A DNA stretch of 47,751 nucleotides from a virus (Duplodnaviria > Heunggongvirae > Uroviricota > Caudoviricetes). The notes under the pieces are model-generated. The model was not told the origin of the DNA. It made no database searches and worked only from the letters and a program-made list of their open reading frames with translations. Positions 1 through 47,751 of this stretch are shown one piece after another (the stretch's first letter is position 1; each line of letters opens with the position of its first letter). The position numbers and the translations under genes were made by a program. The stretch lies in IMG/VR virus record IMGVR_UViG_2909267149_000003; one strand, written 5' to 3'.

Positions 1-10
1 TTTCATCCTA

Positions 11-36
11 CCCAATAAAACGGGGCGCTCGGCCCC
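11..36 (-). terminator. rho-independent terminator just after the distal tail fibre gene
   Basis: Minus-strand hairpin GGGGC-loop-GCCCC (plus coords 22-36) followed by a U-rich tract (GUUUUAUUGGG), immediately 3' of the stop at 43-45. Confidence 0.5.
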
Positions 37-42
37 TTAATA

Positions 43-1083
43 TTATTTAGACGCAAGCGCCGCCTCAATTACAGATAATCTTTGTCTTAATTCTGCGTTT
101 TCTTCTTCCAGTGCTGTTATTCTGTCGTCTGACTCTCTGGCTACCTGAACAAGCAAGCCAGTAACACCAGAATAATCTACTGTGTAATAACGTTCACCTT
201 CTTCACCTTCCGATCCGCTCGCACCGTCCTGATATTTCATTGCGGAACCTACAACTTCTGGGATTGCTTCCAGAGCTTCCTGTGCAATGACACCAGCATA
301 GGGCATACCGTTTTCTTTAAGCGTGTATGTATAGCCGTTCATTTTACGGATGCGGTCGGTTGCATTATCGATCACCTGAATGTTGTCTTTCAGATCCCGG
401 TCGGAATGCTGGTTAAATGCGGTGGCATGACATGCACCATTAACGCTTAACATATAGGTGTTATCGGTATTTTTCTGCGCATAGAACATATAAGCGCCAC
501 CATCAACACCGACTTCATAAACAACAGGACGGCTGGAATTTCCCCATAATAACGTCGACACACCAGAATACGCCGTACCTTGCGTGTTTAGTGTCATGGT
601 CGACCCGTGATTAGCATATTTGATCTGCAATGAGTCTGTATTATCAAACTTAATAAGCGCGTTACTTCCCCGCACACCATACGACATGAGACAGTTCCCC
701 ATCTTAAGGTAACCATCACTGCCTGGAAAAATTAAAGTTCCTCCGTAAAGATCACTAAAGTCCCAAAAGATACCTTTTGTCCCGTTATGTGTGACGATCC
801 TCGTCATTGTATCTTTAGTACCATCAATATTTTTTCTGGTATATATGTCACTATAAGCGTTTTCCGTTTCACCAGTCTTATTTGACAAATGCAGCTTACC
901 GCTGAATATAGTTCCAGTTGTTGGCAATGTTTTTTGATCATAGATTACATTGCAATAACCATTCCATGTTGTTTTATTGTCTACATAAGATTTTGTTGCG
1001 TAGCTTCCTTGATCGTTTTTTAATTTGCTAACGTCGGATTTTAGCGTTTTGATGTCATCAGGAATTACTGTCGATGTAGCCAT
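43..1083 (-). CDS. tail fibre protein with C-terminal intramolecular chaperone (peptidase S74-like) domain
   Basis: 346 aa; C-terminal SDRDLKDNI motif followed by a coiled-coil tail (ITALEEENAELRQRL), typical of self-cleaving chaperone domains of phage fibres/endosialidases; sits at the distal end of the tail module. Confidence 0.7.
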   Translation of the reverse strand: MATSTVIPDDIKTLKSDVSKLKNDQGSYATKSYVDNKTTWNGYCNVIYDQKTLPTTGTIFSGKLHLSNKTGETENAYSDIYTRKNIDGTKDTMTRIVTHNGTKGIFWDFSDLYGGTLIFPGSDGYLKMGNCLMSYGVRGSNALIKFDNTDSLQIKYANHGSTMTLNTQGTAYSGVSTLLWGNSSRPVVYEVGVDGGAYMFYAQKNTDNTYMLSVNGACHATAFNQHSDRDLKDNIQVIDNATDRIRKMNGYTYTLKENGMPYAGVIAQEALEAIPEVVGSAMKYQDGASGSEGEEGERYYTVDYSGVTGLLVQVARESDDRITALEEENAELRQRLSVIEAALASK

Positions 1084-1092
1084 TTTTCTTCC

Positions 1093-1374
1093 TCACATCC
1101 AGCCACGAAGTTGATGCTCAACAGCAACCACGTATTCATCGAATAATGACGATATTTGCGAATCATTAATGATGCGCACGTTTACAAAATATCCGTCTTC
1201 CTTAACACATACCGGTTCGCCATCTTCAGTCAGTTCTCCGGTTTCTTTGTACACGTTACCTATCACGTCGATAAGAATATCATCCTGCATCGACTCGTCA
1301 TCATAATAGCCAATACTCTCCATAAAGGCCGAAAAGTCGGCCCTGTCTTCAAATTTGAGTGTTAAATCTTTCAT
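1093..1374 (-). CDS. small acidic hypothetical protein between the two tail fibre genes
   Basis: 93 aa, strongly acidic; its start overlaps the stf stop at 1374 (coupled). No resemblance to lambda Tfa that I can recognise. Confidence 0.5.
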   Translation of the reverse strand: MKDLTLKFEDRADFSAFMESIGYYDDESMQDDILIDVIGNVYKETGELTEDGEPVCVKEDGYFVNVRIINDSQISSLFDEYVVAVEHQLRGWM

Positions 1375-3749
1375 TAGATTGACTCCCCCACCTGAGCATC
1401 AGTCAATGCCTTGTGCCATATTCTGAAATTCCTGACATGACCAAATAAATGACGTAACCCGGCTGTAGTCTGGCCTCCAATACGGATAATTGCGGTGTTC
1501 TGAATACAGGACCATGTGGTTTTTGTTTCGCTGGATATATGCCCGTTACTTACTGAGCACGTAGACTGCTCTGACTTTACACGCATCCCCATAACCATTT
1601 TTTCAAGCGATGCGTTTTCGTTTACCCGTCTGTTAGCTCCTCCAATATCGCAATAAGGAAATCCGTCGTAATCTGTTGAACGACCGAAGCCAAGAATAAT
1701 AGCCGCTCCGGTTTGATGACCGCCGGTATCAAAAACACGTGGCGCTGCATTTGGCGTTTTATACCAGTTCTTATGTACCTCACAAAGAACCGTAAAAGGA
1801 AGATTATAAAGATTATTCTTAATTGGAACTGTAACTATATCGCTTGCGCGGGTCGCCGCCGTCGCTCCTGATATAATAAAAGATGATACACAAGGCCCAT
1901 CTTCTACTTGTGGGGTGGCCAGATAAATATAGTCACCAGATACGGTTGCCCCGCTCTGCTTAGGAGAATACTGTATCTGAGAGCCTATTTTTAACTCCCC
2001 ATCAATTGCCTGAATTGTTGCCTCTGCAAAAATCCATCCGGTAGCTTCGTCCTTTCTGACTCTCGCTGTAATCCTTGAGGCAGCACCGCCTGTCATATTA
2101 ATTTCAAGCGTTTGTGTATCAATATACGCATCACCAAGAAAAGTTGTTGCGCTACCGTCATATTTATCAAACCGGATACGCAACCTTACCTGCAGTTCTG
2201 TTTTAAAACGACATGAGGTTGTCACGTGTTTATTATCGCCTGAGACATCAACTGACTTTGTTGCAGCAATTGATGCCATATTAATGGCTGAGGTTTGCCC
2301 AATCAGAGAATCGTTGCAGACAAACTTTCCATAGGTAAAACCAAAATTATCCGTCCCTGTTTCGGGCACATCCATATTTGACGCTCGCCCCCAACTGGCA
2401 GGGCTTTCCGAATTGAGCATGTAGTTTGTTCTTTGCCCCTCAATAAGCAGGCCATCACGTTCAAATCGTGGCTCGTCAATGGCAGCCTCTGTCAGCACAC
2501 CAGATTTGTTAATATAGGTTGCTTTCGATGCACGTTTAAACTTAACAATCTTGTCGCCAGGCATCGTTATTTCATCGTCACCAATAACAATTTTTTTATA
2601 TGATGGCGAAAAGCCCGTAATCATATCCAGCGAATCGTTAAATGGTATCCACACATCAGGCAGCGGCTGTAAGACATATTTATACGGCTCCGCAGCCTGG
2701 CTTGCGTACTCTCTGGCTGCATCTTCGCTTGCTTTAGCTGCCGTCTGGCTTGCAGCGGATGCTTTCGCCGAGTTCGCCGCTGCAGTCTCGCTTGTCTTTG
2801 CATTGGTTTCACTGGTTTTTGCTGCTTTTTGACTGTTGGCTGATGCAGTGGCAGAAGCAGCCGCCGCGCTTGCAGAACCAGCTGCAGCACTCTCGCTTTG
2901 GGCTGCTGCATCCTGACTGTTTTTCGCCGCAGTTTCGCTGGCTTTGGCATTCGTTTCGCTGGTCTTCGCTGCCGTCTGGCTGGACTTTGCGTTAGTTTCA
3001 CTCGTCTTCGCAGCTTTCTGGCTGTTAGCCGCAGCAGTTGCTGATCCAGCTGCTGAAGTCGCAGAACCGGCTGCCGCGCTCTCGCTTTGGGCTGCTGCAA
3101 CCTGGCTGTTTTTTGCCGCAGTTTCACTGGCTTTGGCATTCGTTTCGCTTGTTTTCGCTGCCGTCTGGCTGGACTTTGCGTTGGTTTCGCTCGTCTTTGC
3201 GGCTGTCTCGCTATTTTTCGCGTTGGTTTCTGATTTTTTGGCTGCTGTCGCGGAGTTTGCCGATGCAGTCTGCGAGGACGCTGCCGCCTGTGCGCTGTTA
3301 GCTGCATTTGTTTCTGAGGTTTTCGCCGCGTTCTTCGATGATGCCGCTGCAGTTTCGGATTTCTTTGCCGCTGCTGCGCTCTGAGAGGCGGCTTCGGCGT
3401 TGCGTGCCGCTTCTTCCACCATTGCCTCAAAACGACGCAATGCCTCCGGCATGACATCATCCTCCGTCATGGCACCGAGAAAATCATTCAGCGTACCTGG
3501 TCTGGAACCTTCATAGACGGTAATGGTCCCGGCATGTGAAGGCGGAAAACCTTCAACCAGCAGGGTGACGCTGTACTGACCATACTCAACATCCATGCTG
3601 TAACGCCCGGCTTCATCCGGATTTTCAGAGGCCACCGTGTTCACCAGTACCGTGGTGCTGTTACGCTTTGCCTTCAGTTGAATAGTGCAGTTCTGTATTG
3701 GTTTTCCCGCACCATCTTTCAGCACACCTGAGATTTTTACTGCTGCCAT
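1374..3749 (-). CDS. stf: side tail fibre protein (lambda Stf-like N-terminus, Ala/Ser/Thr-rich repeat shaft, LamG/ConA-like C-terminus)
   Basis: N-terminus MAAVKISGVLKDGAGKPIQNCTIQLKAKRNSTTV closely matches lambda Stf; long AAKTSETNAKSSQTAAK repeats; C-terminal NFRIWHKALTDAQV resembles the closing motif of LamG-type lectin domains. The ORF track starts at a GTG at 3755; the ATG at 3749 is the likely start. Confidence 0.85.
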   Translation of the reverse strand: MAAVKISGVLKDGAGKPIQNCTIQLKAKRNSTTVLVNTVASENPDEAGRYSMDVEYGQYSVTLLVEGFPPSHAGTITVYEGSRPGTLNDFLGAMTEDDVMPEALRRFEAMVEEAARNAEAASQSAAAAKKSETAAASSKNAAKTSETNAANSAQAAASSQTASANSATAAKKSETNAKNSETAAKTSETNAKSSQTAAKTSETNAKASETAAKNSQVAAAQSESAAAGSATSAAGSATAAANSQKAAKTSETNAKSSQTAAKTSETNAKASETAAKNSQDAAAQSESAAAGSASAAAASATASANSQKAAKTSETNAKTSETAAANSAKASAASQTAAKASEDAAREYASQAAEPYKYVLQPLPDVWIPFNDSLDMITGFSPSYKKIVIGDDEITMPGDKIVKFKRASKATYINKSGVLTEAAIDEPRFERDGLLIEGQRTNYMLNSESPASWGRASNMDVPETGTDNFGFTYGKFVCNDSLIGQTSAINMASIAATKSVDVSGDNKHVTTSCRFKTELQVRLRIRFDKYDGSATTFLGDAYIDTQTLEINMTGGAASRITARVRKDEATGWIFAEATIQAIDGELKIGSQIQYSPKQSGATVSGDYIYLATPQVEDGPCVSSFIISGATAATRASDIVTVPIKNNLYNLPFTVLCEVHKNWYKTPNAAPRVFDTGGHQTGAAIILGFGRSTDYDGFPYCDIGGANRRVNENASLEKMVMGMRVKSEQSTCSVSNGHISSETKTTWSCIQNTAIIRIGGQTTAGLRHLFGHVRNFRIWHKALTDAQVGESI
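2870..3247. repeat. tandem duplication (about 189 bp x 2) inside stf coding sequence
   Basis: Segments starting near 2881 and 3061 are near-identical (e.g. ctctcgctttgggctgctgca, gcattcgtttcgct, gccgtctggctggactttgcgtt); this produces the many overlapping out-of-frame ORFs in the track at 2551-3460. Confidence 0.75.
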
Positions 3750-3760
3750 ATCCACTCCAC

Positions 3761-3786
3761 AAAAAAGCCCGCCTGAACCGGCGGGC
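3761..3786 (-). terminator. rho-independent terminator between lom and stf
   Basis: Minus-strand hairpin GCCCGCC-GGUUCA-GGCGGGC followed by UUUUUU (plus-strand A6 at 3761-3766). Confidence 0.6.
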
Positions 3787-3813
3787 TGTCATAACACTGT
3801 GTTACCTGGCTAA

Positions 3814-4413
3814 TCAGAACTTATAACCGACACCCACGATGAAACCGTCAGTGCGCCAGTCGCCACTGCCGGAGCCTTCATAAGCAATATCAATGGCCAC
3901 GGATTCGGTCGGGTTAAACTGCACGCCAGCTCCCCACGCCAGAGACGTGTTGCTGTGGCGATCGTCATCACTTCCGGTCAGCACATCGTGCGTTTTCCCC
4001 TTGTTGTCAGTTACGCGGAGATAATCCCCGGAGAACATCGAAACACGGCTGTAAGCCACACCTGCCATCGCATAAGCACTGAACCATTCATTCACGCGTA
4101 CAGACGGCCCCGCCATCATGCTGAACCAGCGGTTACGCACTGAATCTTCATGCCAGCGGGTATCGCTGTAATGCGTTTTTTGCTCATCTTTGGCATTGGC
4201 ATAACTGAATGACGTCACCAGCCCCAGCGTGTCCGTAAATTCATAACGGTATTTCACGTTAATGCCCTTCAGGTCATCACTGCCTGGCATATCAGTATGG
4301 GTCTGAAGATACCCGGCGCTTAGTGTGGACTGATGCTCTGCTGCGCTCGCTGGCATACCAGCGGCAACCAGCCAGACTACTGCGGACAGAATAACAGCAC
4401 ATAATTTACGCAT
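3814..4413 (-). CDS. lom: Lom/Ail-family outer-membrane beta-barrel protein
   Basis: 199 aa, N-terminal signal peptide (AAGMPASAAEH), C-terminal GVGYKF beta-barrel ending; position directly after J as in lambda. Confidence 0.9.
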   Translation of the reverse strand: MRKLCAVILSAVVWLVAAGMPASAAEHQSTLSAGYLQTHTDMPGSDDLKGINVKYRYEFTDTLGLVTSFSYANAKDEQKTHYSDTRWHEDSVRNRWFSMMAGPSVRVNEWFSAYAMAGVAYSRVSMFSGDYLRVTDNKGKTHDVLTGSDDDRHSNTSLAWGAGVQFNPTESVAIDIAYEGSGSGDWRTDGFIVGVGYKF

Positions 4414-4435
4414 AATTACCTCTCGCTTTTCTGCA

Positions 4436-4461
4436 ATAAAAAAGGCACCATTTCTGGTGCC
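4436..4461 (-). terminator. rho-independent terminator between J and lom
   Basis: Minus-strand hairpin GGCACCA-GAAA-UGGUGCC followed by an 8-U tract (plus-strand A-run 4436-4443). Confidence 0.6.
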
Positions 4462-4480
4462 CGTATCTGGGTTATAAAAT

Positions 4481-7400
4481 TCAGCTAATCGTGATGCCTG
4501 TAGTGGCTTTCTTCATCACCACAACCAGCAAATCGCTGATACTTGCTGTGGGATACCAGTTATTTACCAGCCATGCTGACACCGAAAACTCCAGTGTCAT
4601 GTGACCGTGACCGGCAGGCATATCAATAACGCCACTGTAAATCAGCGTATTATCCAGCGCGGTACGGTTATAAATTTCAGCACCGTTTTTCCGCACTATC
4701 AGACGGCATGAGGAGTAAATATCAGTATGCTCTCTCTCATGCTTAGCGCCACTGAATGCCACCGCCGGAATAACAATTTGCCGGTCAAACGGCTGATCGT
4801 CATAAACCCTGACGGTAATGGTCCCTGATGGCCACCGCTCCGGTGCCCGGGAGTCACGGGGGAAAGCTTTGCCCACTGTTTTAACGAGATCGCCTTCAAT
4901 CTGGTTCGCGGACAGTTTTCCCAGAACCCGGCAGTTCTCGTTAATCGTGACGTTGTTGAGCGTCCCGGAGTTCGCATTCACGTTACCGCTGATATCGGCA
5001 TTTTTCGCCGTCAGCCGCCCGTCCGGTGTCAGGGAAAATGCCGGAGGATTACCGCCGCTGGTAATGGTGGGAGCCGTCAGATATTTCAGGAACACTTCGT
5101 TCATGAATATCTGATCGCCCTGACCAACAAACATTGGTCTTGTGTTGCCATTAGACGGATCAATAAACGCGATACGGTTAGCGGCAACCAGGAACTGGCT
5201 CAGTTTGCCTTCCTCCGTATCCTCCATGCTGAGGCCAAGCCCCGCGACATAATGCCTGCCGTCTTCGGTCTGCTCAATTTTGACGCCCCACATGGCATTC
5301 CATTTATCGTTGGCGTCTTTCCACTCTTTCGAAAACTCCTCCAGTCTGCTGGCGTTATCCTCCGTCAGCTCGACTTTTTCCAGCAGCTCCTTGCCGAGAT
5401 GGGATTCGGTTATCTGGCCTTTGAAAAAATCCAGGTAACCTTCCGCATCATCGCTCGCCCGACCAACAGCCTCCACGAATGCCGATTTGCCGACGGTGTT
5501 CACACTGCGGATATAAAAGTAATAATCACGGCCCGGTTTGATATTGGTACTGGCGGCTATCCAGTACAGCGCCGTGCCAAGATAGCGGGCTGTGGTTTCA
5601 ACCTGTCTGATATCAGCAACCCGCTTTTCCGAGAACCAGAACTCAAACTGTACCGTCGGGTCATAAACGGCAAGATGCGGCGTGGCGGTTATCTGAAAAT
5701 AGCCCGGCGTCAGCTCAATCCGCGACGGTGCTGCCGGTGCGGCAATCCGGAACGATACCGATGCCGGATCGCCCTGCTGTCCCCACGCATTTGCCGCCCG
5801 GACTGTCAGCCTGTAGTTCCCCAGCGCCAGCTGCCTGAAGCGGTATGTGTTTTCCGTCGTCCTGGCCGTGCTGACCAGCCGCTCACTGCCGTCATCCGCT
5901 GCCACGGTCAGGCGAAGCATAAAGCTCACGCCCTTCACCACCTTCGGCGTATCCCAGCGCGCCAGCACCTGGTATTCCCCGCTGTCTGCGGTGACTTCGG
6001 CGGTCAGGTGCTGCACCGCTGGCGGCGTGACACCATTCACCGTGCCGCTCTGGTCGCCGTCAAAGTGCGCCCCGTTATCCACGATGGCTTCTTTTTCCGG
6101 TACATGCTGCACGGCAGTGATGGCATACGTGCCGTCATCGTTCTCACGGATACTCACACAGCGGAACAGGCGCTGACGCAACGTCGGCAACTTCAGCCCC
6201 CACACACTGTATTCTGCAACGCCGTCAGGAACCCGATTCACTTTCACCTTAAGTCCGTCGGTGACGGACTGAACCTCCACGCTGACCGGATTACCACTTC
6301 CGTCAACCAGGCTTATCAGCGTGGTACCGGAGGATGGCAGCGTGATTTCACGGTCGAGCGTCAGCGTCCGGGTCTGGCTGTTCACCGCCAGCACGCGACC
6401 ACCGGTGCTGATACCGGCATAGTCATCATCGCAGATTTCAATGACATCGCCCGGTACATGGCGAAGCCCTTCAGCACCCACGCTGAAGTCCACGGTCTGC
6501 GTTTCCAGCAGTTCCGTTTTAATCAGCCACAGCCCGGCGCGGTGTGCCTGCCCCCGGCTGGTACAGCCAAAGGCATCCATCTTCGTGACATTACGACCGT
6601 AACGGGCAATGGCCTGCGTATCTTCAACAAGCTCTGTCGCCGTCTCCCAGCCGTTGTTCGGGTCAATCCAGTTCACCTCAACGGCATTATGGCGGTCCTT
6701 CAGGGCGCTGAAGCTGTAGCGGAACGGCGCGCCATCATCCGGCATCACCACATTACTGCGGTTATAGGTCCACACCTTATCCGACGGTCGGTCCTGCACG
6801 AACGTCAGCGTCTGCCCGTTCCATACCGGCATACAGCGCATCGCCGAGCAGAAATCACTGAGCACATCCCACGCCTTGCGCTGTGTGGTCAGGTACGCAT
6901 TACAGGTAATGCGCGGCTCCGTGCCGCCAAAGCCGTCCGGCACCGACTGGTCGCAATTCTGGCCGATGACATACAGCGCCCATTTATCCATATCTGCCGC
7001 ACCAAGACGTTTCCCCATGCCGTAGCGCGGGTGGGTCAGCATATCCCACAGACACCAGGCCATGTTGTTGCTGTATGCCGGTTTAAACGTTCCGTCCCAG
7101 ATACCGCTGTATTGCCGCGTCTGCGGGTTATAATTCGACGGCACCTGCAGAATACGCCCGCGCAGATGATAATTACGGCTCACCTGCTGGCTGCCGAACT
7201 GCTCCGAATCCACCTGCACGCCGACCAGTGCCGTGTTCGGGTAGCACTGTTTCACATCGATGATTTCGGTGTATGACGACCAGAGCGTTTTGTTCTGCAG
7301 CTGGTCTGTGGTGCTGTCCGGCGTCATCCTGCGCATCCGTATATTGAACGGGCGCGGCGGCAGGTTATCCACCACCACCGAGGCCAGATACTGCGAGGTG

Positions 7401-7876
7401 GTTTTGCCCTTAATGGTGATGTCTTTTTCCGTCACCCAGCCACCATTACGCTGTATCTGAACCAGCAGGCGGACTTCCGATGGATTCCTGTCCCCCTTTG
7501 AGGTGGTTTCCACCAGTGCCTGCACGCCGAAAGTAAAACGCAGACGGTCAATGTTTGCCGACGTGATGGTCCGGGTGATCGGAGTGTCATATTTCACTTC
7601 TGTACCGAGCACCGTCTCGGAGCCGGAGGATTCAAACCCCTCCGGCGGTGTCTGCTCCTGCTCACCGGCACGGAACACCACCGTGACGCCGGATATATTG
7701 GTATTCCCCTCACTGTCCAGCACCGGCGTACTGTTCAGCAGCACGCTTTTTAATCCATCCACCGGACCTTCAACCGGCCCTTCGCTGATGGCATCGATCA
7801 CACTCAGCAGCTGCGTGGACTTCAGGTTGTCCTTCGCTTCGCGCGGGGTATGCCCCTTACTGCTGCCTTTACCCAT
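4481..7876 (-). CDS. J: host specificity / central tail fibre protein J
   Basis: 1131 aa, lambda gpJ-like length and N-terminus ([34 protein letters not shown]); follows I-K-L-M. Confidence 0.95.
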
Positions 7877-7936
7877 TCGTCATGCTCCATAAACGATAAA
7901 ACCGCCCAGAGGCGGTTTCACATAAAACATTTTGCA

Positions 7937-8584
7937 TCAGCGACCAATCACCACAACCTGACCACCATCCCCTTCGTCTGCCGTGCTGATCTCCTGAGAA
8001 ACCACGCGTGACCCCACGCGCATTTCACCGTACAGAACCGGCAGAACATTGCCCTGGGCAACCATGTTATCCAGTGACGAGAAATAGGTGTTCTGTTTGC
8101 CGTTATCTGTACTGGCTGCCGTGGGCGTCCTGGCTTTCGGTGCCAGCATCTGCGCCACACCGCCCAGGATCATACTGGCCCCTGCCGCATACATGCCCGA
8201 TACAGCCGCGGCACCCAGCCAGCCCACAGGGTTCCACCATGCCACCGCAATCAGCGCCGCACCCAGCACCGCCTGAAACACACCGCCACTTTTAGCTCCC
8301 GCCAGACGCGGCACGATGTGGATCACGGCACCATTTGCCAGCGATTCATTAAGACGGGCAGATAATTCGGTTTCGCCTGCATCACGCCCGGCAATGCGCA
8401 CCTGATACCAGCCGTCATTCAGTTTCTGACGAAACGCCGGGAGCTGTGTGGCCAGTGCCCGGATGGCTTCAGCCCCCGTTTTCACACGAAGGTCGATACG
8501 GCGGCCAAATCGTTGTAAATCCCCGTAAAGGCAGATGCGCGCCATGCCCGGTGACGCCAGAGGGAGTGTGTGCGTCGCTGCCAT
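7937..8584 (-). CDS. I: tail assembly protein I
   Basis: 215 aa, MAATHTLPLASPGMARICLYGDLQRFGRRIDL N-terminus typical of lambda gpI; between K and J. True start may be the internal Met (8545). Confidence 0.85.
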   Translation of the reverse strand: MAATHTLPLASPGMARICLYGDLQRFGRRIDLRVKTGAEAIRALATQLPAFRQKLNDGWYQVRIAGRDAGETELSARLNESLANGAVIHIVPRLAGAKSGGVFQAVLGAALIAVAWWNPVGWLGAAAVSGMYAAGASMILGGVAQMLAPKARTPTAASTDNGKQNTYFSSLDNMVAQGNVLPVLYGEMRVGSRVVSQEISTADEGDGGQVVVIGR

Positions 8585-9225
8585 TTGTCGGTATACCTCT
8601 CTCGTTTGCTCAGTTGTTCAGGAATATGGTGCAGCAGCTCGCCGTCACCACAGTAAATGGCTGCGTGATTCGGCACCGATGAACCAAAACAGCACAGCAG
8701 GATATCGCCCGCCTGTGCAGAGGACAGGGGCACCCGATAAAAGCCGGAGGCCTCCATATTGTCCAGGTAAAGATTCTGGCCGTTACGCCACCAGTCATCC
8801 CCGCGATGAAAATCCGGCATCTCAATTCCCGCCAGATGGTATGCATCCCGGAACAGCGTGTAACAGTCCGTCACCCCGTGCTCAAAGCGCCGCCCGGTGA
8901 GATGCGGCACACAGCGGAATTTATGAATCTCACCCCGGCAGACCAGCCACCACGGCAAATCACTCTGCACCTGCAGCCGCCGGTCAGCCTCACTCAGCCA
9001 GGGCAGACCACCGGGGTGGCTGTGGACCAGCGCCACAATCTCACCCTGCATCTCTGCCCGCAGCCAGTCCTCCGGCGACATCCGGAAATACTCCTCCGGC
9101 TCAGCGGAGATATTCACGCAGGGAAAATATCTTTCCCCTTCCGGCGTTCTCACCACGAAGCCGCACGACTCCGCTAGCGCACATCGCCGGGCGTGCGCCA
9201 GAATCGCTGATTCTGTCTGTGTCAT
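8482..9225 (-). CDS. K: tail assembly protein K (MPN/JAMM motif plus NlpC/P60-like region)
   Basis: 247-aa ORF with HSHPGG...SEAD JAMM-like motif and a Cys/His hydrolase region; lambda K position. Overlaps I, so the true 3' boundary or start may differ. Confidence 0.8.
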   Translation of the reverse strand: MTQTESAILAHARRCALAESCGFVVRTPEGERYFPCVNISAEPEEYFRMSPEDWLRAEMQGEIVALVHSHPGGLPWLSEADRRLQVQSDLPWWLVCRGEIHKFRCVPHLTGRRFEHGVTDCYTLFRDAYHLAGIEMPDFHRGDDWWRNGQNLYLDNMEASGFYRVPLSSAQAGDILLCCFGSSVPNHAAIYCGDGELLHHIPEQLSKRERYTDKWQRRTHSLWRHRAWRASAFTGIYNDLAAVSTFV

Positions 9226-9230
9226 GGGAT

Positions 9231-9929
9231 TTACTGCGAAAGTTTGTTAATGGAAAGGAAGCCGCCAAAGTTGCTGACATTATTGCGGAACTTACAGCCA
9301 CTCAGGCATTTGCTGCATTTATCCTTCGTGATATCGGACGTCGGCTGGTCATATTCATCCGCGACAGCCGGACCGTGATAACCACACTCATCACCGCGAT
9401 AGGTCCAGGTGCAGGTATTAGCAAGCATGATGCGCCCCGGAAAAACAGCGCCGTCCGTTTCCGTCGGCGTGGACAGTACAAAGGAGGCACTGACCGCGCT
9501 CAGTTCGCTGCACTGCTCAATACGCCAGCGGCTGATCACCTCCTGCTCCGGATCGGCGTCACTGTTTCCGTTGACGAAGTTCACCGCATCCAGAAAACGG
9601 GCGTAAACCTTACGCCTGACCACCGTTCCGCCGACCAGACTCTGCAGGTCTTCCGCCATCCCGGTGACCATGCCGTGCAGATTAGAGACTTTCAGCGTTG
9701 GCCTTGCACTGGCACCTTTGCCGTTCATCTCAAATCCACTCCCCTGAATGGGATAGGCCTGATACTGCCGACTCTGCCAGGTGACAGACTCTCCTTTCTC
9801 GTTCTGCTCATTGCAGAAAAAGTAGCGATCCCCGCCTACCTCGGTCAGGTCGATTTCCCAGAGCACCACGCTGGCCGACTGCTCCGCACGAATGCATTCA
9901 TTCAGCGTTTCCTGTTGTATGTCCTGCAT
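9231..9929 (-). CDS. L: minor tail protein L
   Basis: 232 aa, same length as lambda gpL, conserved Cys cluster near the C-terminus (CSKCLSGCKF). Confidence 0.9.
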   Translation of the reverse strand: MQDIQQETLNECIRAEQSASVVLWEIDLTEVGGDRYFFCNEQNEKGESVTWQSRQYQAYPIQGSGFEMNGKGASARPTLKVSNLHGMVTGMAEDLQSLVGGTVVRRKVYARFLDAVNFVNGNSDADPEQEVISRWRIEQCSELSAVSASFVLSTPTETDGAVFPGRIMLANTCTWTYRGDECGYHGPAVADEYDQPTSDITKDKCSKCLSGCKFRNNVSNFGGFLSINKLSQ

Positions 9930-10267
9930 CAGATCACCACTTCGTCAAACTGACACGAAAAATCGGTATAGGTGATATGTTCTGTCGCTGACCACGTTCG
10001 ACACACCACTCTGATTTTTCTGTTAATACCAGGCGGGCGCCAAAAAAAAGATTTATAGCCTTCATGCCGGGCTAAAAATTTTTCAAATGAATCACGTTCA
10101 TTCGCCTCAACTTTGAAATCACAGGTGAAAACGCGCAGAGAATGATTAAGTCCATTTGGACTTCGTTGCTCATAACCATCGCCAAATCTTACAGTTTTTA
10201 TCGATGGTTTATTTTCTGTTTTCATTCCATCCTCTGGTAACCAGTGAAATTCTTCCGTATTAGCCAC
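9929..10267 (-). CDS. M: minor tail protein M
   Basis: 112 aa; [12 protein letters not shown] motif matches lambda gpM (VRFGDGYSQRAP); stop overlaps the L start. Confidence 0.9.
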
Positions 10268-13200
10268 TTAACATTCCCCCATCACGTCGCATATTTAACA
10301 GATTGCCCTGCACCCGCTGATCAACCATCCCCATAAGTGCTTTTATTGCCTGAGGGCCAATCTCTCCATTCTGGCCGTCATTTTGAATAGTGATTTGGTA
10401 TACAGGGGCATAGGTAATATCTCCGCCTCCATTACCACTTTTACTATTAATAGCTCTGACACCAAGAGAACCATCGGAAGTTCGTGTTAATGGCATAATG
10501 GCTTCCGGACCAGCCTCACCAAAAACACCAGCCCCTTTTGCAAAAGCAAAAAATTGCGGGGAATCATAAATACCGTTCGAATACGTGTTCAATGACGGAG
10601 ACTCATAAACACCGCCCTTTGCATTCGGAATAAATTTACTAATAGCACTCCCGATAGTTCCTAAAATCCCCCCCGAAGAACTGTTACTAATGCTGTCGAA
10701 AATCCCAGTAATTGAAGCCTTTAATGCTATTCGACTAAGATCCGAAATCACGGAAGTAGCGAAAGAACGAAAATTTGCCTTGCCTGTCGTGACAAAATCA
10801 CCCAGCGCATCGGTCATTCCATCAAACATCTGAGTCGTGGTTGATTTTATCTGCTCACTGATATCCTTAGTGTCATCCAGCCAGTTATTGAATCCCTGGG
10901 AGGCACCACTAACCCAGTCTCCTGCCTGAATATCGAGCTGCTCGTTTTTCTGTCTGACAATTTCTTTTTCTCGTTCCAGAGCATCATTCAGAGCCTGCAT
11001 TTTCTCCTGAAAAACATGATTTGACATCCCACGGGATTTATCTGCATAGTCACGTTCAAGTTGCAGACGCTGATTGTTATATTCACGTTCAATCCGCAGT
11101 AATTCCTGCTGGCGTTGCTGATTTTTATCGCCAACCCCATAACCAGCAATCTGAATATCATACCCCTGTTGACGATTATCAATCGAAGCCTGCAATGAAT
11201 CACGCCATGCAGCTATTTCGGCGGATTCCTTGATTAGCCTGTTATTTTTTTCAATCGCAACATTTTTCTCCATCAACGCGGTTATTTCTTCCCGGTGTAA
11301 GAGAAGCGATTTCTGATCCTTGGTTAATTTCGATGACGGTCGTGACTCCAGGTCGGCAATCTGCTGACGCCACTTAACCAGTTCCTGTTCAGAGGAACTT
11401 AATTTAACGGTTAATTCAGTTTGTGAACTTAGTAACGCATTCTGTTGATTCAGATGATCAATCATTCGTTGGGCAGCATCATCCGAATAACCTTTCGCCT
11501 TTGGTTGCTTTGGATCTTTATAACGCTCATTTATTTGAGCGATAAGATTATTATATTCTTCCTTTGAATACTGACTCTTTAGTTTTTCCAGTTTTGCAAG
11601 TTCACTAGCTCTCTGCTGCTCCCGGGTCTGATATTGTTTTGAAAAGGCATCTGCTCTCTGTCTGAGTTCAATTCCTTCCTGTTGTCGCTTGTTGTAATCG
11701 TTTATTGATGAATTTAGTACGTCCTGAGCAATTTTTTCTGCTTGAAGTACGCCCAATTGCTGCTTTAATCGTGCCAGCCTTTTATTTTGAGCTCCGCCAT
11801 CTCCAATGCCACCTAACCCGAAAACTCCGGGTCGGGTATTTTTTTCTATTTCATCAATTTGACGGAGAACATCTGAGATTTTTTGATCAAGGGAGGCCTC
11901 ACGGCCAATATCCAGCATGGAATCCCATGCCCATTTTGCGGAGTCTGCGACAGCTTTCCATGCAGTCTCAAGATAACCAAGATTTTCTTTAATCTGGTTG
12001 GTGCGCTGGATCATTGAGGATGAGTATGCTTCTGTCGCAATGCGGGCGGCCTCCTGCTGGTTCCCTTCATCCTGTAGCGCCTTAATCTGGTTATAAGTCG
12101 CAATTGTCAGAAAATGGTACTGATCATTAAGTTTTGATATGGCACTGACAGGATCCTTTGCAATTTCATTGAAGTCATTAACCAGTTGTTCGGTTGATAT
12201 TCCTGTTACTTCGCTCGTTTTTACTATCGCTGTCGTCACTTGCTCCAGCGAACTGCTCGCTACCTTTCCCGAACGCACAAGCTGGTTTAATACTGCCGCC
12301 GCAGCGCCAGTTGTCGAATCAGCCGCATTCCCGGCACGTTGAACTATATCGGCCAATTGCCCGCTGGTTGTCCCCAACTGATTTCCGGTAAGAATAAGAG
12401 ATTTATTAAATTCGTCCTGCTCCTGAGAGCCTTTATAGTAAGCCAGCCCTAAGACGCCAACGGCTGCTGCGGCCAGGGTAAAAGGATTAATTAATCCCAG
12501 CACATAAGAACCAACACCTTTGATCGCCGGGCCTATCCCACCGAACATATCTTTTAGCTGGCCGCCCTGCTGCATTAACACCATAAAAGGCGACTGACCA
12601 GTGGACAACCCAACAACAATATCCGTCATTTGTGCAGGCAACATGCGCATAGCAAAAGCCGTTTGTTTTGCCGACATTCCGGTTTTGCTTAATTGAGATT
12701 GAGTAACCTCAAGCTCACTCCGCATAGCACGAAGTTTTCCAGAAAGTTCCTCATACATTTCAGGAGAGAGCATCCCCTTAGCTTTTGCTTCATTGAGCTG
12801 TTTCTGTTGTTCTACCAGACGATTAAAAGCAGTTCCGACAGGGTCAAGTTGAGCAATCAGACGTTGCAAAGCAGCAACCTGTTCATCATGCGCTTTTGCT
12901 GCTTCTCGCTCTGCCTGAGCCTCTCCGGTAAGCTCTCGCCGTGTTTCCTGTATTTTTCGGCTATAATTCTCAAACTGAGAACCATTTATTTTCCCGGATG
13001 CAAACGCAGCATTAAGTTCATCCTGCTGTTGTTCAAGATTTCTTAGCGCCGCAGCCAGAGGGTCGATCTTGTCCAGCATTCTTTGAAAGGCCTGAGCCTG
13101 CGCTTCCTGCTGGGCGGCAGCAAGTTTTCCGGCCTTCTCGGCTTCTCTCTGCGCTTGCGCAACCCCGCTCAATTCCTCTGTGGTTTCATTAAGTTTACGG

Positions 13201-13493
13201 ACAAGAAATTCATATTCTTCTTTATCAATAAGCCCTTTATCGAAAAATTTCTTTAATTCAGAATAGCGTCGACCGACAGTATCAATTGCGGCACCAACTG
13301 GATCAATAGCTGCTTTTAATTTTGCGAGCGCGTTCTTCTCATCTTCTGTTGCCTTAGTCACTTTCCCTGCGCTATTTGCAGCAGTTTCCCCAGCCTGCGT
13401 CATTTTGACTAATGAGGAGGTCAGATTGTCAGCATTATTTTTCGCTCCAGTGCTATCAATAATTATTGCGAGACGCGAGGTTTGCTCTGCCAT
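10260..13493 (-). CDS. H: tail tape measure protein
   Basis: 1077 aa, long coiled-coil N-terminal half, hydrophobic segment, Gly-rich C-terminus; sits between G/T and M. Confidence 0.9.
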
Positions 13494-13656
13494 TTATTAA
13501 AACTCCTGACAACAAAAAAACCACCGAAGTGGGTTTCAGGCGACATAATAGTAGATATAGCGATTACGAGGCCACGCAATGCTTTTCTCCAGGAGCATCA
13601 TCGATTTAATTAAAGACACCATCACATCTCTGTAACAGAGTGTACGTAATTAACAA

Positions 13657-14360
13657 CTACACACACTGCTCCTGAAAATACTGGTCATCCAGTGCAAAGA
13701 TCACTGCTTCAAATTCATCGCGCTCAATCAATACCGGATGAGTGGCTAAATATTCATTTATCTCTGTCAGAGATAAAGGCAAAGGCACCCCAGCCATTCC
13801 AGCATAACGTCGGGCACGGGATATTACCGAATAGGCGTACAACAACTCCTTAAGCACCGGGTCTATTTCTGGTTCCGGTATCGGTGGCAACCTGAGTTTT
13901 TCTCGCTTCCATCTTGCCTTTTCCCCCCTTTCTCCCCCGAACTCCGATAACCACCGCTGGGCAGCTATGGCTTTTTTATCGTATCCTGCTTCTGCTGCTC
14001 TTTACCCTGGGCGATGCTGGCTGCTTCTGCAAGGATCTGCCAGTACAACTCTGGATTCTGCTTAAGCAGCGCGATCCCTCGTTCTGCCGTATATTCCAGT
14101 GCAACCTCAACACCATTAACCAGTTCACCAACCCCTTTCCAGTCTTTCAGCAGATAACGAGCGGCATTATCAATGAGTAAATCATCAACAGAATTCACCT
14201 CGGAAACCTTTGAAATATCAAACTCCTTCGTTCCGACGTGCAAACTGGCATCCATTTTCTCAATGTGGCGACGGATTAATGCATTACGGGAGCGATACTG
14301 ATCGTTATCGCTGCTTGCCACCAACAGTTTTAACCCGTCTACAGGTTTTAAGTCCTTCAT
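13657..14360 (-). CDS. tail assembly chaperone G-T fusion made by programmed -1 frameshift
   Basis: The -1 frame is open from the slippery site to the stop at 13657 (ORF-track 77-aa ORF with TTG pseudo-start). Reading through A_AAA_AAG gives ...DKKAIAAQRWLSEFGGERGEKARWKREKLRLPPIPEPEIDPV... Confidence 0.7.
13965..14360 (-). CDS. G: tail assembly chaperone G
   Basis: Between major tail and tape measure genes; ends ...QDTIKKP* with the slippery heptamer in the last codons. Start placed at internal Met (MKDLKPVDG); the ORF track extends to 14426. Confidence 0.75.
   Translation of the reverse strand: MKDLKPVDGLKLLVASSDNDQYRSRNALIRRHIEKMDASLHVGTKEFDISKVSEVNSVDDLLIDNAARYLLKDWKGVGELVNGVEVALEYTAERGIALLKQNPELYWQILAEAASIAQGKEQQKQDTIKKP
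13971..13977 (-). promoter_or_regulatory. -1 ribosomal frameshift slippery heptamer A_AAA_AAG
   Basis: Minus strand reads ACG AUA AAA AAG CCA UAG; the heptamer lies 2 codons before the G stop and the -1 frame stays open for about 100 codons. Confidence 0.7.
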
Positions 14361-14474
14361 TGGCGTAAACCAGCGTTCTCCACCAATGATAATTTTCTGA
14401 TTAAGAATAAACATCCATAACCTCATTCAATGCGTCCCCCTGTAGGGCAGTACCACAGGAGGAATAACGGAAAA

Positions 14475-15437
14475 TCAACTAATCGCCTCAGCACTGGCTT
14501 TTGCGATCACGGCAGCCGGGGAATTTTTTTTTCTGGTTATCGTAGGTGCTTCATCTGCTGCGGTAATGCTCAATTGAACCTGGATAATGTCGCTATTACC
14601 CCCATCAGGCCATTCACCTGACACCTGAACCTTCGGGAAACTGAAAGTGTATGCCCCCTCTCCATTCGAAAGCGTGAAGCTGAACGGAACTGTTTCTCCA
14701 GTCAGTGTTTTACTCCAGATTTCCCACGCGGCTTTAGACCATGAAAGCGTCACCGTACCGGACGGTGTAAAAGTAGTCGGAATATTTGCTCCTGCATAAG
14801 GCGAGCCAGTCCCGATACAACGCTGTGTCTGGAGTTTGTTATCGAACTGAATATCAAAACTGTCGATACAAAAACCGTTACCTCCGGCAACACCATTCAG
14901 GCTTACTGCTGAAACCTCCTTAAACGAATAACGTAGCTTTCCTGCACTATCCACAGGTTCGCCTTTGATAAAATTCGTATCATCGGCCTTTGATTCCCAG
15001 TCCAGTCCGGCAAAGGTTACGGTCGCTGTAATATCGCCGTCGTTAGGGATCTGCATTTTCCATGAGCCAACCTGCGCTCCTCTGACGACAGAGGCAATTC
15101 CGACATCGGACGCATAGGTCGCCAGAGAAAATGTTATTCGCTCATTCCCCATTGTCAGAGAATCGCCTGACCATTCCGCGCCGAAACAGGATGCAAGAAA
15201 ATCATCATGTTGACCCCAGCGAAATTTGGTACCAACATCACCGCCGACATCCACAGTGCCAGGCGTCGCCCCCTGAGCCATCCGGGAGCCACCAATCTCA
15301 TTATTTTCGCCTTTATTCTGGGTGGGTTTTACTCCCCAGCTTGTGCGTTTTAATAAACTCCAGTCACCACTTGCTGGCGTAGTGCCTGCAACCGTCTCCC
15401 GGATAAATGCCGAGATAACCTTTGCACCTGAACTCAC
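14475..15437 (-). CDS. major tail protein with C-terminal Ig-like domain
   Basis: 320 aa, directly upstream of G/T; C-terminal region (VQVSGEWPDGGNSDIIQVQLSITAAD) looks like a Big_2-type decoration domain. Not closely similar to lambda V by eye. Confidence 0.7.
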   Translation of the reverse strand: MSSGAKVISAFIRETVAGTTPASGDWSLLKRTSWGVKPTQNKGENNEIGGSRMAQGATPGTVDVGGDVGTKFRWGQHDDFLASCFGAEWSGDSLTMGNERITFSLATYASDVGIASVVRGAQVGSWKMQIPNDGDITATVTFAGLDWESKADDTNFIKGEPVDSAGKLRYSFKEVSAVSLNGVAGGNGFCIDSFDIQFDNKLQTQRCIGTGSPYAGANIPTTFTPSGTVTLSWSKAAWEIWSKTLTGETVPFSFTLSNGEGAYTFSFPKVQVSGEWPDGGNSDIIQVQLSITAADEAPTITRKKNSPAAVIAKASAEAIS

Positions 15438-15463
15438 AGGAGCCTCCTATGTCATTAATTGCG

Positions 15464-15856
15464 CTAGAGCGCGCGATATGGAATTTGAAGATTAAGCTGG
15501 AACCAGCCATTCTTTTCGCCGACGGCTATTGAGGAAACAGCCTGGTAACTGAGACGATCGTCATCCTGAAACTCAAACAGTTCCCGCAATTTATCGGCTG
15601 TCTCAGTAATGAGTTTTGAACCAGAACCTGCGGGGACAAATAACTGAATAATGATTATCCCCGTGCGATAAACAACCGGCCCCGCGCCAATTTCATTAAC
15701 TCCAGCCTGCCCGGGAATATTACTTAACCGCGCCCAGATTAACTTACCGGAAGGATCGAACGTTGGCCCGTTCGGATACAATACGTCTTTTCCATCAATA
15801 ATCGTCTGTGCCGTCATTCTGGAAATAACCGTATTTCTGATTTCAGTAAACTTCAT
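15464..15856 (-). CDS. tail terminator / tail completion protein (gpU-like position)
   Basis: 130 aa, immediately upstream of the major tail gene; size and N-terminus (MKFTEIR) reminiscent of lambda U (MKHTELR). Assignment by synteny. Confidence 0.55.
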   Translation of the reverse strand: MKFTEIRNTVISRMTAQTIIDGKDVLYPNGPTFDPSGKLIWARLSNIPGQAGVNEIGAGPVVYRTGIIIIQLFVPAGSGSKLITETADKLRELFEFQDDDRLSYQAVSSIAVGEKNGWFQLNLQIPYRAL

Positions 15857-16233
15857 TTGTAAGCCTGTAAAACACCATGAAAAGCGTTGGCATACACGCC
15901 AGTTGGCGCTTGTTGTGAATGACCGTTTTCAAGAGCCTCTGCATAAGGAAGGTTATTCTGGATATAAATAACCCCGTAATTTGCAGCTTTCGAAATAACC
16001 CCGATCCCACGCTGAACAGCAATCGTACCGTTCGGATCCACGTTATCAGATATACCAAAATCGGGATGCTGTAACGACACCAGGTTGTTATTTCTGAAAC
16101 GTCCGGTATCAACCGGAGCAGCAATATCAATAGCAGTAAGAATCTGCATAGCGATGTAGCGAATCTTCAGCCCTACATCTTCCTCAATCATCCCGGCAAA
16201 TATTGACGGTTCTATATCCCATGCCTTTGCCAT
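15853..16233 (-). CDS. head-tail joining / tail completion protein (HK97 gp10-like)
   Basis: 126 aa; position between connector genes and tail terminator; overlaps neighbour by 4 nt. Confidence 0.5.
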   Translation of the reverse strand: MAKAWDIEPSIFAGMIEEDVGLKIRYIAMQILTAIDIAAPVDTGRFRNNNLVSLQHPDFGISDNVDPNGTIAVQRGIGVISKAANYGVIYIQNNLPYAEALENGHSQQAPTGVYANAFHGVLQAYK

Positions 16234-16617
16234 TTACGCTCTCCTTAACTGGATAGAGTAAACTGATGCGGAAGGATCTACACTTGCTGTAATTACCTCG
16301 TATCGTTGTAACTGCCTTGATACAGGATCATAAATCTCAATAATATGGTCGACAGCTGGTTTATCCGTAACCTCGCATACCAGAGCGGTTAATTTAAGGT
16401 CACCATGCAAAATATTAATCCCATCAATTCTGCCCAGCTTATAACGTGTCAACACGCCTCGCCCGGTATAGATTGCGGTGGATTCGCCGCCAGTTTCCGT
16501 CACAGGATCCCAGTGCCGGTGCGTAACGTAAGAACCAGAAAAATCACTCACGGCGTCCGCTAAATCCTCATCAAAAGCAGCGGCAACCTCTGACTGAATC
16601 TCTTCACGAAGCCCCAT
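16234..16617 (-). CDS. head closure / head-tail adaptor protein
   Basis: 127 aa, synteny in head-tail connector block. Confidence 0.5.
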   Translation of the reverse strand: MGLREEIQSEVAAAFDEDLADAVSDFSGSYVTHRHWDPVTETGGESTAIYTGRGVLTRYKLGRIDGINILHGDLKLTALVCEVTDKPAVDHIIEIYDPVSRQLQRYEVITASVDPSASVYSIQLRRA

Positions 16618-17012
16618 TATCCCCCCCTCACAACCCTGACTTGTGAGCGACTAAGTCCGTACGGTTTCAGCAGTGCTATCGCAAGCTGTAAATCGGGTTC
16701 AAGCAATGCAGTGCTGTTTGCTGGCAACTCAGAAAATGATTTCGATACACTGACCCCGTCAGCCGACACGGCTTTACTGATAACAACGCCAGAATCATTT
16801 TTCTGCTGAAACAACTTACCGAATGAGGCAATTCTGGCTGCATATGCTCCCGCAAGTTTTACCTCTTCCGGAATACGGGATGGGTTAATTTTCAGGTTGA
16901 AGCCATTAAGCCAGGCATTAGCCATTAAAACAGCTTTATTTTTAGCGTTCTCACTCGTCCAGGCGTTCCCAAACGCATTATCAACGTCATCACAGGTCAC
17001 GTAAGTGATCAT
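16617..17012 (-). CDS. head-tail connector protein (putative)
   Basis: 131 aa, first gene after the capsid gene block; AGGAG RBS ahead of the ATG at 17012. Confidence 0.5.
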   Translation of the reverse strand: MITYVTCDDVDNAFGNAWTSENAKNKAVLMANAWLNGFNLKINPSRIPEEVKLAGAYAARIASFGKLFQQKNDSGVVISKAVSADGVSVSKSFSELPANSTALLEPDLQLAIALLKPYGLSRSQVRVVRGG

Positions 17013-17015
17013 GTG

Positions 17016-17192
17016 TTACTCCTGAGTTTTCCAGCCCATAGCCTTCCAGTTGTCAACTTCATCAGGATGAACATTAGCGATAGTTGGTGCGCCGGGAAAC
17101 ATCTGATGATCGGTCACCATAACCACTAACTCAATTTGCGTTTTTTGTGCGGCTTCACGCTGTGCTCTTTGCTCTTTAGTTAATCCGGCCAT
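17016..17192 (-). CDS. small hypothetical head-module protein (58 aa)
   Basis: Not in ORF track (<60 aa). ATG at 17192, translation MAGLTKEQRAQREAAQKTQIELVVMVTDHQMFPGAPTIANVHPDEVDNWKAMGWKTQE; fills the gap between the capsid gene and the connector gene. Confidence 0.45.
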   Translation of the reverse strand: MAGLTKEQRAQREAAQKTQIELVVMVTDHQMFPGAPTIANVHPDEVDNWKAMGWKTQE

Positions 17193-17200
17193 ATGCCCCC

Positions 17201-17224
17201 CATTAAAAATGGGGCCGAAGCCCC
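17201..17224 (-). terminator. intra-operon hairpin (partial terminator) after major capsid gene
   Basis: Minus-strand GGGGC-UUCG-GCCCC tetraloop hairpin followed by AUUUUUAAU, 10 nt after the capsid gene stop. Confidence 0.5.
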
Positions 17225-17234
17225 GTTTGAATGT

Positions 17235-18374
17235 TTAACCAAGAATCAGACAACCATGTGCCGGCTTCACTGATGAAACACCCCATGCCAGTCCAACTTC
17301 ATAGCGCACCTGGCGATACTGACGATACAGTGCAATCTGGAACGTAATCCCTGAAATCGGGTCCGTAACATTCATTACATCATCAGCATTATCGCCACCT
17401 TCCGGCATTGCCGGAGTACGGGATGCCAGCAGAAACGCGTTGCGATCAAACGCCATATTTGCAGTAAAGGCCCCAACAACTGTGATGGCAGTATCATCGG
17501 CCAGATCCTGACGCAGTCCGGGCGCTGCAAGAGTAATCAGATTGCTGGTCGCTGCTGCCACAACATACTGATTCGGATCACCAGCGAACGTAACAATCTG
17601 ACCTGCAGAAATACTCCCCGAACCAGTATCAATGGAAATAAGAACATCGCCTTCTTTTTTCTCTCCATTCACGAGATAACCAGTTGCAGCAACCTTTGGC
17701 GCTCGTTTCACACCTGCCGAACTGTGAATATTGAATCCCTCCAGACGCCCCAACACGCCCTCACGCAGTAGCTGTTCAGTGCCGGATTCATTCACTTTAA
17801 ACAATACAGACTGTTTTCCGCGCAAATTAGCAATGGCAGTGGAGCCAAGCACCATCTGCAGATCGGTTGTCGGTGCGCCGTTATCCTCCAGAACCTGACG
17901 AGCCAGAGCAGCATCAGAAAGATCATCTTTAACACCAAACGGCGTTGTCCCTGCGGTTCCCACGGCGCGGGAAGCACCGAAATACAACGCACCAAGATCA
18001 GCCTCAACCTCGTTTGCAAGGGCGCGAAAAGCCTGCTTGAACTGATCAGCCAGAATGGTGTTGTAAGTCCCTGAAGGGCCAAGAGCCAGTTGTTCTTCAC
18101 CATTCCATTTAACCGGTGCCATTTTGGATTTAGTAATTTTTACATCAACAGTGCCAATATTTTGATCACCGGTATTCGGAGCTGACGGCCCCGGTACGAT
18201 ATCTTCGGTTTTCGCCTCAGGCGCAACTGGCGCGGTTACCGTCTGATCTTTTGCTGCGGCGTCAGCTTTTGCGTTTTTTGCTACCGCAGGGATAAAACCT
18301 ACCTGCTCACGGGATACAACATCCAGGGCGGTATAAATAGTCGGGATCAACCCGGTCAGGGTATTTCCAGCCAT
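17235..18374 (-). CDS. major capsid protein
   Basis: 379 aa from the internal Met (MAGNTLTGLIP; AAGGA RBS upstream); follows the scaffold gene, the usual capsid position. The ORF track extends to 18467. Confidence 0.7.
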   Translation of the reverse strand: MAGNTLTGLIPTIYTALDVVSREQVGFIPAVAKNAKADAAAKDQTVTAPVAPEAKTEDIVPGPSAPNTGDQNIGTVDVKITKSKMAPVKWNGEEQLALGPSGTYNTILADQFKQAFRALANEVEADLGALYFGASRAVGTAGTTPFGVKDDLSDAALARQVLEDNGAPTTDLQMVLGSTAIANLRGKQSVLFKVNESGTEQLLREGVLGRLEGFNIHSSAGVKRAPKVAATGYLVNGEKKEGDVLISIDTGSGSISAGQIVTFAGDPNQYVVAAATSNLITLAAPGLRQDLADDTAITVVGAFTANMAFDRNAFLLASRTPAMPEGGDNADDVMNVTDPISGITFQIALYRQYRQVRYEVGLAWGVSSVKPAHGCLILG

Positions 18375-18472
18375 AATTAAATATTCCTTAAAAATTTGCG
18401 TAATTGTGAATAGATGGAGTAATGAGCTATCCAGCCCTGACACCAGCTCCCATCCGGAAGCTGACAAATGTG

Positions 18473-19237
18473 TTAATCAACGATTGTGATACCGTCTTTC
18501 AATGCGTTTTGCTTACCTGCAACATCCAGTGCATCAAAAGCAGAGCGTTTCATCGTTTTCTGACCAATATCATGCTGTGTCGGACGGGAGCCGCCGCCAT
18601 TGTTGCCACTGGCTTTCAGGATGTAGTCTTTCTGAGGGTAATTTTCGACAAGGAACTCCAGCGCCTCATCAAACTGCGCCAGTTCGCCAGGCTTCGCGCG
18701 GGAATAAATTTTGTTGCCGGAAGCGTCATAAGCAACGATCCTCCCTTCTTCCACTTTGAATGCCTGCCCGAAGCGGGCTTGTAATAAATCTGCCGGGATC
18801 GCAATTTTATCGGCAATATATTTTGAACCCGCAAAACTACCGCCAATCATAGAATCGTAAAGCTGCTTCTCCAGCATCTGAGAGCGTTGCTTTTCTTCAT
18901 CTAATTGCTGCTGAAAATTTTTCGTAATTTCTGCCTTAACCTGGTCAACCTGTCCCGCATCGAGCAGCTTTTTCTGGTCGATTTTTGACAGCATTTCCAG
19001 TGCCTCGATCGCCTTCTTCGGGTCTTCGATAGCGGCAAACTTAGCCAGTTTTTCCTCTGCAGCTTCTTTAGCCAGGCGATGATTTTTTGCCTCGCCATTA
19101 AGCTCTGTAATTTTTTTTGTCGCCAGCGGTGCATCGAAGCCAATTTCTTTACCATCGTCGTGCACATAAACTGGCAGGCCAGCAGTATCAATTTCTGCGT
19201 ATTGTTTTCCGTTAATCTCGACCGTTTTCAGTTTCAT
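18473..19237 (-). CDS. scaffolding protein (Phage_GP20-like)
   Basis: Coiled-coil, charged protein between minor head protein and capsid gene. Start set at the Met after the terminator hairpin; the ORF-track start 19309 lies inside that hairpin. Confidence 0.6.
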   Translation of the reverse strand: MKLKTVEINGKQYAEIDTAGLPVYVHDDGKEIGFDAPLATKKITELNGEAKNHRLAKEAAEEKLAKFAAIEDPKKAIEALEMLSKIDQKKLLDAGQVDQVKAEITKNFQQQLDEEKQRSQMLEKQLYDSMIGGSFAGSKYIADKIAIPADLLQARFGQAFKVEEGRIVAYDASGNKIYSRAKPGELAQFDEALEFLVENYPQKDYILKASGNNGGGSRPTQHDIGQKTMKRSAFDALDVAGKQNALKDGITIVD

Positions 19238-19294
19238 ATTAGTACCTGGTTTAAGTCTTCCGACAGTTACGCTGCTCACCATCCGGATCGCAGC

Positions 19295-19318
19295 AATAAA
19301 AAAGGCCACCCGAAGGTA
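19295..19318 (-). terminator. rho-independent terminator between minor head protein and scaffold genes
   Basis: Minus-strand GGCUACC-UUCG-GGUGGCC hairpin (7 bp with one G-U) followed by UUUUUU. Confidence 0.6.
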
Positions 19319-19341
19319 GCCTGTTGTAATAAATGATTTAT

Positions 19342-20457
19342 TTAAATCCCTGCTTTTCTGAATACCTGTGCATCACGCTCACGGAGCTGCTTCAGCGTCA
19401 GCCATTCGCCTTTATCGGTGTAAAATTCATCTGGCGACATACCACCATCCCGAATCAGCTTTGCTCGGGTTTCCCCCACAATCTGTTTTTGTCTGGTGTA
19501 AGGCTGACGCAAAAACCATTCCCTGTAGGTTGTATCTCCGGCCACCACGCCATCCATGCTGGCCCGCTCAGCCGGGGAAATATCGCGAACATCAATACCC
19601 AGTTCCTTCGCTGATTTCAGAATGAACGTTTCCGTTGAGCGGCAGCAGAAATGAATTTTTCCCGGCCCCTGCAAATAAGGCACGCTGTGACCTACAGGTT
19701 TATTATTCAGCGTATATTTGAGGCGATCCCTGATTCGACATTGTGGCGTAGTACGATTATCAAGCGTTGATAACCATTGCTTACCCTTAATCAAATCATT
19801 ATTCGCGCTGGCAAAACTCTCACGGGCAGTAGCAGCAAGATGTCCAACCGCTGTTTTTGCAATGCTGGCCGCATTAGCCCGGCTCATCTGCAATGCACCA
19901 TCCTGAAATCCCTTACTGACATGTCCCCGAATTTTTCTTGCGATCTGCTCATTGGTATCCCCCAGCAAAAAACCCTGACGCACTGTATTTGTTATGCGTC
20001 TGAGCCGATCCGCCTCAAGATCTGAGGCCCACTCACTGAGCAGTCGTCCCTGGAATGGTCGCGCCATTGCAGCGGCATAAAGTGCATCAGGAGAGATACC
20101 AACCAGAGGGTGAACATCAGCAACAAAATCAGGTAGCATAGAATCAAACAGACTTAACTGATAACCAGCCTCATAAATTGCCAGCTCGTTCAGCTCTCCG
20201 GAGAGACTGGTAAACATGCTGTTAATAGCAGTGCGGTTAACCTCTCTGACGCTCGCCAGAAGTGACTCCAGGCGCTTAACGGTAAAACTACCTGGATCGA
20301 GGCTGTCCAGTGCTATCAGCAGGCGAGCAGTAAGTTCCGCATCGCTGTCATTCAGTATTTTCACCATTCTGGCAGCCACGCCAGTGCTATAGCGGGATAT
20401 CCAGACTGCATGAGCAATTGATTCATCACGCAGCCGTTCATTCACGGTTTGCATCAT
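19342..20457 (-). CDS. head morphogenesis protein (Mu gpF / SPP1 gp7 family)
   Basis: 371 aa; QWLSTLDNRTTPQCRIRD region matches the conserved Mu-F-type motif; directly downstream of the portal gene. Confidence 0.8.
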   Translation of the reverse strand: MMQTVNERLRDESIAHAVWISRYSTGVAARMVKILNDSDAELTARLLIALDSLDPGSFTVKRLESLLASVREVNRTAINSMFTSLSGELNELAIYEAGYQLSLFDSMLPDFVADVHPLVGISPDALYAAAMARPFQGRLLSEWASDLEADRLRRITNTVRQGFLLGDTNEQIARKIRGHVSKGFQDGALQMSRANAASIAKTAVGHLAATARESFASANNDLIKGKQWLSTLDNRTTPQCRIRDRLKYTLNNKPVGHSVPYLQGPGKIHFCCRSTETFILKSAKELGIDVRDISPAERASMDGVVAGDTTYREWFLRQPYTRQKQIVGETRAKLIRDGGMSPDEFYTDKGEWLTLKQLRERDAQVFRKAGI

Positions 20458-21844
20458 TGATTTCCATCAGCATTACACTCTGATTTTTTAATTCATCGAT
20501 CACTTCCTCTGGACGGGAATCCTGATCGATAAATTTCAACGCCTGCAACACCCGAACCGCATCAATCTGACGTATATCACCGCCCTGACGCAATGACTGA
20601 ACAGCCAGCGCGGAGGATGAGTCAAACACCTGGGCAGATACATCCAGTTCAGTGCGCACATCCACATTGCCACCGCAACTCTCTCCGATCCATTCCGCCA
20701 TTATCTGGAGAATATTATCGAGGGCATCTTCGAGGGAGTTCGCCATTGTATAAAGCGGCGAGTTTTCCTGCATTCGCTCTTCATTAGTCTGATCAACAGA
20801 TTTGGTGGATGTATTTTCAGCACGCAGAAGTTTAGCGCCGGCATGACGCATCTGATTTTCCAGCTTCTCAAGTGATGTTTCGCCAGATTCTATCGCTGCG
20901 CCACTATGTTCAACATATTCGAGGCCATTTTTTGTTCTGTCCTCAAAAATCGTAGCGGTGGATGCACCAACCGTCAGTTCTTCATTCCTGTCCAGCCCGT
21001 AGGCCACCAGCAATGGAACGCGGGCAACATGAAGAATATTGTCCTGCTCGCTCTGGCTTTGCCAGTGCTTGATATTCAGCAAGCCAAGATTAAGCAATGG
21101 CGGTGTACCACGCATAAATCCTGTTTTCTTCGTGTACAGTGTTACCAGAGGAATATCATCACGGCTGGTATTCCATGACTCATGAAGCGTCCAGACAGAT
21201 TCGCCATTAGTGCCTTCGCTACGTCGATAAATTTCAACTCGACGGGGCATAATATGGCGGATCTGCTCCACCTTCTTCTGCCCGAAATCATCACCATCAA
21301 TAATGATGACCTCTTTTATACGCAAATCAGTGAGAACAACTTTCCCTTTTTCAACTTTCGATTTCCATCCAATAACCTGGCGTGGATTCAGCATCGTAAC
21401 GTACGGACGACCACCGGTCGCGTTTTCATCGGCTTTTGTCCGAATCTCTTTCATATCCGTTCGTGGATAGTCCACCAGCGCATGTGCCACACCATACTGA
21501 AATGCGAGGCTGAAAAATTGCTGCGCCCACACATCCAGTCGGCTCCCCTCCATGTCGATATTTTCTGCATATTCCCTGATTTTTGCCGGCGTTTCCTCAC
21601 TCAATACTGTCGGCTCTGCAAATATGCGCCCAATATTTTGCTTGATGCTTTCTTCATACACAGGAAGTAGCGTAGCCACAGACAGGCGTTTTTTATAAGC
21701 GTCTTCATCTTCGTTAGGCCATTTTGGGAGATGATTTTCCCCCTGCCTGCGCATTTCAAGCGTACCGCCCATCAGTGCGTCGTTAATATCCCACGCCTCC
21801 AGCATATCGTTATAGTCGAGGTTGGGTGTTGATATATCAGCCAT
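20438..21844 (-). CDS. portal protein
   Basis: 468 aa, acidic, between terminase large subunit and Mu-F-like gene. Confidence 0.7.
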   Translation of the reverse strand: MADISTPNLDYNDMLEAWDINDALMGGTLEMRRQGENHLPKWPNEDEDAYKKRLSVATLLPVYEESIKQNIGRIFAEPTVLSEETPAKIREYAENIDMEGSRLDVWAQQFFSLAFQYGVAHALVDYPRTDMKEIRTKADENATGGRPYVTMLNPRQVIGWKSKVEKGKVVLTDLRIKEVIIIDGDDFGQKKVEQIRHIMPRRVEIYRRSEGTNGESVWTLHESWNTSRDDIPLVTLYTKKTGFMRGTPPLLNLGLLNIKHWQSQSEQDNILHVARVPLLVAYGLDRNEELTVGASTATIFEDRTKNGLEYVEHSGAAIESGETSLEKLENQMRHAGAKLLRAENTSTKSVDQTNEERMQENSPLYTMANSLEDALDNILQIMAEWIGESCGGNVDVRTELDVSAQVFDSSSALAVQSLRQGGDIRQIDAVRVLQALKFIDQDSRPEEVIDELKNQSVMLMEINDANRE

Positions 21845-21846
21845 AA

Positions 21847-23157
21847 TTAAATCCGAAGTGATGTGACTCTTCCGGTCGGTTTGACAATAGGGAATTGCTT
21901 AACGATGAAATAACCTCCGGCATCATTCGGGTGATCATTGCCAGATTTTTTATCAGGCTCCCCCTTCTCATCCCAGACCTGTTGCTCCAGAGATTCGGCA
22001 TATAACGGGCAACGCTTCACATTAACTTTATAGCGACGCTCACCATTGGCATTGCAGAACATTGCATTCATTGAGTTAACGCGATCTTTTACTGGCGGGT
22101 TCGAGCTGTTCACCACAACGTTAAAACCAGCCTGCTTAAGCTGGGCTATATCCGTCGTACTTGCGTTACTTGATTTTCTGGAATCCCCGGAAGCATCTGG
22201 ATAAATATAAATTTCCCTCACTTTCCGGTAATCATTCCCATCATACAGCCAGAAGCGTTCTTTAATGATGCGGATCATATCCGGCGTATCGTAGGCATTG
22301 ATGATTTCAGTTACCGCACATGGAAGCCCCAAACGCAGCACATGGACGATTCCCGCCATCTTTCCAACGTTAAAATCCATCCCAATATAAATCGGCTCCC
22401 CTGGCTGCTCCACTTCTTCGCAATTATTCAGTTTCCGGTCAAACTGATGGTAAACAGTACCACTTGTCAGGTTAGTAAACTGTCCTCGAAGATAGGCTTT
22501 AATCAGCTCTGGAGGGTATGATTCAAGAAGCGAAGGAATGTAATCTGCTGGCAGGTTCTTTTCATTATCGAAAGTAGATGCCTGCACCAGACCATACAGT
22601 GAGGCCAGCTCTGTTTTTTCACGCACGGCTTTAACAAACTGCTCGTAGACAAATTTGAATCCTTCCGGCGTGGTTGTAACGTCAATACCGTTGCGAAGTC
22701 CATCAATCTTATAACGCATACGTGCAATTATCTTGCGCCACGCCGTTCTGGCTTTTTCCTTCGGCAAAATGTCCAGTTCATCCACCAACGCATTACCAAT
22801 TTTGAAACCGACGATCGTTTGTGGCTTCTCCATCGATCTGCAGATAGTGGTTCCCCGATACTGGCGTCCGTAATAAAAGTGAACCTCTTTATTTCCCTCA
22901 TTAATTTTTACGTTCAATCCCCAGTCAGCAGCAACTTCTTCCACTGTAGGGTAAAAAATATCGCGAATTTGGGGATACGTTGGCGCAAAATATCCCTGAT
23001 TTATACCTGGATGCTCCCAAATCCCCTTGCATATGCCGCCACACCCAACCCATGTTTTGCCCGAGCCAAAACCAGCAATATAGGCTTTAAATTTATGGGG
23101 CATTGAAAGAAATCGCGCCTGAGGCACATTAAGCGTCGGAGAGATCATCTTCATCAC
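21847..23157 (-). CDS. terminase large subunit
   Basis: 436 aa; Walker A-like GFGSGKT near the N-terminus, acidic nuclease-type C-terminal half; overlaps the small-subunit gene. Confidence 0.9.
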   Translation of the reverse strand: MMKMISPTLNVPQARFLSMPHKFKAYIAGFGSGKTWVGCGGICKGIWEHPGINQGYFAPTYPQIRDIFYPTVEEVAADWGLNVKINEGNKEVHFYYGRQYRGTTICRSMEKPQTIVGFKIGNALVDELDILPKEKARTAWRKIIARMRYKIDGLRNGIDVTTTPEGFKFVYEQFVKAVREKTELASLYGLVQASTFDNEKNLPADYIPSLLESYPPELIKAYLRGQFTNLTSGTVYHQFDRKLNNCEEVEQPGEPIYIGMDFNVGKMAGIVHVLRLGLPCAVTEIINAYDTPDMIRIIKERFWLYDGNDYRKVREIYIYPDASGDSRKSSNASTTDIAQLKQAGFNVVVNSSNPPVKDRVNSMNAMFCNANGERRYKVNVKRCPLYAESLEQQVWDEKGEPDKKSGNDHPNDAGGYFIVKQFPIVKPTGRVTSLRI

Positions 23158-24223
23158 TCCTTACTCTGGCATCAACCACATTAATATTGATCGCCACAGG
23201 CTGGGGATGTTCATTATCTTCCACCGTTTCGATCTCTTTGCGCAGCTTCTGGTTTTCCATTCTGCGCCGTTCAATTTCCAGTTCCTGTAGCCGCTTATCT
23301 GCACATAAAGCCCCGCCAGCAGAAAGCAAACGCAACAATTCACGCCGGGCGGCAGCCTTATCCTCCAGCAGGATCTCAACACCGTATTTTCCGAGCTTTG
23401 ACCCTGCATATAATTGCCGCGCATCCCCATCAAGCAGTGTGGTATCAGCCATATAAAGCTGTCCCGTTCCCTCACCGCAGCACTTCGGGCAATCCGGATT
23501 GGGTATGGCGTTATCAACAAAGCCGAGGCCTCCATATTCCGGCTCGGGTTTACCATCTCTGGAGGCCTGTGCCGCAGCCTTATCGAATTCTGCAATATCA
23601 CGCCACTGGTAGAGATGATTCTCGCCCCAGCAATAACGGCAGTTAACACGGCGAAATTGTGCCAACTGATTGGGGTCGGCCTGGACAATGGCCATCAACT
23701 GGCTCACCAGTAAATCCAGGTCTGCGGTATAGCGTTTCTGGTACTGATTGCGGAAGTAGCTGATAGCACGATAAACCCTGGCATTTCTAAGCATACGACT
23801 GGCGTTGCTGTTAGCTGTCGCACCTTGCCCCTCATAACCGGCTAGTCGGTACGCCTCTGTCGGCTTTTTACCCTGAGCAACAAGCATCGCAAACTTAGCC
23901 TGCTGGTCAGAAATGCCGAATTCATCGGGACAGAACGAAAATTCCTCCGCGTCGCCCTCATTCAGGCCCGCATCGAATACTGGCTTTTTTTCCTGAGATT
24001 TTTCGTTCCGCTTTTGTGCAGTCTGCGCAGATTTTTTCTGCGCACTTTTTTGCGCAGTTTTGCGCATTTCTGTCTGCGCATTTTTCGGAGTTTTTTTGAT
24101 GTAACGACGGGCTGTTGCGTAATTCAGTCCCCTTGCTTCACACCATGCCACCGGAGATATACCGGAGCGGGTGTATTCAGCAATATACTCCTGCTGCAAC
24201 GCCCCCCAGTCCGGTCTGCTCAT
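23129..24223 (-). CDS. terminase small subunit
   Basis: 364 aa; N-terminal HTH-like region and AKFAMLVAQGKKPTEAYRLAGY segment typical of Terminase_2-type small subunits; immediately upstream of the large subunit. Confidence 0.8.
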   Translation of the reverse strand: MSRPDWGALQQEYIAEYTRSGISPVAWCEARGLNYATARRYIKKTPKNAQTEMRKTAQKSAQKKSAQTAQKRNEKSQEKKPVFDAGLNEGDAEEFSFCPDEFGISDQQAKFAMLVAQGKKPTEAYRLAGYEGQGATANSNASRMLRNARVYRAISYFRNQYQKRYTADLDLLVSQLMAIVQADPNQLAQFRRVNCRYCWGENHLYQWRDIAEFDKAAAQASRDGKPEPEYGGLGFVDNAIPNPDCPKCCGEGTGQLYMADTTLLDGDARQLYAGSKLGKYGVEILLEDKAAARRELLRLLSAGGALCADKRLQELEIERRRMENQKLRKEIETVEDNEHPQPVAININVVDARVRSDEDDLSDA

Positions 24224-24226
24224 CAG

Positions 24227-24478
24227 TTAGTCCTGATTTTTATCCACCCTGAGTAGTTCGCGCAGAGCAAAGGCATCCCCTTTTCTGGCAAGCTTAAACA
24301 ATGCCGCTCGTAACTCGGCTTCACCTTTCGCTCTGCCCTTACGGATGGCCGCATAAAAATCTGTCATTGCTTCCCGATTTTCTTTCAGTCGGTTCAGATC
24401 AACATCCAGAACGTCAGCGATTTGTTGTGCAGTCATCCGGCACGCTGCCAGAGACTCGACTTTCGAATACGGAATCAT
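24227..24478 (-). CDS. small hypothetical protein (possible DNA-binding)
   Basis: 83 aa basic helical protein directly upstream of terS; overlaps the 3' end of the preceding gene, so the true start may be the internal Met. Confidence 0.45.
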   Translation of the reverse strand: MIPYSKVESLAACRMTAQQIADVLDVDLNRLKENREAMTDFYAAIRKGRAKGEAELRAALFKLARKGDAFALRELLRVDKNQD

Positions 24479-25346
24479 TTGTCACCCCCATTGATATGCA
24501 GGGTGTCTTCTTCCTGTATTTTTCGTGAAGGATTTTTACTGCAGCGTTGTTCCAGGTGACCTGATGGTGAATGCGTTTATGGCTGGCACCCATCAGTGAA
24601 ATTTTTACGCACGACGGCGCATACATGACGGAGTAAAAACTTTTAACGTAGGTTCCGGAATCCAGATACAGCTCGGTCATTCCGCCGCTGTTTTTCTGCG
24701 TCTGTTTCTGCCCTAACTGGACAGCACCGATCGTCATAAACAATTCACCACAGCGACCGAGATTCGTGTACGTATTCACATCCTCGTTAATGCGCCCCAT
24801 GAATGAGAACGGTCGATCAACCGAACAGATAAAGCTGTTCATTGCCTTGCGTTTCACCCACGAAGCATGGCCGCCATTGTCACCAAGAAAATCCCCGCCC
24901 TGCGACATAGCGATGGAAAGAGCAGGTATTGATTCGTAGTACGCCAGCATTTCAGAAAGGATCGCATCCAGTTTCCTTATCGGAAAATAGGCCTGGTCAT
25001 AGTTGCGATCCACCCGAAACTGGAACTCGTGATAATCATCATCGAGCTGAATGAAGTATTTACACCCGACCAGTTTTGCCAGGTCGAAACAGGCATTACG
25101 GGCGTAAAAAATTGAGCGGCGGTCACAGAAATTATCGGCTTCGTCAAAACGACTGGCGATATCGGTTTTGGAAAACACCAGCACCTGTTCACCAAATTCA
25201 GCCATGTACTGATGCCGTGTCTTATCTTCATCATCAACAACGATAAAAATTTTCCCGGTATAGCCAGCACGACGCAACGTTCGGTAAGTCAGAACTTTGT
25301 CCGGTCGCCCGTGAGTCAGAATAAAGGCGCAAAAATCATCACGCAT
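24414..25346 (-). CDS. GT-A-fold-like (family-2-type) glycosyltransferase candidate
   Basis: 310 aa from the ATG at 25346, which has a GAGGAGGAGG RBS and overlaps the ParB-like stop (ATGCGTGA). Motifs CAFILTHGRPD, KIFIVVDDED and IQLDDDYHEF resemble the N-terminal strand and DxD signature of GT-A enzymes; no TM segments seen. Confidence 0.45.
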   Translation of the reverse strand: MRDDFCAFILTHGRPDKVLTYRTLRRAGYTGKIFIVVDDEDKTRHQYMAEFGEQVLVFSKTDIASRFDEADNFCDRRSIFYARNACFDLAKLVGCKYFIQLDDDYHEFQFRVDRNYDQAYFPIRKLDAILSEMLAYYESIPALSIAMSQGGDFLGDNGGHASWVKRKAMNSFICSVDRPFSFMGRINEDVNTYTNLGRCGELFMTIGAVQLGQKQTQKNSGGMTELYLDSGTYVKSFYSVMYAPSCVKISLMGASHKRIHHQVTWNNAAVKILHEKYRKKTPCISMGVTNDSVFESRVSGSVPDDCTTNR

Positions 25347-26130
25347 ATTCCTCCTCCTCACCACCATGCATGATCTCCACCATGCGCTGCGTCATCCGGA
25401 CAAATCCATTTTCAATAGCTTGCTGATAATCAATGATCACCAGCGCCGACTCCTCGAAAAAACACTGAATTTCAGCGGGGGCGTGAGCGTAATAGTCCGC
25501 AATTCTGCTGAAATTAAACACCGTGTGACGTTCTGCCGCACACAGGAGGAATTTCTCAATATCAGGCTCAAGGGAAGCCGAACGTATCCGGCTGATCAGC
25601 TCCTGCGTTTTCGTATCGTCGTACAGTTCACTGATATCCGGTTTACCGCCCGACGGCTCATAAACAGGCGTATCAATTTTCGTCGTATACGGCTCCTCCT
25701 CATTTCCTGTACCGGGCAAAACATCCGTCAACAGTTCATCAATTTCTGTCGGGATGAAGCCTGTCAGGGAGACATCAAAATCAGCATTGATTAGGTCCGA
25801 CAGCTCCATCCGCAACAGATCTTCATCCCAGCCAGCATTCATCGGCAGGCGATTATCTGCCAGGCGGTACGCCTTTTTCTGCTCATCCGTCAGGCCAGAC
25901 AGAACAATGACCGGAACAGAATCCATTTTGAGCATTTCAGCCGCCATAACACGACCGTGACCCGCAATAATTTCGCCCTTTTCGTCAATCAGCACCGGAT
26001 TAGTCCAGCCGAATTGCTTAATACTTTCTACCAGTTGTGCCACCTGCTCAGGGCTGTGCGTCCTGGCGTTGTGCGCATACGGTGACAATTCTTGTAATGG
26101 GCGATAGACTATCTTTAATTTCTCGCTCAT
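25339..26130 (-). CDS. ParB-like nuclease domain protein
   Basis: 263 aa; N-terminal ParB/Srx-type domain (IVYRPLQELSPYAHNARTH...IIAGHGR); acidic C-terminus. Confidence 0.8.
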   Translation of the reverse strand: MSEKLKIVYRPLQELSPYAHNARTHSPEQVAQLVESIKQFGWTNPVLIDEKGEIIAGHGRVMAAEMLKMDSVPVIVLSGLTDEQKKAYRLADNRLPMNAGWDEDLLRMELSDLINADFDVSLTGFIPTEIDELLTDVLPGTGNEEEPYTTKIDTPVYEPSGGKPDISELYDDTKTQELISRIRSASLEPDIEKFLLCAAERHTVFNFSRIADYYAHAPAEIQCFFEESALVIIDYQQAIENGFVRMTQRMVEIMHGGEEEEYA

Positions 26131-26267
26131 ACATCCTTGCTTTATGAATAAAACGCACCCCAGCAGCCAGTGCTACTGGGGGCGGAGGTGTTGCTGGTAA
26201 AGTTAGGTATTGGATCAATGAGTGAGTCAACATAATATTAAACTCACAATTATAAATCAGCCATATA

Positions 26268-27725
26268 TTAGGAGCGCCAAAAAAAACCTGAAAACAATAT
26301 AATAACAGGATAAATTTCAAGGCGACCAAGAATCATAGCTATGCACATTAAATATTTTGCAATGTCATTAAGCACTCCGAATGACGATGCAGTAGCCCCA
26401 AAACCTAATCCCATATTATTAATACATGCAGCCACTGTTGCAAATGATGTAAGAAAATCATATCCCATACCATTTAACACCAGTATAAAAAACACCGTGA
26501 AGAGAGTATAAAGAAAAAAGAAACTCCATACAGACCTCATTACACGATCTGTAACTATCTTCCCTCCTACATTTACACTCAACAACGCTCTGGGATGAGA
26601 AAGCTGATTTATCTCGTGTTTGCTTTGTTTGAAAAGTATAAGAAATCGAAGTGACTTAATTCCACCACAAGTTGAACCTATACATCCCCCAAAGAAACTT
26701 GACAACAGCAAAAACACTATCGTGTGCGTGGGCCAGCTTGCATAATCCTGCGTAGCTAAACCATTATCAGTGAGCATGGAGCTGGCAAGAAAAAACGAAT
26801 GAATAAAACTTCCATGCAAGTCATACATACCTATATGCCAGACCTGGAAAGAGGTAACAATGATCACCCCTAAGGCTATTAACAGAAAGAAACGAAGTTC
26901 AATATCTCTGATTAAAGGTTTTATCGTTTTCCTGCTAATAACAATATACCAAAGAGTGAAGTTGAAAGCCGATAGCAGGGAAAAAGAACCAGCCACCAGC
27001 TCAACCAAATAGTTATTAAAATATCCGATACTCTCGCTATGAGTTGAGAAACCACCAAGCGAAACTGTGGAAATCCCGTGACAAATAGCATCAAACAAAG
27101 GCATTCCTGCAAGTCTATAACAGACAATACAAGCAATACCTAATAAAGAATAAGTTATCCACAGTGTCCGTGACGTATCGGCCAGGCGGGGAGTGAGTTT
27201 GTCATCCTTAAATGGCCCCGGCATTTCTGACTGATAAAGCTTTGCACCACCAATACCCAATAATGGCAATACAGCAACCGCCAGAACAATAACTCCTAAA
27301 CCACCTATAAAATTTAACTGTGACCGATAGTACAAATATGCCCGAGGTAATGAACTAACATCATCAATTACAGTTGCTCCTGTTGTTGTTATTCCAGAAA
27401 CCCCTTCAAACAGAGCATCAATGAACGTTAAATTAAGTTCTGAGTCAATCCATAAAGGGAATGCACTAATAACAGAAAACAAAATCCAAAACATTACAAT
27501 TATAATAAACCCATCACGGGTACGTAATTGAATGCCAGATTTCTTAGTTGTATACCACGCTCCGCCACCAATACAAAAAAATATAACGAAAGTTATAAAG
27601 AAAACGAACAGGCTTTTTTCTTTATAAAACAATGCTACAACCATTGGTGGCAACATTGAAAGACTATAGAGCCAAACCAGGAACCCACACATATGAGTAA
27701 CAACTCTTACATGAGATGTATTCAT
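26268..27725 (-). CDS. trkG: Trk-system potassium uptake protein TrkG
   Basis: 485 aa from the Met in MNTSHVRVV; polytopic membrane protein with repeated pore motifs (TTTGATV, GGFS, GLGF); trkG is the known Rac-prophage K+ transporter; very AT-rich. Confidence 0.95.
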   Translation of the reverse strand: MNTSHVRVVTHMCGFLVWLYSLSMLPPMVVALFYKEKSLFVFFITFVIFFCIGGGAWYTTKKSGIQLRTRDGFIIIVMFWILFSVISAFPLWIDSELNLTFIDALFEGVSGITTTGATVIDDVSSLPRAYLYYRSQLNFIGGLGVIVLAVAVLPLLGIGGAKLYQSEMPGPFKDDKLTPRLADTSRTLWITYSLLGIACIVCYRLAGMPLFDAICHGISTVSLGGFSTHSESIGYFNNYLVELVAGSFSLLSAFNFTLWYIVISRKTIKPLIRDIELRFFLLIALGVIIVTSFQVWHIGMYDLHGSFIHSFFLASSMLTDNGLATQDYASWPTHTIVFLLLSSFFGGCIGSTCGGIKSLRFLILFKQSKHEINQLSHPRALLSVNVGGKIVTDRVMRSVWSFFFLYTLFTVFFILVLNGMGYDFLTSFATVAACINNMGLGFGATASSFGVLNDIAKYLMCIAMILGRLEIYPVIILFSGFFWRS

Positions 27726-27862
27726 ATCTAAATATTCTTTCAATTATAACCACCTTGCTGCAATATTATGATTATACTGTATAAAATTTAACTCCTCTTA
27801 GATCTTACTTCACTGTTCCTTATGAAACAATCATCAAAATGAATCATATTGTAGTTAAGATT

Positions 27863-28342
27863 TTACTTTAAACACTGTTCGGTTATGTATTGCTGAGCAC
27901 CTTCAAGTTGGGCCTGCATCATTACCAGTCGTTCCCGGAGGGTGAAATAATCCCGTTCAGCGGTGTCTGCCAGTCGGGGGGAGGCTGCATTATCCACGCC
28001 GGAGGCGGTGGTGGCTTCACGCACTGACTGACAGACTGCTTTGATGTGCAACCGACGACGACCAGCGGCAACATCATCACGCAGAGCATCATTTTCAGCT
28101 TTCGCATCAGCTAACTCCTTCGTGTATTTTGCATCGAGCGCAGCAACATCACGCTGACGCATCTGCATGTCAGTAATTGCCGCGTTCGCCAGCTTCAGTT
28201 CTCTGGCATTTTTGTCGCGCTGCTCTTTGTAGGCGGTGGCGTTATCACGGTAATGATTAACAGCCCATGACAGGCAGACGATGATGCAGATAACCAGAGC
28301 ATAAATAATCGCGGCGACTCTGCTCACTGATCTATCCCCCAA
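27863..28342 (-). CDS. i-spanin Rz
   Basis: 159 aa, N-terminal TM anchor then coiled coil; overlaps the endolysin 3' end; contains the embedded Rz1 frame. Confidence 0.85.
27922..28107 (-). CDS. o-spanin Rz1 (embedded lipoprotein)
   Basis: 61 aa in the +1 frame inside Rz; lipobox VVGC and proline-rich mature region ([15 protein letters not shown]). Confidence 0.8.
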
Positions 28343-28857
28343 CAGGCTAATGCGCTTTCCTGGTCACGACGAATAACCTGTCCATAGCAGTTATTTGAAC
28401 GTATGCGGCAATCGCGCCCACCATCTTTTATCCACCAGCGAATCGCCTCGCATGCACCCTTACGATCACCGGCATTCAGCCGCTTATAAAACGTCGACGG
28501 GAAACACTTACCGGGGCCAATGTTATAGGGACAAAATGACGCTATACCCGCTTTCTGTGGTTCGGTCAGTGGTACTTTAATATTGCGCTCCACCCATGCC
28601 AGCGCCTTATCACGTTCAATAGCGTTAACCTGGTCGCATTTTTCCTTCGACAGCCTCATTCCCGGTATGACGGGCTTACCATCCACCATTGTGGCACCAC
28701 GACAGATGGTCCATATACCGGAACCATCGCGGTATGCCGTTGTGTGGTTACCTTCTTTTTCATCCAGAAACTGGTCGAGAATATCAGGCGCAGGCGCACC
28801 GACGGCAATCAGTGCCAGAACGGCAGCCGACAGGCCGTATCTGATTTTTGCGTTCAT
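28324..28857 (-). CDS. SAR endolysin (T4-lysozyme-type, GH24)
   Basis: 177 aa; weakly hydrophobic Gly/Ala-rich N-terminal signal-anchor-release-type segment ([16 protein letters not shown]), catalytic E...D...T spacing ([16 protein letters not shown]). Confidence 0.9.
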
Positions 28858-28962
28858 GGATATTTATCAGGATTTATCGGTTTCTGAACCCTGGATATGT
28901 TTATCTGTCCCGGCCTGTTGAATCAGGCAAGGAATAGTTAAATACAATAGAGAGGATTATTT

Positions 28963-29235
28963 ATGGACAATAGCACCATTTCTCTACAGGAGTTGCTCGA
29001 CTGCATTTCCAGGCTTCGGGATGATGTAAATGCCCTTACTGTCGCATTTTCATATCTGGCATTCTCAATTCCCAAGGAACAAATGCAACCAACACTGGCA
29101 TCGCTCCAGCTTGAATCACTCAACCCCAAATGGTCCCAGCAACAACAAAATTCTTTCAAGTGGCTGGCGGTATTACTGGAAGAAAAATATGCTGGTGAAA
29201 TTACCATTTCGGCGGAGTCTTCAGTGAACCAGTAA
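28963..29235 (+). CDS. hypothetical protein encoded antisense inside the lysis cassette
   Basis: 90 aa; GAGAGGA RBS 7 nt before the ATG; possible sigma70-like promoter (TTGAAT...TTAAAT) upstream; no signal peptide; converges on and overlaps the 3' end of the 114-aa gene. Confidence 0.5.
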   Translation: MDNSTISLQELLDCISRLRDDVNALTVAFSYLAFSIPKEQMQPTLASLQLESLNPKWSQQQQNSFKWLAVLLEEKYAGEITISAESSVNQ

Positions 29236-29545
29236 TTCTTCCCGGCAGTTTTCCTTTGTAGGTTATCCACACACCCTGCGCCTCTAAAATTATGGGGCGC
29301 TTTTCCGGTGACTGCTCATCCCCTTCACATAACCCGGCAGCAACATCCAGGAAGACCTGTCTGATGCTCCTTCTGGCTGCTGCCTCATAAAACTCCAGCG
29401 CGGCACCTTCAACACGGTCCAGCGAGATGTCCAGGTCTAAAATTTCACCGTCAAAGCGTTTTTTGTCCCGTAACGCTAAAGTTACCGTAACTTTATTCTC
29501 AAAATTGCGGATCCCTTTCACAATCAGTTCATAGTTTTGAGTCAT
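29201..29545 (-). CDS. hypothetical protein between pinholin and endolysin
   Basis: 114 aa; GGAGAG RBS, starts 5 nt after the holin stop; no membrane segments; function not recognisable. Confidence 0.55.
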   Translation of the reverse strand: MTQNYELIVKGIRNFENKVTVTLALRDKKRFDGEILDLDISLDRVEGAALEFYEAAARRSIRQVFLDVAAGLCEGDEQSPEKRPIILEAQGVWITYKGKLPGRITGSLKTPPKW

Positions 29546-29549
29546 TGAA

Positions 29550-29765
29550 TTACTCTCCCCGTGCAGCCTTACGCTTATCTTCTTTAATCTTGAAATAAAG
29601 ATTTGTCAGATACGTCAACAGGCCAAACACCAGACTACCCAGCACACCTATTGCTGCCCACTGTGAGGGCGTGACTCTATCGAGCAACTGTAAAAACCAG
29701 TAGCCAGCACTGCCTGCGGAGGTGCCATAGGCGACACCTGTTGTTAACTTATCCATGGATTTCAT
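29550..29765 (-). CDS. pinholin (phage 21 S-type) with dual-start motif
   Basis: 71 aa [71 protein letters not shown], near-identical in pattern to S21; Met1/Met4 dual start; two TM segments. Confidence 0.9.
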
Positions 29766-30104
29766 AACCCCCACCTCGCAGATGCGGGCGCTGTGTAATG
29801 GAAACAAAAAATGGCCACCAGCGGCCCGTAAAAAACACCCCGTCAAAAGCACCGGCATCCGCAGATGCCCTTTGCGTGGCGTGATTTGATGCGCGCCAGG
29901 TGTGGCGCAAAGAAATGAAATAAGACTTATCGAAAATTAAGGTTAATTTGATGATTTAAACCACTTCTGAAGCTTAGTAGTATGAACATGTCCCCAGAAG
30001 GGGCCAATACTTATTATTCTTCATGGACTTTGTCCCGCGGTCTTAATCCGACGACCGCGCTACTTTTCACCCTCTCGCAAATTGCTATCTAAAGGACGTT
30101 GTCC

Positions 30105-30137
30105 CACGAGTATTCCTGTATGCTCGTGTCTTTTTTT
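30105..30137 (+). terminator. plus-strand hairpin plus T-run (putative terminator)
   Basis: CACGAG-12 nt loop-CTCGTG followed by TCTTTTTTT; forms a face-to-face pair with the minus-strand terminator 20 bp away. Confidence 0.35.
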
Positions 30138-30152
30138 GTCCTGAGAAAGGAA

Positions 30153-30177
30153 TAAAAAAAACCGCCAGATATGGCGG
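30153..30177 (-). terminator. rho-independent terminator downstream of the tRNA pair
   Basis: Minus-strand CCGCCA-UAUC-UGGCGG hairpin followed by 8 U (plus-strand A-run 30153-30161). Confidence 0.6.

Positions 30178-47751: not shown

Follow-up and report, generated by a model that had tools for sequence, protein, structure and literature searches.

An E. coli Rac-type prophage carries, directly upstream of its DNA-packaging genes, a coupled gene pair: one gene encodes a ParB-like protein, the other a soluble TAGT-family glycosyltransferase with a GT-A fold. Comparison with related loci reveals that this large, highly conserved TAGT clade is not solitary but travels with one specific small protein domain, which in the prophage forms the C-terminal part of the ParB-like protein. 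Tentatively, and with somewhat less than even confidence, we read the pair as a self-contained two-component nucleic-acid glycosyltransferase that would be expressed together with the late (packaging) genes of tailed phages. 'Solitary' TAGT-type glycosyltransferases have been left unexplained by recent work: a TAGT occurs without α- or β-GT in 288 of 753 TAGT-bearing phage genomes (PMC13216743), and about 65% of approximately 25,000 GT-containing contigs lack a neighboring base-modification enzyme (bioRxiv 2023.12.21.572611). The pairing described here supplies a concrete two-protein unit. The first-pass annotation of this DNA knew of no described function for it. The enzyme itself is already classified in PF20691, and solitary TAGTs have been pointed out as an open problem (PMC13216743).

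The window, i.e. the whole stretch of 47,751 nucleotides that was analyzed, contains the pair at the packaging-gene boundary, as originally described, with terS and terL directly downstream (Table 1). A TGCGCA repeat array is located at 24013-24085. A terminator-like hairpin closes the trkG moron 28 nt ahead of the ParB-like start codon, which suggests that the pair would be reached by antiterminated late transcription. The initial proposal that the module is cargo at the trkG moron position had to be abandoned, as the module belongs to the conserved backbone of the packaging operon: its position at the head of this operon is kept in relatives from Pantoea and Serratia, in Lactobacillus phages and in many unrelated phages, whose terminase families differ. 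In a Superficieibacter relative, terS is present and terL was undetected, and in Lactobacillus phage c5 the pair immediately follows the cos site. The pair is retained by 889 of 5,426 complete E. coli genomes, or roughly one in six, while K-12 has lost it and possesses a ynaK reduced to its first ~85 codons; hence, E. coli itself offers an experimental system. The interval from 24,227 to 26,130 additionally holds a third ORF, which had gone unmentioned before. Its 83-aa product, for which the PGAP annotation of a near-identical E. coli genome has a 69-aa version, hits the central part of phrog_309 'terminase small subunit' (E=8.3e-23) and is probably packaging-related; the ORF is kept in enterobacterial loci only and overlaps the E. 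coli-specific C-terminal tail of the TAGT.

Table 1 Features of the gene pair and its surroundings (positions refer to the window)
Feature	Position	Strand	Basis
Terminator-like hairpin at end of trkG moron	26158..26181	-	10-bp stem, 7 G-C pairs, T-rich tail
ParB-like ORF, full-length YnaK, 263 aa	25339-26130	-	ORF reading
ParB/Srx-type N-terminal domain (NTP-binding fold), aa 1-95	25846..26130	-	PF02195
Acidic helical linker, aa 96-140	25711..25845	-	PDLC03229 and phrog_498 matches; pI 4.05
C-terminal TAGT-partner domain, aa 141-263	25342..25710	-	Linear motif and small helical domain
Shine-Dalgarno GAGGAGGAGG of glycosyltransferase gene	25350..25359	-	Direct sequence reading
Stop/start overlap ATGCGTGA (translational coupling)	25339..25346	-	Direct reading; kept in relatives
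Soluble GT-A glycosyltransferase, TAGT family, 310 aa	24414..25346	-	PF20691 and motifs
Small basic ORF, 83 aa, between glycosyltransferase and terS	24227..24478	-	phrog_309 match
Terminase small subunit (context)	23129..24223	-	PF03592, phrog_51
Terminase large subunit (context)	21847..23157	-	PF03237, PF17289

The extent of the ParB-like ORF, the stop/start overlap and the strong ribosome binding site reported earlier are all borne out by direct reading. The 8-nt overlap ATGCGTGA comprises the glycosyltransferase ATG (25346-25344) and the ParB-like TGA (25341-25339), and the Shine-Dalgarno sequence GAGGAGGAGG, which ends 3 nt ahead of this ATG, is embedded in the region encoding the acidic tail GGEEEEYA of the ParB-like protein. 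A mechanical ORF call opens the glycosyltransferase gene further upstream, at the ATG of 25367; an alignment that includes 12 homologues of other taxa places the N-terminus at M-R-D-D-F and the start at 25346, confirming the length of 310 aa given before. Among 74 phylogenetically diverse loci, in which the TAGT start was projected by homology, the distance from partner stop to TAGT start is -8 in 33, -11 in 27 and -5 to -1 in 7 cases. An overlap of 1-11 nt is thus kept in 67/74 loci, and a gap of more than 5 nt occurs in just two. Because these distances are conserved across such diverse loci, the overlap of partner and TAGT genes is not due to chance. Natural fusions of partner domain and TAGT were absent among 161 loci fetched by homology (L001-L161).

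Family searches place the 310-aa protein in glycosyltransferase family PF20691 (TAGT; 122.5 bits at a cut-off of 27.5, E=3e-35), with residues 8-222 covering profile positions 4-205 of 205; the protein has the GT-A (nucleotide-diphospho-sugar transferase) fold. The GT-A hallmarks recognized by eye in the first-pass annotation (CAFILTHGRPD, KIFIVVDDED, IQLDDDYHEF) are present, and residues R14, D102-D103-D104 (nt 25035-25043) and E188-D189 are invariant in the homologue alignment, corresponding to the R...DDD...ED(Y/F) active-site motif of TAGT (bioRxiv 2023.12.21.572611). Recent PGAP annotations name the E. coli enzyme 'GREB1-related protein'. No transmembrane segment was found in the protein, the top 19-residue Kyte-Doolittle mean being 1.08, in line with the earlier statement. 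A predicted structure based on a 13-sequence alignment is poor past residue ~150 (pLDDT <50), leaving the C-terminal half at low confidence; a profile search of the TAGT alignment against all PDB sequences returned nothing credible, and no NCBIfam or PADLOC family was matched. The phrog_842 name, T2/T6 β-glucosyl-HMC-α-glucosyltransferase, was rejected as not transferable, since tblastn of the TAGT against 50,697 phage records (E<=1e-5) retrieved 36 records, none of them T-even; the T-even enzymes lie too far away for tblastn at this threshold. Identity of the TAGT reaches 45-60% across bacterial phyla and 43% with an archaeal virus, and this conservation favors a universal acceptor over host-specific glycans or virion proteins.

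The N-terminal domain of the ParB-like protein matches PF02195 above cut-off (28.9 versus 26.3 bits), as expected from its previous assignment to the ParB/Srx type, and aligns with solved Spo0J/ParB structures, whose motifs correspond to R23 in box I, G57-H58-G59-R60 in box II (AGHGR vs AGERR) and N93 in box III. N21, G57, R60, A63 and N93 reach a conservation of 90% or more across 37 diverse TAGT-linked copies; in the predicted NTP site, His takes the place of the hydrolysis Glu of GERR. Residues 10-144 match positions 13-151 of 436 in PADLOC PDLC03229 MTase_II (E=2.5e-38), and residues 3-141 match positions 31-171 of 633 in phrog_498 'DNA methyltransferase' (E=1.2e-50); by homology, the N-domain plus acidic linker is a module that the protein shares with ParB-fused DNA methyltransferases. 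The protein as a whole is acidic (pI 4.5), as is its C-domain (4.4), and no DNA-binding domain or HTH was recognized in a Pfam search. In the C-domain, a small helical domain, in which R61, H62, Y74, Q82, E86 and D94 are invariant, comes after the conserved linear motif YTxKIxxPxYEPxGxxP. The C-domain has no family in Pfam, NCBIfam or PADLOC, and its profile search against all PDB sequences gave nothing credible. A canonical partition ParB (ParABS) was rejected given the lack of an HTH, of a parA gene among the annotations of a near-identical Rac prophage, and of more than an N-domain match to TIGR00180 (38.4 bits, cut-off 58.45); 'partitioning protein' labels in phage records are hence unjustified.

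It is this C-terminal domain, and not the ParB/Srx domain, which constitutes the constant partner of the TAGT. A C-domain gene lies directly upstream of the TAGT on the same strand in 78 of 80 loci, which come from many bacterial phyla and, in one case, from a MAG labelled as archaeal, and the two remaining loci are interrupted by a contig end. In the phage records, all 28 with a C-domain fall within the 36 TAGT records, the other eight containing degraded or distant TAGTs. Both standalone C-domain proteins that were looked up are followed by a PF20691 gene, and the pair also occurs in archaeal virus HHTV-2. Counts of 45,820, 23,351 and 3,608 from an exhaustive representative search are not partner-domain-specific, as the profile included ParB_N columns. 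The C-domain is usually fused to the ParB module known from DNA methyltransferases; many lineages do without a ParB domain, and the C-domain often stands alone. The earlier description of a soluble glycosyltransferase paired with a ParB/Srx domain is correct as to adjacency but not as to the constant partner, an unannotated C-domain. Standalone versions are placed among replication genes, distant from the terminase; a DnaN-like clamp gene follows the TAGT in four such loci (L027, L030, L064, L068), and a helicase gene does so in L023 and in Vibrio phage pv27. Genes that may serve sugar supply occur in single loci: a UDP-galactopyranose mutase gene after the TAGT (L062) as well as epimerase and nucleotidyltransferase genes upstream.

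In the proposed two-component system, the catalytic subunit would be the TAGT/JGT-family GT-A enzyme, whose R...DDD...ED site would use an NDP-sugar together with a metal, while the second subunit would be the small helical domain preceded by the conserved, intrinsically disordered peptide YTxKIxxPxYEP. The partner may dock on the enzyme and activate or position it. In Rac-type and many other temperate phages, it is fused to a ParB/Srx NTP-binding domain belonging to the sub-type which phages also join to DNA methyltransferases, and in ParB-less lineages the pair can lie beside a β sliding-clamp or helicase gene. Such an adaptor could tether the transferase to DNA through either an NTP-gated ParB-type clamp or the replisome clamp. 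New phage DNA would be glycosylated before or during packaging and thereby be protected from nucleases in the next host. We infer that the two proteins interact physically, that DNA is the acceptor, that a sugar donor is used and that the benefit is anti-restriction.

Several observations count against a DNA acceptor. To our knowledge, no modified base has been demonstrated in any pair-carrying phage, and all characterized TAGT/JGT-type enzymes known to us transfer sugar to a hydroxyl (5hmC, 5hmU, glucosyl-hmC). An enzyme creating such a hydroxyl on DNA is encoded neither by the prophage nor in the neighborhoods examined. No α-GT, β-GT, hydroxymethylase, TET/JBP (5mYOX), thymidylate-synthase-like or DNA methyltransferase gene is annotated (PGAP) in the near-identical Rac prophage. 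Likewise, TET/JBP dioxygenases and pyrimidine hydroxymethylases were absent both among the top 25 of 61 families matched by the window's own ORFs and among the commonest families of the two ORFs on each side of the pair in ~70 diverse loci; these commonest neighbor families likewise include no thymidylate-synthase-like or DNA methyltransferase gene. The acidic character of the ParB-like protein, combined with its lack of a recognizable DNA-binding domain, points in the same direction. Lactobacillus phages with the pair were presumably restriction-mapped without reported difficulty, which argues against a dense, genome-wide modification. One solution would be attachment of the sugar directly to canonical DNA (unmodified base, backbone or end) with no hydroxymethyl-pyrimidine precursor, the partner domain making ordinary DNA an acceptor, e.g. 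by base flipping, activation or site choice; we regard this specific version as rather unlikely.

Of the other acceptors that may be considered, a protein is an unlikely one. The TAGT family includes the protein O-GlcNAc transferase GREB1 (PMC7968844), a eukaryotic relative after whose manner the transferase could act. Most economically, the substrate would be the Tyr/Thr-rich disordered peptide YTxKIxxPxYEP of its own partner, and the functional product would be the ParB-like protein in glycosylated form, or else a different packaging or virion protein. Such a glycoprotein would be without known function, however, the methyltransferase-type ParB module and the clamp or helicase neighbors would have no obvious role, and the invariant polar residues in the helical part of the partner exceed the needs of an acceptor peptide. 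As to the initial suggestion of DNA or virion modification or anti-restriction, nucleic-acid modification is the most reasonable reading, with some probability left to virion or other protein modification. Less probable still is another universal small target, i.e. RNA (for instance at its ends or at a nucleoside of tRNA), a nucleotide or a signaling molecule, the modification of which could, for instance, blunt a nucleotide-based host defense, with the ParB/Srx domain serving as an NTP-using enzyme instead of a DNA clamp. ParB/Srx-fold proteins do include kinases, ATP/GTP binders and CTP clamps (PMC12704722), the acidic partner without DNA-binding domain would fit, and strong conservation across domains of life suits any universal metabolite. 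On the other hand, the known nucleic-acid-acting TAGT/JGT members use DNA polymers, the pair heads the late packaging operon and adjoins clamp or helicase genes, and many lineages do without the ParB domain.

Two further explanations concern packaging and the cell surface. HNH proteins assist the terminase at cos/pac in HK97-like phages, and a ParB-like 'nuclease' domain might do likewise here, the transferase being incidental. The location directly upstream of terS/terL in this prophage and many other phages, and after cos in phage c5, would agree with this. We nevertheless consider such a packaging accessory very improbable, since the constant element is C-domain plus TAGT, standalone versions lie far from the terminase, the transferase shows no variation at its catalytic residues, and the pair accompanies several terminase Pfam families (Terminase_6N with 21 ORFs, Terminase_3 with 13, GpA with 3-4 and TerL_ATPase with 3). 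Modification of a cell-surface glycan, leading to seroconversion or superinfection exclusion as by GtrABC- or TarP-like systems, is hardly to be expected at all. Lacking a transmembrane segment, a flippase and gtrA/gtrC-like partner genes, the protein is not a GtrB-type seroconversion enzyme, as had already been concluded; the late-operon site behind a terminator-like hairpin is not under a lysogenic promoter; and the 45-60% TAGT identity is maintained among phages whose hosts (Gram-negative, Gram-positive and archaeal) have unrelated envelopes.

If the acceptor of the proposed nucleic-acid glycosyltransferase were unmodified DNA, this would represent a novel chemistry for modifying DNA. A sparse or site-specific glycosyl mark, missed by routine sequencing and restriction mapping, would then be carried by thousands of phages of bacteria and archaea, temperate as well as lytic, among them the Rac-type prophages of E. 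coli. A protein acceptor, alternatively, would define a novel type of phage glycoprotein linked to packaging. The pair further provides a second candidate, after the thymine-dioxygenase case of 2026, for a ParB-fold protein that serves a DNA-modifying enzyme as cofactor.

In that case, a phage thymine dioxygenase strictly requires a ParB-like protein to act on dsDNA, and this protein has a C-terminal domain in addition to its NTP-binding N-domain and lacks a DNA-binding domain; 5mYOX/ParB pairs require the two ParB domains alike, and each enzyme pairs specifically with its cognate partner (PMC13229309, PNAS 2026). The Rac-type partner resembles ParB176 of 5mYOX176/ParB176 in its NTP-binding and C-terminal domains, in the lack of a DNA-binding domain and in a gene adjoining that of the enzyme. 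In contrast to the ParB-dependent Fe/2OG dioxygenases, the Rac-type enzyme is a GT-A glycosyltransferase whose dependence on the partner is presumed, and the constant partner is a C-domain often found without ParB domain. As summarized in PMC13229309, Iyer et al. 2013 hypothesized that ParB homologues guide modification machinery to specific loci. The TAGT/JGT GT-A enzymes (the T2/T6 enzyme, 5mYOX-associated GT-As and the trypanosome base-J glucosyltransferase) share PF20691, the fold and the R...DDD...ED site with the E. coli enzyme, but act after a hydroxymethylase or dioxygenase (plus α- or β-GT in T-even phages), whereas such genes were found neither in the annotation of the near-identical Rac prophage nor in the neighborhoods covered by the scan. 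A dedicated partner subunit of these enzymes is not described in PMC13216743, PMC13229309 or bioRxiv 2023.12.21.572611. GREB1, an animal TAGT-domain protein whose GT domain is homologous to the E. coli enzyme, differs in being large and eukaryotic and in attaching O-GlcNAc to a transcription factor (PMC7968844); it is not known to have a ParB-like partner. T4 α-GT has been suggested to act via association with the replisome (PMC13216743), to which the DnaN-like clamp genes after the TAGT offer a parallel where ParB_N is absent; T4 α-GT, however, is a GT-B enzyme acting on 5hmC, and the replisome link proposed here is read from gene order. The first ~140 residues of the Rac-type ParB-like protein are homologous (E=1e-38 to 1e-50) to ParB_N-fused prophage DNA methyltransferases (PDLC03229, phrog_498), a type of fusion enriched in prophage regions (PMC12704722). 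Compared to these enzymes, the Rac-type protein carries a small partner domain in place of the catalytic domain, and catalysis would be provided in trans by the coupled glycosyltransferase.

The 310-aa protein encoded upstream of the terminase genes, which the first-pass annotation had proposed to be a soluble GT-A-like glycosyltransferase, is assigned by profile search to the glycosyltransferase family PF20691, "TET-associated glycosyltransferase" (TAGT), at E = 3e-35 and far over the curated threshold. It also matches phrog_842 (E = 6.8e-104) and is named "GREB1-related protein" in recent PGAP annotations. The three GT-A motifs picked out earlier by eye are all present, no hydrophobic segment of transmembrane strength was found, and residues R14, D102-104 and E188-D189 are invariant in an alignment of homologues. 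The E. coli protein carries an extra C-terminal stretch of ~20 aa, missing from the 285-290-aa relatives in other genera, the coding sequence of which overlaps the start of a small 83-aa ORF in another frame. In deposited phage records (ON032529, ON470581 and others; matches H1-H10), TAGT is labelled "hypothetical protein" and its ParB-like neighbour "chromosome (plasmid) partitioning protein"; in some RefSeq phage records, TAGT goes under the name "beta-glucosyl-HMC-alpha-glucosyltransferase". Neither the RefSeq nor the partitioning label is justified by the evidence. The former, also used by PHROG, is not transferable, since no T-even phage was found as a TAGT relative (tblastn, 1e-5, 50,697 phage records) and the Rac-type prophage has no hmC pathway.

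The ParB-like protein can be divided into three parts. Its residues 1-95 were recognized as a ParB/Srx N-terminal domain (PF02195), as had been suspected, though barely over threshold, and align with solved Spo0J/ParB structures. Within this domain (ParB_N), box II reads AGHGR in place of AGERR, while the box I Arg and the box III Asn are retained; among 37 diverse TAGT-linked copies, N21, G57, R60, A63 and N93 are at least 90% and R23 and H58 at least 70% conserved. A block comprising aa 10-144 matches PADLOC MTase_II at 2.5e-38 and phrog_498 at 1.2e-50, the TIGR00180 match of the protein (1e-9) being under its cut-off; judged by sequence, this block is much closer to the N-module of ParB-fused DNA methyltransferases than to partition ParBs. 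The remaining part, aa 141-263 (partner domain), opens with a conserved peptide, YTxKIxxPxYEPxGxxP, predicted to be disordered, followed by a compact helical core with invariant R61-H62, Y74, Q82, E86 and D94.

It is this last domain that is constantly associated with TAGT. A scan for TAGT relatives, restricted to one genome per species, returned 80 loci with TAGT 45-100% identical to the query, distributed over Enterobacterales, Bacteroidota, Bacillota, Veillonella, Planctomycetota, Acidobacteriota, Kiritimatiellia, Saccharibacteria, Alphaproteobacteria and others, including one MAG labelled archaeal. The partner domain is encoded directly upstream of TAGT on the same strand in 78 of them, and in both others the contig ends at TAGT. 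ParB_N is detectable in most loci, too divergent to call in several, and absent in others, where the partner is a free-standing protein of ~130 aa. A profile of the partner domain alone retrieved 4,182 protein clusters, the best 120 of which are mostly stand-alone without any Pfam domain; for two stand-alone proteins that were checked, a PF20691 gene is next in each case. Among 50,697 phage records, the partner domain occurs in 28, all within the 36 with TAGT, the remaining eight having either a fragmentary TAGT (Lactobacillus phages Ld17, LL-Ku and Ld25A) or a distant one (Porphyromonas, 27% identity). Among the viruses with the pair are Lactobacillus phages phi jlb1 and c5, Nocardia phage NTR1, Vibrio jumbo phages and the haloarchaeal virus HHTV-2 (gp21/gp22). 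In none of 161 loci were the two genes found fused. Hence, the unit is an optional ParB_N and the partner domain, plus TAGT: a ParB/Srx domain does stand beside the glycosyltransferase here, as first noted, but it is the variable part of the pairing. No paper was found that describes the partner domain or its obligatory association with TAGT, although the founding paper (Iyer et al. 2013) may show ParB-TAGT neighbourhoods.

Both the ATGCGTGA stop/start overlap and the Shine-Dalgarno sequence GAGGAGGAGG of the TAGT gene are present as originally described. The TAGT start lies at 25346 and not at the upstream ATG 25367, because homologues of other genera begin at the same M-R-D-D-F. Across 74 diverse loci, the two genes have a spacing of -8 in 33, -11 in 27 and -5 to -1 in seven, and lie more than 5 nt apart in only two; overlapping is a conserved trait of the pair.

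Features of the pair and its surroundings in the window
Feature	Position	Strand
trkG	26268-27743	minus
Terminator-like hairpin	26181-26158	minus
ParB-like protein, 263 aa	25339-26130	minus
Part of ynaK kept in K-12 (first ~85 codons)	25877-26130	minus
Shine-Dalgarno of TAGT gene	25359-25350	
Stop/start overlap	25346-25339	
TAGT protein, 310 aa	24414-25346	minus
C-terminal extension of TAGT	24414-24480	minus
Small basic ORF, 83 aa	24227-24478	minus
terS	23129-24223	minus
TGCGCA array, 5' part of terS	24013-24085	
terL	21847-23157	minus

As a whole, the window is an intact lambdoid prophage of the Rac type from E. coli. A 6-kb stretch spanning the pair is 100% identical to E. coli chromosomes, and 889 of 5,426 complete E. 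coli genomes carry the pair at ≥80% of its length. In a near-identical genome, the annotated flanks are recE/recT, racR, kilR, sieB, lysis genes and trkG, then head and tail genes; by Pfam, the remaining ORFs have ordinary lambdoid functions among the best 25 of 61 families. The ParB-like gene is ynaK at full length; K-12 strains keep only its first 254 bp, joined to the ydaY region, and in strain NA3664 the gene is split by a frameshift. Overexpressing the part left in K-12 reportedly increased the MICs of six antibiotics (PMC12924614). A terminator-like hairpin closes the trkG moron 28 nt ahead of the ParB-like start codon, so the late operon must read through it, presumably by Q-type antitermination. 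For the 83-aa ORF, PGAP has a 69-aa version starting at 24436 in a near-identical E. coli genome. The ORF shows conservation from residue 1 in a Pantoea locus (L004) and, in Serratia and Superficieibacter loci, from residues 1-2 to ~76-78. Its match to phrog_309 "terminase small subunit" is confined to the middle of that family, and it may be an additional packaging protein of TerS-like or HTH type. Some 150 bp downstream of the module, terS contains five TGCGCA hexamers and one TGCACA variant with A-rich spacers between, and 5 of the 13 TGCGCAG matches of the window are packed into 58 bp of it. This array, which gives rise to clustered hairpin calls, falls on a low-complexity, AQK-rich part of TerS and resembles a set of repeats for pac/TerS binding.

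Pfam analysis of the two ORFs after TAGT in ~70 diverse loci gave large-terminase matches to Terminase_6N (21 ORFs), Terminase_3 (13), GpA (3-4) and TerL_ATPase (3), besides several small-terminase families. The pair therefore heads the packaging operon whatever the terminase type, and the idea that it is cargo at the trkG moron position was not borne out. In Lactobacillus phage c5, its two genes are the first to follow the cos site. Upstream lie typical late-early genes (SSB, RusA, VRR-NUC, DnaB, PolA). Where the partner stands alone and enough downstream sequence is available (L027, L030, L064, L068), a DnaN-like sliding clamp gene follows TAGT; in locus L023 and Vibrio phage pv27, it is a helicase gene. 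A UDP-galactopyranose mutase gene directly after TAGT in a single locus (L062, 3340-4527) hints at galactofuranose as donor sugar there. Some uncultured phages with a stand-alone partner domain have a Dam-type methyltransferase gene (PF02086) ~370 nt upstream of the pair (L166, 1072-1839; L167, 190-957). TET/JBP, thymidylate-synthase-like and dCMP-hydroxymethylase families were not among the commonest neighbour families of the ~70 loci, and such genes are absent from the Rac prophage annotation of the near-identical genome.

The most economical reading is that the pair forms a two-subunit DNA glycosyltransferase. Catalysis would come from TAGT, on which the partner domain may dock through its conserved disordered peptide and helical core, thereby activating or positioning the enzyme. 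The ParB module would keep the complex on DNA, as the replisome clamp might in other phages, and expression alongside the packaging genes would mark progeny DNA ahead of encapsidation. DNA is favoured as target because of the known substrates of the TAGT family, because the ParB module is one also carried by ParB-fused DNA methyltransferases, because clamp and helicase genes adjoin the pair, and because TAGT is highly conserved from E. coli, Lactobacillus and Bacteroides to Haloarcula while terminases and virion proteins are not. A role as packaging accessory is less likely, as are action in a small-molecule or RNA pathway and modification of surface glycans by this enzyme lacking transmembrane segments.

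The weak point of the DNA reading is chemistry, as known relatives require a hydroxyl, which none of the enzymes here creates on DNA. Thus, the acceptor is either something new on canonical DNA, which we regard as unlikely, or not DNA. In the strongest rival, itself doubtful, a protein is glycosylated, possibly the partner through its own Tyr/Thr-rich peptide, and this would also account for the strict pairing; GREB1, an animal TAGT relative, is a protein O-GlcNAc transferase (PMC7968844). Overall, the initial sequence observation was confirmed, and its interpretation as DNA or virion modification or anti-restriction is supported only partly.

The TAGT enzyme family is already known. What sets this case apart is an obligate partner domain, coupled to the enzyme in translation, together with the lack of any precursor pathway, and there is a real chance of new chemistry, directly testable in E. 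coli. The T2/T6 enzyme putting a second glucose on glucosyl-hmC belongs to PF20691, and in a 2026 survey, 288 of 753 phage genomes with TAGT had no alpha- or beta-GT, and TAGT function was described as "yet to be defined" (PMC13216743). Phage GT-A enzymes associated with 5mYOX glycosylate 5hmC, ~65% of ~25,000 contigs containing a GT lack a base-modifying enzyme as its neighbour, and ParB-like and terminase genes are listed among GT neighbours (Pyle et al., bioRxiv 2023.12.21.572611). ParB-fold/DNA methyltransferase fusions are enriched in prophages, and ParB-fold members differ in ligand, i.e. CTP, ATP or GTP (2025 survey, PMC12704722). A subclass of phage thymine dioxygenases requires a ParB-like protein for dsDNA activity, which consists of an NTP-binding and a C-terminal domain without a DNA-binding domain (2026, PMC13229309). 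Finally, the invariant TAGT residues correspond to the R...DDD...ED site of DNA-acting phage GT-A enzymes (Pyle et al.), and the same site is found in the trypanosome base-J glucosyltransferase.

Follow-up and report, generated by a model that had tools for sequence, protein, structure and literature searches.

A reversed 90-aa gene and the YdfR tail between pinholin and endolysin of a Rac-type prophage: a probable member of a class of reversed small-gene morons

Results

Gene organization between the pinholin and the endolysin

The window, which is the whole 47,751-nt stretch of DNA analysed here, is a Rac-type Escherichia coli prophage that carries intR, recET, the RalA and sok RNAs, and trkG. 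Several complete E. coli chromosomes match its positions 28800-29800 at 100% identity. The flanking lysis genes all lie on the minus strand (Table 1), and RefSeq names the pinholin of the window 'phage lysis protein EssD'. The pinholin stop and the endolysin start are separated by 692 bp, which are filled by a 114-aa ORF and a 90-aa ORF. The latter is reversed relative to the flanking genes and convergent with the former, and the 3' ends of the two ORFs overlap by 35 bp (29201-29235). An earlier reading made from the sequence alone (hereafter the sequence-only reading) had described a gap of about 690 bp with convergent genes of 114 and 90 aa that overlap by about 35 bp, and all of its coordinates hold. 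Neither protein has a transmembrane segment or a signal peptide.

Table 1 Features of the lysis region in the window
Feature	Position	Strand	Evidence or remark
S21-type pinholin (essD-like), 71 aa, dual-start MKSM motif	29550..29765	-	PF04971 4.8e-35; phrog_9876/20 holin
114-aa ORF (YdfR)	29201..29545	-	whole gene, late-operon strand
YdfR/DUF1327 core, residues 1-84	29294..29545	-	PF07041; phrog_406 2.5e-67
YdfR C-terminal tail, residues 85-114, ...VWITYKGKLPGRITGSLKTPPKW	29201..29293	-	overlaps the 3' end of the reversed gene
90-aa ORF, family phrog_2411	28963..29235	+	reversed relative to the lysis operon
Shadow ORF, 110 aa, opposite the 90-aa gene	28938..29270	-	no family match
Shine-Dalgarno GAGAGGA of the 90-aa gene	28950..28956	+	AGGA core kept in all clades
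Conserved TACAAT	28943-28948	+	kept in E. coli, E. albertii and Shigella
Hairpin GCCTG-TTGAAT-CAGGC	28913-28928	+	kept in the leader copy of the window
-10-like TATGTT (candidate)	28896-28901	+	by homology with the leader class
-35-like TTATCG (candidate)	28874-28879	+	by homology with the leader class; N16 spacing to TATGTT
Putative eroded moron promoter/leader copy	28874..28954	+	weak R1 match; sequence shared with canonical copies
SAR endolysin, R21-type lysozyme	28324..28857	-	PF00959 1.3e-24; phrog_7
Rz spanin	27863..28342	-	ORF call; RefSeq annotation 'lysis protein'
Rz1, embedded in Rz	27922..28107	-	starts with a lipoprotein signal (20 protein letters not shown)

The 114-aa protein matches PF07041 over residues 1-112 with 141.8 bits (cut-off 25; E = 8e-42), and its gene starts 4 nt past the holin stop. 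Over the whole protein it shares 64% identity with K-12 YdfR, most of it within residues 1-75. The AlphaFold2 (AF2) model of the protein consists of three strands and a long helix, with a pLDDT of 70-90 for residues 1-70. The C-terminal tail is not present in K-12 YdfR, and phage Perceval has another tail past residue ~84. RefSeq annotates the pair of proteins as 'YdfR family protein' and 'hypothetical protein'. Binding to RNase E has recently been reported for the orphan K-12 protein YdfR, the overproduction of which did not slow growth (PMC13232886).

Coding strand and conservation of the 90-aa gene

The match of the 90-aa protein to PHROG 2411 spans all of its residues (1-90 of 90; 198 bits, E = 3.1e-59). 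This family carries no assigned function, and both RefSeq accessions of the protein (WP_000370551 and WP_000370546) are named 'hypothetical protein'. The dN/dS of the plus-strand frame is 0.19-0.36 between clades whose DNA diverges by up to 12-14%. As a means of choosing the coding strand, dN/dS was rejected; it is equally low in the antisense 110-aa frame, since the third codon positions of the 90-aa and 110-aa frames coincide. The integrity of the ORFs across clades places the gene on the plus strand. The 90-aa frame is open in every clade and intact in 31 of 34 distinct DNA variants, the premature stops in the other three all being singletons, whereas entire clades, among them the commonest (60 loci), have stop codons within the 110-aa shadow ORF, which is not a gene. 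AGGATT(A/G)TTTATG is invariant in the E. coli, E. albertii, and Shigella clades, and the sequence further upstream is variable. The 90-aa ORF is a real gene, and both it and the 114-aa ORF are under purifying selection. With the matches to PF07041 and phrog_2411, these results bear out the sequence-only reading in its claims of two real genes, one of them antisense to the lysis operon, and of a ribosome-binding site belonging to the 90-aa gene. Its impression of a cargo insertion was right as well.

A protein search with the 90-aa protein yielded 64 clusters of relatives, and those with a source name come nearly all from Escherichia and Shigella. The AF2 model (pLDDT 81.5) has helices at residues 8-34, 38-52, and 59-76, and the protein is predicted to be a soluble three-helix bundle. 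Foldseek found no match to this model at E <= 0.001 in the PDB and BFVD, as expected for a generic three-helix bundle, and the protein has no match in Pfam, NCBIfam, PADLOC, or the PDB sequences.

The difference in GC content is modest (0.445 in the 90-aa gene, 0.478 in ydfR, 0.517 in R, and 0.371 in the upstream spacer). A scan of 28300-30300 with the sigma-70 consensus (at least 9 of 12 positions, 16-18 nt spacing) gave no site; neither the candidate TTATCG-N16-TATGTT nor TACAAT passes it, and the possible promoter that had been proposed for the 90-aa gene thus found no support there. No site behind the 90-aa gene passes a terminator scan, and the region past the gene has only a 7-bp hairpin followed by UUUU (~29279-29306; fold z-score -1.3). 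The RNA folds of the window flanks are not significantly stable (z about -1.3 to -1.4).

Frequency of the locus and exchange at the 3' junction of ydfR

Among 5,426 complete E. coli genomes, S21-like holin DNA was found at 16,907 places in 5,165 genomes, ydfR-core DNA at 8,601 places in 4,347 genomes, and DNA of the 90-aa gene at 1,353 places in 1,220 genomes (22%). Places with ydfR-like DNA are thus about half as many as those with an S21-type holin, and the sequence-only reading erred for E. coli in its premise that such cassettes are contiguous as a rule. Its description of the interval as an unusual insert does not stand either, because ydfR is a standard companion of S21, as in the essQ-ydfR-rrrQ order of K-12 Qin. 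The locus occurs in about a fifth of the complete E. coli genomes, and the same Rac cassette with the 90-aa gene is also found in E. coli B derivatives. It is common and already annotated, and neither gene is an oddity.

A comparison of lysis cassettes for presence and absence of the two genes, as the sequence-only reading had proposed, revealed three variants: S-R (H-19B and many Stx1a-converting phages), S-ydfR-R (PhiR40_1 and K-12 Qin), and S-ydfR-orf90-R (the window and phage vB_EcoS-783R2). Relative to PhiR40_1, the 90-aa gene forms a clean indel of ~285 bp, from the last ydfR codons to ~60 bp short of the R start; relative to K-12 Qin, the indel is larger. PhiR40_1, which has no 90-aa gene, retains a scar of the promoter region.

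Residues 1-75 are common to all forms of YdfR, which diverge afterwards. The K-12 protein (103 aa) has a short unrelated C-terminus and no reversed gene. The 114-aa protein of the window (...ITGSLKTPPKW) is accompanied by the reversed 90-aa gene of phrog_2411, and proteins of 176-183 aa (...TPP and ~65 more residues) are accompanied by a reversed 86-aa gene of phrog_2572, whose cassette has a strong intrinsic terminator. The 104-aa protein of phage Perceval, which diverges past residue ~84, faces an unannotated reversed ORF of 79 aa at exactly the S21-ydfR-R site of the window. In E. coli phages, at least three alternative reversed genes therefore occupy the 3' junction of ydfR, and since each comes with its own YdfR tail, the tail and the reversed gene are exchanged together. 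Homology of the 90-aa protein with the 86-aa protein, or with the C-terminal extension of the 176-aa YdfR, was detected neither by BLASTP nor by hhalign. YdfR proteins of 116 aa (...ITGSLKTPPESQP) form by far the largest clusters in the protein search; they have kept the tail and lost the reversed gene. Together with the three singleton nonsense alleles, these forms show that the small gene is dispensable. YdfR tails without a small gene exist, and so do small genes without a called ydfR.

Distant relatives and their convergent partners

A profile search of 1.84 billion representative proteins identified relatives of the 90-aa protein at 26-56% identity, and the distant genes match phrog_2411 at E values of 1e-17 to 1e-33. 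A scan of viral sequences with one divergent protein found nothing, and a profile scan of genome contigs with a narrow alignment gave 3 loci. In a metagenomic phage (L263/L264), the distant copy separates gpM from gpL, and in a Yersinia massiliensis prophage (L268) it separates gpI from gpJ. Another copy adjoins terminase genes (L271), and one in Citrobacter (L270) lies upstream of a lambda-type holin that is accompanied by a CHAP endolysin; three others (L267, L275, and L277) are stand-alone and chromosomal. In all four phage contexts, the phrog_2411 gene is reversed relative to its neighbours and convergent with a late-strand ORF of 62-238 aa. The phrog_2411 pair is thus found in lysis, tail, and head modules.

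The N-terminal parts of these convergent partners are unrelated, and their C-termini share the motif of the window YdfR. The motif is (R/K/Q)(I/L)(T/F)G(S/D)(L/I)xxP, with (R/K)ITGSLxxP as the form of the window YdfR, and partners ending in it occur in Citrobacter, Yersinia, and two metagenomic phages. The C-termini are YKGKLPGRITGSLKTPP in the window YdfR, IEGKIRNEKITGSLRVP in the Citrobacter partner, ELYSEKITGSLFAP in the Yersinia partner, IKGNIFSDQIFGDLKKPP in the L263 partner, and IKGGQLRYKRLTGDILIP in the L271 partner. The motif is encoded by ATT ACT GGT TCA CTG in the window and by ATT ACG GGA TCG TTA in Yersinia, and these synonymous differences indicate that conservation acts on the protein.

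A conserved leader upstream of the reversed small genes

Most copies of the distant phrog_2411 genes are preceded by a conserved element of ~100 nt. It consists, in order, of CCTGG, a -10-like TAnnnT, TCAGCC, a hairpin whose stem varies and whose loop is of the GGUGGGA type, the hairpin AGAGG[GAUGGCUGAUUA]CCUCU, AAGGA, and the start codon. Across the class, the three specified bases of this TAnnnT hexamer are invariant or nearly so. Collected with one exact 17-nt loop pattern, copies of the leader were found in at least 120 viral contigs. Nearly all of these contigs have the full leader architecture, and at least 60 different small ORFs of 63-100 aa lie behind it.

In 56 diverse copies, 96.5% of cells are paired, and the first hairpin (P2) shows compensatory changes in five of its eight pairs. 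The covariation score of 0.223 exceeds those of shuffled sets (0.137; none of 500 reach the observed score) and of slid partners (0.03-0.07). U.G pairs, which are frequent, are possible on the small-gene strand alone. Judged from pairing and covariation, the leader is a structured RNA with covarying helices that is read on the small-gene strand. TCAGCC could also pair with GGCUGA of the second loop (P1), forming a candidate pseudoknot; the 17-nt search pattern fixes this loop and hides any P1 covariation. The leader matches no Rfam 15 family at E <= 1, and a literature search with the leader sequences found no paper containing them. Literature searches with the accessions of the 90-aa protein and with HK022 'srb' found nothing relevant.

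Ten cargo proteins sampled behind the leader all belong to PHROG families without known function, and one of them is DUF1883. In 51 of 63 distinct cassettes, a convergent ORF of at least 50 aa ends within -60 to +25 nt of the stop of the small ORF, compared with 26% at random positions. Of the 51 cassettes with both flanks visible, 45 have a small gene whose closest large ORFs, to the left and to the right, are encoded on the other strand.

The R1 covariance model of the leader scored 107 bits (E = 2.5e-25) in HK022, 97 bits (9.7e-23) in ES18, 55 bits (1.9e-12) in Perceval at the window's own site, 48 bits (8.4e-10) in Citrobacter L270, and 19 bits (0.013) in the E. coli 86-aa cassette (L179). 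The match in the window (28878-28954) reaches 12 bits with E = 0.71 and is not significant alone. Weak matches of 9-12 bits lie at the equivalent place and strand in three E. coli/E. albertii loci (L173, L144, and L166). By eye, the window leader shares TTTCTGAACCCTGGATATGTT with canonical copies such as L365. It has AAGGAATAGTTAAATAC where the class has the GGGATGGCTGATTACC loop, and the conserved GGCTGA loop is missing. The shared TTTCTGAACCCTGGATATGTT, the kept hairpin, and the lost GGCUGA loop point to an eroded relative, so that membership of the window leader in the class is suggestive rather than proven.

Discussion

We consider that the interval probably consists of a late gene, the core of YdfR, and a modular moron cassette of ~420 bp, whose small gene would be expressed in the lysogen and would have a target other than lysis. 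The DUF1327 core is the usual travelling companion of the S21 pinholin. The cassette (~28870-29293) would comprise the tail grafted onto YdfR, the reversed 90-aa gene, and the promoter/leader of that gene, and probably belongs to a group of reversed small-gene morons that is widespread among the lambdoid phages of Enterobacterales. While the late operon is silent in the lysogen, a sigma-70-type promoter of its own would drive the 90-aa gene against it; synthesis of YdfR with its tail would depend on the late transcript alone, and because the genes converge, the two states of expression would exclude one another. The small protein might act via its cognate partner tail or on a target unrelated to lysis, and presumably not on the holin or the endolysin. 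Co-inheritance of the small gene and the tail suggests that their products act on each other. Of the three functions that the sequence-only reading had offered, a lysogeny-expressed moron fits best. The layout is that of the annotated morons of HK022 and ES18, and a putative decayed leader copy is present, while expression in the lysogen is the part that we infer.

A role in lysis is suggested by the position of the pair, which might tune the triggering of the pinholin or the release of the SAR endolysin. The ydfR gene begins 4 nt past the S21 stop, stays with S21 despite a different endolysin set (L177/L178), and is carried by about half of the S21 loci. However, DUF1327 partners and phrog_2411 also occur in tail and head modules (ES18 gp24/gp25, L263, L268, and L271), the dual start of S21 already supplies an antiholin, neither protein has a transmembrane segment or a signal peptide, and many functional cassettes, such as that of H-19B, work without both genes. 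The proposed lysis-timing regulator is likewise disfavoured, since homologous pairs lie between tail genes, beside terminase genes, and in one instance ahead of an unrelated holin of the lambda type. The link of the locus to lysis is probably only positional, and we regard a lysis accessory function as very unlikely. The reversed transcript could instead act as RNA, damping leaky expression of ydfR and S in the lysogen by antisense pairing or transcriptional interference, with the protein being secondary. The purifying selection on the 90-aa protein and its conservation down to 26-35% identity in distant members indicate that the protein matters, and the length of the overlap varies widely; a function at the RNA level therefore seems improbable. 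Decay is the explanation to which we give the least credence. The eroded leader, the nonsense and frameshifted alleles, and the defective state of Rac in many strains would fit a functionless remnant in the Rac prophage, but dN/dS is well below 1 across clades 12% apart in DNA, E. coli, E. albertii, and Shigella have all retained the frame, the Shine-Dalgarno sequence, and TACAAT, and the gene is present in 1,220 of 5,426 genomes.

Prophage defence deserves more weight, although we still consider it unlikely. A small protein made in the lysogen would block phages or trigger abortive infection, and the late partner tail would neutralise it while the prophage itself grows lytically. The small genes behind the one leader are hypervariable (at least 60 distinct proteins, with all ten sampled in PHROGs that have no assigned function), each has its own partner family or tail, and the two strands would be expressed in opposite states. 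The same logic is found in BstA/aba, a prophage defence with self-immunity. On the other hand, the proteins have no PADLOC match, either element of the pair can occur alone, be it a tail with no small gene or a small gene with no called ydfR, and K-12 YdfR shows no toxicity on overproduction (PMC13232886).

Returning to the moron cassette, the locus itself is ordinary and not a new lysis function, and its interest lies in the class that it exposed. YdfR/DUF1327 is among the late-strand partners of a convergent cassette that recurs, and in HK022, ES18, and other phages the class leader stands in front of dozens of small proteins that are unrelated to each other. We found no earlier description of this paired, leader-bearing class; the moron kind itself is already known. 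More speculatively, and with considerable doubt on our part, the class may be a large undescribed set of swappable two-gene cassettes that act as lysogeny/lytic switch pairs, for example, defence with self-immunity, with the leader as a new cis-regulatory RNA. BL21/T7 Express has the Rac copy, with the locus as in NZ_CP053597 3031425-3031697, and HK022 has a canonical copy, which provide a cheap experimental handle on the moron class.

Comparison with known systems

The lambda bor gene is a classic lysogen-expressed moron, and HK97 gp15 is also a moron expressed in the lysogen according to a published account (PMC3594210). Both resemble the 90-aa gene of the window in being accessory genes in or beside the late operon with independent expression, which is putative in the window. 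Bor and gp15 are envelope proteins that act in serum resistance and superinfection exclusion, whereas the 90-aa protein is predicted to be soluble and helical and has a cognate partner. Juhala et al. (2000), as relayed in PMC3594210, define a moron as additional DNA that brings its own promoter and terminator, differs in G+C content from the genes beside it, and is expressed while the prophage is repressed. In the window, the extra DNA relative to collinear relatives is the indel of ~285 bp against PhiR40_1, and S-R cassettes have neither gene.

Convergent genes with overlapping 3' ends are also found in toxin-antitoxin systems. The txpA/ratA and bsrG/SR4 loci of Bacillus subtilis prophages are type I toxin-antitoxin loci whose convergent transcripts overlap at their 3' ends. 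The window pair shares this convergent, overlapping, prophage-borne arrangement, but both of its partners are soluble proteins under selection, and a small hydrophobic toxin is absent. A type II toxin-antitoxin system does not fit the pair; the genes are convergent and not operonic, there is no toxin-antitoxin Pfam domain, and overproduction of K-12 YdfR left growth unimpaired (PMC13232886). Neither protein matches a family of PADLOC-DB 2.0 at E <= 1.

In the essQ-ydfR-rrrQ region of K-12 Qin, an S21-type holin, YdfR, and a lysozyme follow each other in the same order as in the window. Unlike the window protein, the 103-aa K-12 YdfR lacks the ITGSLKTPP tail. No reversed gene faces its gene, whose stop overlaps with the start of rrrQ.

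The closest likeness is to annotated morons of two lambdoid phages. In HK022, the leader lies upstream of gp23 ('srb protein; moron gene product gp23'), and the gene that converges on gp23 is gp22 ('gp22, moron gene product'); the pair is flanked by gpI and gpJ. ES18 has the leader upstream of gp25, annotated as a 'possible moron', and here gp24 is the convergent partner, with gpM and gpL as the flanking genes. ES18 gp24 is a DUF1327 protein, and its location in the tail genes indicates that DUF1327 is a cassette partner family and not specific to lysis. As in the window, the gp22/gp23 and gp24/gp25 pairs each have a small reversed gene between late genes and a convergent late-strand ORF, and the ES18 partner shares DUF1327 with the YdfR of the window. 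The window differs from both phages in its site, the lysis cassette between S21 and R21, in the fusion of the partner to a full DUF1327 core, in the eroded state of its putative leader, and in having no clear terminator.

A conserved leader in lambdoid phages

In lambdoid phages, the conserved leader, which is about 100 nt long and contains covarying hairpins, is found upstream of small reversed ORFs, at least 60 of them distinct. Besides HK022, ES18 and Perceval, at least 120 viral contigs (L278‒L397) were matched. A possible TCAGCC:GGCUGA pairing within the leader would form a pseudoknot. Rfam 15 holds no counterpart of the leader, and a literature search by its sequence found no paper containing it.

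In the window, the covariance model of the leader, R1, gave a weak match (14.9 bits, E 0.13) at the recT end, immediately upstream of the lar/ralR ORF. This match consists of TTCAGCC followed by the hairpin GCGGTG-TAATG-CACCGC and may be due to chance. The prophage also carries both sok and RalA antitoxin RNAs. Two tRNA genes lie upstream of the lysis cassette, and two terminator-like hairpins on opposite strands are located between these genes and the holin promoter region.

Coordinates of features in the window and compared loci
Feature	Locus	Position	Strand
Leader, HK022	L398	1792-1900	
Leader, ES18	L399	1496-1604	
Leader, Perceval	L400	872-989	
79-aa ORF, Perceval	L400	986-1225	+
86-aa reversed gene (phrog_2572)	L179	2979-3239	-
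P0198 gene	L275	3001-3279	+
110-aa ORF	window	28938-29270	-
Terminator-like hairpin	window	30105-30128	+
Terminator-like hairpin	window	30160-30179	-
tRNA-Gly(TCC), tRNA-Thr(TGT)	window	30542-30695	-
sok RNA	window	33904-34074	-
Leader-like match	window	45744-45825	+
RalA RNA	window	46017-46195	-

The 90-aa gene and its surroundings

The dN/dS of the 110-aa ORF opposite the 90-aa gene is just as low, since the third codon positions of the two fall together. This ORF is a shadow ORF rather than a gene, which cautions against choosing the strand by dN/dS alone.

P0198 is distantly related to the 90-aa protein (E 9e-5). Its gene is on a bacterial chromosome, where it is flanked by dinI and bssS, with rne a few kb away; neither leader nor partner is present at this locus.

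L177 and L178 contain, after the S21 holin gene, ydfR and the 90-aa gene, another lysis set that is unrelated to the first (Phage_holin_8, Phage_holin_3_7 and Peptidase_M15), and in L178, a Stx-encoding locus, the Shiga toxin A/B genes lie immediately upstream. In L167‒L169, the endolysin gene is succeeded by a ParE/ParD pair, and ydfR was not called.

Other cassettes occupy the ydfR junction. In Escherichia phage Perceval (OV696612.1), ydfR and the endolysin gene are separated by a 79-aa ORF that lacks annotation and has a canonical leader in front. This ORF is convergent with ydfR, whose product is 104 aa long in Perceval and has a tail unlike that of the window YdfR. In E. coli locus L179, an alternative cassette carries the 86-aa gene, accompanied by a strong intrinsic terminator. 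Since this terminator sits inside the C-terminal extension of a 176-aa YdfR, the extension may represent read-through into cassette DNA.
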